Part shown: piece by piece, positions 1 through 64,000 of the stretch | Position numbering within the stretch: position 1 is the stretch's first letter | Layout of the letters: every line of letters starts with the position of its first letter | Source of the DNA: Candidatus Nomurabacteria bacterium | GTDB lineage: Bacteria; Patescibacteriota; Minisyncoccia; Phycocordibacterales; JACOZG01 | Length of the DNA stretch: 64,000 nucleotides | Direction of reading: 5' to 3' | NCBI GenBank assembly: GCA_020847275.1 | Contig: JADLCI010000007.1 | Location: forward strand, 188,059 to 252,058 | Translations under genes and position numbers: made by a program | The notes under the pieces: generated by a model | Databases searched by the model: none | Told to the model about the DNA's origin: nothing | The model's input: only the letters and a program-made list of their open reading frames with translations

Positions 1-825
1 GCCCGGACCGGGGATCGTTTGACGGGTTTTGCCCGCGCTTTGTCTGCAAGTGGTAGTAGTGGTTGGGACGGGAATATAAAACTTGATGGTATTAATTACG
101 GAGTGATGATTTCGACCGGCAACCCGAATCTTACTGGGTTTGCCTGGGGGGGCGACGTTGTTGGTTGGGTCGATTTTAGGGGGGTTTTTATTGGTCTGCC
201 AGACACACCAGATACAGGAACCTGTACTGACGGTATTCAAAATGGTAATGAGTCGGGTGTTGATATTGGTGGCCGTTGCGGCGGAGGTGGTGGTGACGGT
301 GGGGAGGACGGTGGTGGGGATGGGGAGGGTGTTCCTCCGGGCGAGCATGTGCCTCTTCCGGGCGAGCCGGGTTATATCGCACCGTCAATATCGGTTGTAT
401 CGGGACACGATCGACTGGAGATTAATACCCAACCCCTGACTTCACCAGCCATTTCTTCACCGTCTCAATTTACAGCTGTTCGTGGTAGTACTCCCGGCCT
501 AAGGGTTAAAATCAGAAACATTAGGTCATTTGGCGATAGCTCTATTGAGAAGGTCGGTGACTCGTTGCTCAGGTGTCGCCTTGACGATTCGCCGTTAACG
601 AACTACATAGATAGTGAGTTTAAGTCTTGTGATACTGCAAGCCTTACTCTAATTAATCAGTTTGACACAGATGTTTACCTGAATATCAGGGTGGAGAGTG
701 CGTCTCAGTCCATTAAGGAGCGTAGCCCATATCAAGTCTTGGTTGGTATCGATTCCTGTCTTGAGGCAACCTGTAGTGACTCCGCCTTGTTCGATTACCG
801 GGTTGGCCCAGTCAACCCTATCTAG
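1..825 (+). CDS. hypothetical Gly/Asp-rich repetitive protein; may be 5' partial because the frame is open to the window edge
   Basis: ORF 19..825 begins at a TTG and is open upstream to position 1. It contains a low-complexity GGRCGGGGGDGGEDGGGDGEG tract. No recognisable family. Confidence 0.3.
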   Translation, partial: ARTGDRLTGFARALSASGSSGWDGNIKLDGINYGVMISTGNPNLTGFAWGGDVVGWVDFRGVFIGLPDTPDTGTCTDGIQNGNESGVDIGGRCGGGGGDGGEDGGGDGEGVPPGEHVPLPGEPGYIAPSISVVSGHDRLEINTQPLTSPAISSPSQFTAVRGSTPGLRVKIRNIRSFGDSSIEKVGDSLLRCRLDDSPLTNYIDSEFKSCDTASLTLINQFDTDVYLNIRVESASQSIKERSPYQVLVGIDSCLEATCSDSALFDYRVGPVNPI

Positions 826-865
826 GCTTGTCAGATGTGGGCGTTTTTGTTAGACTATCACCACC

Positions 866-1561
866 ATGATTAAAGAGCTTTTTGCTGTCGGTGCCCATTT
901 TGGCTACTCTAAGTCGCGGAGCCACCCTTCGATGAGGAGCTTTATCTATGGTTTTAAGAATCAACAAGCAGTGATTGATTTAGAGCAAACCGTTGGTCAA
1001 CTAGAGCGTGCTAGCGCATTTATCCGTGGTCTTGCTATGGAAGGAAAGGAGATTCTTCTGGTGGGGAACAAGATTGAGGCAATGAACATTGTTCGTCAGG
1101 CCGCAGAGAGTTTGGACGTTCCTTACGTCGCTTCGCGCTGGCTTGGTGGAACTTTCACCAACTGGCCCCAGATTAAGTCTCGTATCGATCGAATGCATGA
1201 GCTCAAAGATAAACGCGATAAGGGTGAATTGTCAGTTTATACCAAAAAGGAGCAGCTCTTGTTCAGTAGAGAGATTTCTCGGCTAGAGAGGTATCTCTTG
1301 AGCCTGTCTAATATGACCAAATTGCCAGCCGCAGTTGTGGTTATTGATCCGATGCAAGAGGCGATTGTGGTTTCGGAGGCGGGTAAGGTTAAGGTGCCGG
1401 TTGTTGCACTGGCGGGTTCCGATTGTAACCTGGCGGGAGTAAATTATCCGGTTGTGGCCAACGACTCAAATGTAAAGAGTATTCAATTTTTCGTTGATAA
1501 GATGGTGGAAGCATATCGGGCTGGCCAGTCTGATGCTCGAGAGGCAAAAGTGACGGCTTAG
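866..1561 (+). CDS. rpsB: 30S ribosomal protein S2
   Basis: N-terminus MIKELFAVGAHFGY...NQQAVIDLEQTV matches the S2 signature. Followed by tsf, as in the canonical rpsB-tsf operon. Confidence 0.9.
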   Translation: MIKELFAVGAHFGYSKSRSHPSMRSFIYGFKNQQAVIDLEQTVGQLERASAFIRGLAMEGKEILLVGNKIEAMNIVRQAAESLDVPYVASRWLGGTFTNWPQIKSRIDRMHELKDKRDKGELSVYTKKEQLLFSREISRLERYLLSLSNMTKLPAAVVVIDPMQEAIVVSEAGKVKVPVVALAGSDCNLAGVNYPVVANDSNVKSIQFFVDKMVEAYRAGQSDAREAKVTA

Positions 1562-1581
1562 ATTTTTTAAATTTCAAAAAT

Positions 1582-2037
1582 ATGGTAACGGTTGAACAAA
1601 TAAAAAGTTTGCGAGAGGAAACCGGCATATCAATCGCCGAATGTAAGAAGGCCCTGGAATCTGCTAATGGGGATATGGATGTGGCTCGGGTGGCACTCGG
1701 TGCCGCAAGTGTAAAGAATGCCGCGAAAAAGGCTGGCCGAACTCTAGGTGCTGGGGTGATTGGGGAATATGTTCACACGGGAAGAACAATGGCCGCTCTT
1801 GTGGAGCTCGACTGTGAGACTGACTTCGTCGCGAGAAATGAAGAGTTTATCCGGCTGGCCTCTGAGTTGGCGATGCAGGTTGCCGCCCTTGAGCCGGCGG
1901 ATACCACCGCTTTACTTGAACAGCCGTTTATCAAGGATTCCAGTCTTACGGTGGCAATGGTTATTAAAAACACGGTGCAGAAATTTGGGGAACGGGTGGA
2001 GGTGTCACGGTTTGTTCGCATGTCGGTGGGACAATAA
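1582..2037 (+). CDS. tsf: elongation factor Ts (short form)
   Basis: MVTVEQIKSLREETGISIAECKKALE... is a typical EF-Ts UBA-like N-terminus. Located directly after rpsB. Confidence 0.85.
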   Translation: MVTVEQIKSLREETGISIAECKKALESANGDMDVARVALGAASVKNAAKKAGRTLGAGVIGEYVHTGRTMAALVELDCETDFVARNEEFIRLASELAMQVAALEPADTTALLEQPFIKDSSLTVAMVIKNTVQKFGERVEVSRFVRMSVGQ

Positions 2038-2040
2038 ACA

Positions 2041-2418
2041 ATGCTTACTCTTTTCATCGGGCCAGTCATCGTGATCGCTGTTTCGGCGCTAGGCATCTCG
2101 GCGCTTCTCGGCTTTCAACTCGGCAGGCTAGAACAAAGGAGTGAGTTGGAGGCGGAGAATTACCCAGCCCTATTACATATTCTCCAAGACAAAATCAATC
2201 GTTTCTACCACGGTTTCAGTTCTTTTTTCAAACAGCTTGGCCACTACCTCTATTTTTACTCACTTCTCGTCTTGCGTCGGCTCGTTATTTGGGTCAGAAT
2301 AATTCTGACTCTCATCGAGAAGCGCTTTTCTCATCTTATTGAGTCGGTGAGAGGAAAGGGGGTGGTAGGCAAGCGTGGTGCAGTTTCACTTTTTCTTGCT
2401 GATATTGCCAAGAAATAG
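2041..2418 (+). CDS. hypothetical small membrane protein
   Basis: 125-aa ORF with hydrophobic N-terminal helices. No family recognised. Confidence 0.35.
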   Translation: MLTLFIGPVIVIAVSALGISALLGFQLGRLEQRSELEAENYPALLHILQDKINRFYHGFSSFFKQLGHYLYFYSLLVLRRLVIWVRIILTLIEKRFSHLIESVRGKGVVGKRGAVSLFLADIAKK

Positions 2419-2494
2419 GCCGGTGTAGCTCAGTTGGTAGAGCAACGGTTTTGTAAACCGTAGGTCGTCAGTTCAAGCCTGACCACCGGCTCCA
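2419..2494 (+). tRNA. tRNA-Thr (anticodon UGU)
   Basis: Cloverleaf read by eye. Acceptor stem gccggtg/caccggc. D-arm agctcagttggtagagc. Anticodon stem acggt/accgt with loop tttgtaa, giving anticodon TGT. T-arm ggtcgtcagttcaagcctgacc. Discriminator T followed by encoded CCA. Confidence 0.8.
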
Positions 2495-2511
2495 GTTTTG
2501 TAAGGTTCTTG

Positions 2512-3642
2512 TTACCTAATCTCTGCGTTGAACTGGTTTTTTGTTTCGGTAGTGATTTTGTCTTGGATGGGGTCAATTTCGTCTGTGGTGAGCGTGCGTT
2601 CATTCGAGCGGTAAACGATACGATAGGTGTAGCTTATTTTTCCCGGTCCAAATTTTTGTTCGTTTTCAAACCGATCTATCAGCGTCACTTCCTCGACTAG
2701 CTCGCCGCCGAGATCACGGATAAGGTCAAAGTAATTGTTTGGAGCGAAGGTAGATGGAACGATAAAGGAGATGTCTCGGACAATAGGTGGATATTTAGAA
2801 ACATCGCGGTATTTTTGCTCCAGTCTCAACTGCTTCTTCACCCGTTCGTCTTTGCTCCAAAGCAGGCGAATATCTGGCAATTCCATGTTTGCGATGGCGA
2901 GTCTTTCCAGTCCGAAGCCGAAGGCCCAACCGTGATAACCGGTTATGCCGAAGTTCTCTAGGACACTTTTTCGTGGCATTCCGGAACCAAGTATCTCAAT
3001 CCATTGATTATTAACGAAAGCCTCCATCTCAAAGCTGGGGTCGGTGTAGGGGAAATTATGGTCATAAAAACGGAATTCAACCTTCTCGCCGAAAATGCTT
3101 TTAGCGATCTCGGATAAAACTTTTTTCAGGTCTTCTGGCGTGATTTTTTCCTTACCATCAGGAGCGAGATAAAGCCCACCCATCTGATGGAAGACGTTCA
3201 TGTGTCGTTTGTCAATTTCATCTTTTCTGTATACTTTACCGTGGCAAATTGCACCGACGGCTTCTTTTTTTGCAATCCGGTTTTTAATTTCTGGAGTATT
3301 TAGATAGTAATACCAAAAGACAGTGTCGTGTGTTCTCAGGACATTTTTTTCATCCACATAATAAGTGTCAGATTTGGATCGGGCTGGGTGGCCGACTGGC
3401 ATGTTGAAAAGATCGAACAAAATATCAACCGGAATTATTTCAGGAATTTGGATGATATCAAAATCGGCCAAACTCGGTACCCGAAGAGTTCTGTCTACGA
3501 TTTCTTTCAGCGGGTTATTGTCTTGACGTGATAAGTCTGGCATTGCCAAGAAACGTTGCATCCGTTTGGCGTCGGCGTCACCACGTTCAGCAAGCTTTTT
3601 TCGTAACCCATTTTCCTCTGTCAAGTCGATCTTAATTTCCAT
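2512..3642 (-). CDS. pheS: phenylalanine--tRNA ligase, monomeric (mitochondrial-like) form: PheS catalytic core plus C-terminal FDX-ACB anticodon-binding domain
   Basis: Class II motifs GHPARSKSDTYY and GWAFGFGLERLAI match the PheS alpha subunit. The C-terminal ~100 aa (YPPIVRDISFIVP...VEEVTLIDRF...KISYTYRIVYRS...TLTTDEI) match the FDX-ACB domain normally found on PheT. No pheT is present in the window. Confidence 0.8.
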   Translation of the reverse strand: MEIKIDLTEENGLRKKLAERGDADAKRMQRFLAMPDLSRQDNNPLKEIVDRTLRVPSLADFDIIQIPEIIPVDILFDLFNMPVGHPARSKSDTYYVDEKNVLRTHDTVFWYYYLNTPEIKNRIAKKEAVGAICHGKVYRKDEIDKRHMNVFHQMGGLYLAPDGKEKITPEDLKKVLSEIAKSIFGEKVEFRFYDHNFPYTDPSFEMEAFVNNQWIEILGSGMPRKSVLENFGITGYHGWAFGFGLERLAIANMELPDIRLLWSKDERVKKQLRLEQKYRDVSKYPPIVRDISFIVPSTFAPNNYFDLIRDLGGELVEEVTLIDRFENEQKFGPGKISYTYRIVYRSNERTLTTDEIDPIQDKITTETKNQFNAEIR

Positions 3643-3716
3643 AAAATAATCTTAGTTTGGAACATTGTAGCACAACCCAATATATGCTAAAATTGGAGTA
3701 AAGAACAGGTTAAAAA

Positions 3717-5750
3717 ATGGTAAAAAAAGAAGCTAAAACACGTCATTACGACGCCGATGATATTGTTGTTCTGGAGGGTCTAGAGCCAGTGCGTAAGCGG
3801 CCTGGAATGTACATTGGCTCAACTGGTCCAGAGGGGTTACATCATCTATTGGTGGAGATATTTGATAACTCTCGGGATGAGGCAATGAATGGTTCATGCA
3901 ATGAGATTGAGGTCGCTCTTTTACCGGGCGATGTTGTTCGGGTTGCTGATAATGGGGCGGGTATTCCCGTTGCGATTCATCAGAAGACTAAGGTTTCAGC
4001 TCTTGAGACGGTCATGACAACACTTCACGCTGGCGGCAAATTTGAAGGTGAGGGATACAAAATTTCTGGAGGTCTGCATGGTGTGGGGGCTTCGGTGGTG
4101 AATGCGTTGTCGGAATGGACGCGAGTGGAGGTTTATCGTGATGGGGGAAAGCATTTCCAAGAATATTCACGGGGTAAACGTAAGGCCGCGGTAAAGAAGG
4201 TCGCTCGTTCGGACGAGCATGGTACGGTTGTGGCCTTCAAGCCCGATGCTCAAATTTTTTCCCACCTCGTATATGATTGGGAAAAGGTGGTGAATCATCT
4301 CCGCGGGCAAGCCTATCTGGTGAAGGGTCTTCGGGTGCGGACTATTGACGCGAGGGGCTATAAAGGCAAGATCGAAGACGATCAGGTTCTGTATCTCAGC
4401 CAACTAGGGTTGGAGTTGCCTACGCGGACTTTTTACTTCGAAGGAGGGTTGTTATCTCTGGTGAAATTTTATAATCAAACTGAGGCACCACTCCATAAGA
4501 ATATTTTTTACGTCGAGAGAGAAAAAGATGATGTGAATGTAGAGGTTGCCTTCCAGTACGTTGACGATATTACGGCACGAGAGATTAGCTATACCAACAA
4601 CACCGTTACACCGGAAGGCGGTACCCACTTAACCGGTTTTCGCACGGCATTGACTAGGACGCTTAATGATTACGGCAGAAAAAATAATTTAATTAAAGAA
4701 AAAGACGATAATTTTACCGGCGAAGACGTGCGAGAGGGCCTTACTGCCGTGGTTTCGGTTAAGTTGCGTAATCCACAGTTTGAAGGGCAAACTAAGGCAA
4801 AGCTCGGTAATGTCGAGGTGCGCGGAGCGGTGGAAAGTGTTTTCGGTGAAGCCATGCAGCTTTTCTTGGAGGAAAATCCAGATGATGCTCGTAGCATCAT
4901 TGGTAAGGTCACTTTGGCCCTTAGGGCGCGTAAGGCCGCCAAAGCGGCTAAGGATAGTATTCTCCGAAAAGGGGCGCTTGAGGGTATGACCCTGCCTGGT
5001 AAGCTTGCTGATTGTCAGACTAAGGATGCCGAAGAAGCAGAGCTCTTTATCGTAGAGGGTGATTCGGCTGGTGGTTCTGGTAAACAGGGACGCGATCGAC
5101 GTACTCAGGCGATTCTGCCCCTGAAAGGTAAAATTCTTAATGTTGAAAGAGCAAGGTTAGATAAAATGCTCGCCTTCGCTGAGATTAAGTCGCTAATTAT
5201 AGCGATGGGAACATCTATCGGTGATACCTTTGATGTTGGAAAATTGCGTTACCACAAGATCATCATTGCCACCGATGCGGACGTTGATGGTGCTCACATT
5301 CGTACTCTCTTGCTCACTTTGTTCTACCGTTATTTCCGACCATTGATCGAACAGGGCTTCATCTATATTGCTCAACCGCCACTTTATAAGATTAAACAAG
5401 GGAAGGAGATTCAGTACGCTTACTCTGATGAGGAGAAGTTAAGGGTGGTGAAGAATTTTGGCGGGGACGTGGCAAACGGGGAGGAGGAGCTCGCGGAGGA
5501 TAACGAGGAAGAAGGGAGCAAGATCAAGACGAAGAAAATTTCAATTCAGCGTTATAAAGGTTTGGGAGAGATGAACCCGGAAGAATTGTGGGAGACAACA
5601 ATGGACCCGACAAAACGGATTTTGAAACAGGTCAATATTCACGAAGCTTCAGAGGCTGACAAAATTTTTACTATCCTGATGGGTGGCGAAGTGGAGCCAC
5701 GAAAACTGTTTATCCAAACACACGCGAAGATGGCTAATTTGGATGTTTAA
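3717..5750 (+). CDS. gyrB: DNA gyrase subunit B (type IIA topoisomerase B subunit; GyrB/ParE)
   Basis: N-terminal GHKL ATPase (LEGLEPVRKRPGMYIGSTG, GLHHLLVEIFDNSRDE). Toprim motif EGDSAGGSGKQGRDRRTQAILPLKGK. 677 aa. Confidence 0.85.
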   Translation: MVKKEAKTRHYDADDIVVLEGLEPVRKRPGMYIGSTGPEGLHHLLVEIFDNSRDEAMNGSCNEIEVALLPGDVVRVADNGAGIPVAIHQKTKVSALETVMTTLHAGGKFEGEGYKISGGLHGVGASVVNALSEWTRVEVYRDGGKHFQEYSRGKRKAAVKKVARSDEHGTVVAFKPDAQIFSHLVYDWEKVVNHLRGQAYLVKGLRVRTIDARGYKGKIEDDQVLYLSQLGLELPTRTFYFEGGLLSLVKFYNQTEAPLHKNIFYVEREKDDVNVEVAFQYVDDITAREISYTNNTVTPEGGTHLTGFRTALTRTLNDYGRKNNLIKEKDDNFTGEDVREGLTAVVSVKLRNPQFEGQTKAKLGNVEVRGAVESVFGEAMQLFLEENPDDARSIIGKVTLALRARKAAKAAKDSILRKGALEGMTLPGKLADCQTKDAEEAELFIVEGDSAGGSGKQGRDRRTQAILPLKGKILNVERARLDKMLAFAEIKSLIIAMGTSIGDTFDVGKLRYHKIIIATDADVDGAHIRTLLLTLFYRYFRPLIEQGFIYIAQPPLYKIKQGKEIQYAYSDEEKLRVVKNFGGDVANGEEELAEDNEEEGSKIKTKKISIQRYKGLGEMNPEELWETTMDPTKRILKQVNIHEASEADKIFTILMGGEVEPRKLFIQTHAKMANLDV

Positions 5751-6979
5751 ATTGGGGATAACTTATTAAGTTTGCCGCTAAGTTCTTCGACACTAATTCC
5801 TTCCCACTTGCTTTTTCCGTCTTCTTCGTCTCGTAATTCGACCGTCAGTTTCTGGTCTCTCATCTCTTGATCACCAATCACAATTAGATAGGGAATTTTT
5901 TGGCTCTTCTGATTCCTGATTTTCTTACCCAAGCTTTCGTTGCTCAAATCCAATTCAACGCGGACCTTGTTTTGCTGTAGTTCAGAGAAGATTTTTTTTG
6001 CGTAATCGTGGTGCGCTTCGCCAATGGGCAAGATGACGGCCTGTATCGGGGCGAGCCACACCGGGAAAGCCCCGGCATGTTTCTCAATTAGAAAAGCGAT
6101 TGTCCGTTCGATAGAGCCGATAGAGGAACGGTGAACTACAAAACAGGAATGTTCTTTGCCGTCTTCGCCGGTATATTTAAGGTCAAATCGTGATGGCATG
6201 CAGAGATCATACTGAACCGTGAAGGCGGTGTCTTCTTTTCCGTTTACATTTTTCATTTGAACGTCAATTTTTGGACCATAGAAAGCCGCCTCGTCTTTTG
6301 CCTCAGAGAACTCGACACCACGATTCTGCATCAGTTTGCGCAGGAGATTCTCCGACTTATCCCAGCCGGCATCATCTTGATGATATTTCTCCGTGTTGTT
6401 TCGATCACCAAGCGAGAGGCGATAATTGTAGTCTCTACCCATTTCCAGTCCAAGCATTCTGTTGGCGTATTCGATCAAATCAAGGGCCCTACCCATTTCT
6501 AGTACAGCCTGTTCTTCAGAAGCACAAATTATGTGAGCGTCAGATAGACAGAAGGCGCGAACACGCTGCAGGCCCATTAGTTCGCCCGATTGCTCGTAAC
6601 GATACAGTTTAGAGATCTCGGCAATTCTCATTGGTAGTTCACGATAGCTATGTGGTTGCGACAGGTAAAGTTGAAAGTGATGTGGACAGGTCATTGGCCG
6701 GAGCATAAACTCGTCATCATCAATCACAATTGGGGCGTACATGTCATTCTTGTAATGAGGGTAGTGGCCAGACTTCTTGTAAAGTTCTAGTCGCGCGATG
6801 TCCGGTGTCTCGACATGAAGGTAACCGCGTTTGATTTCCTCGGCAATAATGAATTGTTCTAAAAGGCGTTTGACCGTTGCGCCCCTGGGTAGGAAAATAG
6901 GTAAACCTTTTCCGACGACTGGGTCGATATAAAATAGGCCCAGCTGTGGCCCGATCTTCTTATGATCTCGTTCTTCCAT
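5747..6979 (-). CDS. thrS: threonine--tRNA ligase, catalytic core plus anticodon-binding domain only; lacks the N-terminal TGS and editing domains
   Basis: Begins at the RDHKKIGPQLGLF motif that opens the ThrRS class II core. LRPMTCPHH resembles ThrRS RPMNCPGH. C-terminal anticodon-binding domain present. 410 aa. Confidence 0.8.
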   Translation of the reverse strand: MEERDHKKIGPQLGLFYIDPVVGKGLPIFLPRGATVKRLLEQFIIAEEIKRGYLHVETPDIARLELYKKSGHYPHYKNDMYAPIVIDDDEFMLRPMTCPHHFQLYLSQPHSYRELPMRIAEISKLYRYEQSGELMGLQRVRAFCLSDAHIICASEEQAVLEMGRALDLIEYANRMLGLEMGRDYNYRLSLGDRNNTEKYHQDDAGWDKSENLLRKLMQNRGVEFSEAKDEAAFYGPKIDVQMKNVNGKEDTAFTVQYDLCMPSRFDLKYTGEDGKEHSCFVVHRSSIGSIERTIAFLIEKHAGAFPVWLAPIQAVILPIGEAHHDYAKKIFSELQQNKVRVELDLSNESLGKKIRNQKSQKIPYLIVIGDQEMRDQKLTVELRDEEDGKSKWEGISVEELSGKLNKLSPI

Positions 6980-7010
6980 AGTTGATTTATCCTAGCACAA
7001 AGAAGGGAAA

Positions 7011-10000
7011 CTATACCAACTCCTTCAAACTCTCGACGACGACACTTGGTTCGTTATTTCGGACGGAGAGCCGCCCTTTGATGGCGACACACCTCTCTGG
7101 ATGCAAGAGTTCTTTAAATTGCCCATAGGTTCTAGAGAAGACAACGCACTCAATACTGCCAGTATAGTCAGACAAGCGGACAAAGGCCATTTGATCGCCT
7201 TTCTTGGTATTGATACTACGAACATCTTCAATAATTCCACCGACGAAGAGGCTCGCCCCTTCTTTAAATTCCTTTGCGCGGCTGATTGTGTGTTCGTTAT
7301 TTTTGAATTTGTCGCCAAAGGCATCTAAGGGATGGCCAGAAATATAGAGTCCGAGTAATTCTTTTTCCCAAGCCAACTTACTTTTTGCATCCACATCCTG
7401 TGATTCGTTGAGTCGCAGTTGAGGGATGCTTGACTGGTCAGACATCTGACCAAACAGAGAATCTTGATTCTCATTCGTTTTAAGAGTCTCTTGGTGATAA
7501 GCGATTAGTTGCTCTAGATTAGCAAGCAATGTCGCTCGAGAATCACCTAAGCTATCTAATGCGCCCGCCTTGATCAGTGCTTCCAGTGACTTTCGATTCA
7601 AGTTTTTGTGTTTTATGCGTTCTAAGAAGTTTGCGATTGATTGATAGTTGCCATTCTGTTGACGTTCCTCCACCACGGCTTTTGCAATTTCGGTTCCTAG
7701 GTTCTTGATAGTAATTAATCCGAACCGGATCTTGTCTCCAGAATGGTTTTTCACTACTGTGAAATCGTCAAAACTTTCATTGACGTCTGGGGGCAAGACC
7801 GGTAGTTTCATTCGTCCGCACTCCTTAATTGTTTCGCCGATTGTTTCAATGTTTCCGGCTTCGGCCGAGAGCACAGCCGTCATGTATTCAGCTGGGTAGT
7901 TTGCCTTCATGTAAGCTGTTTGATAGGCCACGCGGCCGTAGCTTGCGGCGTGGGCCTTATTGAAGCCATAGGCCGCAAACGGTTCAATTAGGTGCCACAA
8001 TTCTTCCGCTTTCTTCTTACTCATTCCATTCTTTACCAGACCAGCCAACAATTTTTCCCGTTGGGCTTCCATTTCCTTAGGTATCTTCTTGCCCATAGCT
8101 TTTCGTAACTTATCAGCTTCAACCCAAGAATAACCACCAAGCTGAATTGCTACCAACATCACATCGTCTTGGTAGGTGAGAACCCCGTGAGAATGTTTCA
8201 AAATATCTTTCATCCTTGGGTCCAGATAGCGCACCAGACTGGGATTATGCTTACGCTTAATGTATTCGGGGATTGATTCCATCGGCCCTGGACGGTAGAG
8301 CGCCACCATGGCATTGATATCGAAAATGTTGGATGGCTTTAGCTCTTTCAGCCACTTCGTCATCCCCGAACCGTTCAACTGGAAGAGACCGATTGTTTCT
8401 CCTCTAGCAAGCATCTGGAAGGTTTTCTTGTCGTCCAATGCAATTTTTTCAATCTCGATTTCTTCTTTGAGAATTTGTCGTACCAACCGAACAGAATCTT
8501 CCAGGATAGAAAGATTACGGATGCCCAGGAAATCAAATTTCAGGAGGCCGGCGTCTTCCACCGCATGCATGTCATATTGGGTAATTGTCTTACCGCCCTT
8601 TGGGTCAAGTTGTAGTGGTACATAGTCAGTGAGTTCGGTGGGAGAGATTACTACGCCTGCGGCGTGAACCGAGATGTGTCTGGCGCCACCTTCAATTTTT
8701 TTTGCCAGATCTATAATCTTTTGTGTGTCCTTGTCTTTTTCGTATAGTTCTTTTAATTCTGGTGTGCTATCGAGCGCTCGGTTGATGGTCATTGGGAAAC
8801 CTTGAGAACCGAGGGGTACGAGACGGGAAATTTTGTCTCCTACGCCATAGGGGAAACCGAGGGCGCGCGCGACATCGCGGACAGAACCGCGTGCGAGCAT
8901 GGAGCCAAAGGTACCAATCTGACTTACCTTTTCTGGACCATATTTCTGTCTTACATAATCAATAATCTCATCCCGTCGTTTGTCGGCAAAGTCCATGTCA
9001 ATGTCTGGCGGTGAAGGACGTTCGGCATTTAGGAATCTTTCAAATGGTAGTTCGTAGAACAGTGGATCGACATTGGTAATACCGATGAGGAAAGAAATGA
9101 AAGATCCGGCAGCCGATCCACGAGTGTTGGTAAAGATTCCGTTCGCCCGAGCGTAGCTGATGATATCTGCAACGACGAGGAAGTATGGCGAGTAACCCTT
9201 CTTGGTTATCACGCCTAGTTCGTAATCAAAACGGGTCTTTGCTTCCGCTTCGCGCGTCACATGGTGCGCGAGATATTCCGTGAGTTTTTCTCGTCCCAGG
9301 TTTTCTAGTTCCATATCATAATTCGAGCCAGCGGGAACTGGGAAATTAGGAAAAACCCATTTTCCAAGTTCTAGTTTAAGGTCGCACATCGCGGCAATCT
9401 TCAAGGTGTTTTCTACCGCCTCGGGGGCGTCTTGAAAATATTCAAGAGCTTGGGTGGGAGAGATTAGAGAGAAATCTTCCTCCTTGTTTGTAAAACGTTT
9501 TGTTTCGTCAGAGAAGGCGCCAGTCTGGATGGCAACCAGCGTATCTTGAGCTTCAGCGTCCGTTGGCTCTAGATAATGTGTATCCTGGGTGCCAACCAGT
9601 GGAATGTTCAACTCTTTTGCCAGAGCAATTAAATCCTTTTTGATTTCTAGTTGCCGTTCAATTTTCGGATGATGCATTATCTCGATGAAATAATTTTCCG
9701 CCCCGAAGATTTCCTGATATTCGGTGGCAACTTTTTTCGCCTCCTCTTGATTTTTGTTCCACACCGCTCTAGACAATTCGCCCGCTAGACAACCAGAGAG
9801 ACAGATTAGTCCCTCGTGATGGGCACGCAGAAGTTCCTTGTCAATTCTTGGTTTATAGTAGAATCCCTCAAGATAAGCTTGCGAGACAAGTTTGAGGAGA
9901 TTTTTATAGCCAGTCAGATTTTTTGCAAGGAGTGTGAGATGAAAGCGACGCGCATCAAGGTGTGGTTCCTTGTCTGTTCTACCGCGGGTGGCGACATAGG

Positions 10001-10208
10001 CTTCCACGCCAATGATTGGTTTGATCTGGTTCGTAACGCATTCTTTATAAAATTCAATTGCACCATAGAGGTTGCCGTGGTCGGTCAGAGCAAGCGCTGG
10101 CATGCCGTGGCTCCTCGCTTTCTTAACCAGTTCGGGGATCTTGGATAGACCATCTAGCAGAGAGTAATGCGAATGGACATGAAGATGAACAAAACTAGTT
10201 TCCGACAT
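7011..10208 (-). CDS. dnaE: DNA polymerase III alpha subunit
   Basis: PHP-domain N-terminus MSETSFVHLHVHSHYSLLDGLSKIPELVKKA...ALTDHGNLYG. 1065 aa. Confidence 0.9.
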   Translation of the reverse strand: MSETSFVHLHVHSHYSLLDGLSKIPELVKKARSHGMPALALTDHGNLYGAIEFYKECVTNQIKPIIGVEAYVATRGRTDKEPHLDARRFHLTLLAKNLTGYKNLLKLVSQAYLEGFYYKPRIDKELLRAHHEGLICLSGCLAGELSRAVWNKNQEEAKKVATEYQEIFGAENYFIEIMHHPKIERQLEIKKDLIALAKELNIPLVGTQDTHYLEPTDAEAQDTLVAIQTGAFSDETKRFTNKEEDFSLISPTQALEYFQDAPEAVENTLKIAAMCDLKLELGKWVFPNFPVPAGSNYDMELENLGREKLTEYLAHHVTREAEAKTRFDYELGVITKKGYSPYFLVVADIISYARANGIFTNTRGSAAGSFISFLIGITNVDPLFYELPFERFLNAERPSPPDIDMDFADKRRDEIIDYVRQKYGPEKVSQIGTFGSMLARGSVRDVARALGFPYGVGDKISRLVPLGSQGFPMTINRALDSTPELKELYEKDKDTQKIIDLAKKIEGGARHISVHAAGVVISPTELTDYVPLQLDPKGGKTITQYDMHAVEDAGLLKFDFLGIRNLSILEDSVRLVRQILKEEIEIEKIALDDKKTFQMLARGETIGLFQLNGSGMTKWLKELKPSNIFDINAMVALYRPGPMESIPEYIKRKHNPSLVRYLDPRMKDILKHSHGVLTYQDDVMLVAIQLGGYSWVEADKLRKAMGKKIPKEMEAQREKLLAGLVKNGMSKKKAEELWHLIEPFAAYGFNKAHAASYGRVAYQTAYMKANYPAEYMTAVLSAEAGNIETIGETIKECGRMKLPVLPPDVNESFDDFTVVKNHSGDKIRFGLITIKNLGTEIAKAVVEERQQNGNYQSIANFLERIKHKNLNRKSLEALIKAGALDSLGDSRATLLANLEQLIAYHQETLKTNENQDSLFGQMSDQSSIPQLRLNESQDVDAKSKLAWEKELLGLYISGHPLDAFGDKFKNNEHTISRAKEFKEGASLFVGGIIEDVRSINTKKGDQMAFVRLSDYTGSIECVVFSRTYGQFKELLHPERCVAIKGRLSVRNNEPSVVVESLKELV

Positions 10209-10312
10209 AGAGTGAGTATAACAATATTTGACGCGGGTTCGACAGGGGATTGACAGTCTGTTTTGACTCGGTTTAAATCTCGACCGTTTTCGTGTTAGAG
10301 TTTGGGTAAATT

Positions 10313-10933
10313 ATGCCCAGACCTCGTTATGTTGTCGGGATTGACGAAGCGGGTCGTGGTCCACTTGCCGGTCCGGTTGCGGTCGGTGTGGTGGTGGTGG
10401 ATTTAGAACAGATTTCTAATCTGGGGGAGTATTTTAGTGGTGTAAGAGATTCAAAAAAACTGAGCGGAAAAAATAGGGAAATTTGGTTTCAAAAACTAAA
10501 GACGGAACGTGATTCGGGGAGGCTGTTTTTCGCTGTCACATTGGTTGGTAATAAGATTATTGATCGGAATGGGATTGTCTCGGCGATTAGTCATGGTCTT
10601 GATAAGGGCCTGGAAGAATTAAATGTCAACCCAGAAACTTGTCGCATTTTATTGGATGGTGGTTTACGTGCCCCGGATCGATACCAGAATCAGCAGACGA
10701 TTATTCGTGGCGACGAGAGTGAGCCCGTGATTGCGTTGGCTTCTATTGTGGCGAAGGTGATTAGAGATCGTTGGTTGATTGGTTTAGCGAAAAAATATCC
10801 AGATTATGGTTTAGAAAAACACAAGGGTTATGGCACGAAATATCACTATCTGGCATTAGAGAGGTTTGGTTTGTCACCAATTCATCGGGAGACATTCTGT
10901 CGTAGAATTTTTACAAAAAAATCCCCCCGCTAA
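10313..10933 (+). CDS. rnhB: ribonuclease HII
   Basis: VVGIDEAGRGPLAGPVAVGVVVV is the RNase HII active-site motif. Confidence 0.9.
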   Translation: MPRPRYVVGIDEAGRGPLAGPVAVGVVVVDLEQISNLGEYFSGVRDSKKLSGKNREIWFQKLKTERDSGRLFFAVTLVGNKIIDRNGIVSAISHGLDKGLEELNVNPETCRILLDGGLRAPDRYQNQQTIIRGDESEPVIALASIVAKVIRDRWLIGLAKKYPDYGLEKHKGYGTKYHYLALERFGLSPIHRETFCRRIFTKKSPR

Positions 10934-10955
10934 ACAAATCATTCAGCGGGGGGAT
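10914..10955 (-). terminator. rho-independent terminator for the minus-strand gene ending at 10974 (overlaps the rnhB 3' end)
   Basis: 10-bp GC-rich stem atccccccgc/gcggggggat (10921-10955), followed on the minus strand by a U-run (complement of the A-run at 10914-10920). Confidence 0.45.
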
Positions 10956-10973
10956 GAGTAAACCAGAGAAAGG

Positions 10974-11693
10974 CTAGGCCGGGTCTGATTCGTAAGCCTC
11001 CATGTTCATCGCCACTTCCGGGGTGGTTTGGGTGCGGTTTCTGAAGCAGCCACAGTTCTGGCTATTCGTTTGGCAGCTTCTGCAGAGTGGGTGGTAACCA
11101 GCGGAGCAACAGGCTTCGCATCGATCTTGGCCACAATCACAGCGTCCACCCGGACATTCAGCTGAGTCAGCTTGTGGCGTCGAGGTGTCCATTTTCGTGA
11201 GGACAACAAGGCCGTATTCTTCTGTGAACTCGTTGTACTCGTCGCCGTCGTAGGAGAAGCCGTCGTTCCAGGGGATGATGAAGACGTGTCTCGTCTTGTC
11301 GGAGATGATCTCGATGACCAATTTCTTCTCCACGACGGACACTTGCGCCTGTCCAGATAGCCCCATCTCTCTGGTGATGGAATCAGCTCCGAGAAGTTTT
11401 TCGGGTACGGCGCCGAGAGGAAACTCCCAGCCGATGTTTTTGCAAGAAAATCCTGCTGGCGCGGGTATCGAGAAGGCAATTGATGTTCCTTCTGCGACAC
11501 CGTTCTCGTCTCTTTCCACGATGATTGAGAGGTTGCCATTGCCGCGGTACGGAAGGATCAACTCGCCGAGCTTCTGTGGCGTTACTTCTGTTGTCGTCAC
11601 CGCCCTGAACTCGCCTTGGGGGGCCGAATACAGGATTGCTGGCAAAATCAAGAACCCGAGCAACATCACGAACACCAGTACCTTTTTCAACAT
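10974..11693 (-). CDS. hypothetical secreted protein with Cys-rich C-terminal tail
   Basis: N-terminal signal peptide [26 protein letters not shown]-terminal 60 aa contain at least 10 Cys ([37 protein letters not shown]). Confidence 0.5.
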
Positions 11694-11843
11694 GTAGCAC
11701 CTTCTCTTTCAAGTAAAGGATCATTTTTGCCAACCAAACACTTGGTTGGACACTGCCCGTATCATATTACGAAGACAGAGAAAAGCAAGTTGACTTACAT
11801 AGTAATAAGTGTTTTATGTTTGAATAACAAAAAATGGTGGGTA

Positions 11844-11872
11844 TTGCCAGTAGACCGGTCATTTGTTATACT
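11844..11872 (+). promoter_or_regulatory. sigma70-like promoter candidate upstream of rpmF
   Basis: TTGCCA, 17-nt spacer, TATACT. Lies about 10 nt upstream of the first in-frame ATG. Confidence 0.3.
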
Positions 11873-11882
11873 CATTCTCGTT

Positions 11883-12110
11883 ATGGTTGTAAGAATGCGG
11901 CATACGCGATCTCACACTGGTAATCGGCGCTCACATCATGCGCTGAAGTCTTTGCCGTTAGTGAAATGCGAGAAGTGTGGTGACCAGAAACTACGTCACC
12001 GTCTCTGTCTCAATTGTGGTACTTATCGCAACCGAGTTTTGATTGATGTGGTGTCTAAGCAAGAGAAGAAAGACAAGAAGAGAAAAAAGGTGGCAAGTGA
12101 GGCGAGGTAG
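11883..12110 (+). CDS. rpmF: 50S ribosomal protein L32
   Basis: RRSHHAL...[22 protein letters not shown] matches the L32 zinc-ribbon consensus. The track ORF 11616..12110 over-extends upstream. Plausible starts are ATG 11883 or ATG 11895. Confidence 0.75.
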
Positions 12111-12157
12111 TTTGCTCGTCGATGGACGAGAGGATTTTAAAATTTTTCTAAAATAGA

Positions 12158-13063
12158 ATGGCTAACCGGCATCTGGCAAGAAGTATTGCTCTGCAGTCGC
12201 TCTTTGAGTGGGACGCGCGTGGTTATGCCACAGAGGATTTGGCCGGTGTCATTTTACGAAATGTTGCTGAATTCGGGCCGGGCTTGGAAGACGATGTTTT
12301 TATAAAAAGATTGGTTTCCGAGACAATTGATCGGAAGGAAAAGCTGGATTTAATTATTGCTAAGGCGGCACCAGATTGGCCGATTGAGCAGATTGCCATG
12401 ATTGACCGTAATGTTTTACGGCTCGGTCTCTGTGAGCTTCTCTTCTCTGACCATAAGGAAGTACCAGCGCGAGTGGCAATCAATGAGGCGATTGAGCTGG
12501 CGAAGACATTTGGCGGGGATAATTCTGGTAAGTTTGTGAACGGTGTACTCGGGGCAATTTACAAAGAGATGGGGGAGCCAGGGAAAGATGATGTTCCCGC
12601 GAAGAAAAAAAGACCGAGAGATATTCCCTACGAACAGATGCCGGTGGAGAAGCTGGGTGGGGCCGTCGTTTATTGCCGTGAGAATGGTCAGATTTTTTTG
12701 GCTCTTGTTCACGATATGTTTGGTTACTGGACTCTCTCCAAGGGGCATCTAAATCAGGGGGAGGAGACGGGTGTCGGCGTTGCTCGGGAAATCAAAGAGG
12801 AGATGTCTTTAACGGTGAGAGTTCTTGACCACCTGGCAGACAATGAATACATTTCTTCTGACCCAGAGAAGGGTAAATTACGCAAACAGGTCTCTTATTT
12901 TCTGGCCGAAGCGGAGGACAAGAACTCTTTGAAACTGACAAAGTCTGGTGGATTGGATGACGCCCGCTGGTTTGATTTGTCCGAAATCGCGGGTCTAAAA
13001 ATGTATGACGATGTTGTTCCCTTTGTGACGAAAGCAATTAGAATTTTGTCTACTAAAAAGTAA
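12158..13063 (+). CDS. nusB: transcription antitermination factor NusB fused to a C-terminal NUDIX hydrolase domain
   Basis: First ~140 aa match the NusB fold (ARSIALQSLFEWD...AINEAIELAKTFGGDNSGKFVNGVL). C-terminal half has a Nudix box GHLNQGEETGVGVAREIKEEMSL (G-x5-E-x7-REUxEE). Confidence 0.8.
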   Translation: MANRHLARSIALQSLFEWDARGYATEDLAGVILRNVAEFGPGLEDDVFIKRLVSETIDRKEKLDLIIAKAAPDWPIEQIAMIDRNVLRLGLCELLFSDHKEVPARVAINEAIELAKTFGGDNSGKFVNGVLGAIYKEMGEPGKDDVPAKKKRPRDIPYEQMPVEKLGGAVVYCRENGQIFLALVHDMFGYWTLSKGHLNQGEETGVGVAREIKEEMSLTVRVLDHLADNEYISSDPEKGKLRKQVSYFLAEAEDKNSLKLTKSGGLDDARWFDLSEIAGLKMYDDVVPFVTKAIRILSTKK

Positions 13064-13734
13064 TGAACTGGCAACAGGAATTCAAGAACCCCGATCTACT
13101 GCGTGAGGCTTTCACGCACCGTTCTTATCTGAACGAACATCCAGAAATAAATCTGTCGCATAATGAACGGTTGGAATTTTTGGGCGACGCGGTTTTGGAA
13201 CTGGTAACGACGGAGTATCTTTATACTAAGTATCAAGATGCGAATGAGGGTGAGCTAACTGCTTACCGTGCCGCATTGGTAAATACGGAGACATTATCAG
13301 CTGTGGCGCGGGAAGCAGGGATGAACGACTATCTCTTGCTTTCTCGTGGTGAGTTACGCGATACTGGTCGGGCTCGCTCTGTTATTCTTGCAAACACTTT
13401 TGAAGCAGTGCTCGGCGCCATTTTCTTAGACCGAGGTTATCTTGCTGTGCGTGATTTTCTTGATCACTATCTTTTCCCTAAGACAGATAAAATTGTGAAG
13501 GAAGCACTTTGGCAGGATGCCAAAAGCCTTTTTCAGGAGAAAGCACAGTCAGTCTCTGGTGTAACACCGGATTATCGAGTTTTGGGTGAGGTCGGGCCGG
13601 ATCATGATAAGATTTTTACTGTCGGACTTTATCTCAACAAAGAGCAAATTTCCACGGGAACTGGACCATCCAAACAGCGCGCCGAACAAGAAGCGGCGCG
13701 TCTTGGTTTAATTATCAAAGAGTGGAACAATTAA
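13063..13734 (+). CDS. rnc: ribonuclease III
   Basis: RNase III signature ERLEFLGDAVLELV plus a C-terminal dsRBD. Start overlaps the nusB stop (TAATG). Confidence 0.9.
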   Translation: MNWQQEFKNPDLLREAFTHRSYLNEHPEINLSHNERLEFLGDAVLELVTTEYLYTKYQDANEGELTAYRAALVNTETLSAVAREAGMNDYLLLSRGELRDTGRARSVILANTFEAVLGAIFLDRGYLAVRDFLDHYLFPKTDKIVKEALWQDAKSLFQEKAQSVSGVTPDYRVLGEVGPDHDKIFTVGLYLNKEQISTGTGPSKQRAEQEAARLGLIIKEWNN

Positions 13735-13744
13735 GTTTAGAACA

Positions 13745-15940
13745 ATGCGTTTGAAGCGGTTAGAATTGTCTGGGTTTAAATCTTTTGCTAAGCCAACAGA
13801 GTTTCTTTTTGATTCGCCGATTACGGCAATCGTTGGACCCAATGGTTCTGGCAAATCTAACTCCGCTGAGGCCTTTCGCTGGGTGCTCGGCGAGCGTTCC
13901 CTGAAATCTCTTCGGGGACAGAAGGGGGAAGATTTGATTTTTAATGGAACAGGGGGACGGTCTAACCGTGCCGTAGTTTCACTTGTCTTCGATAATTCAG
14001 ACCGATATTTCAACTTTGATTACGATGAAGTTAAGCTCACTCGAGAGGTCTATCGTGATGGTCAGAATGTTTACGCGGTTAACGGGACAATAGTGCGCTA
14101 TCGTGATCTCACCGAACTCTTAGCCGGTGTTTCACTCGGCGCCTCAGATCACTACATCATCAATCAGGGCGAGGCTGATCGCGTTCTTTCTGCTAACCCA
14201 CGTGAACGCCGGGCCCTGGTGGAAGATGCGCTCGGTTTACGTTTGTACCAGTGGAAAATTGCGGAGAGTGAAAAAAAATTAGAACAAACAAAAAATAATT
14301 TGAATCAGGTGATGAGCCTGCGTCGAGAAATTGCCCCCCACCTACGTTTCCTTAAGAAACAGATGGAAAAGGTTGAGCAAGCGGATCAATTGCGCCGAGA
14401 CTTGAAGGGGCTTTATTTGGAATATTTAAAACGGGAGGAGTCATATTTAATTCAAGAAAAGAAAAATTTAATTGAGGAAAGACAATCACCGGAAGGTGAG
14501 TTGAGAGAAATAGTTGGCAAATTAGCAAAGGAAAAGACAACCGAAGAAACCGAGGTTGAGGTTAGGATTCAAACTAACCGCGTGCGCGTGGAGAACGAAT
14601 TGCGAAATGTCGTTATGGAAAAAGAAAAACTAAGCCGCCAACTAGGGAGAGTAGAGGGGATGATTGAACTTAAAAGAGAAGCGATGACTAGTTCTGATTT
14701 GCCATCACAGCGGGATTTTTCTTTTACCGAAGTGTCTGATTTATTTCGACGACTAGAACAAGAAATTGGGGATGCGGGTAAGTTGTCTGACGTCTTTTCC
14801 ATCCGTAATGTTCTTCGGAAAATAACAGAGGTGCTAAAAAATTTTCTCCAACAGGGTCGGGAGAAAGACGAGAAGATGGAGCTGACTATGGAAATGGAGA
14901 GATTAGAAGCGGAGCAGAAGATGCTTGCGTTGGGGGTGGCAGATTTGAATGAAAAGGAGGAAAAACTGGAAGCCGAGAAGCTGAAACTAGAGAGAGAATT
15001 GGCGTCAACCATAGCATCTGTGCGTGAAGCCGAGCGGGAGATTTTTAATCTCAAAACTCGTCGTCAAGAATTGGAATCAAAACTGAACCTCCTTGATTCT
15101 CGAGCGGCGAGACTGAGGCTTGAGGAAACTAATTTCCAGAGTGAGCTGAACGAAGCGAGAGTTCTGGTCGATCAGGAGGTTGCACTTTATAAAAATTTTG
15201 TTTTGGCAGATGTTGACGAGAAAAGAGAAGAGCAAGAGAAGCGGCGCCACCAATTGGAAAGATTGAAGATAAAATTAGAAGATTTGGGGATAGAGTCGGG
15301 AGATACCATAAAGGAATATCGTGAAGTCAGCGAACGGGACATCTTCCTCTCCAGGGAGATTGCCGATCTTGAGGCGGCCGGGGCATCATTGCGGGTGGTG
15401 ATAGCCGAGTTAGTAGAAAAAATTGAACATGAATTTCGTGAGGGATTGTCTAAAATCAATAAACAATTTCAGGACTTCTTCTCATTAATGTTTGGTGGTG
15501 GCACGGCCGATTTGAGTATCGTTAAACAAAAATTGGTAGGGAAAACGGGGGATGAGGCGGGGGATGTAGAAACAGGAGAAGAGGCTAGTGGTTTGGATAT
15601 CAGAATCAATTTGCCACGGAAGAAGATTCGCGGTCTTGAGATGCTATCTGGTGGGGAGAGGGCACTCGTGTCAATTGCGCTACTCTTTGCTTTATCGCAA
15701 GTTAACCCCCCGCCGTTTCTTGTCCTCGATGAGACGGACGCGGCGCTCGATGAAGCAAACTCCAGGAAATATGGTGATATGGTGGCGAATCTTGCGAAAC
15801 ACTCTCAACTGATTTTGATCACTCATAATCGCGAGACAATGAGTCGCGCAGGCGTACTCTATGGTGTGACGATGAACACTGACGGCGTTTCCAAGCTGCT
15901 CTCAATTAAGTTTGATGATGCCACGCAATTCGCGAAATAA
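13745..15940 (+). CDS. smc: SMC-family chromosome segregation ATPase, short form (731 aa, no obvious canonical hinge)
   Basis: N-terminal Walker A head MRLKRLELSGFKSFA...IVGPNGSGKSN. Long coiled-coil. C-terminal signature LSGGERALVSIALLFA and Walker B FLVLDETDAALD. Confidence 0.75.
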   Translation: MRLKRLELSGFKSFAKPTEFLFDSPITAIVGPNGSGKSNSAEAFRWVLGERSLKSLRGQKGEDLIFNGTGGRSNRAVVSLVFDNSDRYFNFDYDEVKLTREVYRDGQNVYAVNGTIVRYRDLTELLAGVSLGASDHYIINQGEADRVLSANPRERRALVEDALGLRLYQWKIAESEKKLEQTKNNLNQVMSLRREIAPHLRFLKKQMEKVEQADQLRRDLKGLYLEYLKREESYLIQEKKNLIEERQSPEGELREIVGKLAKEKTTEETEVEVRIQTNRVRVENELRNVVMEKEKLSRQLGRVEGMIELKREAMTSSDLPSQRDFSFTEVSDLFRRLEQEIGDAGKLSDVFSIRNVLRKITEVLKNFLQQGREKDEKMELTMEMERLEAEQKMLALGVADLNEKEEKLEAEKLKLERELASTIASVREAEREIFNLKTRRQELESKLNLLDSRAARLRLEETNFQSELNEARVLVDQEVALYKNFVLADVDEKREEQEKRRHQLERLKIKLEDLGIESGDTIKEYREVSERDIFLSREIADLEAAGASLRVVIAELVEKIEHEFREGLSKINKQFQDFFSLMFGGGTADLSIVKQKLVGKTGDEAGDVETGEEASGLDIRINLPRKKIRGLEMLSGGERALVSIALLFALSQVNPPPFLVLDETDAALDEANSRKYGDMVANLAKHSQLILITHNRETMSRAGVLYGVTMNTDGVSKLLSIKFDDATQFAK

Positions 15941-15944
15941 AAAA

Positions 15945-15999
15945 CCACCAACGTCCGCCGACGTTGGTGGCCCATCCTAACTGCACGCAGTTAGGATGG
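15945..15999. terminator. two tandem perfect hairpins between convergent genes (smc on +, hypothetical on -)
   Basis: Hairpin 1: ccaccaacgtc/gacgttggtgg (15945-15970), preceded by AAAA, which becomes a U-run for the minus strand. Hairpin 2: ccatcctaactg/cagttaggatgg (15972-15999). Confidence 0.5.
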
Positions 16000-16027
16000 A
16001 TAATGTGTGAGGATGGCGCCGAGATAG

Positions 16028-16393
16028 CTAGGTCCAGGTTCCCACTCTTGCGGAAACAATTTTGACGCCAGCCGACCTAATCGATCTCAAGAGAGACTGA
16101 CAGGTCTGACTTTTCCTTGGGACAAAGCAGACCTTCTTTGAAGTATTCAGGCGGACTGTCTCTAGTTGGTGTTTTGTGAGCAGGTTCTCCAACTTGCCGA
16201 CAAAACCACTGTTGTCCGTTGTCTCATCAACCACAATGATGAACGTATTGCGCGGAAGGTGAAAAATGGCTGTTGCGTCGAATACTTCTGTGCCCAGTTC
16301 CCCTAGGATTTTTGCCTCAAAGATCTGTTCTTTCTCAGTCTGCCAAACCATTGTCGCACTCCTTTTTAATATGGCCTTGGACAATACTACCAA
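16028..16393 (-). CDS. hypothetical protein
   Basis: 121-aa ORF followed on the minus strand by a hairpin plus U-run terminator. No family recognised. Confidence 0.35.
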   Translation of the reverse strand: MVVLSKAILKRSATMVWQTEKEQIFEAKILGELGTEVFDATAIFHLPRNTFIIVVDETTDNSGFVGKLENLLTKHQLETVRLNTSKKVCFVPRKSQTCQSLLRSIRSAGVKIVSARVGTWT

Positions 16394-16459
16394 CTAGATT
16401 ATACTCTTAATCAAGCGGGTGTTTATCCACTCATTTAAGTATAACAAATTAGAGTAGAT

Positions 16460-16726
16460 TTGTCAAGGATGTATAAACCTAGAATTTCACAGGAAGAATT
16501 TAAAAAATTTAGACAGTCATTAGCTGTCCATAACTTTAGCGAGCGGGAGCGTGATCGAATTGAAGAAATCTTTCGGGGCGATTTGGATGAATCTGGAGAT
16601 TTTTCTGGTATTGACGCTGGAGAACTTGAACGAGGAGTAAAGTATCTACGAGAACACAAGAGTTCTCACAATTTTTCCGATGAACGGATTGATCTTATTG
16701 AGAAAGAATTGAGAGAGAGACTATAA
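16460..16726 (+). CDS. hypothetical small acidic protein
   Basis: 88-aa ORF. Likely true start is ATG at 16469 (MYKPR...). No family recognised. Confidence 0.3.
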   Translation: MSRMYKPRISQEEFKKFRQSLAVHNFSERERDRIEEIFRGDLDESGDFSGIDAGELERGVKYLREHKSSHNFSDERIDLIEKELRERL

Positions 16727-16738
16727 AATTTTACTTTT

Positions 16739-16972
16739 CTAATTACCGTCACTTTCACGCACACTCAACATTTTGCTCGGAGAGTGGTGACCGTTGACGA
16801 TACGGATTCTGGACGCGGGTATATTGAGATGAATCGCGACTAATCGAACGACACTTTTGTTGGCCAAGTTTTGCTCCGCTTTGGCCCGGACGGTGATATT
16901 GAAATGGTCAGCTGATACTTGTTCAATCTTATCTCTCTTCGCTCCGGCGATGACGTTAATTTTGAGATACAT
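16739..16972 (-). CDS. DUF167/YggU-family small protein
   Basis: Pattern ...GAKRDKI...V.V.AKAEQNLANKSVVRLVAIHLNIPASRIRIVNGHHSPSKML resembles YggU (ApPvdGqAN...ks.v.iv.G..sr.K). Confidence 0.5.
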   Translation of the reverse strand: MYLKINVIAGAKRDKIEQVSADHFNITVRAKAEQNLANKSVVRLVAIHLNIPASRIRIVNGHHSPSKMLSVRESDGN

Positions 16973-18895
16973 TTACACGAAGACGAAATCGAGCATTTTC
17001 TCACGTAAGTCGGCTTTGAGGAGTTTTATCCTCACTCTGTCGCCAAGACGGAAACGCTTACCGGTGTTTCTGCCAATCATGGAGTATTGCGCTTCATCAA
17101 ACATATAGTAATCGTCTGAAAGATCGAGAAGTCGTACCATTCCCTCAGCCAGAGTTTCGTTCTCCTGGACATAGATGCCCCACTTGGCGAGACCAGAGAT
17201 CACGCCGTCGAAGGTTTGACCGACACGTGAAGCGAGATATTCTACCTGTTTATATTTAATAGAATCACGTTCAGCCTCGGAGGCGGCGATTTCCATTTGC
17301 GTGGCGTGGATTACCAATTGCTCGTAATCTTTCAGCATTTCTGTGCTCGGTTTATCTCCGGTCAGGTAAATTGCCAGCAAGCGGTGAACCATTACATCAG
17401 GATAGCGACGAATTGGCGATGTGAAATGGGTATAGTGGGCAAAGGCGAGGCCGTAGTGTCCGATATTTTTCATATTATAAACAGCCTTAGACATGCTCCG
17501 CATGGTGGCGGTCTGGATCATCACTTCTTCCGGCGTACCACGAGAAGATTTCAGTAGTTCATTAATGCTACGCTGGTCGATTTTCTCTGTATCAAACTTT
17601 ATTCGATAACCAAATGGTCCGATGAAATTGGCGAGTTGTTTAAGTTTATCCCGGTCAGGGTTGTCGTGAATTCGGTAGACAAATTTGTGATCGGCTTCTT
17701 TTACCAGGTTGGAGACAAACTCGGCCACCGCCTTGTTGGCGAGAAGCATGAAGTCTTCTACCAGCATATTTGAATCGGTTCGTGGTTTGCGAACCACCTT
17801 GACTGGTCGCCCGTCTTCATCCAACACAAACTTGATTTCATCTCGGTCAAAAGAGATTGCCCCTGCTGCCAGCTTTTCTGACCGAAGATGATAGGCAATC
17901 TTGTTTAGGGTGCTTAGCTCATCATAGTAGAGACCAACTTTTGATGTCAGAATTTCTTGAACCTCTTCGTAGGTGAATCGTTTGTTGGAGTGGATTACTG
18001 TTCGACCGAACCACTTGTCCGTAATCTTAAGGTTTTCATCGAAAGTAAAAATGGCCGAGAAGGTTAGTTTGTCTTCATCTGGATTCAAACTGCACAAATC
18101 GTTGGAGAGAACTTCTGGCAACATTGGAATTGTCCGATCAACAAGGTAGATAGAAGTGGCGCGACCTCGAGCTTCGTTGTCCAGCTTACTGCCTGGTTTC
18201 AGATAATGGGACACGTCCGCAATGTGTATCCCCACTTCAATTTTTCCATCTGGTAACTTCTTGAACGAGATGGCGTCGTCGAAGTCTTTTGCATCAAATG
18301 GATCAATCGTAATCGTGAGCGTGTCGCGCAGGTCTCGTCGCTTCTTTATCTCTTCGGGCATTTCTGTTTCAGCTTGCTTCTTGAGCTGATCGGCCTCTGT
18401 TTCCACACCGTCGGGAAAGCCAAGCTGGAACCCTTTCTCATACACAATCGAGCGCATTTCTGTCTCGTGATCACCTGGTTGGCCGATTACGGTCAAAACT
18501 TCACCAAGCGGATCTTTTTTCGGATCGTGCCATTCGACAATTCTGACTAATACCTTGTCTCCAGCCTTGGCCTCGTTCAATTTTTCAGGAGCGACGAGGA
18601 TATCTTTGTAAACTCTCTTGTCGTCCGGCACGAGATAATAGAAACCGTTGTCGCTCTCCAATATGCCCACGAAGTCTAATCTCTTGCGTTCCAGAATTTC
18701 CACTACTTCGCCGGTGGGAATTTCGTTTGGGCTGGTTGGGTGAAGTGAAACTTTTACTAGGTCCCCGTGTAATGCGGTATTGAGAAAGTTTTGTTCAATC
18801 TCTACCGCTGGACTATTCCGGCCAGCGGCTGGGTCAATCGAGACATAACCAATTCCCTTCGCTGAGACACGGAGGTTTCCTTCGAGATATTTCAT
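16973..18895 (-). CDS. rnr: ribonuclease R (RNB-family 3'-5' exoribonuclease)
   Basis: Cold-shock-like N-terminus, RNB catalytic domain, C-terminal S1 domain (FRLGDRVRIKLLKAD). 640 aa. Confidence 0.85.
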   Translation of the reverse strand: MKYLEGNLRVSAKGIGYVSIDPAAGRNSPAVEIEQNFLNTALHGDLVKVSLHPTSPNEIPTGEVVEILERKRLDFVGILESDNGFYYLVPDDKRVYKDILVAPEKLNEAKAGDKVLVRIVEWHDPKKDPLGEVLTVIGQPGDHETEMRSIVYEKGFQLGFPDGVETEADQLKKQAETEMPEEIKKRRDLRDTLTITIDPFDAKDFDDAISFKKLPDGKIEVGIHIADVSHYLKPGSKLDNEARGRATSIYLVDRTIPMLPEVLSNDLCSLNPDEDKLTFSAIFTFDENLKITDKWFGRTVIHSNKRFTYEEVQEILTSKVGLYYDELSTLNKIAYHLRSEKLAAGAISFDRDEIKFVLDEDGRPVKVVRKPRTDSNMLVEDFMLLANKAVAEFVSNLVKEADHKFVYRIHDNPDRDKLKQLANFIGPFGYRIKFDTEKIDQRSINELLKSSRGTPEEVMIQTATMRSMSKAVYNMKNIGHYGLAFAHYTHFTSPIRRYPDVMVHRLLAIYLTGDKPSTEMLKDYEQLVIHATQMEIAASEAERDSIKYKQVEYLASRVGQTFDGVISGLAKWGIYVQENETLAEGMVRLLDLSDDYYMFDEAQYSMIGRNTGKRFRLGDRVRIKLLKADLREKMLDFVFV

Positions 18896-18912
18896 GAAAT
18901 TTGATTTTATAA

Positions 18913-24286: not shown

Positions 24287-27200
24287 ATGCGTAAAAAATA
24301 TTTTGCCCGCTATCAAGAACCGCTAACAGAATTGCCCGACCTCGTCGGTATGCAGAAAACTTCCTATGATTGGCTTCTGAGCGACGGACTCAAGGATATT
24401 TTTAAAGAATTTTCACCAATTAAAGACTACTCGGAGAAAAAATTTGAATTGGAATTCACCGGTTTCCAATTAGAACAACCAAAGTTTGATGAACATTACG
24501 CCAAGGCGAACCAGCTTTCTTACGAGGCAGCGCTCAAGATTAAGGTTAAGCTGAAGAACAAAATTATTAATGAGGAAAAAGAACAAGAGCTTTTCCTCGC
24601 CGATATGCCACTAATGACTCCGCACGGCACTTTCGTGGTTAATGCCAACGAACGGGTGGTTGTTACTCAATTGGCGCGCAGTTTCGGTATCTTCTTTACC
24701 AAGAACGAACTTCGGGGCAAACGCTATTTTGGCGCGAAGGTTATTCCTGCTCTCGGTGCCTGGATTGAATTAGAGACGGAAGCCGATGATACGATTTATG
24801 TTCGGATTGATCGTAAGCGAAAGTTTCCGTTCATTTCTCTGCTCCGTGTCTTGGCGGATCTCGAGGGGAAGCAGATTACTGATGGGGAGATCGTAAACTT
24901 GTTCGCCACTGTTACAAGCGAAAGCGAGGTTGATTATGTTAAGACTTCTTTAGCAAAAGACCACGCCAAAACGGCCGATGATTCTTATCTTGAGATTTAT
25001 AAACGATTACGAGACAGTGATCTCGCTACCCCCCAGAATGCTCGAGAATTTTTGACCGGACTTTTCTCCCGCGAACGTTATGACATTTCTGAAGTTGGGC
25101 GTCTTCGTTTCAACACCCGATTTGGTAGACAGGCTTTAGAAGGAAATGAATACGAACGCCGACTATCCAGCGACGATCTCGTGCAGATCGTGAGTCATGT
25201 CATCAAACTTAATAATGATCATGCCGCGGAGGCAGACGATATTGATCACCTCGGTTTACGGCGTATTCGCTCGGTGGGGGAAATGCTTCAACAGAAATTG
25301 CGCGTCGGGATGCTTCAGATGCGTCGAAATATTCAAGATCGTATGTCCACAGTTGATTCTTCTACTACCATGCCGATCCAGTTTATTAATCCACGACCAC
25401 TACAGGCCAAGATTAAAGAATTCTTCACGACCAACCAGCTGGCGCAATTTATGGATCAGAAGAATATCTTGAGTGAGGTGGAGCATTTGCGTACCTTATC
25501 AGCTCTCGGCCCTGGCGGTCTCACGCGTAAGCGTTCTGGTCTAGAGGTCCGAGACGTTCACCCGTCCCATTACGGTCGGGTTTGTCCAATTCATACCCCG
25601 GAGGGACCAAACATCGGTTTGATCCTACACTTATCTAACTACGCACGGGTTAATCGTTTCGGTGTGATTGAGACACCTTATCGTAAGGTCGATGGTGGTG
25701 TTGTGCTTGATGAGCTGGTCTATCTGAATGCTTTAGACGAAGAGAAGATGGTTATCGCTCACGGCGCAACGCAGTTAGATGAAAAGAAGTCTATCGTCAA
25801 CAAGATCGTGGATGTTCGCGTTCATGGTCAACCGACAACAGCTTCACGCGAAAAAGTGACCTTGTTTGAAGTCTCGCCCTATCAGCCTTTCTCTGTTTCT
25901 ACCTCAATTATTCCATTTTTGGAACATGATGATGCCAATCGCGCGTTGATGGGTTCCAACATGCAAAAACAGGCAATCCCTTGCGTGATTCCGGAAACAT
26001 CACTTGTGGCCACAGGTATTGAAGATCGCGTGGCCCGTGATTCCGGACGGCTAGTGCTTAGTGCTCTGGCGGGGACGGTTACAGGGCTTGATGGGCGCGA
26101 GATTGTGGTGACGAACGAAGCGGGTGAGAAAACTTCACATCGACTCGCCAACTTTGTTAAAACTAATAACAACACTGTTTTCCACCAGCGACCGCTCGTT
26201 TCGCTTGGCGACAAGGTAAAGAAGGGGCAAGTTTTGGCTGACACTTCATCTTCTGTTGGCGGTCAGTTGGCTCTGGGTCAGAATGCTCTGGTTGCGTTTA
26301 TGTCACTTGATGGCGCGAACTACGAAGACGCGATTATTATTTCTGAAAGATTGGTGCGGGAGAGCAAGTTTACAAGTATTCATATTGAAGAGTTTACGGT
26401 GAATGTCCGGGACACAAAGCTTGGACCAGAAGTGACAACCCACGATATTCCAAATGTCGGTGAGACGAAACTTCGCAATTTAGATGAAGAGGGTATTATC
26501 CGGATTGGCGCGGAGGTGGGTCCCGGCGACATTTTGGTTGGTAAGATTACACCAAAAGGTGAAACCGAGTTAACGCCGGAGGAGCGCTTACTTCGCTCCA
26601 TCTTTGGCGAGAAATCGCGAGATGTGAAGGATACTTCACTTCGTTTGCCAAATGGTAAAAAAGGTAAAGCGATCTCAGTGAAAGTCTTCTCTCGGGAGAA
26701 GGGTGACAAACTAGAGTCCGGTATTACCAAGAGAATTCACATTGAGGTGGCTGAATTGCGTAATGTTTCGGTTGGAGACAAACTTGCTGGTCGGCACGGT
26801 AACAAGGGCGTTGTTTCTCGGGTCTTGCCTATTGAGGACATGCCTCACATGGCTGACGGAACACCGATCGATATTGTGCTCACTCCCCTTGGTGTGCCGA
26901 GCCGAATGAACCTGGGCCAAATCTTTGAAATGCATCTTGGGCTGGCGGCGCATACACTTAATTATCAAGCAATTACACCACCGTTTACTGGGGCAACGGC
27001 GCAAGAAGTGAGAGAGGAGTTGAAGGCGGCCGGCTTCCCTGAAAGTGGTAAGGTCAAATTGTTTGACGGCAAGACGGGTAAGGCATTTGATCAAGATGTG
27101 GCCATTGGTTACATGTGTATCTTGAAGCTTGATCACATGGTGGAAGACAAGGTCCACATGCGTTCAATTGGACCATATTCTTTGATTACGCAGCAACCAC

Positions 27201-27457
27201 TTGGTGGTAAGGCGCAACGTGGTGGCCAGCGTTTCGGCGAAATGGAAGTCTGGGCTTTGGAGGGATATGGTGCGGCCTACATTCTGCAGGAGATGATGAC
27301 CATTAAATCGGATGACATTGTGGGTCGTTCACAGGCTTTTGATTCAATCGTGAAAGGGAGGGAGATTGGTTTACCTAATTTACCAGCCTCTTTCAATGTG
27401 ATGCTAAACGAGCTTCGGGGTTTGGCACTCGATGTAGAACTTAAAAAAGTTAACTAA
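24287..27457 (+). CDS. rpoB: DNA-directed RNA polymerase beta subunit
   Basis: 1056 aa with conserved RpoB blocks (GLTRKRSGLEVRDVHPSHYGRVCPIHTPEGPNIGLI, NMQKQA, GRHGNKGV). Confidence 0.95.
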   Translation: MRKKYFARYQEPLTELPDLVGMQKTSYDWLLSDGLKDIFKEFSPIKDYSEKKFELEFTGFQLEQPKFDEHYAKANQLSYEAALKIKVKLKNKIINEEKEQELFLADMPLMTPHGTFVVNANERVVVTQLARSFGIFFTKNELRGKRYFGAKVIPALGAWIELETEADDTIYVRIDRKRKFPFISLLRVLADLEGKQITDGEIVNLFATVTSESEVDYVKTSLAKDHAKTADDSYLEIYKRLRDSDLATPQNAREFLTGLFSRERYDISEVGRLRFNTRFGRQALEGNEYERRLSSDDLVQIVSHVIKLNNDHAAEADDIDHLGLRRIRSVGEMLQQKLRVGMLQMRRNIQDRMSTVDSSTTMPIQFINPRPLQAKIKEFFTTNQLAQFMDQKNILSEVEHLRTLSALGPGGLTRKRSGLEVRDVHPSHYGRVCPIHTPEGPNIGLILHLSNYARVNRFGVIETPYRKVDGGVVLDELVYLNALDEEKMVIAHGATQLDEKKSIVNKIVDVRVHGQPTTASREKVTLFEVSPYQPFSVSTSIIPFLEHDDANRALMGSNMQKQAIPCVIPETSLVATGIEDRVARDSGRLVLSALAGTVTGLDGREIVVTNEAGEKTSHRLANFVKTNNNTVFHQRPLVSLGDKVKKGQVLADTSSSVGGQLALGQNALVAFMSLDGANYEDAIIISERLVRESKFTSIHIEEFTVNVRDTKLGPEVTTHDIPNVGETKLRNLDEEGIIRIGAEVGPGDILVGKITPKGETELTPEERLLRSIFGEKSRDVKDTSLRLPNGKKGKAISVKVFSREKGDKLESGITKRIHIEVAELRNVSVGDKLAGRHGNKGVVSRVLPIEDMPHMADGTPIDIVLTPLGVPSRMNLGQIFEMHLGLAAHTLNYQAITPPFTGATAQEVREELKAAGFPESGKVKLFDGKTGKAFDQDVAIGYMCILKLDHMVEDKVHMRSIGPYSLITQQPLGGKAQRGGQRFGEMEVWALEGYGAAYILQEMMTIKSDDIVGRSQAFDSIVKGREIGLPNLPASFNVMLNELRGLALDVELKKVN

Positions 27458-27462
27458 CCATT

Positions 27463-30400
27463 ATGATTACTCCAAAAAGAAACGAAACGGAATTGGATTT
27501 TAACGCAATCAGTTTGCGTTTGGCCAGTCCAGAACGAATTCGTGAGTGGTCACGTGGCGAGGTTACGAAACCGGAGACAATAAATTATCGAACTGGTCGT
27601 AGCGAGCGAGGTGGCCTTTTTGACGAGCGTATTTTCGGGCCAGAACGTGATTATGAATGTTACTGTGGCAAGTATCGCCGAATTCGCTACAAAGATATTG
27701 TCTGCGAGCGTTGTGGCGTAGAGGTTACCAACTCAATTGTTCGCCGTGAACGAATGGGGCATATTGAGTTGGCTTCACCCGTCTCTCACATCTGGTTCGT
27801 GCGGGCAATACCCTCTCGTCTCGGGCTCTTTCTCAATCTCTCAATGACCGATTTGGAGAAGGTTGTTTATTTTGCCGGCTACATTGTGACCAAAGTAAAC
27901 GTTGAAGATAAGGCGAAATTGCTCAAGGATATTGATCAAGAGTACAAACAACGATTGAAAACGCTGCAAGATGACCGAAGTAAGGAAGCACTGAAAGAAC
28001 AAATGCAGAACGCGAAGAATAGTCTGGAAAACTTAACTGTCGGTCGGGTCTTGGATGAGGTTGCTTATCATCGTTTGTCGTTAAAATATGGTTCGGTTTT
28101 TGAGGCCGAGATTGGGGCCGAAGCGCTCTATAACATTTGTTGCAATGCTGACTTGGGTAAACTTTTGATTGAAGTAGAAGGTGAGTTAGCTGAAGCAAGC
28201 GCACTGGAACGTGTTCGGATTCAGAAACGCTACAATCTAATTAAATCAATGAAACGTGCGGGTCTACGCCCGGAGTGGATGTTCCTAATGGCGGTGCCCG
28301 TTATCCCACCAGACTTACGACCGATGGTGGCGCTTGACGGTGGACGACACGCGACAAGTGATGTAAACGATCTTTATCGCCGGGTGATTAACCGCAATAA
28401 TCGTCTAAGGAAGCTCAAGGAATTAAGCGCACCAGAAGTCATCTTGCGTAATGAGAAGAGAATTCTTCAAGAAGCAGTTGATGCATTAATCGATAATTCT
28501 ATTCGTCGTGGTCAGGGTGCCGGTGCGGTTAATCCAGCCCAGCGTCGACCACTTAAATCACTTTCCGACTCACTTCGCGGTAAACAAGGGCGTTTCCGTC
28601 AGAATCTATTGGGTAAGCGGGTAGATTACTCCGGTCGCTCGGTTATTGTTGTCGGCCCAGATTTGAAGCTTTCTGAATGTGGTTTACCAAAACATATCGC
28701 ATTGGAACTTTTTCGGCCGTTTGTAATCGCAAAAATTCTCGAAAGAGAGTTTGCCTTCAATATTCGCGGTGCTGGACGTCTAATCAGTGACCAGGTACCA
28801 GAAGTCTGGGCCATTCTCGAAGAAGTGATTAAAGACAAATATGTCCTCTTGAATCGTGCTCCAACTCTACACCGTCTTGGTATCCAAGCTTTTCGTCCGA
28901 TTTTGATTGAGGGTAATTCCATTCAAGTTCATCCGCTGGTTTGTTCTGCTTTCAATGCTGACTTCGACGGTGACATGATGGCCGTACACATCCCACTTTC
29001 TGTTCCCGCCCAGAGAGAAGCAAGAGAATTAATGGCGGCCAACAAAAATATTCTTAAACCAGGGAATGGCAGTCCAGTTATAAACCTTAAACTGGATATT
29101 GTGCTTGGTTGTTACTGGGTAACGAAGTTTCGTGACGAGACCGAGGAGGCCGTTCAGTTTTTTGGTAGTCCGGAGGAGGCAATCACCGCCTACAATTTCG
29201 ACGCCATTAACATTCGAGAAAAGATTAAGGTTCTAATAAAAGACGAGATGCTTGAAACTTCGGTTGGGCGCATTCTCTTTAATCGTAATCTGCCGGGTGA
29301 TTTGCCTTTTCTGAATAAAGAAGTTACTGGCAAGGAAATTAGCACGATAATGGATCGCCTAATAAGTGAGCGCACAATTGACGAGGTGAGTAATATCCTC
29401 GATCGTCTGAAAGATTTTGGCTTTCATTACGCTACTATTTCTGGAACGACTTGGGGACTAGACGATATTCAGGTTCCAGAAGCAAAGGCGGGGATCGTCG
29501 ACGGGGCGAGGGTTGAGGCAGCGGCATTGGAAGATAAATATAACGAAGGTCTACTCTCTAGCAACGAAAAGTATCTTCTAACACTGAAGATCTGGAACAC
29601 AACAAAAAATAAAATTGAGAAGGTTCTCATTGACGGCTTGAATAAGGAAGGCTCAGTTTTTCACATGCTTACATCCGGGGCACGCGGTTCCACGAGTCAA
29701 ATTAGTCAGATGTCTGGTATGAAGGGCTTGATTATTAACCCCGCCGGTGAACGCATTGCCTTCCCGATTATTTCGTCTTACAAAGAAGGTCTCACTCCTC
29801 TTGAGTACTTTATTACAACGCACGGTTCTCGTAAAACTCTCACCGATACGGCGCTCAATACAGCTAAGGCTGGTTACCTTACGCGGCGTTTGGTTTATGT
29901 CGCTGAGGATATAAGAATCACCGAGATTGATTGCGGTGACACTGATGGTAAATTAATTTCGACATCCCAGACATCTGGTTTCAACCGTGGTATTGCCCAC
30001 TTGATTTGGGGTCGTGTCCTTGCGCGGGATCTTAAAACAAAGGAGGGTAAGGTCTTGTTCAAAAAAGGCCACCTCATTCTTCGTGAAGAGGCGCAGGTGG
30101 CAGAAAAAGAGGGCGTGGAGGAAGCACAAATTAGGACCCTACTTACTTGTCAGTCGAAAGAGGGTGTGTGTCAGCAATGTTACGGCAAGGACTTAGGACG
30201 GGGTCGTTTGGTGGAAATTGGCGAACCAGTTGGTATTGTGGCGGCCCAAGCAATCGGTGAGCCGGGGACTCAGCTGACAATGCGCACAAAGCACTCTGGT
30301 GGTGTCGATGTTGGAGGTGACATTGTGGGTGGTTTGCCACGGGTGGAAGAAATTTTTGAAAGACGCAGTCCCAAGAATCCCGCGCTTGTCTCGACTGTAG

Positions 30401-31077
30401 ATGGAACAGTTTTGGAAGTGAAGAAAGATCATAAACAAATAACCATCACAATCCTTGCGGCACCAGGGACGAAGCTGGCCAAGGGCAAGAGTGAGAATGT
30501 AGAATTTATTGTGCCACTTTTGCGCGAGGTTCTAGTGAAGAAGGGTGACGACGTGAAGCGAGGTCAACTTCTAACGGACGGTCCAGCTGATCTACAGGAG
30601 ATGTTTCGTTTTAGTGGCAAGGCAGAAACAGAGGAGTATATCATCGATGAGATTAGCAAGATCTATGAGTTACAAGGTGCTTCCATTTCCCGCAAACACA
30701 TTGAATTGATTATCCGGCAGATGTTTTCTCGTCGAAAAATTAAACAAACTGGTAGTAGCAACTTTGATCAGGGGGAGATTGTGGAGAATCACGATCTGCT
30801 TGACTCAAACGCTGTGGGTAAAAAGAAGAATGCTGAAGAAGCAACGGCTGAAACGGTGTTGCTTGGTATCTCGGAGGTTTCCCTCAATACCGGGAGCTTC
30901 GTCTCTGCGGTGGCGTTCGGTCAGCCTACACGAGTGCTTATTCGTACGGCGGTGAAGGGGGGCGTGGCTAAACTTCGAGGTCTAAAGGAGAATGTGATAG
31001 TTGGACGCCTAATTCCAGCCGGCACTGGTCTTCGACCTGATTTCTGGAAAAGAAATAACGGAGACACGATCGCTTAA
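27463..31077 (+). CDS. rpoC: DNA-directed RNA polymerase beta' subunit
   Basis: 1204 aa. Zn-binding CYCGKYRRIRYKDIVCERCG. Catalytic NADFDGDMMAVH motif. Confidence 0.95.
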   Translation: MITPKRNETELDFNAISLRLASPERIREWSRGEVTKPETINYRTGRSERGGLFDERIFGPERDYECYCGKYRRIRYKDIVCERCGVEVTNSIVRRERMGHIELASPVSHIWFVRAIPSRLGLFLNLSMTDLEKVVYFAGYIVTKVNVEDKAKLLKDIDQEYKQRLKTLQDDRSKEALKEQMQNAKNSLENLTVGRVLDEVAYHRLSLKYGSVFEAEIGAEALYNICCNADLGKLLIEVEGELAEASALERVRIQKRYNLIKSMKRAGLRPEWMFLMAVPVIPPDLRPMVALDGGRHATSDVNDLYRRVINRNNRLRKLKELSAPEVILRNEKRILQEAVDALIDNSIRRGQGAGAVNPAQRRPLKSLSDSLRGKQGRFRQNLLGKRVDYSGRSVIVVGPDLKLSECGLPKHIALELFRPFVIAKILEREFAFNIRGAGRLISDQVPEVWAILEEVIKDKYVLLNRAPTLHRLGIQAFRPILIEGNSIQVHPLVCSAFNADFDGDMMAVHIPLSVPAQREARELMAANKNILKPGNGSPVINLKLDIVLGCYWVTKFRDETEEAVQFFGSPEEAITAYNFDAINIREKIKVLIKDEMLETSVGRILFNRNLPGDLPFLNKEVTGKEISTIMDRLISERTIDEVSNILDRLKDFGFHYATISGTTWGLDDIQVPEAKAGIVDGARVEAAALEDKYNEGLLSSNEKYLLTLKIWNTTKNKIEKVLIDGLNKEGSVFHMLTSGARGSTSQISQMSGMKGLIINPAGERIAFPIISSYKEGLTPLEYFITTHGSRKTLTDTALNTAKAGYLTRRLVYVAEDIRITEIDCGDTDGKLISTSQTSGFNRGIAHLIWGRVLARDLKTKEGKVLFKKGHLILREEAQVAEKEGVEEAQIRTLLTCQSKEGVCQQCYGKDLGRGRLVEIGEPVGIVAAQAIGEPGTQLTMRTKHSGGVDVGGDIVGGLPRVEEIFERRSPKNPALVSTVDGTVLEVKKDHKQITITILAAPGTKLAKGKSENVEFIVPLLREVLVKKGDDVKRGQLLTDGPADLQEMFRFSGKAETEEYIIDEISKIYELQGASISRKHIELIIRQMFSRRKIKQTGSSNFDQGEIVENHDLLDSNAVGKKKNAEEATAETVLLGISEVSLNTGSFVSAVAFGQPTRVLIRTAVKGGVAKLRGLKENVIVGRLIPAGTGLRPDFWKRNNGDTIA

Positions 31078-32745
31078 ATGTCGTCAACCGTTGAACAAGT
31101 AAAAGCTAAATTAAATATCGTCGATTTTGTCTCCGATTATCTTAAACTTGAAAAGGCGGGGACAAACTGGAAGGCGCGATGTCCTTTCCATAACGAAAAA
31201 ACACCGTCTTTCTTTGTCTCACCCGCAAGGCAGACTTGGCATTGTTTTGGTTGCAATCGTGGTGGAGATTTGATTAGTTTTGCCGAAGAGATTGAGGGTC
31301 TGGAATTCTTACCGGCCCTCAAAATGCTGGCCGAGCGGGTTGGTGTACCCCTGGAATCGTCTCATGTTCGTAAAGATAATACCGAGAAAGAAAATCTCTA
31401 TCGTCTGTTGGAGGTGGCGCGAGACTATTACGTGGAACAATTATCAGATCAGATCGCGGCGAGGGAATACCTGATTAGTCGTGGTTTAAAACCGGAAACG
31501 ATGAAAAGCTTTGCTTTGGGTTTCGCGCCTGCTGGTTGGCAAAGTCTAACGAGTTTTCTCTCGGGACGGCGGTTTAGCGAAGACATAATGCTGAAGTCGG
31601 GTTTAGTTTTACGTTCGGAGAAAAATGGTAGCATCTATGATCGTTTTCGCTCGCGGATTATGTTTCCTTTGTCTGATTCGGCTGGTCGGGTTGTTGGCTT
31701 TTCGGGAAGAATTTTTGGCGAGGATGATGGTTCTGGTTCTGTTGGGGGAAAATATGTGAACACACCAGAGACTATTCTTTATCACAAGTCAGACATCCTT
31801 TATGCTTACGATCGTGCCAAGCTTGCAATCCGACGCGCAGGACACTGCATTGTCGTAGAGGGTCAGTTGGATTTACTTTTGTCACATCAATCGGGATTCC
31901 TTCAAACCGTCGCTGTTTCTGGCACGGCACTAACCAATGAACATCTCACGTTAATTAAACGATTGACCGACAAGATTGTGATGGCTTTTGATGGTGACAA
32001 GGCCGGTTTGGCGGCGGCGAGTCGTTCGATTTCACTGGCCCTCGCTGCTGGCTTTGAGGTTAAGTTGGTTGCACTGCCGAAGGGCCACGATCCGGCCGAT
32101 ATTATTGTGAAGGATGAAAAGATTTGGTCGGACTTGCTTAATGGAGCGAAGCCGGTGATTGATTTCTTGCTCGACACGATGACAACCAGCGCCAAGGACA
32201 AATTAGATCTAATCCACAAGATCGAACAGGATGTTTATCCCTATTTAGTTTCTCTACCGAACGCCCATGATCGGGAATACTATCTCTCCAGGGTAAGTTT
32301 GTTGACCCAGTTATCAGAAAACATCATAAGGGAGAAGTTATATTCTATCAAAAAAATGGAATCAAAAATTGGTGGCAAGGTGGCCACAACAGAAACGCGG
32401 ACGGATAGAATTCTCACTCAATTATTTGGCCTCTGGTGGCAGGGCCAAGATTTGAAAGAAAGATTACGGAATATTTTGGGGGAGAAGAGATTTAATGAAA
32501 CTATGGCAAAATTAGAGTTGAAGAAAAATGAGCTGGTGTTGACCATGGAACTTGGTTATGCTGGAATGGCGTCAGATAAGCTGGAACAGGAAATTCAGGA
32601 ACTATTTAGCAATTTACAAATTGATTTGTGGCAGGAGGAGATTGAAAAATTACGTTTTAAATTGAGTCGAGAGCCGGAACAGGAAGACACAATTCTAAAA
32701 GAGCTACAAAAGATTTATCAAAAAATTAGTGATTTAAAAAAATAA
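31078..32745 (+). CDS. dnaG: DNA primase
   Basis: Zinc-finger CPFHNEKTPSFFVSPARQTWHCFGC. Toprim region. Confidence 0.9.
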   Translation: MSSTVEQVKAKLNIVDFVSDYLKLEKAGTNWKARCPFHNEKTPSFFVSPARQTWHCFGCNRGGDLISFAEEIEGLEFLPALKMLAERVGVPLESSHVRKDNTEKENLYRLLEVARDYYVEQLSDQIAAREYLISRGLKPETMKSFALGFAPAGWQSLTSFLSGRRFSEDIMLKSGLVLRSEKNGSIYDRFRSRIMFPLSDSAGRVVGFSGRIFGEDDGSGSVGGKYVNTPETILYHKSDILYAYDRAKLAIRRAGHCIVVEGQLDLLLSHQSGFLQTVAVSGTALTNEHLTLIKRLTDKIVMAFDGDKAGLAAASRSISLALAAGFEVKLVALPKGHDPADIIVKDEKIWSDLLNGAKPVIDFLLDTMTTSAKDKLDLIHKIEQDVYPYLVSLPNAHDREYYLSRVSLLTQLSENIIREKLYSIKKMESKIGGKVATTETRTDRILTQLFGLWWQGQDLKERLRNILGEKRFNETMAKLELKKNELVLTMELGYAGMASDKLEQEIQELFSNLQIDLWQEEIEKLRFKLSREPEQEDTILKELQKIYQKISDLKK

Positions 32746-32754
32746 AAAATAATT

Positions 32755-33963
32755 ATGCCAAAAAAAATAAAGAGAAAGAAGTTACCGGTGAATAAGGCAA
32801 AAAAGATAAAGTCTAAAACAAAAAAGATCCAGAGGAAGGTAAAGCCAAAACTAAAGCAGAAATCAAAAGTTAAACCAACTAAAACTAAAACTGTCGCGGT
32901 GCGTGAACGCGAACAGAATGAACAGAAAATAGGGAGATTGCTTCAAAGGGGAAGGGGGCGTGGCTTCGTGACCTACGCGGAATTACTAAAGGAGTTTCCG
33001 ACAATTGAAACTAATCTGACTCTGCTGGACGAAATCTATGAAAAGTTTGAACTTGCCGGTGTCGATGTCTTGGAAGAAGGAGGATTACTTGATGATGTGG
33101 ATGAGGCTAAACTCCAGGAACGTCTTGGTGGTGGTTCGCTGGACTCCGTTCAAATGTATCTGAAGGAAATTGGTAAGCATAAGCTAATCAATGCGGCCGA
33201 TGAGCGTGAGCTCGCACGACGAATTCTGCAGGGTGACGAAGAAGCCAAGAAAGCACTGGCTCATGCGAACCTGCGATTGGTAGTCTCGATTGCGAAGCGT
33301 TACATTGGACGGAGCGCAGATCTAACTCTGCTTGATCTAATTCAGGAGGGTAACCTCGGTCTTTTTAAGGCGGTTGAGAAATTCGATTGGACCCGTGGTT
33401 ACAAATTTTCTACTTATGCTACTTGGTGGATTCGTCAGGCGGTTACACGGGCGCTTGCTGATCAGTCGCGTACGATTCGTATTCCTGTCCATATGGTTGA
33501 GACAATTGCGAAGTACAAGCAGGTGGTTAGACGACTGACACAAGACCTCGGCCGTGAACCATTACCAGCCGAGATTGCTACCGAGATGGGTGTTGATATC
33601 GAGAAGGTCTATACCATCGAACAAATTGACCAGAGTACAACCTCTCTAGACAAGCCGACGAACAGCGATGAGGAACGCTCCACGCTTGGTGAATTTATTC
33701 CAGATCAGAAAATTGCGTCACCAGACAAAGATGCTTCCCACCGGATTCTTCGAGATCAGATTCAGGAGATTCTAGCGGATTTATCACCGAAGGAACGAAG
33801 GATTCTAGAGATGCGGCACGGTCTCACTGATGGGGTAATGCGAACCCTGGAAGAAGTGGGTTTGGAATTCGGTGTGACTCGTGAGCGTATTCGTCAGATT
33901 GAAGCAAAGGCTCACGAGAAAATTCGTCAGCACGACAAGGCAAAAAAACTTATGGGTTATTGA
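32755..33963 (+). CDS. rpoD: RNA polymerase sigma-70 factor
   Basis: Regions 1.2 through 4 recognisable ([58 protein letters not shown]). Lys-rich N-terminal extension. Confidence 0.9.
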
Positions 33964-33967
33964 ATCC

Positions 33968-34645
33968 TTACTCAATACCCAACTCTTTCTTGAGAATTGC
34001 TTCTAGCTTGTCGAATGGCATTGCCCCGCCCAGTTCTTTGGCCCCGTCCTTCTTGTTGATAATAATACTGAATGGCGTATAAGCAGCGCCGGTTTCTACG
34101 GCATTGTCTACATCACGCTTGATACGCTGGACTGATTCCCCGTTTGTTAAACAGGAATCGAAGGCCTGGCGGTTAATTCCCAGTTCCTCTGCTAGTTGGG
34201 AAAGAAGCGCTAGGTCTAGGCCATTGTTGGAGGGTGTTATATCGAAAATTTTATCGGTATATTGCCAGAATTTGTCCTCACCCCCAAGAGCGGCGACACA
34301 TTCGGTGGCCTCGGCTTCCTTCTGTGCCTTAGGATGAATTTCCAATGGCAAGTGGCGGTAGACCCACCTCACGTCATTACCATAACTTTTCATAACTTGC
34401 TCCATTGTTTTGTGGAACTGTTTACAAAAAGGACACTCTAAATCGGAATATTCCAGAATAGTTATCTGTGCTGACGGGTTACCTCGAATATGGTCGGTAT
34501 TGTCTATTGTAAGTAATTTTTTTGGTTTAAATTCTGGAACAGAGGGACCATTTGACGCTTTTTGTCCGTTATAAATTACAGCTCCGGCAATTATAATTCC
34601 GGCAATTACAATCGCGGCCGGGACGCTTAATTTATTATTTTCCAT
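33968..34645 (-). CDS. DsbA-family thiol-disulfide oxidoreductase (membrane-anchored)
   Basis: N-terminal TM helix. CPFC thioredoxin-fold motif. Confidence 0.7.
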   Translation of the reverse strand: MENNKLSVPAAIVIAGIIIAGAVIYNGQKASNGPSVPEFKPKKLLTIDNTDHIRGNPSAQITILEYSDLECPFCKQFHKTMEQVMKSYGNDVRWVYRHLPLEIHPKAQKEAEATECVAALGGEDKFWQYTDKIFDITPSNNGLDLALLSQLAEELGINRQAFDSCLTNGESVQRIKRDVDNAVETGAAYTPFSIIINKKDGAKELGGAMPFDKLEAILKKELGIE

Positions 34646-34674
34646 ATGGTGGTTATTCTAACAGCTGTCAAAAC

Positions 34675-35172
34675 TTAGCGCAAATAAAGAACTTTCTTTC
34701 CCCAGAATTTGATTAAACGGGATGGTTTTTTGCCGGTTTTTCCTGCAAGATAAAAATCTATGTTCTGACCAAAGTACCTTTTTGCTTCAATAATATCCTC
34801 TGCTGGCGGCTTGCCTTCTGGGTTGGCACTTGTGGCAATAAGTGGACCGGTTTCTGAAATTACTTTCCTGAGCCAAACGAGTTTAGGAAGACGAAAAGCA
34901 ATATTATTTATAATAATGCTGGTTGGCCCGGGCCAGAATTCACCTAGTCTACTTTTGAGATTTTTGTCTAATTTTATGTCAAACAGTTCAAGATCTTCTA
35001 AACGACTAATCAAGATTATGAACGGCTTGTTTCTCGCTCGCTTTTTTAAAGTATAGATTCTCTTGACCGCCCTCGGCGTAAGAGCCCTGCCCACCAGACC
35101 ATAGATTGTGTCCGTTGGTAAAACGCCTACGCCGCCAGATTTTAGAATATTTATGATGTCACCTTTTCTCAT
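34675..35172 (-). CDS. tsaC: L-threonylcarbamoyladenylate synthase (TsaC/YrdC family)
   Basis: GGVGVLPTDTIYGLVG and ...IKGR...KPF..LI match the YrdC signature. Confidence 0.8.
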   Translation of the reverse strand: MRKGDIINILKSGGVGVLPTDTIYGLVGRALTPRAVKRIYTLKKRARNKPFIILISRLEDLELFDIKLDKNLKSRLGEFWPGPTSIIINNIAFRLPKLVWLRKVISETGPLIATSANPEGKPPAEDIIEAKRYFGQNIDFYLAGKTGKKPSRLIKFWGKKVLYLR

Positions 35173-35248
35173 AATTTAGTGGAAATCATCGATGGTGAAC
35201 ATAGCAACTTACTTTCAATTCGTCAATTTTTTTGCTAGAGTTTTCCCA

Positions 35249-36970
35249 ATGGATTCGAAAGAAATCAGACAGAGGTTTCTGGAATTTTTCAAAGCGAGGG
35301 GGCATACGATTATGTCTTCCTCGTCGCTTGTGCCGGAAAACGATCCGTCGGTTCTCTTTACTACAGCGGGGATGCAGCAATTCAAACCCTATTACACGGG
35401 CGAGAAAAACGCGCAGGAGGACTTCAGTTCATCGAGCGCAACCTCAGTTCAAAAGTGCGTGCGAACCTCTGATATTGAAGAGGTGGGGGATGACACGCAT
35501 CTCACCTTCTTTGAAATGCTGGGCAACTTCTCTTTCGGGGGCTATTTCAAAGAAGAAGCAATAAAGTATGCATACGAGTTTATTACTCAAGGAGTGAAGT
35601 TGCCGATTTCTTATGTCACTGTTTTTGAGGGTAAGGGTTCTGTGCCTAAGGATGGTGAATCGAAGAAAATCTGGGAATCTCTCGGCGTAACGGATATTCG
35701 CGAACAAGGAATGGAAGATGTATTCTGGGGTCCAACCGGTGATTCTGGTCCCTGTGGCCCGACCACCGAAATTTATTGTAGGAATAAGGGTGGCGAAGAC
35801 GTGGAAATCTGGAACATTGTGTTCAATGAATATTTCTGTGATAGTAACAGAGAAAATCTTTTAGCAGACAAGGCGACCCTGACGGCCTTAGAGACAAAAG
35901 GTATTGATACCGGAATGGGTTTAGAGCGTTTGTTGACTACTGTTCAAGGAAAAACCAGTATTTTCGAAACAGATTTATTTTCTCCAATCATCACTAAAAT
36001 CGAAGAATTTTCCAATTCTGGCGACACGAAAGCGAAGAGGGTTGTGGCTGATCATATTAGAACCGCCGTTTTCATGATTGCTGATGGTGTTACTCCCTCC
36101 AACACAGATAGTGGATATATCTTGCGGAGACTGTTGCGGCGATCAGTGCGCTATGCCGACACCCTTAACTTTAAACCCAACTCATTGTTTCGATTGGTGG
36201 AGACAGTGATCGATAAATATGGTGATGTCTATGAAAATCTAAAAATAAATAAGGAGAAAATAAAACAAGAGGTTGAGAGAGAGGAGAATAAATTTCGTGA
36301 GACTCTGAAAAGAGGTTTGCAGGAATTTGAAAAAGGGGCAGACCCGTTCCTTCTCTTCACTTCTTATGGCTTCCCCCTTGAATTAATAAAAGAATTAGCG
36401 GTTGAAAAAGGCCTAAAGATTGATGAGGAAAAATTTGCAATCGAAATGGAGAAACACCAAGAAACTTCTCGTGCCGGAGCGGGGAAAAAGTTTAAGGGCG
36501 GCTTGGCTGATGCGGGTGACGAGAAGGTGGTGCAATATCACACCGCTACCCACTTATTGCATCAAGCACTTCATGATGTACTTGGAGACAATGTTGCCCA
36601 GAAGGGGAGTAACATTACAAGTGAGCGTTTGCGTTTCGACTTTGCTCACAGCCAAAAATTAACCGACCAAGAAAAACAAAAAATAGAAGAGATTGTGAAT
36701 CAGAAAATTGAGGAAAAGCTCCCGGTACAGACTATCGTTTTACCGAAAGTTGAGGCCGAGAAAGTTGGAGCGCGGATGTTCTTCGGTGATAAGTATGGCG
36801 ACCAGGTTAGTGTTTATTTCATCGGGGAAAGTTTGGAGCGGGCTTATTCCAAGGAGTTTTGCGGTGGGCCGCACGTGGGCAATACGCAAGATTTGAAAGG
36901 AGTATTCAAAATTGTGAAGGAAGAGGCGGTCGCTTCTGGCGTGAGGCGGATTAAGGCGGTGTTGGAATAG
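35249..36970 (+). CDS. alaS: alanine--tRNA ligase, short form (catalytic plus editing domains, no C-Ala domain)
   Basis: MDSKEIRQRFLEFFKARGHTI...FTTAGMQQFKP matches AlaRS motifs. Editing-domain HTATHLLHQALH and CGGPHV present. Track ORF starts at 35192, but the conserved AlaRS N-terminus suggests ATG 35249. Confidence 0.8.
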   Translation: MDSKEIRQRFLEFFKARGHTIMSSSSLVPENDPSVLFTTAGMQQFKPYYTGEKNAQEDFSSSSATSVQKCVRTSDIEEVGDDTHLTFFEMLGNFSFGGYFKEEAIKYAYEFITQGVKLPISYVTVFEGKGSVPKDGESKKIWESLGVTDIREQGMEDVFWGPTGDSGPCGPTTEIYCRNKGGEDVEIWNIVFNEYFCDSNRENLLADKATLTALETKGIDTGMGLERLLTTVQGKTSIFETDLFSPIITKIEEFSNSGDTKAKRVVADHIRTAVFMIADGVTPSNTDSGYILRRLLRRSVRYADTLNFKPNSLFRLVETVIDKYGDVYENLKINKEKIKQEVEREENKFRETLKRGLQEFEKGADPFLLFTSYGFPLELIKELAVEKGLKIDEEKFAIEMEKHQETSRAGAGKKFKGGLADAGDEKVVQYHTATHLLHQALHDVLGDNVAQKGSNITSERLRFDFAHSQKLTDQEKQKIEEIVNQKIEEKLPVQTIVLPKVEAEKVGARMFFGDKYGDQVSVYFIGESLERAYSKEFCGGPHVGNTQDLKGVFKIVKEEAVASGVRRIKAVLE

Positions 36971-37047
36971 GGTTGGGGGGTTATTGTGTTCGGCGGGCTT
37001 CTTGTGTTACTCTGGAGCTGATAGGGGTCCACCCACCCCAGTCACCC

Positions 37048-37090
37048 CCGCTTGCGAGAATGTCGTGTCTCGCAAGCGGATTTTATTGTT
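37048..37090 (+). terminator. rho-independent terminator after alaS
   Basis: 12-bp stem ccgcttgcgaga/tctcgcaagcgg, followed by a TTTTATTGTT run. Confidence 0.55.
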
Positions 37091-37098
37091 CCCAGTAC

Positions 37099-37126
37099 TT
37101 GACTAAAATGGGCTATTGTGTATAAT
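37099..37126 (+). promoter_or_regulatory. sigma70-like promoter
   Basis: TTGACT, 16-nt spacer, TATAAT. Lies upstream of the membrane protein gene. Confidence 0.45.
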
Positions 37127-37150
37127 TGTGAACGGAAATAGCTCGAGCCA

Positions 37151-38020
37151 TTGTGGCCCTTTGACAACATTTTTCTGAAAGGAGGTTCTTCAATGAACCA
37201 GCAAGAGGAAGGTTTGAAGATCCCGAACTGGTTGAGAAGTTTCATCGGAGCATTCTGTGGTGGCATTGTGGGTGGAGTGTTCATCTACACCTATGTCGGC
37301 AATGTGGCTTGGTCGCTCATCGGCTTCGCTGTGGGTTGCTTGACAGCCTACATCTTACCGCGACCGATCGTTTTCGGTCAGAAGATGAAGGAGGTCTGGA
37401 GGGGGGTGCGGTGGATTAGTCCCAGGAAACGACGAAGACTGGAGATGGTGGTACTTTATCCCACCCCTTTCATTTGGGGCTGCAGTGTCGTCCTGTGGTT
37501 GCCAGCCCTTCTCTTCTTGGGTGGCCAGGAGGATCTGGCGGAAGTATTGGGATTGATTGTGGGTTTATATTCGGCAACCGTCTGGTTTCTGTTGATTTTG
37601 TTGTCCTTTGTGAACCAACCGTCTTTTCCTGCTTATCGCGGCATGAAGAAGATGGCGAAGCGGTGCAACTTTTTCACCGCTCCGTTTTGGGCTCTTTGGC
37701 TATTGTGGCAGGTTCTGAAGGTGGCCGGTAAGGTCGTTGTGTCCCTTCCAGAATTAGCGGGAGCGATTATGCAGGGAATGTCCTACTGCGTTAAATTTCT
37801 CTACCGATTCACCTATCACACCTTCGTTCTCACGAGCGAGAATTGTCGATTGGTGGCCGTGTTCGGCGCCGCCCTGGGGATGCTTTACGGAGCCGTGTAT
37901 CAGACTAGCTCGCCCTTGATTATGGGGGTGATGGGCGGGATGGTTAGTCTTGCCATTAGTGGCATGACTTGGCTTGCTCTTCGGGTATTGCCACTGCCGG
38001 CGAGATCGGCTACAATCTAG
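37151..38020 (+). CDS. hypothetical integral membrane protein
   Basis: Multiple hydrophobic helices. Alternative start ATG 37193. No family recognised. Confidence 0.45.
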   Translation: MWPFDNIFLKGGSSMNQQEEGLKIPNWLRSFIGAFCGGIVGGVFIYTYVGNVAWSLIGFAVGCLTAYILPRPIVFGQKMKEVWRGVRWISPRKRRRLEMVVLYPTPFIWGCSVVLWLPALLFLGGQEDLAEVLGLIVGLYSATVWFLLILLSFVNQPSFPAYRGMKKMAKRCNFFTAPFWALWLLWQVLKVAGKVVVSLPELAGAIMQGMSYCVKFLYRFTYHTFVLTSENCRLVAVFGAALGMLYGAVYQTSSPLIMGVMGGMVSLAISGMTWLALRVLPLPARSATI

Positions 38021-38055
38021 GGTAGATTTGGTCCTTTCATTTGCTCCTCCAACTC

Positions 38056-38110
38056 GGCCGTCCACGTTTTACAATTTCTATCTAGAAGTTGGCGTGGACG
38101 GCCTTTTTTT
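38056..38110 (+). terminator. rho-independent terminator
   Basis: Stem ggccgtccacg/cgtggacggcc followed by a T7 run. An extended -10 element (TGtTATAAT, 38112-38120) follows immediately. Confidence 0.55.
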
Positions 38111-38126
38111 ATGTTATAATTTCGGA

Positions 38127-39155
38127 ATGTCGGTTCGGGCCATCGTGTATGTTGGTAGCTCAAGCGTTAGTGGGGGATTGATTAGTGAGAAAAAATTAGT
38201 TTTTCAAACAGAAAAGGAGTGCCGAGTGCCAGAAAAACTGGAAGGTAAAATATTTTTGGATGACGTTGGAGAAACACTGAAGCGGGTAATGGCGGATTTG
38301 CTTGGTGCGAAAATGGGATCGCCAGAGAAAGTGCTTATTTTCCTTGCATCGCCATTTATTGTCGGAAGCCTGAACATCATTCGTCACACCGCGGAGAAAC
38401 CGTTTTCCGTTACCGAGAAACTGGTGGGCGAATTATTGATGAAAGAAACGGAGAAGATAAAAAACGACCCCAAACAATCTCTGATCGATTCGAAGATTAT
38501 GCGTTTCCGTCTTAACGGATATACGGTTAATGAACCACACGGTCAGGTCGTCTCCAATCTGGAAATCGCGCATTATCTGAGTGTGGCCTCTAGAGAGGTG
38601 ACGGAGAAATTTGGCGGGATTATCCGCTCGGCTTGTCATCATGATCAGGTGGAATGGCATTCTTCAAGTTTTGCAATTTTCACTAGCCTGCGAGATAAAC
38701 GGCCGACAGAACAGAGCTTTGTCCTGGTTGATATTGGTGGGGAATTAACGGAACTAACTCTCGTGTGGCGGGGGATTATCCGCGAGACGATGTCCTACCC
38801 TATTGGTTCACACGCCTTGGTGCGCGAAGCAATGGTAAGTGGTGAGCAAGCGTCGGTCGTTGCAAGAGCAAAGTTGGAATCAGAAGGAGAGGACAAAAAA
38901 GGACGAGACTACAAATCGGAAACGGAATGGGCGGAGTCTTTCGTTGCTGGATTAGAGAAAGTACTTCAACATCGTTTCTGGTCTGGTGAGATCGTTTTAC
39001 TGGTTGAGGAGGGTTCGCTGGGTTCCAGATTTGCCAAAATTTTACGACAAGCTGATTTGGGGAAAACTATTTTCAGTGCCAAGTTGCCAGTAATCAATCT
39101 TCTTGAACCAAAGACGCTTTCTCTTTTAACAGATTTTTGTGTTAAAATAAAATAA
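38127..39155 (+). CDS. actin-like ATPase, PilM/FtsA-like (tentative)
   Basis: MSVRAIVYVGSSSVSGGL and FVLVDIGGELTELTLV resemble the phosphate-1 and phosphate-2 motifs of PilM/FtsA. The track ORF 37974.. over-extends upstream. Confidence 0.4.
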   Translation: MSVRAIVYVGSSSVSGGLISEKKLVFQTEKECRVPEKLEGKIFLDDVGETLKRVMADLLGAKMGSPEKVLIFLASPFIVGSLNIIRHTAEKPFSVTEKLVGELLMKETEKIKNDPKQSLIDSKIMRFRLNGYTVNEPHGQVVSNLEIAHYLSVASREVTEKFGGIIRSACHHDQVEWHSSSFAIFTSLRDKRPTEQSFVLVDIGGELTELTLVWRGIIRETMSYPIGSHALVREAMVSGEQASVVARAKLESEGEDKKGRDYKSETEWAESFVAGLEKVLQHRFWSGEIVLLVEEGSLGSRFAKILRQADLGKTIFSAKLPVINLLEPKTLSLLTDFCVKIK

Positions 39156-40411
39156 TGAAAATGGATGAGATTAAAGTACGGCGAAGCTTGCGTGAAGTTT
39201 TGCCACCAAAACGTGCTCAGTCTGTACCGCCGCCTCCGAAACCGCAATATGTCCGTACGTCACGGGCACCGCGTCGATTCCGGCTGGGTTGGTTTGTCGG
39301 GGCGGTATTTGTACTTGTGTTTGTAATTTTTTTCGGCACGCTGGCACTTGCGCGAGTTACGGTAGAGATTACGCCGACCCTCATCAATCTACCACTATCC
39401 GACACACTCACGATTTCCCGTGATGGCAAGGGGCTCGCTTTCGATGTCGTGACTTTGCCCACGCAAACAGCCAGTAAGGTCGTGAAAGTTTCCGGGACAG
39501 AGAAGGTCAGTCGTTCGGCAAGCGGTCAGATTGTCATTTATAATAATTATAGTTCAGCGGCCCAAAAGCTAATTGCGAATACTCGCTTTCAGACTGAAAA
39601 TGGTAAGGTTTATCGGATTCGTGACGCCATTACTGTTCCGGGGACAAAAATAGTTAATGGCAAGGTGACGCCCGGTTCAGTGGAGACAACTGTCTATGCC
39701 GATGCACCCGGGGCAGACTACAATGGCGAGGCAACGGATTTCACTATCCCTGGATTTAAGGGCGATCCTCGGTTTGATAAGTTTTTTGCTCGATCCAAGA
39801 CAGCATTGACGGGTGGTTTCATCGGTGAGGCTCCAAACTTGTCTGAGGAAGAAGAGTCTCGAACAAGGGCCCAGCTTCGGGCTGATATTACTCGTGACTT
39901 ACTTAATGAAGCGCGGACTAAGATTCCCGAGACATTCATTCTTCTGGATTCCCTGGCCCTCGTTGACGTGAAGGATGTATCAGATCTTGGTTTTAGTGAC
40001 AACGGTTCAGCTGTCACTCTCAAAGAAAGTGCAACACTTACTGCCATAATATTGCCTCGAGCCGGCTTACTTGAAAAATTGGTCGGCGCCAGAGTCCCTG
40101 GATTCACGCCGGGTGATTTAGAAATTAATAATATGGCGGATTTACGAATTGCCTTCAACAACACGCCGACCAATAGTTTAATGGAAGTTAAGGAAGAGAC
40201 ACTGCAAGTTTCCGGTTCGGTTGTCCTTACTCCGATTATCAATCAGATTGATCTGGCCAGTAAATTAGCGGGGGTGAAGAAAAGTGAGATCGATGAGGTT
40301 GTCTCGCAGGTTAGGGGATTAGAAAAAATTAAGGTAACTTATCGACCCCCCTGGCTTCGGGGAATTCCCTCCGACCCGACCCGAATTACTTTTAAATTCC
40401 CTGTGTCTTGA
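39155..40411 (+). CDS. hypothetical membrane-anchored protein
   Basis: Basic, Pro-rich N-terminus, a single TM helix (WFVGAVFVLVFVIFFGTLAL), then a large extracytoplasmic domain. Start overlaps the upstream stop. Confidence 0.45.
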   Translation: MKMDEIKVRRSLREVLPPKRAQSVPPPPKPQYVRTSRAPRRFRLGWFVGAVFVLVFVIFFGTLALARVTVEITPTLINLPLSDTLTISRDGKGLAFDVVTLPTQTASKVVKVSGTEKVSRSASGQIVIYNNYSSAAQKLIANTRFQTENGKVYRIRDAITVPGTKIVNGKVTPGSVETTVYADAPGADYNGEATDFTIPGFKGDPRFDKFFARSKTALTGGFIGEAPNLSEEEESRTRAQLRADITRDLLNEARTKIPETFILLDSLALVDVKDVSDLGFSDNGSAVTLKESATLTAIILPRAGLLEKLVGARVPGFTPGDLEINNMADLRIAFNNTPTNSLMEVKEETLQVSGSVVLTPIINQIDLASKLAGVKKSEIDEVVSQVRGLEKIKVTYRPPWLRGIPSDPTRITFKFPVS

Positions 40412-40456
40412 CTGTAATGATGATTATCTGCTACACTGGCGTGGTTAACTTTAAAC

Positions 40457-40672
40457 ATGGAAATTGACGGTAAAGACGTGGTTTCCGGTGTCGTGGTGAA
40501 AGCCTTGCCCAACACCTTGTTTGAAGTGTTATTGGAGTCGTCGGAAAAGGCGATTTTGGCCTATCTTTCGGGCAAAATGCGGATTCATCGAATTCGTGTT
40601 CTGGTCGGAGATAAGGTAGAAGTCTTGCTTGATCCCTACGGCGGCAAAGGTAGAATTATTAGACGACTATGA
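40457..40672 (+). CDS. infA: translation initiation factor IF-1
   Basis: S1-like fold. [23 protein letters not shown] is the IF-1 signature. Confidence 0.9.
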
Positions 40673-40782
40673 AAGTTCGAGCATCAATCAAAAAGCGTTG
40701 TGCTGACTGTAAGATGGTCCGTCGGAGTGGCCATCTCTATGTTCTGTGTCGGACTAAACCAAGCCATAAACAAAAACAGTAA
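40669..40782 (+). CDS. rpmJ: 50S ribosomal protein L36
   Basis: [37 protein letters not shown] (37 aa). Below the ORF-track size cutoff. Overlaps the infA stop (ATGA). Confidence 0.85.
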
Positions 40783-40785
40783 TTT

Positions 40786-41166
40786 ATGCGTATTGCCGGT
40801 ATCACCATCCCTGATGATAAGCGTTTAGAAGTGGCCCTAACCACGATTTATGGCATTGGCCGAAGTCGTGCTCGTTCGATTCTAGACGATGCTAAAATTG
40901 ACCACAACGAACGCACCAAGAAACTTACGTCTGAACAGGAGAACACCATCCGCCACATTATTGAGGGATATAAAACCGAGGGAGTGCTCAAGCGCGAAGT
41001 CTCCTCAAATATTAAACGCTTGATTGATGTGAAAAGTTACCGTGGCACTCGTCACGCGAAGAAACTACCATCTCGTGGGCAGCGAACTAAGACAAATTCA
41101 CGAACTCGTCGTGGTAATGTCCGCAAGACTATGGGTTCTGGTCGTAAAAAGGTAGAGAAGAAATAA
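40786..41166 (+). CDS. rpsM: 30S ribosomal protein S13
   Basis: MRIAGITIPDDKRLEVALTTIYGIGRSRA. Confidence 0.9.
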   Translation: MRIAGITIPDDKRLEVALTTIYGIGRSRARSILDDAKIDHNERTKKLTSEQENTIRHIIEGYKTEGVLKREVSSNIKRLIDVKSYRGTRHAKKLPSRGQRTKTNSRTRRGNVRKTMGSGRKKVEKK

Positions 41167-41168
41167 TT

Positions 41169-41597
41169 ATGGGTAAAAAAAGAATCACAACCGAATCGGG
41201 TAGTGGTAACGCTGTTGTCGCCAAGACGGTGGTATCCTCAAGCAAAAAGAAATTAGCTAGTGGCGTTTTCCATATCGAGGCAACTTACAACAATACGAAA
41301 ATTCTTCTCACCGATCTCTCTGGGAATGCCTATCTGTGGTCTTCCTCTGGCTCACTCGGTTTTCGGGGGGCCAAAAAAGGAACACCGTTTGCTGCTGGCC
41401 GTGTCGCAGAACTACTAGCCGACCGGTCTCAGGCGCTTGGCTTGAAGGAAATTGACGTTATTCTAAAGGGTGTGGGGGCGGGGCGTGAGGCGGCAATCCG
41501 TGCCTTTTCCGGTAAGGGATTGGTGATTAACAATATTAAGGACGTAACCCCGGTGCCTTTCAATGGACCGAAACCTAAGAAACCACGTCGCGTTTAA
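41169..41597 (+). CDS. rpsK: 30S ribosomal protein S11
   Basis: SGVFHIEATYNNTKILLTDLSGNA...GFRGAKKGTPFAA. Confidence 0.9.
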   Translation: MGKKRITTESGSGNAVVAKTVVSSSKKKLASGVFHIEATYNNTKILLTDLSGNAYLWSSSGSLGFRGAKKGTPFAAGRVAELLADRSQALGLKEIDVILKGVGAGREAAIRAFSGKGLVINNIKDVTPVPFNGPKPKKPRRV

Positions 41598-41612
41598 TTT
41601 TTTAAAATAATT

Positions 41613-42260
41613 ATGATTATCGGACCAAAATTTAAAATTGCTCGTCGACTCGGTAGTCGGGTTTTCCCAAAAACGCAGACTTCTAAGTTTAGTTTATCTT
41701 CGGAAATGGGGCGTGGTGGTAAGAAGCCGGGTGGGCGTAGACCAAAGGCCTTGTCTGAATACGGCAAGCAATTACTAGAAAAACAAAAAGCTCGCTATAC
41801 CTATCTTTTGAAAGAAAGTCAGTTTGGTAGCTATGTAAAGAAAGTTCGTGACCATCATCAGGTTGGCGAGAATCCAAACGTTGTACTCTATCAAACCCTG
41901 GAGTCACGTCTTGATAATGTCGTTTTCCGTCTTGGTTTAGCACCTTCGCGTGCCGCTGCCCGTCAAATGGTCACCCACGGACACATTGTCGTGAATAATC
42001 GAAGGCTTAATATTCCTTCACACCAGATGAAGATAAACGACCGAGTTGCCGTGCGGATGGAAAGTCGTTCCGGAGGCGTCGGTAGAATGGTCACCGTTGA
42101 AGGGGGTGGGGGCGAGGAAAAAGTAACCCGCAGTGTTCCGACCTGGCTTGCCTATGATGAGGTGGGCAAGGAGGGAAAAGTTTTGGGTCGGCCACTTGTT
42201 GGGGAAACGGAAGGGGAAATCAATTTTGGAGCGATTATGGAGTTTTACAGTCGAGTTTAG
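41613..42260 (+). CDS. rpsD: 30S ribosomal protein S4
   Basis: MIIGPKFKIARRLG... plus an S4 RNA-binding domain. Confidence 0.9.
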   Translation: MIIGPKFKIARRLGSRVFPKTQTSKFSLSSEMGRGGKKPGGRRPKALSEYGKQLLEKQKARYTYLLKESQFGSYVKKVRDHHQVGENPNVVLYQTLESRLDNVVFRLGLAPSRAAARQMVTHGHIVVNNRRLNIPSHQMKINDRVAVRMESRSGGVGRMVTVEGGGGEEKVTRSVPTWLAYDEVGKEGKVLGRPLVGETEGEINFGAIMEFYSRV

Positions 42261-42300
42261 GCTTTAATAATAAAAGTTAAATAATTTTAAAAAATATTTT

Positions 42301-43263
42301 ATGATTGACTCAAATATCATCCTGCCATCTAAGCCTAAGATTATCAGCGAGGACAATGTTCGTGGTTCTTATGAGATTGAGGGCCTCTACCCTGGATATG
42401 GTCACACTCTCGGCAATTCGTTGCGTCGAATTATTCTCTCCTCACTCATTGGTGCGACGGTTACCTCGGTGAAGATTTCCGGTGCTGATCACGAATTCAG
42501 TACTTTGTCGGGCGTGAAAGAGGATGTGATTCGTATCATTTTGGCAATTAAGAAATTGCGTTTCCGAATGGAAAGTGATGGCCCTGAGCGCGTGCAATTA
42601 ACGGCGAAAGGACTGGGGGAGGCCACAGCAAAAGATATCAAGGGCGGGAGTCAGGTTGAGGTCTTGAACAAAGATTTACTCATCGCTACTCTTACCGACA
42701 AGAAGGCGACGTTGGATATCGAAATGGTGGTTGAGAAGGGTCTTGGTTATGTAAGTAAGACGGCGATTCGTAAAGATCACAATGAAATTGGGACGATCTT
42801 TCTTGATGCGGTTTTTACGCCAATTAAACAGGTTAGTTATGAGGTAGAAAACATGCGCGTAGGAGACCAAACTAATTACAACCGCCTGCGTTTAAATATT
42901 GAAACTGACGGCACAATAACACCCCATGAAGCACTGGAGAAATCGATTGCGACGATGATCACTCAACTAAGGGCTATTGTTGGTTTCAAGGAAACCGAAA
43001 TAGAGACTGTAGACGAAGTCGTATCACCAATACAGAAGGAGAAGACGACAGAAGCATCTCAGGATGTTTTGAAGACGCGGATGGAAGATCTCAATCTACC
43101 TGCACGGACACTTAAGGCGCTGGATAATGCTGGAATCCGCACACTCGGCGGCCTCACTAAGAAAAAGGAGGAAGACTTGAAAGATTTGGAAGGGCTGGGT
43201 GAGAAGAGTATTCAAGAAATCAAGTCATTGTTGATAGAATATGGTTTAACCCTCAAGAAATAA
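42301..43263 (+). CDS. rpoA: DNA-directed RNA polymerase alpha subunit
   Basis: PGYGHTLGNSLRRILLSSL. C-terminal domain (LPARTLKALDNAGIRTLGGL). Confidence 0.9.
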   Translation: MIDSNIILPSKPKIISEDNVRGSYEIEGLYPGYGHTLGNSLRRIILSSLIGATVTSVKISGADHEFSTLSGVKEDVIRIILAIKKLRFRMESDGPERVQLTAKGLGEATAKDIKGGSQVEVLNKDLLIATLTDKKATLDIEMVVEKGLGYVSKTAIRKDHNEIGTIFLDAVFTPIKQVSYEVENMRVGDQTNYNRLRLNIETDGTITPHEALEKSIATMITQLRAIVGFKETEIETVDEVVSPIQKEKTTEASQDVLKTRMEDLNLPARTLKALDNAGIRTLGGLTKKKEEDLKDLEGLGEKSIQEIKSLLIEYGLTLKK

Positions 43264-43264
43264 A

Positions 43265-43615
43265 ATGCGACACGGTAATCACAATCGAAAGTTTGGTCGT
43301 CCTAAAAATCAACGCTTAGCTCTTATGCGTTCACTTGCCGAGAGTCTGATTTTGCGTGGCCGAATTAAGACGAGCGAAGCCAAGGCCAAAGAGCTGCGTC
43401 CGTTTGTGGAGAAATTAATAACTCGTGCTCGGGTGAAGACTTTGGCTAACCACCGCCTACTTGTTTCTCGTTTGGGTACGGCGGCCAGAGCCAAGCGGTT
43501 AATTGAGGTGGTGGCACCAAAGTATTTAGACCGGGCTGGCGGTTATACAAGGATTGTAAAATTACCAAAACGTGAAAGTGATTCTAGTCGCCAAGCTTTA
43601 ATTGAGTTAGTCTAA
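43265..43615 (+). CDS. rplQ: 50S ribosomal protein L17
   Basis: MRHGNHNRKFGRPKNQRLALMRSLA. Confidence 0.9.
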   Translation: MRHGNHNRKFGRPKNQRLALMRSLAESLILRGRIKTSEAKAKELRPFVEKLITRARVKTLANHRLLVSRLGTAARAKRLIEVVAPKYLDRAGGYTRIVKLPKRESDSSRQALIELV

Positions 43616-43619
43616 ATTT

Positions 43620-43976
43620 ATGCCTAATGTAATTTATAAAATTGATGCAACAGGAAGGGCAATGGGCCGAGTTGCTAGTGAGGCGGCACTGGCTTTGCGT
43701 GGGAAAACTCTTGCTAATTATCAGCGTCATCTCGCACCGAAGCTCGAGGTGCACGTTGATAATGTTGGCAAGATGAACGTTAGTATTTTGAAGCGTGAGA
43801 CCAAAACATACTCACGCTACACCGGATATCCTGGCGGGTTGCGCCAACCGTCACTCGCTAAAGTCATTGAGAAGCATGGTGGGCTGTCTGAGCCGCTCCG
43901 CTTGGCTGTAAAAGGAATGTTACCGCGTAACAAACTTCGTGCTGTCCTATTGAAACAGCTTCATATTACCGAATAA
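43620..43976 (+). CDS. rplM: 50S ribosomal protein L13
   Basis: DATGRAMGRVASEAALALRGK matches the L13 N-terminal signature. Confidence 0.85.
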   Translation: MPNVIYKIDATGRAMGRVASEAALALRGKTLANYQRHLAPKLEVHVDNVGKMNVSILKRETKTYSRYTGYPGGLRQPSLAKVIEKHGGLSEPLRLAVKGMLPRNKLRAVLLKQLHITE

Positions 43977-43978
43977 TT

Positions 43979-44395
43979 ATGACCACTAAAACAACAAAAA
44001 CTCACGCACAATACTACGAAGGATTGGGCCGAAGGAAGGAGGCCATAGCCCGTGTTCGTTTGCTCGATGATGGGAAGAATCATTTTGTCGTTAACGGCAA
44101 GGTATTAGAAAAATATTTTCCTACAGAGGAAATGTGCCTAATCGCTAAGAGTGTTTTGACGGATCTCTCGATTACCAGCAAACTCTCCGTCAGCGCCAAA
44201 CTTTTAGGTGGTGGGATTCACTCGCAAGCTGAAGCGCTTGCCCATGGTGTCGCACGGGCACTACTCAAATTTGCTCCAGAGAGGAAGGCTGATTTACGAA
44301 AAGGAAAACACTTGACACGAGATGCTAGAATGAAAGAGCGTCGTAAGTTCGGTCTGAAGAAAGCGCGCAAGTCGCCGCAGTGGTCGAAACGCTAG
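43979..44395 (+). CDS. rpsI: 30S ribosomal protein S9
   Basis: GLGRRKEAIARVRL...GGGIHSQAEALAHGVARAL...ARKSPQWSKR. Confidence 0.9.
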   Translation: MTTKTTKTHAQYYEGLGRRKEAIARVRLLDDGKNHFVVNGKVLEKYFPTEEMCLIAKSVLTDLSITSKLSVSAKLLGGGIHSQAEALAHGVARALLKFAPERKADLRKGKHLTRDARMKERRKFGLKKARKSPQWSKR

Positions 44396-44426
44396 GTTTG
44401 TTTTTAGAAGTTTAATTTTATAGAAC

Positions 44427-44597
44427 ATGACACACTATGTTTGTCTTCAATGTGAGAAGGTGGGGGAGATGCCCGGTGTTTGTCAGACACCGGACTGTCC
44501 CGCTAAAGGTGATATTCTAGAGGAGTGTTCCTGTGATGACGAGCGCCACACCCAACTGAAGTTGAAAGCAAAAGAGATAGAGAATGACTTTAGTTAA
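44427..44597 (+). CDS. small Cys-rich (zinc-ribbon-like) hypothetical protein, 56 aa; not in the ORF track
   Basis: ATG 44427 through TAA 44595-44597. Translation MTHYVCLQCEKVGEMPGVCQTPDCPAKGDILEECSCDDERHTQLKLKAKEIENDFS contains CxxC-x9-CxxxxC and CxC. Ends 2 nt before the grpE start. Confidence 0.3.
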   Translation: MTHYVCLQCEKVGEMPGVCQTPDCPAKGDILEECSCDDERHTQLKLKAKEIENDFS

Positions 44598-44599
44598 AG

Positions 44600-45106
44600 A
44601 TGAAGGATAAAGAACGAGAATTAGAATTTGAGGTTGAAGCGGAAGATACGCCCCCAGAAGAGGTGTTGAAGAAAATGCGCGCTAAATTGAAACAATGTCA
44701 GAGCGAGAAACAGGAGTATCTAGAAACTAGTCAACGCTTACGAGCAGACTATATAAATCTGAAACGCAACAGTGAGCAAGAAAGAATCCAGACGATCAAA
44801 TTTGCTAATGAGAATTTGCTTTTAGAACTGATTGATCTGATGGACAATCTGGATCAGGCGACAGCTTGGTTCCCCGGTACAGAACAGATCGCCAGCAAGT
44901 TCGTAGCAATCCTCAAACAAAATGGCGTAGAGATAATTGATCCTCTCCGGCAAACCTTCAATCCGTCTGAGTCCCAGGCAATTGCTACAGTTGACACAAA
45001 TAAAGAAGAGGAAGATAATATCGTGCTGGAAGTGTCGCAGAAGGGTTACCGTCTTAACGGTAGGGTGGTTCGGCCAGCAAGTGTGAAGGTGGGGCATAAA
45101 GTTTAA
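44600..45106 (+). CDS. grpE: nucleotide exchange factor GrpE
   Basis: Coiled-coil N-terminus followed by a GrpE C-terminal beta domain (NGRVVRPASVKV). Lies immediately upstream of dnaK. Confidence 0.85.
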   Translation: MKDKERELEFEVEAEDTPPEEVLKKMRAKLKQCQSEKQEYLETSQRLRADYINLKRNSEQERIQTIKFANENLLLELIDLMDNLDQATAWFPGTEQIASKFVAILKQNGVEIIDPLRQTFNPSESQAIATVDTNKEEEDNIVLEVSQKGYRLNGRVVRPASVKVGHKV

Positions 45107-45130
45107 TTATTAGTTTTTAAAATATAAATT

Positions 45131-46993
45131 ATGGCAAAAATTTTAGGCATTGATCTTGGTACCACTAACTCCGCCATGGCTTATATCGAGGGCGGGGAGC
45201 CAAAAATTATTGAAAATAACGACGGGGCGCGAACGACCCCCTCAATCGTTGCGCTTTCAAAGTCTGGTGAGCGATTGGTGGGGCTTCTGGCGAAGCGTCA
45301 GGCTGTGACGAATCCCAAAAATACAATCTTTGGCGTAAAAAGAATGATGGGACACAAGTTCGAGGACGCTAATATCCAACGTGATCGTGGGACAGTACCT
45401 TATGCGATTGAACGTTCGGAAGATGGTGGGGTAAAGGTTAAATTGGGCGATAAGTTTAATCGTCCAGAAGAGATTTCGGCCCTCATTTTACAAAAATTAA
45501 AGAAGGATGCGGAAGCGCATCTGGGTGAGAAGATTGAAGAGGCGGTGATTACTGTACCAGCCTATTTTGATGATTCTCAACGGAAGGCGACACGTGATGC
45601 TGGGGAAATCGCTGGTTTCAAGGTTCGCCGAATTATCAATGAACCGACCGCGGCGGCGTTGGCTTATGGTTTCAATAAACGTAAAGACGAACAAATCGTT
45701 GTTTATGACTTTGGTGGCGGTACATTCGACATCTCTGTTTTGGAAATTACTGGCGCGGAGGGTGATCAGAGTATTGTTGTTAAATCGACGGACGGTGATT
45801 CTCACATGGGCGGAGAGGACATTGATCAGAAGATTGTTCAATGGATTGCCGCAGAGTACAAAAAGGAGAGTGGGATTGATGTAATAAAAGATGAGTTAGC
45901 TCTCCAGCGGTTGAAGGAAGCCGCAGAGAAAGCAAAACATGAGCTGTCCACCCTTAATGAAACAGAAATTAATCTGCCGTTCATTACCTCTGACGCTTCT
46001 GGACCCAAACATCTTTTAATCAAAATGAGTCGCTCCAGACTCGAAGATTTGGCGCGGGAATATATTGATCGCTCCATCATGATTACCAAGCGGGCCGTCG
46101 AAGCCTCGGGTTACAAATTTACCGACATTGACGAGGTTATTCTCGTGGGTGGTCAGACGAGGATGCCGGCAATTATTGCGGAGGTTAAGAAATTATTCGG
46201 TAAAGAGCCGAATCGTTCCATCAATCCAGATGAGGTGGTGGCGGTTGGAGCGGCGATTCAAGCGGGGATTTTTCAGGGAGATGTTAAGGATGTTTTATTG
46301 CTTGATGTGATACCTCTTAGTCTTGGAATCGAGACTTTAGGGGGCGTAAGTACCAAGATTATTGAGCGAAATACAACGATTCCCACTTCTCGTTCTCAAA
46401 TTTTTTCTACCGCTGCGGACAACCAAACCAGTGTGGAGATCCATATTACACAAGGCGAGCGGCCACTTGCCTCTGACAACAAGTCTCTTGGTCGCTTTGT
46501 TTTGGACAGCATTGCTCCAGCTGGTCGTGGTTTGCCCCAGATTGAGGTAACTTTTGACATTGATGCCAATGGAATTTTAAGCGTGAAGGCTAAGGATAAA
46601 TCTACAGGTAAGGAACAATCTATCAGAATTGAGGCGCGCTCTGGTTTGACTGATGCTGACATTGAGAAAATGAAAAAAGATGCTGAACTTCACGCCGAAG
46701 AAGATAAACAGAAGAAAGAATTGATTGACACACAGAATCTTGCAGATCAAGTGATTCATATGTCGGAGAAGGCTCTAAAAGACGCTGAGGGAAAACTGTC
46801 CGCCGAATTGGTGAAGGAGGTGGAAGAAAAAATCGGGGCTCTTAAAACGGCAAAAACCAGTAACAACTTGTCTGAAATCAAACAGGCAGTGGACGCATTA
46901 TCAAGTTCTGCACAGAAAATTGGCGCGGAGCTAAGCAAACAAACCCAAACTCCACCACCACCGTCAGAAGAACCAGAACAAAAGAATGGCTAA
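45131..46993 (+). CDS. dnaK: molecular chaperone DnaK (Hsp70)
   Basis: [18 protein letters not shown]..., DLGGGTFD, and so on. 620 aa. Confidence 0.95.
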
Positions 46994-48062
46994 AGATTAT
47001 TATAATATTCTTGGGGTACAGCGTGGTGCCTCTAAGGAAGAAATAAAGAAAGCGTTCCATAAGCTGGCACACAAGTACCATCCAGATAAAAAGGGGGGTG
47101 ATGAGGAGAAATTTAAGGAGGCTAGCGAAGCTTATCAAACACTCTCCGACGAGCAAAAAAGACGTCAGTACGATGCTTATGGTACTACAGGTGCTCAGGG
47201 TGGTTTTGGCGGTGGCACAGAAGGTTTCGGTTTTGATTTCAGTAACTTTACTGGTGCGAATGGCGCGGATTTCCAATTTGATCTTGGTGACATTTTCGGT
47301 GATTTTTTCGGTGGCCAGGGTAATCGTGGTGTTCAGAAAAAACGTGGTCGTGACATATCTGTCGATATTCAGATCTCCTTTCCTGAATCGGTGTTTGGTA
47401 CCGAGAGGAATGTTTTATTAACCAAGGTTGGTGTCTGCGAGATTTGCAGTGGCTCTGGTGCCGCGCCTGGTTCGAGTCAAAAGTCGTGTGCTAAATGTGG
47501 TGGCAAGGGTAAACTTCACGAGACGCGACGATCTCTTATCGGGACATTCACAACTGCTCGCGAGTGTGAGCAATGTGGTGGCTTGGGGCAAGTGCCAGAA
47601 AAACCGTGTAGTACTTGTTCCGGTCGTGGCACATTGAAAAAAACCGAGGAAATCAAAATTGTGATTCCGTCGGGGATCGAGAACGGAGAGATGATTAGAT
47701 TGGCCGCCAAGGGTGAAGCTATTGCTCGGGGAGTGGCTGGCGATCTTTATGTTCGTGTTCATGTGGAGAAACACCCAACTTTCAAACGTGATGGGCAAAA
47801 CTTGATGATGGATTTATCGGTCAAACTTTCTGACGCGCTGCTCGGGCACGAATACTCAATTACAGCGCTCGATGGTGAAATTAAAGTAAGGGTGCCGGCT
47901 GGGGTCGCCTTTGGGGAGATTATTCGAGTACCCGGGAAAGGTGTGCCAAATACTGGTGGTCGTCGTGGAGATTTACTTGTCCGTGTAGTTATAAAAACGC
48001 CCGTAAAACTTTCAAAAAAAGCGAGAACGTTAATTGAGGAATTAAGGGAAGAGGGAGTTTAG
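46986..48062 (+). CDS. dnaJ: molecular chaperone DnaJ
   Basis: J domain with HPD (AHKYHPDKK). Gly-rich linker. Four CxxCxGxG zinc-finger repeats. Confidence 0.9.
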
Positions 48063-49013
48063 TGAGTCTTTTATCAGCTTTAACTTATTTGACGGAGGAA
48101 TAGTGACGCGAACATGACTTTTTAGACAATTTTTGCCGTCAGGATAGTCAGCGAGATCTTTCAGGAGAATATTTCTTCGCTTTAAGGATTCAAAAAATTT
48201 CTTAGTATCATTGACACCTAGGGTCAGGAAATTAGTCTGACTTGAGAAATATTCTATTTTTTGTTTTTGAAGAAAAATTTCTAACTCGGATCTCACTCTC
48301 TGGTTCTCCCTAACGTATTGGTTCATTTTTTTAATCCCAACGCGTCCAAGAGAATCTATTCCGGCTTTCAACGCAAGATGGCTCACAATATATGGTGGCC
48401 CCTTTAATTTTTCTAGCTTTTCTATCATTTTCTCGTGGGCGATAACGTAGCCAAAACGGGCTCCCGCCAGTCCAAACGCCTTCGAGAGTGTTCTTAGGAT
48501 TATTAGTTCGGGATATTTCTTGATCAACGATTTTATCGTTATGCCGTAAAATTCAAAATATGCCTCGTCAACAATGGTTAGGGTCTTGTTTCTACTTGCA
48601 CATAGTAAAATAGAGTCGAGCTCTGAATGAGAAAAAGCGTAACCGATTGGATTATTGGGGTTAGAGATGTACAAACCACGGTTCCTACCAGACTTGAGAT
48701 GTTTTATTATTGTTTGACTTGAGAACGATTTGGAATAGGGCAACTTCTTGAAGATGAGTTTACGGCTTAACTCAAATTTGTCATAAAAGACAAATGTCGG
48801 GACCGGTAATAGAATTTGTTCTTTTTCTCGGAATAAAAAAGAGAAAATTAAGTCCAGGGCGTGATAGGAGCCATTAGTGATTAGTAGGTTGTTTGGCGCT
48901 ACAGCTGCGTAGTTTGCTATAGCTTTTTTCGCTCGGGCATAATCTTCTTTACGAGCATAATCATAGCCTGGCGCTATTTTCACCGGTTTTTCGTTGAGGT
49001 CTAGTTTAAGCAT
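48042..49013 (-). CDS. PLP-dependent class I/II aminotransferase (HisC/CobD-like)
   Basis: [13 protein letters not shown] and [20 protein letters not shown], with a PLP-binding Lys in SKAFG. Confidence 0.6.
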
Positions 49014-49057
49014 TTACAGCAACATCTTTCTACTATATAATCACTCCATTCTAACAT

Positions 49058-50521
49058 ATGGTCAACCGTAAATCAGGCTCTATTTTGAGAGCAATCAAAA
49101 CTAAGAAGTCGTCTTACTGGGAACGGATTCGAAAACAACGCTCCCTGTCACTTTTTCATCAAGCTTCGCGAGAGGTCCCAGCTTATAAGGATTTCCTCAG
49201 GAAACACAAAATTGACCCCAATAAGGTTAAGGAATTCGAGGATCTAGAAATTTTACCCCACGTGACGAAAGACAACTATCTTCGGAAATATTCTCTGCCC
49301 GATTTGAGTTGGGGCGGGACGCTAGATCATCCTCTTGTCTATACCTCGACATCCGGTTCGACTGGTAATCCTGTCTATTTTCACCGTTCTTTCCGGTTAG
49401 ATTGGCAGTCTTCAATTCTTCACGAGATGTACTATTCTTTTGGGCAAAAAAGCAATGGCCCGACGCTTGTCATTGTCTGTTTTGGTATGGGGGTTTGGAT
49501 TGGGGGCATAATCACTTATCAAGCGTTTAGACTAATGAAAGAACGTGGACACAACCTTTCTCTCATTACACCCGGCATTAACAAGGAAGAGATATTTAGA
49601 GCTCTTAAAAATCTTTCGCCTTTCTATGCCCAGACAATTCTAGTGGGATATCCGCCATTTATCAAAGACATCGTTGATGAATCGGAGGAAAGGGGGATAA
49701 ACTTAAAAAAAATTGGTTTAAGGGTTCTATGCGCCGCAGAACCCTTTGATGAGAAATTCCGACGTTACCTTATAAAAAAATCGGGCGCCGACCACAAGAC
49801 AGGAGTTACTAATATCTATGGTACGGCCGATTTGGGTACGATGGCCATAGAAACACAGCTATCGATTACTATTCGCGAAAGCACCGTAAAGAGGCCGGAC
49901 ATATTTAAGGAGCTCTTTGGGGAAATCAATAAGACACCGACCCTGTGTCAGTATATTCCAGACCATATTTCTTTTGATACAACCCAGAACGGCGATATTC
50001 TAATAACTGGTGACAACTCAATTCCCCTGATTCGTTACGCCATCGGTGATCATGGGGGGACCTATTCTGCAGAAATGTTGGAAAAAAAATTGACGGATTT
50101 GGGGCAAAAGGTTGATTTTATTCAACATTTACCCTTTGTGTATGTGTACGAAAGAGCAGACATGTCCACCACACTTTATGGTCTTCAGGTTTATCCAGAA
50201 CCATTGCGGGAAATATTTTTGCAACAACCCTTTGTTAATTACTGCACGGGCAAGTTTATGTTAGAAACCAGGTTCAATCGAAAGCAAGACCAATATTTAC
50301 TTATACACATTGAATTACGCAAAAACAAGAAGATTACGGATATAATAAGAAGAGCGTTGCTGAGAGCCATCGTCCTTCAACTAGAGAATAAAAATTCTGA
50401 ATTCCGCGAGTTGCACAAAATGCTGGGACGGCGCTCATGGCCTAAGGTTGTTTTTTGGCCGTATGAGGATCAGAAATACTTTAAGGTTGGGATCAAACAA
50501 AAGTGGGTAAAGGGCAACTAA
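49058..50521 (+). CDS. adenylate-forming enzyme, phenylacetate-CoA ligase (PaaK)/F390 synthetase-like
   Basis: TSTSGSTGNPVYF is the AMP-binding P-loop of the PaaK-like subfamily. Confidence 0.65.
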   Translation: MVNRKSGSILRAIKTKKSSYWERIRKQRSLSLFHQASREVPAYKDFLRKHKIDPNKVKEFEDLEILPHVTKDNYLRKYSLPDLSWGGTLDHPLVYTSTSGSTGNPVYFHRSFRLDWQSSILHEMYYSFGQKSNGPTLVIVCFGMGVWIGGIITYQAFRLMKERGHNLSLITPGINKEEIFRALKNLSPFYAQTILVGYPPFIKDIVDESEERGINLKKIGLRVLCAAEPFDEKFRRYLIKKSGADHKTGVTNIYGTADLGTMAIETQLSITIRESTVKRPDIFKELFGEINKTPTLCQYIPDHISFDTTQNGDILITGDNSIPLIRYAIGDHGGTYSAEMLEKKLTDLGQKVDFIQHLPFVYVYERADMSTTLYGLQVYPEPLREIFLQQPFVNYCTGKFMLETRFNRKQDQYLLIHIELRKNKKITDIIRRALLRAIVLQLENKNSEFRELHKMLGRRSWPKVVFWPYEDQKYFKVGIKQKWVKGN

Positions 50522-51651
50522 AAAATATGAATCCAATTAAACTAGATCGGGCATGTGATAATTTCGAAGAATTTAAGACTCGATTAAATCCAACTAGGGT
50601 TATCGACCAATATGAGGTACTGTTGGACGATCTATTTACAATCCGAACGCCGCACACTAAGTTTATGGTTGATTACAAAGAGGAGTTGGACGAATTTGTT
50701 TCAGATTATCTTGCTGGCAAAAATATAATTGATGTTGGAGAGTGGTTTTTCTTTCCTTGGAATGGTCTTTTGGTTCATTATTTACCCGATCAAGAACACC
50801 AGGAGGTTCGCACAGCGAGGAATAGAAATATTATCACAGAAGATGAGCAAAAGAAGTTTTATAATTACCGAGTAGCAATTGCTGGTTTAAGCGTTGGCAG
50901 TCATCCAGCGTTGACAATGGGGATGATGGGTGGACCAAAGATGATGAAACTTGCTGACCCAGATGTCTTGGGACCCTCCAATCTTAATCGTTTGCGTTAT
51001 GATTTTACTACCATTGGTGATAAGAAGGTTGATCTTGTGGTAAATACTCTCTGGCAGATGAATCCCTATGGTGACTACCATCGTTATTCTGTCGGTGTGA
51101 CAACAGGAAATATTGACCAGTTTTTGGAGGGCGTAGATTTATTGGTGGAGGAGGTTGATAATTTAGAAATGAAAATACGCCTGCGCTTAGAAGCCAGAAA
51201 ACGTGGTATCCCCGTAATAATGGCAACTGATAATGGTGACAACGTGATTGTTGATATCGAACGTTTTGATTTGGAGAAAAATTTGGAGCTCTTTAATGGG
51301 ATCGCTGGACATATAGACTTGGAAGAATTTCAGAAAATAAAACCAGCGGATCTTCCAAAACTGGCAACAAAAATTGCCGGAAAGGATATGGTGATGCCAC
51401 GAATGTTGGATTCTCTGCTTGGTGTTGGTAAGACGCTCTATTCTTGGCCCCAACTTGGTGATGCCGCCACCTTGGCGGGAGTATCGCTGGCGTATATCAC
51501 GAAGCGGTTAGCTCTAGGGGAATCACTTCGGTCTGGAAAGCTGGAAGTAAACCTAGATAAAATTTTTGATCCCGACTACGATCTACCCGAGAATCAGGGG
51601 AGACGAGATGCTAATCGATCCCAGTTTGCCAAGATAATTGGACTGGAATAG
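50503..51651 (+). CDS. ThiF/MoeB/E1-like adenylyltransferase-fold protein
   Basis: RVAIAGLSVGSHPALTMGMMG...LADPDVLGPSNLNR matches the Rossmann GxGxxG and D..e.SNLnRQ pattern of E1-like enzymes. Probable start ATG 50527. Confidence 0.6.
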   Translation: MGKGQLKNMNPIKLDRACDNFEEFKTRLNPTRVIDQYEVLLDDLFTIRTPHTKFMVDYKEELDEFVSDYLAGKNIIDVGEWFFFPWNGLLVHYLPDQEHQEVRTARNRNIITEDEQKKFYNYRVAIAGLSVGSHPALTMGMMGGPKMMKLADPDVLGPSNLNRLRYDFTTIGDKKVDLVVNTLWQMNPYGDYHRYSVGVTTGNIDQFLEGVDLLVEEVDNLEMKIRLRLEARKRGIPVIMATDNGDNVIVDIERFDLEKNLELFNGIAGHIDLEEFQKIKPADLPKLATKIAGKDMVMPRMLDSLLGVGKTLYSWPQLGDAATLAGVSLAYITKRLALGESLRSGKLEVNLDKIFDPDYDLPENQGRRDANRSQFAKIIGLE

Positions 51652-51660
51652 AATCTATCT

Positions 51661-52704
51661 ATGGATGATCTGAAGAAGATCGTTTCTGAAGCGGTTTGGG
51701 CCCCATCTGGCGACAATTCCCAGCCATGGAGGTTTGTGATTGGGGAACTCTCTGTCAAGATTTTTAATCTTCCAGATCGGGACAACCCAATTCTCAATTT
51801 TAAAAAAAGTGGCTCATATATTGCACATGGTGCTTTAATCGAAAATATCACGATCTTGGCTGGGGAATTTGGCTATACCACTGATGTCAGGATTTTCCCA
51901 GACAGTAGCGAAGAGAATCTCGTTTCCGAAGTAATCTTTACCAAATCTCAAGTGGTTCGGAATCCACTGAGGGGGTATATAAAGGAAAGACATACAAATC
52001 GGCGACCGTATGAGGAACGTAAAATAGATGCTGTGACATTTGGTAAGCTGTTAGAGTCCGGCACAAATCAAGACGATTTGATAATTGTTGAGGAGGATTC
52101 TAAACTAAGGAAAATCTCTTCTGCTCTTAGTGTCATGGAAAGAATTGCACTCGAAAATAAGGGTCTCCACCGGCTTTTTTTTGGAGATCTTCTGTGGTCT
52201 GAGGATGATAACAAAGTAGGGAAACCCGGTCTGTTTGTAAAAACCCTAGAGATTCCCGTGATTGCGTTGTTTTTATTTAAAATTTTACGTTTTTGGCCGT
52301 GGACTAGATTGGCTAATCTCTTTGGTTTTTCGAGGATGGCTAGTTATGGAAATGCTAAGATTTATGCTAGATCCTCAGCATTCATTTTAGTTTCCACAAA
52401 AGGAAATCTGCCGGTCGACTTTGTAAATTCTGGTCGTCTTACGCAAAGGATTTGGCTGACCGCTGTTGCGGGGGGGTTAAGTGTCCAGCCCGTAACGGGT
52501 ATTTTGTTTATGGGACGTCGTTTCATGTCTGGTGATACTCAAGGATTTAGTATGAGACATGTTCAAATGGCAAAAGATGCCCATAACCAGGTTCAGAGAG
52601 AGTTCGGTTTACCTCGGGACAGCAACATGATGATGGTTCTGCGAATCGGATACGCCCAAGACCCAACCGCCCACTCGTTTAGGATGTCCCCTCACTTTAT
52701 CTAA
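51661..52704 (+). CDS. nitroreductase-family (FMN-dependent) protein, double-length (SagB/McbC-like dehydrogenase topology possible)
   Basis: AVWAPSGDNSQPWRFVI is the nitroreductase signature. 347 aa, about twice typical nitroreductase length. Confidence 0.6.
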   Translation: MDDLKKIVSEAVWAPSGDNSQPWRFVIGELSVKIFNLPDRDNPILNFKKSGSYIAHGALIENITILAGEFGYTTDVRIFPDSSEENLVSEVIFTKSQVVRNPLRGYIKERHTNRRPYEERKIDAVTFGKLLESGTNQDDLIIVEEDSKLRKISSALSVMERIALENKGLHRLFFGDLLWSEDDNKVGKPGLFVKTLEIPVIALFLFKILRFWPWTRLANLFGFSRMASYGNAKIYARSSAFILVSTKGNLPVDFVNSGRLTQRIWLTAVAGGLSVQPVTGILFMGRRFMSGDTQGFSMRHVQMAKDAHNQVQREFGLPRDSNMMMVLRIGYAQDPTAHSFRMSPHFI

Positions 52705-52738
52705 CAAAAACCAAAAAGTCTGCTAGAATTGTTCGTGA

Positions 52739-54355
52739 ATGGAAATCTTCACTAATTTTGATCTGCTTTCTGTGGGTATAACGGTAGCTGGTATTCTAGT
52801 TCTCGGCTTTTCAGTTTTCTTTAGCGACAGAAAGAGTGTAACGAATAGGGCGTTTTTGTTTTTTTCGTTGGTAACCGTCTTGTGGAGCACGATTAATTAT
52901 TCTTACTATCAGATCAGAGATCCGTACATTTCTTTCTGGCTTCTGAGAGCGGTTCTTTTTGTGGCCACTTGGCATGCCCTGTCATTTTTTATTTTGTCGT
53001 ATGTTTTTCCAAATAAATCTGTGATCTGGCCAAAGTATCTTCTCCCGACTCTTTTTTCGACCTCACTCTTTGTCTCCATCTTGACCCTCACTCCACTCGT
53101 TTTCTCAAACATTTTGACTGTTTCTGAAATCGGCCGCATTGTGAAAATACAAAACGGTCAAGGGATTGTTGTTTTTGGGATACTGATCTCGCTCTTTATA
53201 CTTGGTGGGTTATTTAACTTTATTAGAAAAACGATTAAAGCGAGGGGAATCGAGAGAAAACAGAACCGGCTTGTATTGGTGGGGCTTATTTTTACTTTTG
53301 CACTTATTTTTACATTTAATTTTATTTTGCCAGCCTTCTTCGATAGACCAGGATTTATACCACTTGGGGCACTTTTTGTCTTTCCTTTTGTCGCTTTTGT
53401 TTCCTACGCTATCATCAAACACGGCTTGCTCAATATCAAGGTCGTCACGACAGAAATTCTCACCTTTATTCTTTCGGTCGTTACTTTTGTCGAGGTTCTT
53501 TTTTCCGATGATCTAGCGCAGATAATTTTCCGGAGCGGCGTTTTTGTTTTGGTTTTAATTTTTGGTATTCTGCTGATCAAAAGTGTTCGTCGAGAAGTGG
53601 AGCAACGAGAAAAAATTGAAATACTTGCAGAAGAACTAACCATTGCTAATGAAAGACTGAAGGAACTAGATAAACAGAAGACGGAATTTTTATCAATTGC
53701 GTCGCATCAATTACGTGCACCGTTGACGGCAATCAAAGGTTATTCCTCTTTAATTTTAGAGCATTCCTTTGGTGATATTGGTGAGAAGGTTCGTGGGGCG
53801 GTCGATATAATCTTCCAGTCTAGCCAGAAACTCGTCACAGTTATTGAGGATTTCTTGAACATAACCAGAATTGAGTTAGGTAAAATGAAGTATGAAATGG
53901 GTCCAACGGATATGAAAGCCTTGGTAGAGACAGCGGTGAAGGAACTTGGTCCGCAGATTGAGAAGAGGGGTCTAGTGCTTGACGTAGAAATTCCCGCTGG
54001 TTTGAGTTTCGTGGTTACCGCTGATAGTGGAAAAATTGCTCAGGTGATTGGTAATCTAATCGACAACGCAACGAAGTACACCAAGGAGGGATCAATTACC
54101 ATTGCACTTTCTCGACCAATTGGCATCGGGAAGGTGAGACTTGCAATTACCGATACGGGTGTTGGGCTTACCCCAGGAGCGCACGCCAAGTTATTTGAGA
54201 AGTTTATTAGAGCCACGGACGCGGGTAAGATTAATATCATTGGCACAGGACTCGGTCTCTATGTGGCCAAACAAATTGTGGAAGCACACAATGGTAAAAT
54301 TTGGGCTGAATCACCAGGACCGGGGAAGGGGAGCACTTTTTACGTAGAATTATGA
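52739..54355 (+). CDS. sensor histidine kinase (multi-TM sensor, HisKA plus HATPase_c)
   Basis: Six or more N-terminal TM helices. H-box LSIASHQLRAPLTAIKGY. N, G1 and G2 boxes (NLIDNATKYT, DTGVGL, GTGLGL). Confidence 0.8.
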   Translation: MEIFTNFDLLSVGITVAGILVLGFSVFFSDRKSVTNRAFLFFSLVTVLWSTINYSYYQIRDPYISFWLLRAVLFVATWHALSFFILSYVFPNKSVIWPKYLLPTLFSTSLFVSILTLTPLVFSNILTVSEIGRIVKIQNGQGIVVFGILISLFILGGLFNFIRKTIKARGIERKQNRLVLVGLIFTFALIFTFNFILPAFFDRPGFIPLGALFVFPFVAFVSYAIIKHGLLNIKVVTTEILTFILSVVTFVEVLFSDDLAQIIFRSGVFVLVLIFGILLIKSVRREVEQREKIEILAEELTIANERLKELDKQKTEFLSIASHQLRAPLTAIKGYSSLILEHSFGDIGEKVRGAVDIIFQSSQKLVTVIEDFLNITRIELGKMKYEMGPTDMKALVETAVKELGPQIEKRGLVLDVEIPAGLSFVVTADSGKIAQVIGNLIDNATKYTKEGSITIALSRPIGIGKVRLAITDTGVGLTPGAHAKLFEKFIRATDAGKINIIGTGLGLYVAKQIVEAHNGKIWAESPGPGKGSTFYVEL

Positions 54356-54491
54356 TTTTTAAAAAGATAGTGTTGTCTATGAAGTTTAGAAATTAGATCA
54401 AAACAATCTGCCTTAGAAGAACCGAGACCCCAAAATTAAACCCGTTATCTTTCATGTTAAAATTAAAATAAACGTGGTAAAGTAGAGAATC

Positions 54492-55469
54492 ATGTCTGGG
54501 GATAAAAAAATATTACTGTCTGGTGTTAAACCTTCTGGTACCGTACACATCGGTAACTACTTCGGCGCACTGAAACAATTTGTCGATTTTCAGAATGATT
54601 ATCGTGCCCTAATTATGATCGCCGATCTCCACGCCCTCACCACACTCCATGATCCAGCAGAACTACGAAAGAATATTCTAGAACTCACGGCGGCCTATTT
54701 GGCAATTGGTCTCGACCCGGAGAAGGTCACACTTTTCAAGCAATCTGATATTCTAGAGCACACTCAGGCCGCTTGGATTTTCAGTTGTCTTACCACGATG
54801 CCGTATCTTATGCGTTCCCACGCCTTCAAAGATGCTGAGACTAAAAACAAAGAAGTAAACACCGGTCTCTTTACCTACCCAATCTTAATGGCCGCGGATA
54901 TTTTACTTTATTCACCGGATGTTGTTCCCGTTGGCCAAGATCAGAAACAACATTTAGAGATCGCTCGCGACATGGCCGAGAAGTTTAATCGTGTTTATGG
55001 TGAGGTATTCAAGTTACCAGAGCCACTGATTCTAGAAAATGTGAAAACCGTAGTTGGTTTAGACGGCCAGAAAATGAGTAAAAGTTATCACAATACGATT
55101 CCCTTATTTGCTACGGAGCGCGAATTGAAGCAGTTGGTTATGAGTATGAAAACTGATTCAAAAGGAGAAGAAGAACCCAAAAATCCAGAGGAATGTGGTG
55201 TTTTTGCACTACATAAACTTTTTAGTCAGGCTGATTTGGCAGAACTTAAGAAGCGGTATGTGGAAGGGAAAATTGGATATAAGGAATCAAAGGAGATTTT
55301 AGCAAAAAATATGAACGCTTACTTGGCGCCAATGAGGGAAAAATACGATTTCTTAATCAAGGACGAAAAAAGTTTGTCCGATATTCTCGCAAACGGAGCG
55401 AATTCAGCTCGAGAAATTGCTTCAGCAAAAATGGCCGAGATGAGGAAAAGTGTCGGTGTTAGTTTCTAG
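54492..55469 (+). CDS. trpS: tryptophan--tRNA ligase
   Basis: KPSGTVHIGNYFGA (HIGH-type motif) and GQKMSKS (KMSKS motif). Confidence 0.9.
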   Translation: MSGDKKILLSGVKPSGTVHIGNYFGALKQFVDFQNDYRALIMIADLHALTTLHDPAELRKNILELTAAYLAIGLDPEKVTLFKQSDILEHTQAAWIFSCLTTMPYLMRSHAFKDAETKNKEVNTGLFTYPILMAADILLYSPDVVPVGQDQKQHLEIARDMAEKFNRVYGEVFKLPEPLILENVKTVVGLDGQKMSKSYHNTIPLFATERELKQLVMSMKTDSKGEEEPKNPEECGVFALHKLFSQADLAELKKRYVEGKIGYKESKEILAKNMNAYLAPMREKYDFLIKDEKSLSDILANGANSAREIASAKMAEMRKSVGVSF

Positions 55470-56286
55470 AAAACAAAACATGTTAACTACTCTTGATGGC
55501 CGCATGGTGTCAGAAAAAATCGCCGCTGAACTAAGTCTGGAGATTAAGAGGTTAAAGATAGAACCAGGGTTGGCGATTATTCAGGTCGGGGATTTGGCTA
55601 CTTCTAGTCTTTATATCAAACGTAAAATCGCATTCGCCAATAAGATTGGAGTGAGGGTGGATCATCTTAGGTTTTCGGAGGATTCTTACCAAGACGAACT
55701 ACTTTCGGAAATTGATAAACTTAATCATAATAATGATGTTGGTGGAATTATTGTTCAGCTTCCTCTCCCAAACAAATTAGATAAGTCAAAAATTGTGGAG
55801 GAGATTGCCCCCGAGAAAGACGTAGACGGTCTGCGGGTGGGGAGCATTTTTACTCCCGCTACCGCTCGTGGAATTTTGTCGCTTTTGGATCACTACCAAA
55901 TTAAAATTTCCGGTAAGAGAGTCGTGGTGGTTGGGAGGTCTACTTTAGTGGGTAAACCTATTGCCCGTGCTCTTCTTTCCCGGGGTGCGACGGTCACAAT
56001 CTGCCATCGTCAGACTCAAAATTTGGCAGACGAAACAAGACGGGCGGATATTTTGGTTGTTGCCGCCGGCTCACCTCACTTGATTAAAGAAAATTACGTT
56101 AAGCCAGGGCAGGTCGTGATTGATGTCGGTCTTTCTTCGACGGGGGAGGGAAAGTTGCTTGGCGATGTGGATCAGGTTTCAGTTAGAGAAATTGTGTCCG
56201 CCATTTCACCTGTCCCGGGTGGAGTGGGTCCGATGACGGTCGTGTCACTTTTTCTTAACCTCTTGGACGCTTACAAATCAAAATAA
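55450..56286 (+). CDS. folD: bifunctional methylenetetrahydrofolate dehydrogenase/cyclohydrolase
   Basis: LAIIQVGDLATSSLYIKRK and VVVVGRSTLVGKPIARALL...ATVTICH are FolD signatures. Confidence 0.85.
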   Translation: MSVLVSRKQNMLTTLDGRMVSEKIAAELSLEIKRLKIEPGLAIIQVGDLATSSLYIKRKIAFANKIGVRVDHLRFSEDSYQDELLSEIDKLNHNNDVGGIIVQLPLPNKLDKSKIVEEIAPEKDVDGLRVGSIFTPATARGILSLLDHYQIKISGKRVVVVGRSTLVGKPIARALLSRGATVTICHRQTQNLADETRRADILVVAAGSPHLIKENYVKPGQVVIDVGLSSTGEGKLLGDVDQVSVREIVSAISPVPGGVGPMTVVSLFLNLLDAYKSK

Positions 56287-56306
56287 TCGTGCTAAACTGA
56301 CGGAAA

Positions 56307-57620
56307 ATGAAAAATCGAATTTGTCTTAAAGACTTATCAAGTGAGGTCGGAAAGGAGGTCAAAATGGCCGGCTGGGTGGATGTGCGACGCGATCATGGTA
56401 AGCTCGTTTTCATCGATTTGCGAGATGTAACTGGCAAAGTACAAATGGTGATACTACCCACCGTGGAAGCCTACCTTGTCGCCCAAGAGGTGCGACCGGA
56501 ATGGGTTGTAGAGGTAGACGGCGTAGTCCAGAAACGCCCAGAAAAACTTATCAATAAAGACGAGAAGAATGGCGAAATCGAGGTTCAAGTAAGTCAGATG
56601 CGGGTATTGAGCGAAGCCGAAACATCGCCAATTCCGATTATCCAAACTAATTATGACGACGAAGCTGAAGCGCCACTGCGATTTGATTATCGTTGGCTCG
56701 ATTTGCGCCAACCGAAGAAGGCGGAAATATTCGAAGTTTGGACGGAAATGGAAAGAGGTTTTCGTGATTTCTGGTTGGAAAATAATTTCCGACAAATTTA
56801 CACCCCTTCTCTCATGAATACACCAAGTGAGAGTGGCGCGGAAGTCTTCGAGATCAATTATTTTGACCGCAAGGCCTATCTGGCTCAATCACCTCAATTT
56901 TATAAACAAATGGCGATGGCCGCTGGCCTAGAAAGAGTGTTTATGGTTGGTCCGGTTTTCCGCGCGGAGCCATCCTTCACTACTCGCCACCTTACCGAGT
57001 TTACCGGTTGGGACTTTGAGATGTCCTATATCGATTCCCATCATGATGTCATGGATCTTGAGGAGGGGCTCATTATTTCTGGCTTTAAGGCTGTGGCACA
57101 AAAATTCCCAGAACTAGACTTGACGATTCCCGCACGACCATTTCCACGGATCACAATGGTGGAGGCAAAAGAAATCTTAACCAAAGCTGGTGTTTTTGGT
57201 GGTGAAGAACATGACCTCTCGCCAGAAGAAGAGAGAGCATTGTCGGAATATGTAAAAAGGAAGATGAATCATGAGTTCGTTTTTGTTACCGATTATCATG
57301 AATCTAAAAGCGCCTTCTATCACATGAGACATGAGGACGATAATACTCGAAGCAAACGTGCCGACCTACTTTTCCGGGGGATTGAAGTAACGACTCTGGC
57401 ACAGAGAGAGCATCGTCTGGCCATTTTAGAGAAACAAGCCGTTGCGAAAGGGATGAAATTAGAACCGCTAAACGATTATTTAAACTTTTTTAGATACGGT
57501 TGTCCGCCACACGGTGGGGCTGGTATCGGCCCGGGACGACTGATTATGAAACTCTTAGATCTGCCCAATGTCCGAGAAGCCACCTACTTACCACGAGACG
57601 TTAAACGTCTGAACCCCTAA
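56307..57620 (+). CDS. aspS: class IIb aminoacyl-tRNA ligase, archaeal/eukaryal-type AspRS (AsnRS not excluded)
   Basis: OB-fold N-terminus (VKMAGWVDVRRDHGKLVFIDLRD). Motif 2 FRAEPSFTTRHLTEFTGWDFEM. Motif 3 GGAGIGPGRLIM. 437 aa. Confidence 0.7.
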   Translation: MKNRICLKDLSSEVGKEVKMAGWVDVRRDHGKLVFIDLRDVTGKVQMVILPTVEAYLVAQEVRPEWVVEVDGVVQKRPEKLINKDEKNGEIEVQVSQMRVLSEAETSPIPIIQTNYDDEAEAPLRFDYRWLDLRQPKKAEIFEVWTEMERGFRDFWLENNFRQIYTPSLMNTPSESGAEVFEINYFDRKAYLAQSPQFYKQMAMAAGLERVFMVGPVFRAEPSFTTRHLTEFTGWDFEMSYIDSHHDVMDLEEGLIISGFKAVAQKFPELDLTIPARPFPRITMVEAKEILTKAGVFGGEEHDLSPEEERALSEYVKRKMNHEFVFVTDYHESKSAFYHMRHEDDNTRSKRADLLFRGIEVTTLAQREHRLAILEKQAVAKGMKLEPLNDYLNFFRYGCPPHGGAGIGPGRLIMKLLDLPNVREATYLPRDVKRLNP

Positions 57621-57637
57621 ATACTGAAAATAAAAAA

Positions 57638-57672
57638 ACGCCTACCACGATTAAGTGATAGGCGTTTTATTT
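57638..57672. terminator. bidirectional rho-independent terminator after aspS
   Basis: A-run, then hairpin acgcctaccac/gtgataggcgt (one mismatch), then a TTTATTT run. Confidence 0.55.
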
Positions 57673-57904
57673 ACAGACAAAGATCAATTACACTGACGGA
57701 CACCCGCTATCGTCGATTTCTATTTCTGGGAAATGGTGTTTCTGGAAAAATCGATCACAGTTCTCTTCAACTAAGCCGAGTTGATGCATCGCTTCGTGGG
57801 CAGGAGAAAATACATTGCGCCTAAACAATTCCGCTTGAGTAATCTCCCCCTTGTTCTGGTGGTCTATGATCGTCTGAGCGAGATCGAAAAGTATCTTCTC
57901 GGCA

Positions 57905-58306
57905 TCAACTCACCAAATCCTTACGGGAGGCACTAGACATGTTGCATAGCCCGATAGAGCTATGTCCGCTGAATGTCTCCAGTGCCTTAGCGAATCCTTT
58001 CGCACTGGCTTTTTCTGAGTGAGTTGCACCTCCACTAATTAGCTTTGACATTAGCACAATGATTACCGCCAGGAAAATCGTGAGACCGGCGGATGAATTG
58101 AGCTTTTGTACTTCAGTCGTCATGGTGACAGCAAAGATTATTCCCAATGCAAACAGGAAAATAAACTTTGCTCCCAATCGCTCATGAGAGAATTCTTCTT
58201 TCATCGCTGCTCTCATCGGATCGACATCAGTTTGCAACTCCCAGTTTCTCCTTAGGCATTGGGGGATCTCGGAATCCCTATGCATTTGTCGAAGATCTAA
58301 CATCAT
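57905..58306 (-). CDS. hypothetical small membrane protein; may be the 5' part of a frameshifted gene
   Basis: 133-aa ORF with two TM helices. An out-of-frame ~70-codon ORF continues downstream (see findings). Confidence 0.35.
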   Translation of the reverse strand: MMLDLRQMHRDSEIPQCLRRNWELQTDVDPMRAAMKEEFSHERLGAKFIFLFALGIIFAVTMTTEVQKLNSSAGLTIFLAVIIVLMSKLISGGATHSEKASAKGFAKALETFSGHSSIGLCNMSSASRKDLVS

Positions 58307-58446
58307 TCACCTCGTTTTGGCCCACTTGTTTTTTTGGAATGGCGGTTTCAGGCCGCGCATCCCAAGACTGCTACCTTAAGGCCACTATTGGCAGTCCGGT
58401 CGGATTATAGCAAGACTTATTAACATTTGTCAATGCCACTAGAGGC

Positions 58447-59196
58447 ATGCTAAAATTAGAGGGTAAAATGCCCGAAAATTTCCAAATTAAACTAGTCGAC
58501 TTTGAGGGACCAATCGAGGTCTTATTGCGGTTGATTGAGGAAAAAAAACTCCATATTTCGCAAGTCTCACTGGCGGCGGTGGCAGATGATTTTGTGACCC
58601 ACTTGGGAAAAATCGAGAATGGAAATAAAGAACAGATGGCTAATTTTATTCTTGTCGCCTCCACCCTTATGTTAATTAAGTCCATCTCCCTTCTACCCAA
58701 GCTTCAGGTGACCGAAGAAGAGAAGGGAAGCATGGAAGATCTAGAGAAACGTCTGCAACTCTATCAGGAAATAAAAAAATTAAGTGAAAATATCAAAGTA
58801 AATTATGGTAAGAAAATCATCTTTGCCCGAGAACCAGGCAAAGAAATTGTGTCCGTCTTCTCGCCGAGTCGCGATTTAAACCTAGCCAATTTGAAGTTGG
58901 CTCTGGAGCGCGTAATCGCTAATTTACCAAAAGTAGAAAAGCTTCCAGAAGTAATAGTCCAGAAAGTGCTTAGTCTAGAGGAGGCGATTGAAAGCTTGGC
59001 CACCCGAGTTCAGAGTGCCCTCAAAACCAGTTTCCAACATTTTGTAAAAGATAAAAAAGAAAAAGTTAACATTATCGTAAGTTTTCTTGGAATGCTGGAA
59101 TTGGTGAAACGGGGGATTGTCCAGGTAGAACAAGCATCACACTTTCAGGATATAGCAATTGAGACGACAAGTACCATTGTTCCCAAATACGGCTAA
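58447..59196 (+). CDS. scpA: segregation and condensation protein A (kleisin)
   Basis: LVDFEGPIEVLLRLIEEKKL...FLGMLELVKRG matches ScpA N- and C-terminal motifs. Confidence 0.85.
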   Translation: MLKLEGKMPENFQIKLVDFEGPIEVLLRLIEEKKLHISQVSLAAVADDFVTHLGKIENGNKEQMANFILVASTLMLIKSISLLPKLQVTEEEKGSMEDLEKRLQLYQEIKKLSENIKVNYGKKIIFAREPGKEIVSVFSPSRDLNLANLKLALERVIANLPKVEKLPEVIVQKVLSLEEAIESLATRVQSALKTSFQHFVKDKKEKVNIIVSFLGMLELVKRGIVQVEQASHFQDIAIETTSTIVPKYG

Positions 59197-59217
59197 TCGG
59201 GCTATAATCCAAAGAAC

Positions 59218-59724
59218 ATGAAGACGGAAGCGCTAATTGAGGCGATACTTTTCTGGCATACCGAACCGATGACCATGGCAGAGCTCACTCGGGCGATTGG
59301 CCGGGGCGAAACAGAAATTCGTGAAGCATTAGCTGTTTTAGACAGAAACTTGGAAAGCAGGGGGGTGCAATTGGTTTATAAAGATGATGAAGTGATGCTT
59401 GGTTCACATCCAGAAGCAAGTGAGGTAATTGAAAGGTTGGCCAAGGAGGAAATGTCCCAGGATCTTGGACGGGCGAGTTTAGAAACCCTAACAATCGTGC
59501 TTTACCGGGGGCCAGTCAGCCGGGCGCGAATTGATTATCTGCGTGGTGTTAACTCCAGCTTCATTCTCCGGCACCTAATGATCCGTGGTTTAGTGGAACG
59601 TGTGCCGAATCCAGAAGATGCCCGCTCCTTCCTCTATCGCCCAACCTTTGAATTATTACAGAACCTGGGCGTGAAGAGGGTTGAGGATTTACCAGATTAC
59701 GCTTCTCTCGTGGACAAACTATAA
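59218..59724 (+). CDS. scpB: segregation and condensation protein B
   Basis: Winged-helix tandem. Lies immediately downstream of scpA. Confidence 0.8.
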   Translation: MKTEALIEAILFWHTEPMTMAELTRAIGRGETEIREALAVLDRNLESRGVQLVYKDDEVMLGSHPEASEVIERLAKEEMSQDLGRASLETLTIVLYRGPVSRARIDYLRGVNSSFILRHLMIRGLVERVPNPEDARSFLYRPTFELLQNLGVKRVEDLPDYASLVDKL

Positions 59725-59731
59725 TTTTCTT

Positions 59732-60778
59732 ATGACATTGAATGTTTTAAAGATTCTGATCCCCATTACGCTTTCATTTTTTGTTGGCATATTCGTAACG
59801 CCGTTGTTGACTCGGTATCTTTATAAAAACAAGATGTGGAAAAAACGGGCGGGCAAGATTGATCCCTCTGGACACGAAACACCAATTTTCAACCGACTCC
59901 ATGCTACTCGCGAGGTCGGGACTCCTCGTCTGGGAGGTATCGTTATCTGGGGAAGTGTCGTTATCACCGTAATTATACTCTCGCTTTTTGACTCTTTCTC
60001 AGCCAGTGATTTCTCCAGCAAAATTAACTTTCTCAGCCGGAATCAAACCTGGATTCCTTTTGCCACATTAATTTTCGCCTCAATCATTGGGATGTTTGAC
60101 GATTTGCTAGAGATTAAGAGCGGTAACGGCGGCTTATCGTTTAAGAAGCGTCTGCTTATCGTGGTTATGCTTGGTCTCGTTATTGCCTGGTGGTTTTATA
60201 CAAAGTTAGAGATATACTCACTCTTCATTCCGTTCTGGGGTAGCGTCACGATTGGCTGGCTCCTAATTCCTCTTTTCCTTACCGTGATTGTCGGACTTTT
60301 TTCAAGCGGAGTGATTGATGGTTTAGATGGTTTGGCTGGTGGCGTAATGGCCACAATCTTTGCAAGCTACTCTGTAATCGCTTTCTCACAGAATCAGATC
60401 GATTTGGCCGCCTTCTCTGCTGCTGTCGCTGGCGCGACGCTGGCCTTTCTCTGGTTTAATATACCGCCGGCCCGTTTCTATATGTCGGAGACAGGAATTC
60501 TTGGCCTCACTACGACTCTCGCTGTAGTAGCTTTTCTCACCGACTCGGTGTTTGTTTTACCTCTAATCGCACTGCCCCTAACGCTTACAGTCATTTCAAA
60601 TATCCTTCAGCTTTCTTCGAAAAAGTGGCGTAATGGTAAAAAAGTTTTTCTCGTCGCCCCGCTTCACCATCATTTTGAAGCGCTGGGTTGGCCGGCATCA
60701 AAGGTGGTAATGCGTTACTGGATTATCAGTATCATTGCCGCAATTATCGGTGTGATTATTACTCTAATTGGACACTGA
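59732..60778 (+). CDS. mraY: phospho-N-acetylmuramoyl-pentapeptide transferase
   Basis: TPRLGGIVI and multi-TM topology. MraY DD and HHH motifs (PLHHHFEALGW). Confidence 0.9.
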   Translation: MTLNVLKILIPITLSFFVGIFVTPLLTRYLYKNKMWKKRAGKIDPSGHETPIFNRLHATREVGTPRLGGIVIWGSVVITVIILSLFDSFSASDFSSKINFLSRNQTWIPFATLIFASIIGMFDDLLEIKSGNGGLSFKKRLLIVVMLGLVIAWWFYTKLEIYSLFIPFWGSVTIGWLLIPLFLTVIVGLFSSGVIDGLDGLAGGVMATIFASYSVIAFSQNQIDLAAFSAAVAGATLAFLWFNIPPARFYMSETGILGLTTTLAVVAFLTDSVFVLPLIALPLTLTVISNILQLSSKKWRNGKKVFLVAPLHHHFEALGWPASKVVMRYWIISIIAAIIGVIITLIGH

Positions 60779-61875
60779 TGAGTTCCAAACGTCGTCCAAG
60801 TCGTCCTTTCTTCTTTCTCGTTGTTTCCCTGACACTAACTGGTTTTTTTATTTTCTTTTCGGCTTCGCTTGGATTACTTTCTCGATCTGGAGCGGAGTTT
60901 AGCGGTGTCACACTCAAGCAATTCCTGATCATGATGGTTGGGCTGGCGGCGCTTCTGATCGTCTCCAAGATTCACTATCGCTATTGGCAGAAATTTAGCT
61001 GGCTTGTATTCTTACTTGGCTTAATTTCTACGGCCCTTGTTTTTGTCCCTGGTCTGGGCCCAGAATTGAAAGGAGCACAACGTTGGGTGCATATTGGCGG
61101 AATGTCAATTCAGACATCAGAGTTCTTAAAATTGGGCTATGTCGTCTACCTGGCAAGCTGGCTGGCGCGAGCGCGAGATCATGTCAGGTCCTTCCGCGCT
61201 GGACTTCTTCCGTTTCTAATCATCACTGGCATTGTGGGCGTCCTGATGGTGAAGCAGCCAGACCTCAGCACGTTTGGCATTATGCTCGTTGCCGGTGTAG
61301 GGATGCTTTTCGTTGCCGGGATTTCTTGGCGGCAGCTTTTTCTACTTATTGTCATCGCGATTATCGGAATCGGGGGTGTAATCTATTTTAAACCATACAC
61401 ACAAGCACGCATAAAAACTTTTTTTGAACCCAACCAGAACGTGCTCGGTAGTAGTTACCAAGTTAATCAATCACTGATTGCTATTGGGTCTGGTGGAATC
61501 ACGGGAAGAGGTTTCGGTCAGAGTATTCAAAAGTTCAAGTATTTGCCGGAACCAATTGGTGATTCTATTTTCTCGGTTGCGGGAGAAGAGTTTGGCTTCA
61601 TTGGCGGCACCGTTCTACTAACCCTTTTCCTAGGACTCATCCTCTCTGGTTTCAAAATTGCAGTGGGGGCCCCCAATCAGTTTAGTAGACTCGTGACCGT
61701 CGGGATTGTTATAATGATTGGCGCTGGCGTTTTCATCAATGTGGCCTCAATGGTAGGCCTGATACCCCTCAACGGGACCCCACTCCTTTTTGTTAGTCAG
61801 GGTGGAACAGCACTTCTTTTGGTTTTGATTGAATCGGGGATTATTCTCAATATCTCTAAATATACTTCAGCTTAA
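60778..61875 (+). CDS. ftsW: SEDS-family peptidoglycan glycosyltransferase FtsW/RodA
   Basis: 10-TM SEDS protein with QPDLSTFGIM and GGTALL motifs. Sits between mraY and murG. Start overlaps the mraY stop (TGATG). Confidence 0.85.
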   Translation: MSSKRRPSRPFFFLVVSLTLTGFFIFFSASLGLLSRSGAEFSGVTLKQFLIMMVGLAALLIVSKIHYRYWQKFSWLVFLLGLISTALVFVPGLGPELKGAQRWVHIGGMSIQTSEFLKLGYVVYLASWLARARDHVRSFRAGLLPFLIITGIVGVLMVKQPDLSTFGIMLVAGVGMLFVAGISWRQLFLLIVIAIIGIGGVIYFKPYTQARIKTFFEPNQNVLGSSYQVNQSLIAIGSGGITGRGFGQSIQKFKYLPEPIGDSIFSVAGEEFGFIGGTVLLTLFLGLILSGFKIAVGAPNQFSRLVTVGIVIMIGAGVFINVASMVGLIPLNGTPLLFVSQGGTALLLVLIESGIILNISKYTSA

Positions 61876-61878
61876 ACT

Positions 61879-63006
61879 ATGAAAATTGTCTTTACCGGCG
61901 GTGGCACAGGCGGACACTTCTACCCAATTATTGCGGTGGCTCAGGCGGTCAATAGACTTGTCGAGGAAGAAAGGTTGGTGGAAGCTAAGCTTTATTATTT
62001 CTCAAATTCTCCATACGACGCACATCTTCTGTTTGAGAATAGAATCGAATTTCATCATGTTAGTGCGGGCAAGTGGCGGCGCTACTTCTCTGTCCACAAT
62101 TTTTGGGATCAATTAAAAACTCTTAAGGGTTTCCTTGGGGCAGTTTGGAAACTTTATCTGATCTACCCTGATGTTATTTTCAGCAAGGGTGGTTACGCGA
62201 GCTTTCCCACCCTTCTGGCCGCCAGGATACTTGGGTTGCCAGTTGTAATCCATGAGTCCGATTCCCATCCTGGTCGGGTCAGTCTGTGGTCGGCCAAGTT
62301 TGCTAAACGTATTGCCGTCTCTTATCCAGAAGCGATCGACTTTTTCCCGAAAGAGAAAACGGCATTAACTGGTAACCCAATCCGCGAAGAGCTACTAAGT
62401 CCGATATCTCACGGCGCGCATGAATTTTTAAAACTAGACGACAAGCACCCAATTCTTTTTGTGACCGGTGGTTCACAGGGGGCGAGCGTACTTAATGACG
62501 CCGTGTTGGATATTCTTCCACTACTACTCAAACACTATCAGATCATCCACCAGGTGGGCAGAGATAATTTTCCAGACATTGAGAAGCGGTCAAGGACAAT
62601 CTTAGAAAAAACACCCGAGCGTGATCGTTATCATCTCTTTGCCCATCTTAATTCTACCGCGCTTCGAATGACAGCTGGCGTAACAAGCCTAGTTATCTCT
62701 CGGGCTGGATCGGCGATATTTGAAATAGCCATCTGGGGGCTTCCTTCAATCATCGTGCCAATTCCTGAGCCAATTAGTCACGACCAGCGTACCAACGCCT
62801 TCACTTACGCGCGTTCTGGTGGCGCGGTGGTCATTGAGCAGAATAATCTCACCCCGTCGGTTTTACTTTCGGAGATTAATCGTCTAATGGGCGACGAACG
62901 GATGCGGGAGAAGATGTCCGTTGGTGCTAAAAAGTTTTCTCACCCCAATGCCTCTCGTTCAATTGCCGAAGAAATTATTAGCCTTTCACTAACCCATGAG
63001 ATCTAG
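61879..63006 (+). CDS. murG: undecaprenyldiphospho-muramoylpentapeptide beta-N-acetylglucosaminyltransferase
   Basis: MKIVFTGGGTGGHFYPIIAVA is the MurG G-loop. Confidence 0.9.
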   Translation: MKIVFTGGGTGGHFYPIIAVAQAVNRLVEEERLVEAKLYYFSNSPYDAHLLFENRIEFHHVSAGKWRRYFSVHNFWDQLKTLKGFLGAVWKLYLIYPDVIFSKGGYASFPTLLAARILGLPVVIHESDSHPGRVSLWSAKFAKRIAVSYPEAIDFFPKEKTALTGNPIREELLSPISHGAHEFLKLDDKHPILFVTGGSQGASVLNDAVLDILPLLLKHYQIIHQVGRDNFPDIEKRSRTILEKTPERDRYHLFAHLNSTALRMTAGVTSLVISRAGSAIFEIAIWGLPSIIVPIPEPISHDQRTNAFTYARSGGAVVIEQNNLTPSVLLSEINRLMGDERMREKMSVGAKKFSHPNASRSIAEEIISLSLTHEI

Positions 63007-64000
63007 AGTTCGTACTCGTTTTGCCCCCAGCCCAACTGGTAATCTCCATCTCGGAGGTGCGCGGACGGCGTTATTTAATTATCTTTTTGCGAAACAAAAC
63101 GACGGAGAATTTATTTTAAGAATAGACGACACGGACAAAGAAAGATCTAAGCCAGAATTTGAGGAGAATATTTTCAAAGGATTAAAGTGGTTAGGGCTTG
63201 AATCCAGTGAGGTTTACCATCAGTCAAAAAGGGGTGAGCTATATCGACAAAAATTGGATAATTTGCTTAAACTGGATAAGGTCTACGTAAGTTCTGGTGA
63301 AAAAGTTATCCGGTTTAGAAACCCTAATACAGATGTTACCTTCACTGACCTAATTAAAGGGGAAATAACCTTCAACACCACCGACCTACAGGATTTTATT
63401 GTTGCTAAGGACATGGATACTCCTCTCTATCACTTTGCTTCAGTCGTGGACGATATTGATTTAGATATTTCTCACGTAATTCGGGGCGAAGACCATATAT
63501 CCAATACCCCGAGACAGATTCTGCTTCTCGAAGCATTGGGTGGTACAAGGCCGGATTATGCTCATATCCCGCTAATCCTCGCACCAGATCGTTCTAAACT
63601 GTCAAAAAGACACGGCGCCGTGTCTGTTTCTGAATATTCTGAACGTGGCTATCTACCCGAAGCGATGATAAATTTTCTTGTCACAATGGGTTGGTCACCA
63701 CAGGCACAGAAACTTGAACAGGAGCTATTTAGCTTGAAGGAACTAATTCATCACTTTAATCTGAAGCAAGTCCAGACAAGTGGGGCAGTCTTTAATATCG
63801 ATAAGCTTGACTGGTTTAACAAGGAGTATGTTAAAAGACTCCCAGAAAAAGAGCAGCTGTCTAGATTGAAATCTGAACACGAATTTTTTAACAAGCGACC
63901 AACAAATATCGACAAGAATTTATTGAAAAATACCGAACACTTATCTCAAGTTTTGACGATTCTCGAAAAATTAGATGAAAAAAAATGGAGTGTAGAGGAT
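62996..64000 (+). CDS. gltX: glutamate--tRNA ligase (3' partial; runs off the window end)
   Basis: RTRFAPSPTGNLHLGGARTALFNYLFA is the class I HIGH-region signature of GluRS. Confidence 0.85.
   Translation, partial: MRSRVRTRFAPSPTGNLHLGGARTALFNYLFAKQNDGEFILRIDDTDKERSKPEFEENIFKGLKWLGLESSEVYHQSKRGELYRQKLDNLLKLDKVYVSSGEKVIRFRNPNTDVTFTDLIKGEITFNTTDLQDFIVAKDMDTPLYHFASVVDDIDLDISHVIRGEDHISNTPRQILLLEALGGTRPDYAHIPLILAPDRSKLSKRHGAVSVSEYSERGYLPEAMINFLVTMGWSPQAQKLEQELFSLKELIHHFNLKQVQTSGAVFNIDKLDWFNKEYVKRLPEKEQLSRLKSEHEFFNKRPTNIDKNLLKNTEHLSQVLTILEKLDEKKWSVED

What the first reader, a model, noticed from the sequence alone, without database searches (positions are those of the whole stretch)
2512..3642. 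Mitochondrial-type monomeric PheRS (PheS core fused to an FDX-ACB anticodon-binding domain) and no pheT
Bacterial PheRS is normally an (alpha-beta)2 heterotetramer encoded by adjacent pheS-pheT. Here the 376-aa protein has only about 40 aa before the catalytic core, so it lacks the usual N-terminal coiled coil. It carries class II motifs 2 and 3. It ends with an ~100-aa domain matching the FDX-ACB fold that normally sits at the PheT C-terminus, the same chimeric layout as mitochondrial PheRS. No pheT follows in the window. This implies editing-deficient monomeric Phe charging, which is unusual for bacteria and relevant to translational fidelity in reduced genomes.
Basis: partly seen in the sequence, partly recalled or inferred. 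Interest (0 to 1): 0.55.

Follow-up and report, generated by a model that had tools for sequence, protein, structure and literature searches.

The report
Mitochondria-style one-chain PheRS in bacteria
This gene encodes a compact single-chain version of the enzyme that loads phenylalanine onto its tRNA, a design described so far for mitochondria. It is the standard, highly conserved form in a very large group of tiny-genome (CPR/Patescibacteria) bacteria, and it has no proofreading module.

Summary
ORF 2512-3642 (-) encodes a 376-aa protein with a PheS class II core (aa 38-271, E 2.7e-53) fused to an FDX-ACB anticodon-binding domain (aa 282-376, E 5.8e-24). There is no long N-terminal coiled coil, and no PheT domain lies anywhere in the 64-kb window.

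- **Closest solved relative:** human mitochondrial PheRS (E ~1e-58). The alignment runs unbroken through the fusion junction, and the AlphaFold model (pLDDT 91.5) matches 3CMQ at TM 0.75.
- **Key residues:** the catalytic residues and the four residues that read tRNAPhe G34 in the human enzyme are kept in 81/81 orthologues.
- **Distribution:** the gene is not a one-off. The window comes from a Candidatus Nomurabacteria MAG. Thousands of Paceibacteria and Gracilibacteria/SR1-type genomes carry it, usually next to gyrB, and NCBI mostly labels it "hypothetical protein". Huge phages, giant viruses and a few other bacteria also encode this type.
- **Phylogeny:** in a rough tree the bacterial clade sits beside the eukaryotic/viral sequences, not inside them.

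Not shown: that the whole genome lacks pheS/pheT, that the enzyme is monomeric, and that it charges tRNAPhe.

Best reading (about 0.8): it is the cell's only PheRS and has no editing. I found no paper describing this.

The parts
2512..3642 (-). Gene for a 376-aa single-chain PheRS (PheS core + FDX-ACB); the stop codon is at 2512-2514
   Evidence: ORF. Pfam domains. Best PDB matches are human mitochondrial PheRS, E ~1e-58. It is identical to NCBI 'hypothetical protein IT398_02385 [Candidatus Nomurabacteria bacterium]'.
3532..3642 (-). N-terminal element, aa 1-37: two short helices (8-19, 23-33) with conserved D22, R27, L32, P35-D36-L37. It is much shorter than the PheS coiled coil.
   Evidence: Family invariants. 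AlphaFold secondary structure. Coordinates checked.
2830..3531 (-). Class II catalytic module of PheS type, aa 38-271
   Evidence: PF01409, E 2.7e-53. It aligns with the bacterial PheS cores of PDB entries at E 1e-30.
3175..3240 (-). Motif 2, aa 135-156 (GKVYRKDEIDKRHMNVFHQMGG), including R139, H152 and Q153
   Evidence: R139, H152 and Q153 are invariant in 81/81 orthologues and in the other bacterial subfamilies.
3034..3054 (-). Phe-pocket strand FPYTDPS, aa 197-203. It corresponds to FPFT(E/H)PS of E. coli and human mitochondrial PheRS. Tyr199 replaces the second Phe.
   Evidence: F197, P198, Y199 and T200 are invariant in 81/81. Position 199 is Phe in most of the second Paceibacteria subfamily. 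Alignment.
2896..2931 (-). Motif 3, aa 238-249 (GWAFGFGLERLA), with A240 (equivalent to E. coli alpha-A294) and R247
   Evidence: A240 and R247 are invariant in 81/81. Alignment with E. coli PheS.
2800..2829 (-). Linker between the core and the anticodon-binding domain, aa 272-281
   Evidence: The alignment to human mitochondrial PheRS is continuous across this junction, query 166-361 against chain 201-399.
2515..2799 (-). FDX-ACB (B8-like) anticodon-binding domain, aa 282-376. D323, F325, S337 and C-terminal R376 match human D364, F366, S375 and R414, the residues that read G34 of tRNAPhe.
   Evidence: PF03147, E 5.8e-24. Residue mapping comes from the alignment plus PMC7540514; R376/R414 lies beyond that alignment and was mapped as the conserved C-terminal Arg (columns). 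D, S and R are invariant and position 325 is Y or F in 81/81.
2419..2494 (+). tRNA-Thr(UGU), convergent neighbour downstream of the gene (context only)
   Evidence: ARAGORN and Rfam.
3717..5750 (+). gyrB, divergent neighbour. It is the conserved partner of this gene in 56 of 80 related loci (context).
   Evidence: Translation. Synteny count.
5747..6979 (-). thrS, 410 aa, with catalytic core and anticodon domain only and no TGS or editing domain (context: a second editing-less synthetase close by)
   Evidence: Pfam finds only tRNA-synt_2b and HGTP_anticodon. It matches TIGR00418 only from profile position 170 onward.

Best explanation
The gene encodes the housekeeping phenylalanyl-tRNA synthetase of a Candidatus Nomurabacteria (Paceibacteria, CPR) bacterium, built like mitochondrial PheRS.

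One chain carries the PheS-type class II active site, which would make Phe-AMP and transfer Phe to tRNAPhe. It also carries a C-terminal FDX-ACB domain, which would read G34 of the GAA anticodon through Asp323, an aromatic residue at 325, Ser337 and the C-terminal Arg376.

By analogy with the human enzyme, it probably works as a monomer. It would swing the anticodon domain from a closed resting arrangement to an open tRNA-bound one.

It has no B3/B4 editing module. Tyr-tRNAPhe or m-Tyr-tRNAPhe therefore cannot be cleared in cis, and accuracy must rest on the active site (Ala240, Thr200, Tyr199).

Shown here: the architecture, the conservation of residues, the fold, the wide distribution and the genomic context. 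Inferred: Phe-tRNAPhe activity, the monomeric state, the lack of any other PheRS in the genome, and the lack of editing in trans.
For: **Architecture and family scores**
- The domain architecture is core + FDX-ACB.
- NCBIfam ranks pheS_mito (TIGR00469) first at 232.6 bits, ahead of SrmL at 220.7 and bacterial pheS at 164.5.

**Similarity to the human mitochondrial enzyme**
- PDB sequence search gives human mitochondrial PheRS at E ~1e-58, against 1e-30 for bacterial alpha subunits. The alignment is unbroken through the fusion point.
- The AlphaFold model has pLDDT 91.5 and pTM 0.85.
- Foldseek's best hits are 3CMQ, 5MG* and 8P8X at TM 0.74-0.76 over ~386 columns. The open-state complex 3TUP scores 0.60.

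**Residue conservation**
- R139, H152, Q153, F197, P198, T200, A240 and R247 are invariant in 81/81 orthologues. So are the G34 readers D323, S337 and R376, and position 325 is always aromatic.
- The same residues are kept in nearly all members of two further bacterial subfamilies.
- The role of the human equivalents is experimentally established: D364G abolishes charging (PMC7540514).

**Signs of a housekeeping gene**
- There are more than 6,400 database relatives, and the top 120 are 70-85% identical over the full length.
- 360 GTDB species representatives carry it, from many Parcubacteria candidate phyla.
- Across the same loci it is more conserved (median 69% identity) than GyrB (62%), ThrRS (57.5%), DnaE (55%), RpsB (47%) and EF-Ts (40%). 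It sits beside gyrB in 56/80 loci.

**No canonical PheRS nearby**
- No canonical PheS and no B1, B3/4, B5 or B6/7 part of PheT appears in the window plus 80 loci, 1.37 Mb in all.

**Supporting context**
- In the name-bearing hit lists only Parcubacteria-type and Gracilibacteria names appear. No Microgenomates name does.
- Microgenomates-type CPR are reported to have PheRS-beta (PMC5370408; assignment of the cited accession to Microgenomates is my own inference).
- Monomeric mitochondrial PheRS is known to be fully active without a beta subunit (PMC3275996).
- The neighbouring ThrRS has also lost its editing domain. This fits a lineage that tolerates editing loss.
Against: - **Genome not searched.** The rest of the genome could not be searched, so a canonical or archaeal-type pheS/pheT elsewhere is not excluded.
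- **Weak sampling.** The 1.37 Mb sampled is centred on the same locus. Other single-copy synthetases of the window (AlaRS, TrpRS, AspRS) also turn up in fewer than 3 of the 80 loci. The absence of pheST there therefore carries little weight.
- **Below curated cut-offs.** The protein falls below every curated NCBIfam cut-off: 232.6 against 258.35 for pheS_mito. It also scores almost as well on SrmL, 'PheS-related mystery ligase'.
- **Close relatives outside CPR.** Similar proteins occur in ordinary bacteria (an Oligoflexia MAG and a second MAG, GCA_038134595.1, whose taxon I did not obtain). These presumably also have canonical PheRS, so this architecture can exist as an extra copy.
- **Biased identity comparison.** The loci were chosen as the best matches to this very protein, which favours it.
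- **No biochemistry.** No measurement exists of its activity, quaternary state or editing.
Confidence: 0.8

Rival explanations
1. It is an accessory PheS paralogue of some other or unknown function, like NCBI's 'PheS-related mystery ligase SrmL', or a second, inhibitor-resistant PheRS. The real PheRS would then be a canonical pheS-pheT pair elsewhere in the genome.
For: - SrmL (NF051887) scores 220.7 bits over nearly its full length, close to the pheS_mito score.
- Relatives with the same architecture occur in non-CPR bacteria with ordinary gene neighbourhoods, sometimes next to integrase and transposase genes.
- The genome outside the window was not examined.
Against: - The score is far below the SrmL cut-off of 300. 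None of the 20 relatives scanned reaches it either.
- An accessory gene would not be expected to be near-universal across Paceibacteria genomes of 0.5-1 Mb, at 66-85% identity and more conserved than GyrB and DnaE.
- All residues for Phe-AMP chemistry and for G34 recognition are invariant, which points to genuine tRNAPhe charging.
- Its neighbours are core housekeeping genes, not a dedicated cassette.
Confidence: 0.12
2. It is the PheRS catalytic chain but is not self-sufficient. It would work with a separately encoded partner: a stand-alone B2/YtpR-like tRNA-binding protein, or a free-standing trans-editing factor that restores proofreading.
For: - In 20 of 80 related loci, a ~135-150 aa ORF lies directly upstream on the same strand. 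It matches E. coli PheT residues ~40-147, the B2 OB-fold (E 1e-12 to 4e-20).
- That ORF scores 114.5 bits on the pheT_bact N-terminus and 95 bits on YtpR, cut-off 100.
Against: - The window gene has no such neighbour, and no homologue exists anywhere in the 64 kb.
- 60 of the 80 loci lack it next to the gene.
- Human and yeast mitochondrial PheRS need no partner (PMC3275996).
- The B2 domain is dispensable for aminoacylation even in E. coli PheRS (Roy and Ibba 2006, cited).
- No B3/B4-like ORF was found in 1.37 Mb.
Confidence: 0.06
3. It is eukaryotic (mitochondrial FARS2-like) or viral DNA mis-assembled or mis-binned into a bacterial contig, or a recent transfer from a eukaryote with no role in the bacterium.
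For: - The closest solved structure is the human mitochondrial enzyme.
- Giant-virus-like and huge-phage-like contigs encode the same type.
Against: - The gene lies inside a bacterial housekeeping block (rpsB, tsf, tRNA-Thr, gyrB, thrS, dnaE) with uniform composition.
- The same arrangement recurs in 56/80 independent genomes.
- The bacterial sequences form their own clade (88% bootstrap) rather than nesting among eukaryotic ones.
- Gracilibacteria-type members use TGA for conserved glycines, so they have long evolved inside those genomes.
Confidence: 0.02

Closest known systems
Mitochondrial phenylalanyl-tRNA synthetase (human FARS2, yeast MSF1; NCBIfam TIGR00469 pheS_mito; PDB 3CMQ, 3TUP)
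   Same: - The single-chain layout is the same: a short N-terminal region, a PheS class II core and a C-terminal FDX-ACB (B8-like) domain.
- The fusion junction is the same, with a continuous alignment.
- The fold is the same: TM 0.75 to the closed form.
- The active-site motifs and the Asp/aromatic/Ser/Arg set that reads G34 are the same.
- Neither has a B3/B4 editing domain.
   Different: - It is encoded in a bacterial chromosome among housekeeping genes and has no transit peptide.
- It is 376 aa, against ~415 aa for the mature human enzyme. It lacks the ~30-40 aa insertion after motif 2.
- It has its own insertion around aa 110-132 and a conserved N-terminal helical pair.
- FPY replaces FPF in the Phe pocket.
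- It scores 232.6 bits, below the curated cut-off of 258.35.
- It forms a separate clade from the eukaryotic and viral sequences.
Bacterial heterotetrameric PheRS (PheS TIGR00468 + PheT TIGR00472)
   Same: - The catalytic core is homologous to PheS: E 1e-30 to PDB alpha chains, and about 32% identity to E. coli PheS.
- The C-terminal domain is homologous to the B8 domain at the end of PheT: 85 bits on positions 692-798 of pheT_bact.
   Different: - There is no long N-terminal coiled coil.
- It scores 164.5 bits, below the pheS cut-off of 237.45.
- There is no adjacent pheT.
- No B1, B3/4 (editing), B5 or B6/7 domain occurs in the window or in 80 related loci.
- The alpha and B8 modules are on one chain.
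SrmL, 'PheS-related mystery ligase' (NCBIfam NF051887)
   Same: The profile aligns over aa 49-366 (profile positions 21-345 of 349). SrmL is therefore evidently another PheS-core-plus-C-terminal-domain protein of similar size.
   Different: - It scores 220.7 bits, against a cut-off of 300.
- None of 20 relatives scanned reaches the cut-off.
- No protein named SrmL appeared in any hit list.
- No paper on it was found.
- Its function and hosts remain unknown to me.
Virus-encoded single-chain PheRS (huge phages and giant viruses)
   Same: They share the two-domain architecture.
- P0277 and P0141 lie on 340-kb and 160-kb phage-like contigs.
- The 635-kb uncultured phage LR745206 has one.
- P0155 lies on a giant-virus-like contig.
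   Different: - The viral proteins scanned with NCBIfam (P0140, which is the cluster representative of P0277, P0141 and P0155's relatives) pass the pheS_mito cut-off. They group with the eukaryotic sequences rather than with the CPR clade.
- They lack the CPR-type N-terminal element.

Membership tests
Mitochondrial-type (single-chain) PheRS | One polypeptide with a PheS class II catalytic module followed by a C-terminal FDX-ACB (B8-like) anticodon-binding domain | tested here: met
   PF01409 at aa 38-271 and PF03147 at aa 282-376. The alignment to 3CMQ/8P8X is continuous across the junction.
Mitochondrial-type (single-chain) PheRS | Three-dimensional arrangement like human mitochondrial PheRS | tested here: met
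   The AlphaFold model has pLDDT 91.5. The best PDB matches are all human mitochondrial PheRS, at TM 0.74-0.76 and E 2e-35. This is a prediction, not a solved structure.
Mitochondrial-type (single-chain) PheRS | Residues that recognise G34 of tRNAPhe (human D364, F366, S375, R414) | tested here: met
   D323, F325 (Y or F in the family), S337 and R376 align with them (R376 mapped as the C-terminal Arg). They are invariant, or aromatic at 325, in 81/81 orthologues.
Mitochondrial-type (single-chain) PheRS | Curated profile score (TIGR00469 cut-off 258.35 bits) | tested here: not met
   It scores 232.6 bits. The sister representative P0121 scores 264.3 and passes. By NCBI's own rule this protein is not named, which is why it is 'hypothetical protein' in GenBank.
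Mitochondrial-type (single-chain) PheRS | Monomeric quaternary structure and closed-to-open domain rotation on tRNA binding | not testable with these tools
   The only indirect sign is that the model resembles the closed form (TM 0.75) more than the open complex 3TUP (TM 0.60).
Mitochondrial-type (single-chain) PheRS | No editing (B3/B4) module, and it is the only PheRS of its compartment | tested here: inconclusive
   The protein itself has no such domain. No PheT part other than B8 and B2 occurs in the window or in 80 related loci. The whole genome was not searchable.
Bacterial PheS (alpha subunit of the heterotetramer, TIGR00468) | Profile score of at least 237.45 bits, an N-terminal coiled coil, and partnership with an adjacent pheT | tested here: not met
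   It scores 164.5 bits. Only 37 residues lie before the core. The neighbours are tRNA-Thr and gyrB.
SrmL, PheS-related mystery ligase (NF051887) | Profile score of at least 300 bits | tested here: not met
   It scores 220.7 bits.
Class II aminoacyl-tRNA synthetase, PheRS type, catalytically competent | Motif 2 Arg, the His-Gln pair, the FP(F/Y)T strand, the pocket Ala and the motif 3 Arg | tested here: met
   R139, H152, Q153, F197-P198-Y199-T200, A240 and R247 are invariant in 81/81 and kept in nearly all members of the other bacterial subfamilies. Activity itself was not tested.

The most novel reading that the evidence does not exclude
The alpha-B8 fusion that defines mitochondrial PheRS is not a eukaryotic invention. 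It would be an old bacterial one, arising in CPR bacteria or their viruses. A large part of the CPR radiation (Paceibacteria, Gracilibacteria/SR1) would then have replaced the heterotetramer and run translation on an editing-free single-chain PheRS. The eukaryotic FARS2/MSF1 lineage, and the copies in giant viruses and huge phages, would descend from that same fusion by transfer.

The evidence does not exclude this:
- All single-chain sequences form one clade against canonical PheS (100% bootstrap).
- The bacterial ones form a separate clade (88%) that is not nested within eukaryotes.
- The junction is homologous.

The direction of transfer and the root are unresolved.
Probability: 0.3. Interest if true: 0.8.

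Novelty: new member of a known kind. Interest (0 to 1): 0.62.

Why it matters
**Textbook picture.** Reviews describe three forms of PheRS: the bacterial heterotetramer, the archaeal/eukaryotic heterotetramer and the mitochondrial monomer. They call the mitochondrial enzyme the only monomeric class II case (PMC3275996). If this protein is the sole PheRS of Paceibacteria and Gracilibacteria, a major bacterial radiation uses the 'mitochondrial' form.

**Translational fidelity.** These cells would lack PheRS proofreading, and this genome also lacks ThrRS proofreading. That parallels the loss of editing known in mitochondria, and reported for Mycoplasma as far as I recall.

**Origin of the mitochondrial enzyme.** The question becomes directly testable.

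**Practical consequences.**
- Thousands of CPR genomes carry their PheRS as 'hypothetical protein'.
- pheT, and pheS when called with TIGR00468, would be expected to be missing there when used as universal markers.
- A 376-aa self-contained bacterial PheRS could be a convenient scaffold for engineering.

Tried and rejected
**Literature**
They covered monomeric or mitochondrial-type PheRS in bacteria/CPR, SrmL, pheT in Parcubacteria, TIGR00472 and FDX-ACB.
- None turned up a report of this enzyme in bacteria.
- Targeted reading of CPR genome papers and two supplements gave nothing on PheRS.

**Attempts to settle whether pheT exists elsewhere in the genome**
- The exact protein is not in the contig index.
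- I found no way to obtain a CPR PheT seed. The canonical-looking PheS representatives nearest to the query (P0235, P0283) turned out to be eukaryotic fragments.
- rplT and rpmI, the usual neighbours of pheST, occur in none of the loci.
- No tRNA-Phe gene lies in the 1.37 Mb, so identity elements could not be compared.

**Technical**
- A first bootstrap run timed out and was replaced by a faster neighbour-joining script.

**Ideas rejected**
- Contamination or mis-binning, because of synteny and the separate clade.
- Membership of SrmL, because the score is below the cut-off.
- The B2-like ORF as a general partner, because it is absent from the window and from 60 of 80 loci.
Full report
**What is in the sequence**

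The minus strand carries an ATG-to-stop ORF of 376 aa at 2512-3642. The surrounding stop-to-stop frame is only three codons longer, so the short N-terminus is real.

- Pfam places a PheS-type class II core (PF01409) at aa 38-271, E 2.7e-53.
- Pfam places a complete FDX-ACB domain (PF03147, profile 1-94 of 94) at aa 282-376, E 5.8e-24.
- Motif 2 (aa 135-156) and motif 3 (aa 238-249) are present.
One nuance: the 37 N-terminal residues are not a mere stub. They form two short helices with several family-invariant residues.

**No pheT in the window**

Pfam scans of the 31 largest ORFs, including every ORF of 300 aa or more, identify:
- translation and RNA genes: rpsB, a short tsf, thrS, alaS, trpS, an archaeal-type aspS, rnc, RNase R, and a nusB-NUDIX fusion;
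- replication and transcription genes: gyrB, dnaE, dnaG, smc, rpoA, rpoB, rpoC, rpoD;
- chaperone, metabolic and cell-wall genes: dnaK, dnaJ, folD, mraY, ftsW, murG.

There is no second PheS core and no B3_4 or B5 domain. I also ran phmmer with E. coli PheT and an HMM of three PheT sequences at E<=10 against every ORF of at least 50 aa. Both hit only the FDX-ACB part of this same gene.

**Whose gene it is, and how common**

The protein is identical to 'hypothetical protein IT398_02385 [Candidatus Nomurabacteria bacterium]' on a 296-kb contig. The database search returned more than 6,400 relatives at E<=1e-10. The best 120 all have the same two domains, are 368-402 aa long and are 70-85% identical.

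- **GTDB scan.** A scan of one genome per GTDB species, using six peptide patterns taken from this protein, found 360 encoding stretches. The best 80 loci come from Yanofsky-, Zambryski-, Lipton-, Giovannoni-, Doudna-, Taylor-, Sungii-, Vogel- and Nomurabacteria and unnamed Patescibacteria.
- **Doubtful labels.** Many records are labelled 'uncultured Candidatus Saccharibacteria', and single short contigs are labelled Verrucomicrobiia or Nitrospira. At 66-78% identity to the window protein, I treat these as generic or mis-binned labels.
- **Second Paceibacteria subfamily.** It is ~381 aa long and covers Wolfe-, Staskawicz-, Nealson- and Portnoybacteria.
- **Third subfamily.** It belongs to Gracilibacteria and the 'gcode 4' ACD genomes. 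One member's gene has in-frame TGA codons, several of them at positions where the family has conserved Gly (for example both glycines flanking WAFGF). This is the signature of genetic code 25.
- **Conclusion.** The architecture is the rule across large parts of the CPR.

**Relationship to known enzymes**

- **PDB sequence search.** The top six distinct sequences are all human mitochondrial PheRS (E ~1e-58). Bacterial alpha subunits follow at 1e-30, and PheT chains match only the last ~100 residues. The alignment to the human enzyme runs without a break from the core through the linker into the anticodon domain. The fusion point is therefore homologous, not convergent.
- **Structure.** An AlphaFold model built on 40 family members is confident (pLDDT 91.5, pTM 0.85). 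Its best structural matches are the human mitochondrial enzyme in its closed form (TM 0.74-0.76). The open tRNA complex 3TUP scores lower, at 0.60.
- **NCBIfam.** The order is pheS_mito 232.6 bits (cut-off 258.35), SrmL 'PheS-related mystery ligase' 220.7 (cut-off 300), then bacterial pheS 164.5 (cut-off 237.45). The protein passes none of them, which explains the 'hypothetical protein' label.

**Is it a working PheRS?**

I mapped the alignment onto the residue roles given in PMC7540514 and PMC3275996.

- Human Asp364, Phe366 and Ser375, which stack on and hydrogen-bond G34 of tRNAPhe, correspond to Asp323, Phe325 and Ser337. Human Arg414 lies beyond the end of that alignment. I mapped it to the C-terminal Arg376 because both chains end in a conserved Arg (columns). 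D364G abolishes charging in the human enzyme.
- In 81 orthologues (the window plus 80 species), Asp, Ser and Arg are invariant. Position 325 is Tyr in 70 and Phe in 11.
- The catalytic Arg139, His152-Gln153, Phe197-Pro198-Tyr199-Thr200, Ala240 (equivalent to E. coli alpha-Ala294, from my own knowledge) and Arg247 are invariant too.
- The same residues are kept in nearly all members of the second Paceibacteria subfamily, the Gracilibacteria-type subfamily and the small non-CPR group.
- Family-specific features are Tyr instead of the second Phe of the FPF strand, an insertion around aa 110-132 and the N-terminal helical pair.

This pattern is what a genuine tRNAPhe-charging enzyme would show. 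It is hard to reconcile with a decayed or re-purposed paralogue.

**Is it the only PheRS?**

This is the weak point. What I have is indirect evidence.

- **Conservation.** Across the same set of loci the protein is more conserved (median 69% identity) than GyrB (62%), ThrRS (57.5%), DnaE (55%), RpsB (47%) and EF-Ts (40%). It keeps gyrB as neighbour in 56/80 genomes. The caveat is that the loci were chosen as the best matches to this protein.
- **Absence nearby.** No canonical PheS and no PheT domain other than B8 and B2 occurs in 1.37 Mb of Paceibacteria DNA. That DNA is centred on one locus, and other synthetases of the window are also rarely sampled there. The absence therefore carries little weight.
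- **Names in the hit lists.** Only Parcubacteria-type and Gracilibacteria lineages appear, never Microgenomates. Mukai et al. report PheRS-beta in CPR genomes that I take to be Microgenomates-type (PMC5370408). This hints at a complementary distribution.
- **Genome size.** Genomes of 0.5-1 Mb are unlikely to keep both a universal accessory paralogue and a 1,100-aa heterotetramer. This is my own inference.

Together these put the sole-PheRS reading at about 0.8.

The main rival is an SrmL-like or second PheRS with canonical pheST elsewhere. It gains some support from relatives in ordinary bacteria (an Oligoflexia MAG and a second MAG of unrecorded taxon, the latter next to integrase and transposase genes). 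In my tree these sequences nest within the second CPR subfamily (90% bootstrap), which looks like transfer out of CPR.

**Wider family and origin**

Against 1.84 billion cluster representatives, only 204 clusters match at E<=1e-30. Nearly all full-length sequences among the best 150 have the core-plus-FDX-ACB layout.

Genomic context identifies several sources:
- huge-phage-like contigs of 340 kb and 160 kb;
- the 635-kb uncultured phage LR745206;
- a giant-virus-like contig;
- eukaryotes.

I built a neighbour-joining tree of 214 core columns with 200 bootstraps, using three canonical PheS sequences as outgroup.
- All single-chain sequences group together (100%).
- The window's subfamily scores 100%.
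- The bacterial subfamilies group together at 88%.
- The eukaryotic, giant-virus and most phage sequences fall outside that bacterial clade, though not as a supported group (33%).

So the CPR genes are not a recent capture from a eukaryote. One ancient fusion seems to underlie all of them. The method is crude and the outgroup small, so the direction of transfer between bacteria, viruses and the eukaryotic ancestor stays open.

**Mechanism proposed**

*Shown:* a single chain with an intact PheS active site and an intact G34-reading FDX-ACB domain, predicted to fold like the closed form of human mitochondrial PheRS.

*Inferred from the human and yeast enzymes:*
- The enzyme acts as a monomer.
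- It forms Phe-AMP.
- It opens by a large rotation of the anticodon domain to bind tRNAPhe.
- It transfers Phe.
- It cannot hydrolyse Tyr-tRNAPhe because the B3/B4 site is missing.
- Discrimination against Tyr would then depend on the pocket (Ala240, Thr200 and possibly the family-specific Tyr199).

The adjacent ThrRS also lacks its editing and TGS domains. The AlaRS keeps its editing-type domain.

**Verdict**

- I found no publication describing a bacterial single-chain PheRS. Automated pipelines either call it 'PheS alpha chain' (JGI) or 'hypothetical protein' (NCBI).
- I class it as a new (bacterial, CPR-wide) member of a known kind, of moderate to high interest for synthetase evolution and translational fidelity.

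Noticed in passing
window 5747-6979 (-): ThrRS is only 410 aa. It has a catalytic core and an anticodon-binding domain but no TGS and no N-terminal editing domain. Pfam finds only tRNA-synt_2b and HGTP_anticodon, and TIGR00418 matches from profile position 170 onward. It is a second synthetase without proofreading, 2 kb from the PheRS gene.
   Followed up: partly
L033 9555-9995, L021 9577-9990, L045 9545-9961 and 17 further loci (list): In 20 of 80 related Paceibacteria/Doudnabacteria loci, a ~135-150 aa ORF sits directly upstream of the single-chain PheRS gene on the same strand. It matches the B2 (tRNA_bind OB-fold) domain of PheT, E. coli residues ~40-147. It scores 114.5 bits on the pheT_bact N-terminus and 95 bits on YtpR (cut-off 100). 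It is absent from the window.
   Followed up: partly
L082 10001-11047; L091 8001-9065; L097 about 5830-6910; L093 8001-9074: Single-chain PheRS genes lie on huge-phage-like contigs of 340 kb and 160 kb (with PcfJ, SNF2 and PhageMetallopep neighbours). Others lie in the 635-kb uncultured phage LR745206 and on a giant-virus-like contig (Kelch, PTH2 and NAD-dependent ligase neighbours). The ones scanned with NCBIfam pass the pheS_mito cut-off.
   Followed up: partly
L090 8001-9371: A Gracilibacteria-type homologue (P0130) has 15 in-frame TGA codons. Several fall where the family has conserved Gly (for example G238 and G244). The database translated them as Trp, but this is the signature of genetic code 25. 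The gene lies next to an F-type ATP synthase operon.
   Followed up: yes
L085 10001-11245 (Oligoflexia MAG); L092 8001-9296 (GCA_038134595.1): Homologues with the same architecture and all key residues occur in ordinary, non-CPR-looking gene neighbourhoods. One lies beside integrase and IS110/DDE transposase genes. They nest within the second Paceibacteria subfamily in the tree (90% bootstrap). This suggests transfer out of CPR and a possible second PheRS in those hosts.
   Followed up: partly
window 1582-2037 (+): EF-Ts is only 151 aa. It matches TIGR00116 positions 4-107 of 293 at 103.3 bits, just under the cut-off of 104.05, so it is a strongly shortened EF-Ts.
   Followed up: no
window 12158-13063 (+): One 301-aa ORF combines a NusB domain (aa 7-136) with a NUDIX hydrolase domain (aa 170-278). 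This is an unusual fusion.
   Followed up: no
window 35192-36970 (+) and 56307-57620 (+): AlaRS is the short 592-aa type (NF002436, full-length match) and keeps a tRNA_SAD/AlaX-like part. AspRS is the archaeal-type non-discriminating form (NF003483, 441 bits).
   Followed up: no
L038 10001-11122 and L080 67-1188 (same MAG, JACQLT01): One Parcubacteria MAG carries two copies of the gene on different contigs, 90% identical at protein level. This could be strain mixture in the bin or a duplication.
   Followed up: partly
window 19-825 (+): A 268-aa ORF with a Gly/Asp/Glu-rich low-complexity stretch (GGGGGDGGEDGGGDGEG) and no Pfam match. Several other large ORFs also have no Pfam family: 21436-23196, 49058-50521, 37151-38020 and 37974-39155.
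   Followed up: no
window 2512-3642 (-) and database relatives: There is an annotation gap. NCBI names this protein and most relatives 'hypothetical protein', because they fall just below the TIGR00469 cut-off. JGI calls them 'phenylalanyl-tRNA synthetase alpha chain'.
   Followed up: yes

What the first reader, a model, noticed from the sequence alone, without database searches (positions are those of the whole stretch)
12158..13063. NusB fused to a NUDIX hydrolase domain
The N-terminal 140 aa are a standard NusB. After a Lys/Pro-rich linker comes a complete Nudix fold with a near-canonical Nudix box (GHLNQGEETGVGVAREIKEEMSL). A Nudix pyrophosphohydrolase tethered to the rRNA antitermination factor could act on nucleotide-derived caps such as NAD or dpCoA, or on alarmones, at transcription complexes. 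The gene overlaps rnc by 1 nt, and RNase III is the rRNA processing enzyme.
Basis: partly seen in the sequence, partly recalled or inferred. Interest (0 to 1): 0.5.

Follow-up and report, generated by a model that had tools for sequence, protein, structure and literature searches.

The report
NusB fused to Ap4A-hydrolase-like Nudix domain
In a large group of ultra-small bacteria (Paceibacteria/Parcubacteria), the ribosomal-RNA transcription factor NusB is made as one protein with a nucleotide-polyphosphate-binding Nudix domain, and the fusion appears undescribed; the domain's catalytic residues have been lost many times while its ligand-binding residues are kept.

Summary
ORF 12158..13063 (+) encodes 301 aa. 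Residues 1-137 are a bona fide NusB (Pfam E 1.7e-32; TIGR01951 above its cut-off; TM 0.88 to Aquifex NusB). A short basic tether follows, then a full Nudix fold carrying a complete Nudix box (only the last G is S).

It is not a frameshift artefact. At least 594 species-level genomes match, and the 80 best loci all carry both halves in one frame inside a fixed rpmF / nusB-nudix / rnc / smc cluster.

The Nudix half belongs to the Ap4A/Ap6A-hydrolase (NUDT2-like) group, not to NudC or the curated RppH families.

New finding: across the family the catalytic set (G, E, RE, EE) is intact in only 61% and 36% of two samples, and its status changes at least 33 times on a tree. Phosphate-binding lysines, stacking tyrosines and the X-loop stay 95-100% conserved.

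So the conserved job is probably binding a nucleotide polyphosphate, most plausibly the 5' PPP or Np4N end of the nascent boxA-bearing pre-rRNA leader. Hydrolysis is kept in about half the lineages, including this one. The mechanism is inferred, not shown.

I found no paper describing the fusion. Verdict: new variant of known kinds, moderate interest.

The parts
12158..13063 (+). Whole nusB-nudix gene (301 aa plus stop)
   Evidence: ORF list and sequence. It is 100% identical to NCBI protein P0001, named 'transcription antitermination factor NusB [Candidatus Nomurabacteria bacterium]', on a 296-kb contig.
12158..12568 (+). NusB domain, residues 1-137 (seven helices)
   Evidence: Pfam NusB E 1.7e-32. 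TIGR01951 scores 123 bits against a cut-off of 88. phmmer against PDB finds Aquifex NusB at E 1.1e-19, with the VAINEAIELAK..GKFVNGVL motif aligned. Foldseek gives TM 0.88 and 34% identity to 3R2D_B. The AlphaFold model has helices 2-21, 25-39, 47-58, 60-70, 81-96, 104-119 and 121-137.
12569..12643 (+). Tether, residues 138-162: conserved GEPGKD hinge, then a Lys/Pro-rich flexible stretch, then a PYEQMP lead-in to the Nudix fold
   Evidence: pLDDT is below 50 for residues 141-153. G139, E140, P141 and K143 are 91-93% conserved, while length varies from about 12 to about 50 residues in distant members.
12644..13060 (+). Nudix domain, residues 163-301
   Evidence: Pfam NUDIX E 1.1e-12. The family profile hits Aquifex Ap4A hydrolase 3I7U at E 1.8e-20, then CT771, Ndx1, C. 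elegans Ap4A hydrolase and NUDT2. Foldseek gives TM 0.89 to 3I7U. pLDDT is mostly above 90.
12743..12811 (+). Nudix box, residues 196-218 (GHLNQGEETGVGVAREIKEEMSL); catalytic set G196, E202, R210, E211, E214, E215 intact here
   Evidence: Read directly from the sequence.
12836..12886 (+). X-loop and basic strand, residues 227-243 (ADNEYISSDPEKGKLRK), with near-invariant N229, Y231, P236, G239, K243
   Evidence: These residues are 91-99% conserved even in members with a broken box. The segment aligns with the C. elegans Ap4A hydrolase Y76/K79/K81/K83 region. The X-loop tyrosine is the ApnA-hydrolase specificity motif (PMC5389931).
11895..12110 (+). rpmF (ribosomal protein L32), upstream gene of the conserved cluster
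   Evidence: Translation [17 protein letters not shown].... L32 lies upstream of the fusion in nearly all of the 80 loci and is called as Ribosomal_L32p in L081.
11844..11872 (+). Promoter-like site upstream of rpmF (10 of 12 matches, TG-extended); a candidate operon promoter only
   Evidence: Consensus scan. No terminator-like site lies between rpmF, nusB-nudix and rnc.
13063..13734 (+). rnc (RNase III), start overlapping the nusB-nudix stop by 1 nt
   Evidence: Pfam Ribonuclease_3 plus dsrm. rnc lies directly downstream of the fusion in 80 of 80 loci.

Best explanation
This is the cell's NusB, the boxA-RNA and S10-binding subunit of the rRNA transcription/antitermination complex. In the Paceibacteria lineage it has acquired a C-terminal Nudix domain of the Ap4A-hydrolase/NUDT2 type on a short flexible basic tether.

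Shown: the domain identities, the intact catalytic box in this protein, the vertical inheritance of the fusion, and its fixed place in an rpmF / nusB-nudix / rnc / smc cluster.

Inferred: when NusB-S10 sits on boxA in the nascent pre-rRNA leader, the tethered Nudix domain binds a nucleotide-polyphosphate group nearby. The most plausible target is the 5'-terminal triphosphate, diphosphate or Np4N cap of that same leader. In lineages with an intact box, including this one, the domain would hydrolyse it to a 5' monophosphate. That would prepare the leader released by RNase III for 5'-end-dependent decay or processing.

The catalytic residues are lost repeatedly while the phosphate-binding and base-stacking residues remain. 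The function common to the whole family is therefore ligand (5'-end) binding, with hydrolysis as an optional addition.
For: Identity of the two halves.

The fusion is real and old. The top 120 homologues are about 300 aa; 118 carry both Pfam domains in the precomputed annotation, and my domain HMMs found both halves in the full-length members checked. Of the 80 best loci, 78 carry one intact ORF with both halves; one is cut by a contig end and one has a single in-frame stop. Divergence of the two halves is correlated (r = 0.83; mean pairwise identity 63% for NusB and 53.5% for Nudix). A distant member with about 31% identity in the Nudix half keeps the rpmF / fusion / rnc order.

Subfamily. 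The best solved relatives are Ap4A/Ap6A hydrolases and NUDT2. NUDT2 and RppH both convert PPP-RNA to P-RNA, and NUDT2 is reported to be close to RppH in sequence and structure (PMC8616924).

Binding versus catalysis. The full G/E/RE/EE set is present in 137 of 226 and in 42 of 117 fused domains, with at least 33 state changes on a neighbour-joining tree. F188, W191, T192, K195, Y231, K243, Y247, G265, W271, Y283 and D285 remain about 86-100% conserved in each sample, most of them 95-100%, including in box-broken members. K195, K238/K240/K243 and Y283 align with K36, K79/K81/K83 and Y121 of C. elegans Ap4A hydrolase; their roles there are from my memory of the 2002 structure paper. Y231 aligns within one residue of Y76, the ApnA X-loop tyrosine (PMC5389931).

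Functional context. NusB and RNase III are genetically and mechanistically coupled in E. coli. rnc mutations suppress nus defects, Nus factors tether boxA to the polymerase, and the assembled complex boosts co-transcriptional RNase III cleavage (PMC4807359; bioRxiv 10.64898/2026.03.17.712431). Here the two genes are adjacent in every locus examined.
Against: There is no biochemical or structural evidence for any substrate. The AlphaFold model gives no confident inter-domain geometry (pTM 0.49). No rRNA operon lies in the window, so the presence and spacing of boxA relative to the transcript 5' end could not be checked. Whole genomes were not available, so I could not test whether this is the only RppH-like Nudix or the only NusB in the cell. 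The rpmF...rnc-smc neighbourhood resembles the ancient rpmF-plsX-fab-acpP / rnc-smc-ftsY order of other bacteria (my own knowledge), so adjacency to rnc may be partly inherited gene order rather than selected coupling. Some of the near-invariant residues (W191, G196, G265, Y247, W271) may simply be fold core.
Confidence: 0.4

Rival explanations
1. Small-molecule sensor or local scavenger. The Nudix domain binds, and where it is active degrades, a free dinucleoside polyphosphate or alarmone (Ap4A, Ap6A, possibly (p)ppGpp or ADP-ribose). It thereby tunes NusB activity or rRNA transcription to cell state, much as the Nudix-like domain of NrtR senses ADP-ribose for a transcription regulator.
For: The closest solved relatives are free-ApnA hydrolases. 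Ligand-binding residues are retained while catalytic residues are lost, which is the classic signature of enzyme-derived sensor domains. The NrtR Nudix domain appears among the fold hits (E 1.1e-8). Non-enzymatic Nudix domains in regulation are established (PMC5389931).
Against: The NrtR match is clearly weaker (TM 0.66 against 0.84-0.89 for Ap4A hydrolases). About half of the members, including this one, keep a full catalytic set. No allosteric interface with the NusB domain is predicted, since the tether is flexible.
Confidence: 0.25
2. Protein-protein adaptor. The Nudix fold is a structural subunit of the Paceibacteria rRNA transcription complex, bridging NusB-S10-boxA to RNA polymerase, NusA or NusG. 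This would resemble the enzyme-fold protein SuhB in the E. coli complex, with catalysis irrelevant.
For: SuhB is an inositol monophosphatase whose enzymatic activity is thought not to be its main role. It mediates the boxA-polymerase loop and stabilises the complex (PMC4807359; bioRxiv 10.64898/2026.03.17.712431). Repeated loss of catalytic residues alongside strong purifying selection on the domain fits this reading.
Against: The best-conserved non-core residues are those that line the nucleotide and polyphosphate site in homologues: K195, K243, Y231 and Y283. That points to a ligand rather than a protein interface. Whether these genomes lack SuhB was not testable.
Confidence: 0.15
3. Functionally unlinked fusion. 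A housekeeping Ap4A hydrolase (house-cleaning Nudix) happened to fuse to nusB in a streamlined genome, and the two halves work independently.
For: Gene fusions are common in reduced genomes. The tether is flexible and variable in length. Stand-alone relatives of the domain exist (P0157, P0158, P0170).
Against: A house-cleaning hydrolase should keep its catalytic glutamates, yet 39-64% of members have lost at least one and the domain is still retained. The fusion was never reversed in any of the 80 loci, apart from one single-base stop. The GEPGKD hinge is conserved.
Confidence: 0.15
4. Artefact: a frameshift or assembly error joined two separate genes, or the C-terminal half is not a real Nudix domain.
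For: None found. One related MAG (L076) has a TAA at the domain boundary.
Against: The same architecture occurs in independent assemblies from NCBI, JGI, ENA and Logan and in 78 intact ORFs among the 80 species-level loci. The Nudix fold is predicted with high confidence and has strong PDB matches.
Confidence: 0.01

Closest known systems
NusB (E. coli, Aquifex aeolicus, Thermotoga, M. tuberculosis)
   Same: Residues 1-137 form the same seven-helix fold. TM is 0.88 with 34% identity to Aquifex NusB, TIGR01951 scores above its cut-off, and the C-terminal VAINEAIELAK/FVNGVL motif is conserved.
   Different: Canonical NusB is about 130-160 aa and ends after the last helix. Here a conserved GEPGKD hinge, a basic tether and a 140-aa Nudix domain follow.
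Ap4A/Ap6A Nudix hydrolases: Aquifex aq_158 (3I7U), T. thermophilus Ndx1, Chlamydia CT771, C. elegans Ap4A hydrolase, human NUDT2, mycobacterial MutT1 Nudix domain
   Same: These are the best sequence-profile and fold matches (E 1.8e-20; TM 0.84-0.89). They share the W-T-x-[SP]-K-G motif, the basic K-G-K-x-x-K strand, the X-loop tyrosine and a C-terminal tyrosine.
   Different: Those proteins are stand-alone (or, for MutT1, fused to a histidine phosphatase) and keep the catalytic box. This family is fused to NusB, has its own invariant X-loop (N-E-Y-x-x-x-x-P-x-x-G-K), and has lost catalytic residues in about 40-60% of members.
RppH, the bacterial RNA 5' pyrophosphohydrolase
   Same: It is a Nudix enzyme related to ApnA hydrolases. 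The proposed activity (5' PPP or Np4N to 5' P) is the one RppH performs, and NUDT2 shares it (PMC8616924).
   Different: This protein is not a member of the curated RppH families: about 12-20 bits against cut-offs of 116-241. PDB RppH chains match only at E about 0.4. RppH is free-standing and is not tethered to a transcription factor.
RsmB (Sun), a 16S rRNA m5C967 methyltransferase with an N-terminal NusB-like domain
   Same: It is a precedent for a NusB-fold RNA-binding module fused N-terminally to an enzyme that acts on rRNA. The RsmB models hit residues 7-143.
   Different: The RsmB N-domain is a paralogue, not the cell's NusB, and its partner is a methyltransferase. Here the NusB half passes the NusB equivalog threshold and all RsmB scores are far below their cut-offs.
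NrtR and other non-catalytic Nudix domains
   Same: A Nudix fold attached to a gene-expression regulator, with an eroded catalytic box and retained ligand binding (PMC5389931). NrtR appears among the fold hits.
   Different: NrtR pairs the Nudix domain with a winged-helix DNA-binding domain and senses ADP-ribose. Here the partner is an RNA-binding elongation factor, many members are still catalytically intact, and the fold similarity is weaker (TM 0.66).
SuhB in the E. coli rRNA antitermination complex
   Same: An enzyme-fold protein recruited to the NusB-dependent rRNA transcription complex, where enzymatic activity seems secondary (PMC4807359).
   Different: SuhB has a different fold (inositol monophosphatase), is a separate polypeptide, and is not homologous to this domain.

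Membership tests
NusB (TIGR01951 / PF01029) | Score above the curated equivalog/Pfam thresholds | tested here: met
   TIGR01951 scores 123.3 bits against a cut-off of 88.35. PF01029 scores 113 bits against 23.1.
NusB (TIGR01951 / PF01029) | All-helical seven-helix NusB fold | tested here: met
   The AlphaFold model has seven helices in residues 2-137 with pLDDT mostly 80-96. Foldseek gives TM 0.88 to Aquifex NusB 3R2D_B and 4EYA_B.
NusB (TIGR01951 / PF01029) | Binds boxA RNA together with S10 (NusE) | not testable with these tools
   The only evidence is that the conserved C-terminal NusB motif aligns with Aquifex and Thermotoga NusB. No rRNA leader or boxA lies in the window.
NusB (TIGR01951 / PF01029) | Is the single NusB of the genome | tested here: inconclusive
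   There is no second NusB-like ORF in the 64-kb window or in the related loci. Whole genomes were not available.
Nudix superfamily (PF00293) | Alpha/beta/alpha Nudix fold | tested here: met
   PF00293 E 1.1e-12. Foldseek gives probability 1.00 and TM up to 0.89 to solved Nudix enzymes.
Nudix superfamily (PF00293) | Nudix box GX5EX7REUXEEXGU with catalytic Glu residues | tested here: met
   In the window protein, residues 196-218 fit at all positions except the last G, which is S. At that position the family has G 104, S 68 and N 46, and the C. elegans Ap4A hydrolase has N there (alignment). At family level the full catalytic set is present in only 137 of 226 and 42 of 117 members.
Nudix superfamily (PF00293) | Mg2+/Mn2+-dependent pyrophosphohydrolase activity | not testable with these tools
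   This needs an enzyme assay.
ApnA hydrolase / NUDT2-like Nudix subgroup | Closest relatives are characterised Ap4A/Ap6A hydrolases | tested here: met
   Profile against PDB: 3I7U at E 1.8e-20, CT771 6e-15, Ndx1 1e-13, C. elegans Ap4A hydrolase 2e-13, NUDT2 5e-12. Foldseek gives the same ranking.
ApnA hydrolase / NUDT2-like Nudix subgroup | Conserved X-loop tyrosine downstream of the box (Tyr87 of human NUDT2; PMC5389931) and the P-K-G lysine | tested here: inconclusive
   Y231 (98-99% conserved) aligns within one residue of C. elegans Y76 and directly with the Aquifex IHY tyrosine. K195 (about 100% conserved) aligns with K36. Exact equivalence needs a structural superposition that I could not run.
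RppH (NCBIfam PRK00714 equivalogs) | Score above equivalog cut-off | tested here: not met
   Scores are about 12-20 bits against cut-offs of 116-241. PDB RppH chains match at E about 0.4.
NudC (NAD-cap / NADH diphosphatase) | SQPWPFPxS motif downstream of the box; score above NF001299 cut-off | tested here: not met
   The motif is absent from the sequence. NF001299 scores 23.3 bits against a cut-off of 158.
RsmB (NusB-like domain + methyltransferase) | C-terminal SAM-dependent methyltransferase domain; score above cut-off | tested here: not met
   RsmB models match only residues 7-143, at 15-56 bits against cut-offs of 269-540. The C-terminal half is Nudix.

The most novel reading that the evidence does not exclude
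The Nudix half is a built-in reader, and in about half of the lineages also an eraser, of the 5'-terminal triphosphate or Np4N cap. It would anchor the 5' end of the nascent pre-rRNA to the NusB-S10-boxA complex. That would be a transcription-coupled mechanism for recognising RNA 5' ends that links antitermination, leader looping, RNase III processing and leader decay. It could also functionally replace SuhB and/or RppH in Paceibacteria.
Probability: 0.2. Interest if true: 0.75.

Novelty: new variant of a known kind. Interest (0 to 1): 0.5.

Why it matters
NusB is a universal single-domain bacterial transcription factor. Here it carries an extra domain in all examined members of one of the largest uncultivated bacterial classes, yet databases name the protein plain 'NusB' and I found no paper that mentions the fusion.

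If the Nudix half acts on, or holds, the 5' end of the nascent rRNA leader, it would be the first case of RNA 5'-end chemistry physically wired into the rRNA antitermination complex. It would also show how ultra-small genomes merge RNA synthesis, processing and decay functions.

The repeated loss of catalytic residues with retention of binding residues is a natural experiment in the transition from enzyme to pseudoenzyme. It can be tested directly with recombinant proteins.

Tried and rejected
- **Frameshift or chimera:** rejected.
- **'Not a real Nudix fold':** rejected.
- **NudC-type NAD decapping and the curated RppH, MutT, ADP-ribose and CoA families:** all far below their cut-offs.
- **Literature:** searches for NusB plus Nudix, with and without 'fusion', found nothing relevant. 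The Nudix clan review has no mention of NusB. A broader search using taxon names was uninformative.
- **rRNA operon or boxA in the window:** none; the window holds only one tRNA.
- **Second NusB or Nudix in the window:** none.
- **Taxon names for distant fusions via cluster look-up:** no names returned. A second homologue search placed them in Paceibacterota/Minisyncoccia.
- **Phage collection search with the Nudix domain:** only weak generic Nudix hits at about 30% identity.
- **afdb50 fold library:** not installed.
- **Human Ap4A hydrolase structure paper:** not held. A CT771 search gave nothing useful. The residue roles in C. elegans Ap4A hydrolase therefore rest on my memory.
Full report
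**1. The observation**

The ORF lies exactly where stated: window 12158..13063 on the + strand, ATG start, 301 codons, TAA stop. Pfam finds NusB at residues 7-136 (E 1.7e-32) and NUDIX at 170-278 (E 1.1e-12). The NCBIfam equivalog TIGR01951 (nusB) scores 123 bits against a cut-off of 88.

The quoted Nudix box is residues 196-218. It fits GX5EX7REUXEEXGU at every specified position except the last glycine, which is Ser. Between the domains lies GEPGKDDVPAKKKRPRDIPYEQMP.

The stop codon shares one base with the ATG of the next gene (13063..13734), which is RNase III (Ribonuclease_3 plus dsrm).

**2. Real gene, not an artefact**

The protein is 100% identical to an NCBI entry named only 'transcription antitermination factor NusB [Candidatus Nomurabacteria bacterium]', on a 296-kb contig. 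The next 119 best homologues, from NCBI, JGI, ENA and Logan assemblies, are all 288-311 aa. Of the 120, 118 carry both Pfam domains in the precomputed annotation. My own domain HMMs found both halves in the full-length members checked.

The 80 best are all Paceibacteria/Parcubacteria-type MAGs (Vogel-, Taylor-, Adler-, Nomura- and Tagabacteria, Paceibacterota).
- All 80 loci have the NusB and Nudix halves in the same frame.
- They lie between rpmF (L32) and rnc, usually followed by an smc-like gene and preceded by dnaE and rnhB.
- Seventy-eight have an intact single ORF. One is cut by a contig end. One (L076) has a single-base GAA to TAA change exactly at the domain boundary.

A distant member, P0234 (about 31% identity in the Nudix half), still sits between rpmF and rnc. 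Its relatives are labelled Paceibacterota or Minisyncoccia.

Divergence of the two halves is tightly correlated across pairs (r = 0.83). The Nudix half evolves only slightly faster than NusB (mean pairwise identity 53.5% against 63%). The fusion is therefore old, vertically inherited and under purifying selection.

**3. Anatomy**

The AlphaFold model (54-sequence alignment, mean pLDDT 86.6) shows:
- a seven-helix domain at residues 2-137;
- a disordered stretch at 141-153 (pLDDT below 50);
- an alpha/beta Nudix domain at 163-299 with pLDDT mostly above 90.

The low pTM (0.49) means no fixed inter-domain orientation is predicted.

The helical domain superposes on Aquifex NusB with TM 0.88 and 34% identity. 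It aligns with solved NusB proteins at E 1e-19 to 1e-12, including the VAINEAIELAK...GKFVNGVL motif.

In the tether, the GEPGKD hinge just after the last NusB helix is over 90% conserved. The remainder is Lys-rich and varies from about 12 to about 50 residues in distant members.

**4. Which kind of Nudix**

By single sequence, by family profile and by fold, the nearest solved proteins are the same set:
- Aquifex aeolicus Ap4A hydrolase aq_158 (profile E 1.8e-20; TM 0.89);
- Chlamydia CT771;
- Thermus Ndx1 (an Ap6A hydrolase);
- C. elegans Ap4A hydrolase;
- human NUDT2;
- the Nudix domain of mycobacterial MutT1/Rv2985.

Dcp2 comes next. E. coli RppH and Bdellovibrio RppH match only marginally.

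The curated RppH, NudC, MutT, NudE and NudI models all score far below their cut-offs, and the NudC motif SQPWPFPxS is absent. The W-T-x-S-K-G motif, the basic strand K-G-K-x-R-K and a tyrosine in the X-loop match the ApnA-hydrolase pattern. The X-loop tyrosine is the recognised ApnA specificity motif (PMC5389931).

This subgroup is functionally close to RNA 5'-end pyrophosphohydrolases. NUDT2 converts PPP-RNA to P-RNA and is reported to be close to RppH in sequence and structure (PMC8616924).

**5. The unexpected result: the catalytic box is not what is conserved**

In 226 unique fused Nudix domains (the query's relatives, the 80 loci and the 50%-identity representatives), the full catalytic set G196/E202/R210/E211/E214/E215 is present in only 137. 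E211 is the Glu of 'RE' and corresponds to NUDT2 E58. That equivalence is from my own count of a remembered sequence; PDB entry 4IJX is titled an E58A mutant. E211 is replaced in 31% of the domains, by K, V, A, I or G.

In a second, more divergent sample centred on P0234, only 42 of 117 are canonical. A whole sub-clade has boxes such as 'AAIIKDKTNL' that Pfam no longer recognises.

On a neighbour-joining tree, at least 33 changes of state are needed, so the erosion is recurrent and not one lineage's accident.

By contrast, these residues are 86-100% conserved in each sample, most of them 95-100%, and each stays at least 90% conserved within the box-broken subset of the first sample: F188, W191, T192, K195, G196, N229, Y231, P236, G239, K243, V245, Y247, G265, W271, F272, Y283 and D285.

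In the HMMER alignments:
- K195 pairs with K36 of the C. elegans Ap4A hydrolase;
- K238/K240/K243 pair with K79/K81/K83;
- Y283 pairs with Y121;
- Y231 falls within one residue of Y76.

From my recollection of the 2002 crystal structure, these are the phosphate-binding lysines and the adenine-stacking tyrosines. That role assignment rests on memory and should be verified.

A plain housekeeping hydrolase would not behave this way. The pattern is that of a domain whose common, selected property is binding a nucleotide polyphosphate, with hydrolysis retained in about half of the lineages. The window's own protein has the complete set and is predicted to be catalytically competent.

**6. How it most likely works**

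Shown: the domain identities, the intact box in this protein, the flexible tether, and the conserved operon-like context. That context includes a promoter-like site upstream of rpmF and no terminator-like site between rpmF, the fusion and rnc (consensus matches only).

Established elsewhere:
- NusB with S10 binds boxA in the nascent rRNA leader and stays attached to the elongating polymerase.
- nus defects are suppressed by rnc mutations.

Inferred: a polyphosphate-nucleotide binding or hydrolysing module held 12-50 residues from boxA-bound NusB is placed next to the 5' end of the same leader. The most economical reading is that it binds the 5' PPP, PP or Np4N cap of the nascent pre-rRNA and, where active, converts it to 5' P. 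That would couple transcription, RNase III cleavage and disposal or processing of the leader. I put this at about 0.4.

Rivals:
- a free-ligand sensor or scavenger for ApnA or alarmones that tunes NusB, in the manner of NrtR (0.25);
- a SuhB-like structural adaptor (0.15);
- a functionally unlinked fusion (0.15), which is weakened by the loss of catalytic residues without loss of the domain;
- an artefact (0.01 or less).

**7. Caveats**

- There is no rRNA operon in the window, and I had no access to whole genomes. I could not check boxA spacing, the presence of other Nudix or RppH genes, SuhB, or a second nusB. None lies in these 64 kb.
- The neighbourhood rpmF ... rnc-smc (with khpA and trmD further on in L081) resembles the ancient rpmF-plsX-fab-acpP / rnc-smc-ftsY order of other bacteria (my own knowledge). 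Adjacency to rnc is therefore suggestive, not proof of coupling.
- The tree used for counting losses is a quick neighbour-joining tree.

**8. Comparison with what is known, and novelty**

Each half belongs to a well-known family; the combination does not appear in the literature I could search. Precedents for the logic exist:
- RsmB carries a NusB-like RNA-binding domain in front of an rRNA-modifying enzyme.
- NrtR couples an eroded Nudix domain to a transcription regulator.
- SuhB is an enzyme-fold subunit of the rRNA antitermination complex.

None is the same thing. I rate this a new variant of known kinds, of moderate interest (0.5). It is real, clade-wide, apparently undescribed, carries an informative enzyme-to-binder erosion pattern, and is directly testable with recombinant protein. 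The mechanism remains inferential.

Noticed in passing
window 13745..15940 (+): The SMC-like protein is only 731 aa. Pfam finds the split SMC_N head (residues 3-716) but no hinge domain. tblastn spans of about 2.2 kb in most related loci suggest that a short, apparently hinge-less SMC is the norm in this clade.
   Followed up: partly
window 10974..11693 (-): A 239-aa ORF with a hydrophobic N-terminus and a Cys-rich C-terminus. It has no Pfam hit and no tblastn match in any of the 80 related loci. It looks like an orphan gene in a length-variable spacer between rnhB and rpmF.
   Followed up: partly
L076:4880-4882 (CAYUGY010000018.1): One related MAG has TAA in place of the GAA codon of E137, exactly at the NusB/tether boundary, which splits the fusion. 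This is either a natural split or an assembly error.
   Followed up: partly
L083:6001-6453 (protein P0157): A 150-aa stand-alone relative of the fused Nudix domain (37% identity) lies among integrase-, DNA-methylase- and Rep O-like genes. This suggests a phage or mobile-element copy of this Nudix type.
   Followed up: partly
proteins P0126, P0200, P0225, P0184, P0239: This Nudix clade occurs in other architectures: NusB-Nudix-Rho_N; sigma70 region 4 plus DnaA_C HTH plus Nudix; a 577-aa protein with a weak cold-shock domain hit plus NusB plus Nudix; and tandem Nudix-Nudix. Most added modules bind nucleic acids.
   Followed up: partly
proteins P0234, P0272-P0278, P0280; locus L081:6001-6900: This sub-clade of fusions has a Nudix half so eroded that the precomputed Pfam annotation reports only NusB. 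It still keeps the W-T-x-P-K-G motif, the X-loop Tyr, the W-F motif and the Y-x-D motif.
   Followed up: yes
window 11844..11872 (+): A promoter-like site (TTGCCA, 17-nt spacer, TATACT, with TG) lies about 23 nt upstream of the rpmF start at 11895. No terminator-like site lies between rpmF, nusB-nudix and rnc. A strong terminator-like hairpin on the minus strand sits at 15973-15942, just after smc.
   Followed up: no
window 2419..2491 (+): The only Rfam match in the 64-kb window is one tRNA. There is no rRNA, riboswitch or other known RNA family.
   Followed up: no

Follow-up and report, generated by a model that had tools for sequence, protein, structure and literature searches.

A conserved Patescibacteria operon that may make a small amino-acid-derived heterocycle and carry its own membrane sensor kinase

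Results

The window analysed here, a 64,000-nucleotide stretch of a Candidatus Nomurabacteria contig, contains four genes that an earlier note had singled out as a compact modification or biosynthesis cluster (48042-52704). All four are real: the ORF listing of the window has each of them where it had been placed (Table 1), and profile matches (PF00155, TIGR02155, PF00899 and PF00881) agree with their description as aminotransferase, PaaK-like ligase, ThiF-like protein and nitroreductase-fold protein. As had also been described, the aminotransferase gene is convergent with dnaJ, the two 3' ends overlapping by 21 nt, and the neighbours are housekeeping genes (GrpE, DnaK and DnaJ upstream; TrpRS, FolD and AspRS downstream). 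The aminotransferase gene is divergent from the ligase gene. Two points of the layout required revision. The ligase and ThiF-like genes are indeed close, but they do not overlap: given that the 100%-identical database protein has 374 aa, translation probably starts at the ATG at 50527, and the two genes abut with a 5-nt gap. The cluster does not end at 52704 either, as a conserved gene for a 7TM sensor histidine kinase, the most distinctive feature of the operon and one missed in the earlier note, begins 34 nt past the stop codon of the nitroreductase-superfamily protein (NTR). The functional unit extends from the aminotransferase gene (48042) to the end of the kinase gene (54355). The promoter-like sequence preceding the ligase gene matches 11 of 12 positions and was the top match of a 7.5-kb scan; no convincing plus-strand terminator lies between the operon genes.

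Table 1. Genes and promoter-like sites of the locus, in window coordinates.
Feature	Position	Strand	Length (aa)	Remark
Class I/II PLP aminotransferase, HisC-like	48042-49013	-	323	
Sigma-70-like promoter, TTTACA-17-TATAAT	49013-49041	+		Directly 5' of the ligase gene; consensus match only
Weaker promoter match	49065-49037	-		Opposite strand, facing the aminotransferase gene
Divergent PaaK-family adenylate-forming ligase	49058-50521	+	487	
ThiF-like ORF, longest reading	50503-51651	+	382	GTG start at 50503
ThiF-like protein, candidate ATP-dependent cyclase	50527-51651	+	374	ATG start at 50527
Acg/FDO-branch nitroreductase-superfamily protein (NTR)	51661-52704	+	347	Two NTR halves
7TM sensor histidine kinase	52739-54355	+	538	

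The ThiF-like protein matches PF00899 (E 3e-17) and the Rv1355c-family model NF005901 (E 7e-76, profile positions 36-349), and from about residue 31 it has the N-terminal extension common to the small-molecule TrzS family. NTR is a double-length PF00881 protein of the Acg family (NF047509, E 4e-40; Acg structure 2ymv in the PDB, E 3e-7) with further matches to NF011424 (E 8e-57, profile positions 330-671 of 679) and NF005901 (E 3e-46, 377-713 of 722), and in the Rv1355c-family and PRK14851 models it aligns with the C-terminal half. Its motifs A14-P-S-G-x-N-x-Q-P-W23, R110/N113/R114, H170 and R328 are common to the FDO domains of Rv1355c-family proteins. Proteins scoring above the Rv1355c-family cutoff have the same catalytic, ATP-binding and FMN motifs as the pair; the two score 256 (ThiF) and 158 bits (NTR) themselves and miss this NCBIfam equivalog cutoff of 476, which is set for the fused protein. 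Judged by sequence, the two proteins can be assigned solidly to the N-terminal and C-terminal halves, respectively, of the fused Rv1355c/TrzS family. Characterised members of this family act as ATP-dependent cyclases and O2-dependent desaturases on N-acyl amino acids, and the nearest characterised relatives, OxzB, TyzB/TyzC and TrzS, turn free N-acyl amino acids into oxazolones (PMC12856293; PMC10404671; bioRxiv 10.1101/2020.06.11.147165). The characterised FDO homologs require O2, and many of the cluster-bearing MAGs come from groundwater, where oxygen may be scarce. The earlier note was right to treat the two proteins as partners; their partnership is of the kind that first cyclises and then dehydrogenates.

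The ligase is divergent: TIGR02155 matches at E 3e-12, but with 45.6 bits against a cutoff of 646, and Pfam AMP-binding stays below its cutoff at 16.9 bits. The best Foldseek match of its AF2 model (pLDDT 89, pTM 0.88) is PaaK1 (2y27; E 2.5e-22, TM 0.70/0.79), followed by AjiA1, NatL2 and ClxA with 16-18% identity in the structural alignments. The P-loop T98-S99-G100 and the C-terminal K480 are invariant in 58 homologs; among 1875 homologs in total, the 120 listed are all at least 50% identical. This PaaK-fold enzyme stands where known systems have an N-acyltransferase and may take the same role, activating a deaminated acid and using it, independently of CoA, to N-acylate an amino acid. CoA-free condensation has precedents in the PaaK family (NatL2, ClxA; PMC7204872, PMC12519233). 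Alternatively, it could be an ordinary CoA ligase working with an acyltransferase whose gene lies in another part of the genome; across 81 loci we found no recurrent acyltransferase and no OxzA/TyzA-like enzyme.

The aminotransferase belongs to class I/II (PF00155, E 2e-37) and scores 204 bits against TIGR01141 (hisC), under the 276-bit cutoff. In relatives, the position upstream of the ligase gene is taken by one of several unrelated amino-acid-deaminating enzymes: an ELFV dehydrogenase in 31 loci, a class I/II aminotransferase in 11 and a class IV, IlvE-type BCAT in three, with an aromatic ammonia-lyase in one further locus (L089). The 11 loci with a class I/II aminotransferase, homologous to the one here and immediately upstream of the ligase, are out of 70 that could be assessed; 24 of 74 assessable loci lack a deaminating enzyme in the fetched region. 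The non-homologous replacements suggest amino-acid deamination as the contribution of this slot, and they agree with the earlier view of the aminotransferase as a functional part of the cluster.

At least 281 species-level genomes encode a relative of the ligase, and the cluster is conserved in hundreds of ultra-small Patescibacteria. To quantify linkage, we used 54 non-redundant Patescibacteria loci, each with at least 5 kb of downstream sequence. ThiF was present in 53 of these, NTR as a separate gene in 46 (47 with one ThiF-NTR fusion) and the 7TM kinase beside the enzymes in 48; ThiF, NTR and kinase were all found as separate genes in 45, and the median gap between core genes was 7 nt. This co-grouping is far beyond chance. 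Gene order varies (NTR and ThiF swap places, or ThiF-NTR lies upstream of the ligase), and the set stays together despite these changes and different flanking genes. In 15-18 of 81 loci the cluster has DnaJ, TrpRS and AspRS as flanking genes; with every locus drawn from a single superphylum, some of the linkage may be synteny retained by descent. Natural fusions join ligase to ThiF (P0363), dehydrogenase to ligase and ThiF (P0327, under two NCBI accessions and on two contigs) and ThiF to NTR (L087 and 39 of 150 listed representatives), and in another relative (P0255) ThiF is fused to an MIO lyase/aminomutase. Methyltransferases, including a COMT-type O-methyltransferase, are optional additions in some CPR loci. 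As the earlier note had supposed, the genes make up a genuine biosynthetic cluster, conspicuous in the streamlined Nomurabacteria/CPR genome; it is conserved and co-transcribed.

The kinase comprises HisKA_7TM, HisKA and HATPase_c domains, without a receiver domain. About eight hydrophobic segments within residues 1-280 indicate a polytopic N-terminal domain of about 7-8 transmembrane helices, and the H-box SHQLRAPL is present. No response regulator was found within the 64-kb window; regulators neighbouring the cluster in relatives are mostly receiver-only proteins of 128-162 aa. Proteins of this kind cannot accommodate a DNA-binding domain, so simple transcriptional regulation of the operon is not the obvious role.

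Discussion

We propose that the operon makes a small amino-acid-derived heterocycle and encodes its own membrane sensor kinase. In the first step, the slot enzyme would strip the alpha-amino group from a hydrophobic or aromatic amino acid, yielding a 2-oxo or enoic acid; the HisC-like aminotransferase would do so here, and a Leu/Phe/Trp-type dehydrogenase, a branched-chain aminotransferase or an aromatic ammonia-lyase elsewhere. The PaaK-fold ligase would then adenylate the deaminated acid and condense it directly with the amino group of another amino acid, giving an N-acyl amino acid and replacing the acyl-CoA-dependent N-acyltransferase of OxzAB, TyzACB and TrzAS. We hold these two steps in even balance. 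By homology, the ThiF-like enzyme would adenylate the free carboxylate, with ring closure through the amide oxygen to a 5(4H)-oxazolone, and the Acg-type flavoenzyme would desaturate the C-alpha to C-beta bond. This cyclase and desaturase chemistry is likely, as is the small-molecule nature of the pathway. The product would be an unsaturated oxazolone, or an N-acyl dehydroamino acid if the ring then opens, and some lineages have methyltransferases in addition. In a fifth step, suggested by gene linkage, the co-transcribed kinase would sense the hydrophobic product or a relative of it and pass the signal to CheY-like regulators of a single domain, as in luxMN, cqsAS and agrBDCA; this part we put forward tentatively. 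The complete scheme, which combines the two likely steps and the small-molecule nature with the evenly balanced and the tentative ones, might equally prove right or wrong.

The strongest competing explanation accepts the same small molecule, but as an effector or protective metabolite (an antimicrobial, a host-directed factor or a membrane or oxidative-stress lipid, as proposed for the Mtb tyrazolones), with a kinase that shares the operon or its control without binding the product. Kinase adjacency could indeed reflect co-regulation only, and the kinase gene has a weak promoter-like site of its own just before it. The enzyme evidence is identical for both explanations, and we know of no receptor for any oxazolone or N-acyl dehydroamino acid, the characterised relatives included. 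Relatives from Mtb have been tied to oxidative-stress resistance and macrophage survival (PMC10404671), and others alter the biofilms of competitors (PMC12479983). Against this stands the retention of the kinase beside the enzymes (48/54 loci) through several rearrangements, together with a reverse test in which kinases chosen solely by sensor-domain similarity adjoined the enzymes in three of three cases. The membrane domain is also better conserved than the catalytic core (mean pairwise identity 44% versus 39%), and the adjoining regulators mostly lack room for DNA binding. We consider an effector or protective role, with a kinase that does not bind the product, somewhat unlikely.

Modification of a peptide or a protein C-terminus in the RiPP/TOMM manner, suggested in the earlier note, would have ThiF activate a peptide carboxylate and the nitroreductase-fold enzyme oxidise an azoline. 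It is largely refuted and highly improbable. No SagB/McbC model scored in the profile search with NTR, which falls into the Acg/FDO branch instead; YcaO, a SagB-type enzyme, a precursor peptide and a carrier protein are all absent from the locus, and the earlier note too had seen no YcaO or obvious precursor. The 81 loci share no recurrent small ORF (25-110 aa) within or next to the cluster, and the gaps in the window measure only 44, 5, 9 and 34 nt. The ThiF extension is that of a small-molecule family, and the slot enzymes act on free amino acids and are fused to ligase-ThiF, which argues for small substrates.

Just as improbable, and likewise largely refuted, is a chance neighbourhood of housekeeping or catabolic enzymes, namely amino-acid fermentation enzymes, a MoeB/ThiF sulfur-carrier activator and a generic nitroreductase. 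An aminotransferase or dehydrogenase together with PaaK-type ligases is found in the fermentation of aromatic amino acids; CobD is the second-best profile match of the aminotransferase, and the neighbourhood is partly a conserved synteny block. However, the MoeB and ThiF equivalogs score far below their cutoffs while the Rv1355c family matches strongly, ThiF homologs have no conserved cysteine or CxxC motif for sulfur transfer, the small-ORF check of 81 loci found no ThiS/MoaD-like ORF, and 2-oxoacid:ferredoxin oxidoreductase is not recurrent in the loci. Through the fusions, dehydrogenase, ligase, ThiF and NTR are bound to a single pathway, and generic enzymes lacking conserved co-occurrence, the outcome that the earlier note named as counting against a cluster, are clearly not what we see. 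An E1/Cap2-like anti-phage defence module is effectively excluded: the resemblance stops at the generic E1 fold, PADLOC gives no match for ligase, NTR or aminotransferase, and E2, JAB and cyclase partners are missing. Nor does the cluster lie in a variable island; its place among housekeeping genes is conserved.

The proposed pathway points to minimal bacteria that produce a small molecule derived from amino acids, and may sense it too, instead of modifying a peptide.

Comparison with known systems

One of the closest counterparts is TrzAS (Rv1356c/Rv1355c) of Mycobacterium tuberculosis and relatives, which synthesises N-acyl tryptazolones (PMC12856293). ThiF and the Acg-type oxidase are homologous to it over their whole lengths, N-terminal extension included, and ThiF-NTR fusions occur in the CPR clade as well (L087, P0242). 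In contrast, the two halves are separate genes here and score under the family cutoff, a PaaK-fold ligase and a deaminating enzyme replace the TrzA-type acyl-CoA N-acyltransferase, a 7TM histidine kinase is co-operonic, and the host is a Patescibacterium rather than an actinobacterium. The tyrazolone/oxazolone synthetases OxzAB (Pseudoalteromonas rubra) and TyzACB (Mtb) follow the same logic of an N-acyl amino acid, cyclisation by ThiF and ATP, and FDO desaturation, and TyzB and TyzC are encoded by separate adjacent genes, like CPR ThiF and NTR (bioRxiv 10.1101/2020.06.11.147165; PMC10404671). However, OxzA and TyzA are AHL-synthase-like acyltransferases using acyl-CoA, of which the 81 CPR loci have none, and no sensor kinase has been described for their clusters. 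Stieleriacine clusters, whose products are N-acyl dehydrotyrosines acting between microbes, also pair ThiF and a nitroreductase with methyltransferase tailoring, which is optional in CPR; no linked kinase has been reported for them (PMC12479983).

For the ligase, NatL2, AjiA1/BomJ and ClxA of benzoxazole pathways share the PaaK fold and set precedents for an acyl-adenylate that is passed to another small molecule as an ester or amide, not to CoA as a thioester, although their substrates are aminohydroxybenzoates and their identity to the CPR ligase is low (PMC7204872, PMC12519233). The TOMM/azole RiPP systems McbBCD and SagBCD likewise couple ATP-dependent cyclodehydration to FMN-dependent dehydrogenation by a nitroreductase fold, but they use a YcaO cyclodehydratase where CPR has ThiF, an oxidase of the SagB/McbC rather than the Acg/FDO branch, and a precursor peptide where we propose a small molecule. 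Finally, in LuxM/LuxN, CqsA/CqsS and AgrBD/AgrCA, the genes for signal synthesis adjoin or share an operon with that of a multi-pass histidine kinase, and the kinases LuxN, CqsS and AgrC have no large extracytoplasmic domain. The likeness to these quorum-sensing modules is one of gene arrangement only, with no sequence relationship claimed; CPR regulators differ in being mostly receiver-only, and an oxazolone-type signal would be new.

Results

The cluster comprises five compactly arranged genes, which sit between the genes for GrpE, DnaK and DnaJ and those for TrpRS, FolD and AspRS. An earlier note had proposed four of them as a putative modification or biosynthesis cluster with TOMM-like traits, and all four open reading frames are present just as it had stated, the aminotransferase gene lying on the minus strand and convergent with dnaJ as it had described. 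The fifth gene, left out there, encodes a histidine kinase and starts 34 nt after the nitroreductase gene. The overlap that had been reported between the ligase and ThiF genes is probably not real: given that a database protein from a Candidatus Nomurabacteria genome is 100% identical to the ThiF open reading frame and comprises 374 aa, the likely start is the ATG at 50527, which gives a 5-nt gap instead. Intergenic gaps in the cluster are 44, 5, 9, and 34 nt, and are therefore too small to hide a further gene. A promoter match is located directly 5' of the ligase gene, and no convincing terminator-like site was found between the plus-strand genes. The 3' ends of dnaJ (plus) and the aminotransferase gene (minus) overlap convergently by 21 nt (48042-48062), and there is thus no space for a terminator between the two.

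Features of the cluster and the adjoining tryptophanyl-tRNA synthetase gene (window positions)
Feature	Position	Strand	Basis
Class I/II aminotransferase, 323 aa	48042-49013	-	PF00155, E 2e-37
Sigma-70-like promoter match, TTTACA-17-TATAAT	49013-49041	+	11/12 positions, best in scanned region
PaaK-fold ligase, 487 aa	49058-50521	+	profile and fold matches
ThiF-family protein, 374 aa from ATG	50503 or 50527 to 51651	+	profile matches
Double nitroreductase-fold protein, 347 aa	51661-52704	+	profile matches
Histidine kinase with N-terminal 7TM domain, 538 aa	52739-54355	+	HisKA_7TM, HisKA, HATPase_c
TrpRS	54492-55469		

The GC content is 0.41-0.42 over 48000-56000 (cluster, kinase, and TrpRS/FolD), compared to ~0.45-0.47 on either side. 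We considered and rejected a recently acquired island, given that this dip is slight and that the synteny of DnaK-DnaJ, cluster, and TrpRS-AspRS is common to marine Pacebacteria.

The ThiF-like protein and the nitroreductase-fold flavoenzyme (NTR) cover complementary halves of the same fused family models. ThiF matches NF005901 ("Rv1355c family") at profile positions 36-349 of 722 (E 7e-76), scoring 256 bits and so below a cutoff of 476 bits that is set for the full fused protein; the match takes in the N-terminal extension and identifies an adenylating domain of the Rv1355c type. NTR, a double nitroreductase of the Acg/FDO type, matches positions 377-713 of the same model (E 3e-46), as well as PRK14851 (NF011424; E 8e-57) and, among FMN oxidoreductases, the Acg family (E 4e-40); its gene adjoins that of ThiF with a 9-nt gap. 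In alignments with proteins above the Rv1355c-family cutoff, ThiF shares the nucleotide loop G120-x-S122-V123-G124 and residues D146, N152, N154, R155, K167, and D211. Judged by its place in the motif, D211 corresponds to an Asp of TrzS (Rv1355c) without which, as mutation has shown, no cyclisation takes place. The flavoenzyme keeps FMN-type motifs, and A14-P-S-G-x-N-x-Q-P-W23, R110/N113/R114, H170, and R328 are likewise present in Rv1355c-family proteins. Homology and genomic context together show ThiF and NTR to be a split pair of the oxazolone-synthetase type within a conserved small-molecule operon. TrzS converts N-acyl tryptophan to N-acyl tryptazolone in two steps, an ATP-dependent cyclisation and then an O2-dependent desaturation (PMC12856293); with N-acyl tyrosine, the same conversion is carried out by Pseudoalteromonas OxzB and, in M. 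tuberculosis, by TyzB and TyzC as separate proteins (bioRxiv 10.1101/2020.06.11.147165; PMC10404671). This chemistry is so far the sole reported action of ThiF-like enzymes on a small molecule (PMC12596934), and its oxazolone products break down in acid or methanol (PMC12856293).

An exhaustive search with the window ThiF retrieved 883 representatives at E <= 1e-30. The 150 listed among them include 108 proteins with ThiF alone and 39 ThiF-NTR fusions, and such fusions also occur in the same clade as the window cluster. Some relatives (P0302, P0331, P0371, and P0253) pass the Rv1355c-family cutoff. Two larger homologs carry additional domains: P0255 (924 aa) fuses the same ThiF type to a MIO domain (tyrosine-2,3-aminomutase or ammonia-lyase), and P0334 (1010 aa) combines ThiF-FDO with an alpha/beta-hydrolase domain, for which opening or transfer of the oxazolone is a possible role.

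The earlier description of the ligase as PaaK-like holds for its fold, which the predicted model (pLDDT 89, pTM 0.88) supports, and fails for membership in the PaaK equivalog family (TIGR02155), with 45.6 bits far under the cutoff of 646.3; the Pfam AMP-binding match is also under its gathering threshold. As modelled, the protein is a two-domain, PaaK-type adenylate-forming enzyme; Foldseek matched it to PaaK 2y27 (E 2.5e-22, TM 0.70/0.79) and, further down, to AjiA1, NatL2, and ClxA. All 58 homologs compared have the P-loop T98-S99-G100 and the C-terminal K480 unchanged. Of 1875 homologs scored at E <= 1e-5, the 120 listed all share at least 50% identity and a length of ~500 aa, and those with a named source come from Patescibacteria.

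The gene upstream of the ligase is variable. Among 70 assessable loci, this slot is occupied in 31 by a dehydrogenase of the Glu/Leu/Phe/Val (ELFV) family (best match tryptophan dehydrogenase ScyB, 267-300 bits, under the cutoff) and in 11 by a HisC-like class I/II aminotransferase as in the window; three loci carry a class IV branched-chain aminotransferase (BCAT), of which the sole one tested, in L024, passes the IlvE cutoffs, and one, L089, found via the kinase look-up, carries an aromatic ammonia-lyase. Counted anywhere in the fetched locus, an ELFV dehydrogenase is present in 32 loci, an aminotransferase in 15, a BCAT in three, and none of these in 24, with eight loci unassessable. The type of enzyme follows the ligase clades. 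Locus L004 from marine Pacebacteria has the same context as the window (DnaK-DnaJ to TrpRS-AspRS) and, in place of the reversed aminotransferase gene, a gene of 169 aa and a dehydrogenase. In six loci (L004:5492-6001, L010, L014, L033, L070, and L074), dnaJ and the dehydrogenase gene are separated by a gene for a small, very hydrophobic protein of ~170 aa without family match.

These unrelated, interchangeable enzymes share the property of turning an amino acid into an acid that lacks the alpha-amino group, and such a deaminated acid is the kind of substrate that a PaaK-type ligase activates. We propose that the slot enzyme would supply a 2-oxo or enoic acid, which the ligase would couple directly to an amino acid in place of an acyl-CoA transferase; after the action of ThiF and NTR, the end product would be an unsaturated oxazolone or a ring-opened N-acyl dehydroamino acid, sometimes methylated. 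The PaaK-family enzymes NatL2 and ClxA pass the acyl group of the adenylate to a second small molecule, so that an ester or amide arises and not a CoA thioester (PMC7204872, PMC12519233). No acyl-CoA:amino acid N-acyltransferase of the OxzA/TyzA/TrzA type is present in the window cluster, and no OxzA/TyzA/NasY-like acyltransferase forms a recurrent family among the extra open reading frames of 81 loci. Alternatively, the ligase might produce a CoA thioester that serves an acyltransferase whose gene lies elsewhere. A further weak point is that the characterised flavoenzyme homologs require O2, and groundwater, the source of many of these MAGs, may hold little oxygen.

A scan for ligase relatives, using one genome per species, was positive in at least 281 genomes and returned 80 loci; the counts given here refer to 81 non-redundant loci, of which 54 extend 5 kb or more beyond the ligase on its downstream side. 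Among these 54, ThiF is present in 53, a separate NTR in 46 (plus a 733-aa ThiF-NTR fusion in L087), the kinase in 48, and all three in 45, which bears out the neighbourhood conservation that the earlier note had wished to see examined. The ligase, ThiF, nitroreductase, and 7TM kinase are found in all of the Falkow-, Lipton-, Pace-, and Wolfebacteria neighbourhoods inspected. Gene order varies, with NTR and ThiF swapped, ThiF-NTR upstream of the ligase, or some insertions, and the set stays linked although order and flanking genes differ among lineages (median gap between core genes 7 nt in the 81 loci). Natural fusions of ligase and ThiF (P0363) and of dehydrogenase, ligase, and ThiF (P0327; listed with two NCBI accessions and on two contigs) confirm that these are steps of one pathway. 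All of the evidence comes from one superphylum, in which part of the gene linkage reflects inherited synteny, with DnaJ, TrpRS, and AspRS each flanking the cluster in 15-18 of the 81 loci.

TrpRS adjoins the cluster in 15/81 loci (including L004, L010, L050, L058, and L079), usually directly after the kinase and upstream in L013, L020, and L043, and the linked dehydrogenases have ScyB as their best match. We set this linkage aside as synteny and not as evidence for a tryptophan substrate, AspRS being equally frequent. L029, a contig of 5430 bp, is a near-perfect palindrome (a ligase-ThiF fragment, then a ThiF fragment-ligase on the opposite strand) and probably an assembly artefact. Typical cluster genes also occur in MAGs labelled Pseudomonadota and Gammaproteobacteria (L067, L078), and 'uncultured Candidatus Saccharibacteria' is the label of many others; errors of binning or naming probably account for these assignments.

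Several genes accompany the core optionally. Methyltransferases are TehB-like in L015 and L043 and of the COMT O-methyltransferase type in L088. A recurrent protein of ~305 aa is encoded between the nitroreductase and kinase genes in seven loci (L037:11698-12612, L056, L065, L068, L080, L085, and L090); neither Pfam nor NCBIfam yields a significant match for it, its matches to class I methyltransferases are sub-threshold, and its first ~100 residues were found to resemble nothing.

The kinase has ~8 hydrophobic segments in residues 1-280 and a normal H-box, and lacks a receiver domain. Mean pairwise identities, calculated over 27 loci and the window, are 53% (ligase), 49% (ThiF), 38% (flavoenzyme), and 42% (kinase); within the kinase, the membrane domain (44%) is better conserved than the catalytic core (39%). 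A search with the sensor domain alone gave 44 matches, mostly fragments, which are not a measure of family size; of these, three were used for reverse neighbourhood checks, and all three kinases (one at 35% identity) adjoin ligase-ThiF-NTR genes. The putative signal-synthesis genes are co-operonic with a polytopic-membrane histidine kinase in 48/54 loci in the forward and 3/3 in the reverse direction. In ~25 loci, one to three response regulators are encoded upstream, most of them 128-162 aa and hence receiver-only; neither single-sequence nor profile searches found a response regulator in the 64-kb window.

The remaining readings fared less well. A TOMM or RiPP pathway was rejected: YcaO is absent, as already noted, with none of the five cluster proteins matching it; at E <= 0.01, the NCBIfam matches of NTR are PRK14851, the Rv1355c family, the Acg family, and PRK14852 only, with no SagB/McbC-type FMN dehydrogenase among them; and no precursor peptide gene emerged, there being no conserved open reading frame of 25-110 aa across the 81 loci. 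The same size range holds no conserved ThiS/MoaD-like carrier in these loci, and the few apparent families of small open reading frames look like antisense shadows of real genes. We rejected sulfur-carrier activation of the MoeB/ThiF kind, as the MoeB and ThiF models give 25-71 bits against cutoffs of 152-449; the protein has no conserved Cys or CxxC. A cobalamin link, prompted by CobD as second-best match of the aminotransferase and by BluB being a nitroreductase, was rejected given that NTR is Acg-type and that the slot elsewhere holds Leu/Phe/Trp-type dehydrogenases, BCAT, or a lyase. A defence system was dismissed, PADLOC giving generic E1-fold matches only.

Discussion

Patescibacteria have tiny genomes with very little biosynthesis and are thought to depend on other cells; to our knowledge, how they sense and talk with hosts and kin is largely unknown. 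The pathway described here is kept compact in at least 281 species-level genomes and is tied to its own membrane sensor kinase. It thereby offers a specific and testable candidate for how these bacteria might signal or interact with hosts. From the persistent operonic linkage, the conservation of the sensor domain, and the analogy to luxMN, cqsAS, and agrBDCA, in which synthesis genes and a sensing kinase are co-encoded, we infer that the 7TM kinase would sense the pathway product. The main rival to product sensing is that the product could be an effector or a protective metabolite, the kinase being linked for other reasons. It is possible, if on balance doubtful, that Parcubacteria-type Patescibacteria possess a vertically inherited, self-contained form of chemical communication, in which a CoA-independent ligase-ThiF-flavin oxidase pathway makes the autoinducer and the dedicated 7TM kinase, together with CheY-like regulators, detects it. 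The autoinducer would then be an oxazolone or N-acyl-dehydroamino acid made from scavenged amino acids, and its synthesis could double as a readout of O2, which the characterised relatives of the desaturase require. If communication were indeed the function, the signal would be of a new class, and signal and receptor would form the first such pair with wide conservation to be described in the Candidate Phyla Radiation. As a testable candidate for chemical signalling in this radiation, the cluster is of above-average interest.

The enzymology of the ThiF-FDO pair is already known (2021-2025). In the literature searched, we found no paper tying the cluster genes together in CPR bacteria, and no description of a PaaK-family ligase and interchangeable deaminating enzymes with a ThiF-FDO pair, of an acyltransferase-free version, or of a dedicated 7TM kinase across Parcubacteria-type Patescibacteria. 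Similar to the loci studied here, stieleriacine clusters of Planctomycetes combine ThiF, nitroreductase, and methyltransferase, and their N-acyl dehydrotyrosine products change the biofilms of other bacteria (PMC12479983). In contrast to the OxzB, TrzS, and TyzB plus TyzC systems, which have an adjacent N-acyltransferase, loci of the window type have a PaaK-fold ligase as conserved partner. They would extend oxazolone-synthetase chemistry by a new route to N-acyl amino acids, in which an ATP-dependent ligase of the PaaK family stands in for the acyl-CoA transferase, and by new acyl donors in the form of deaminated amino acids.
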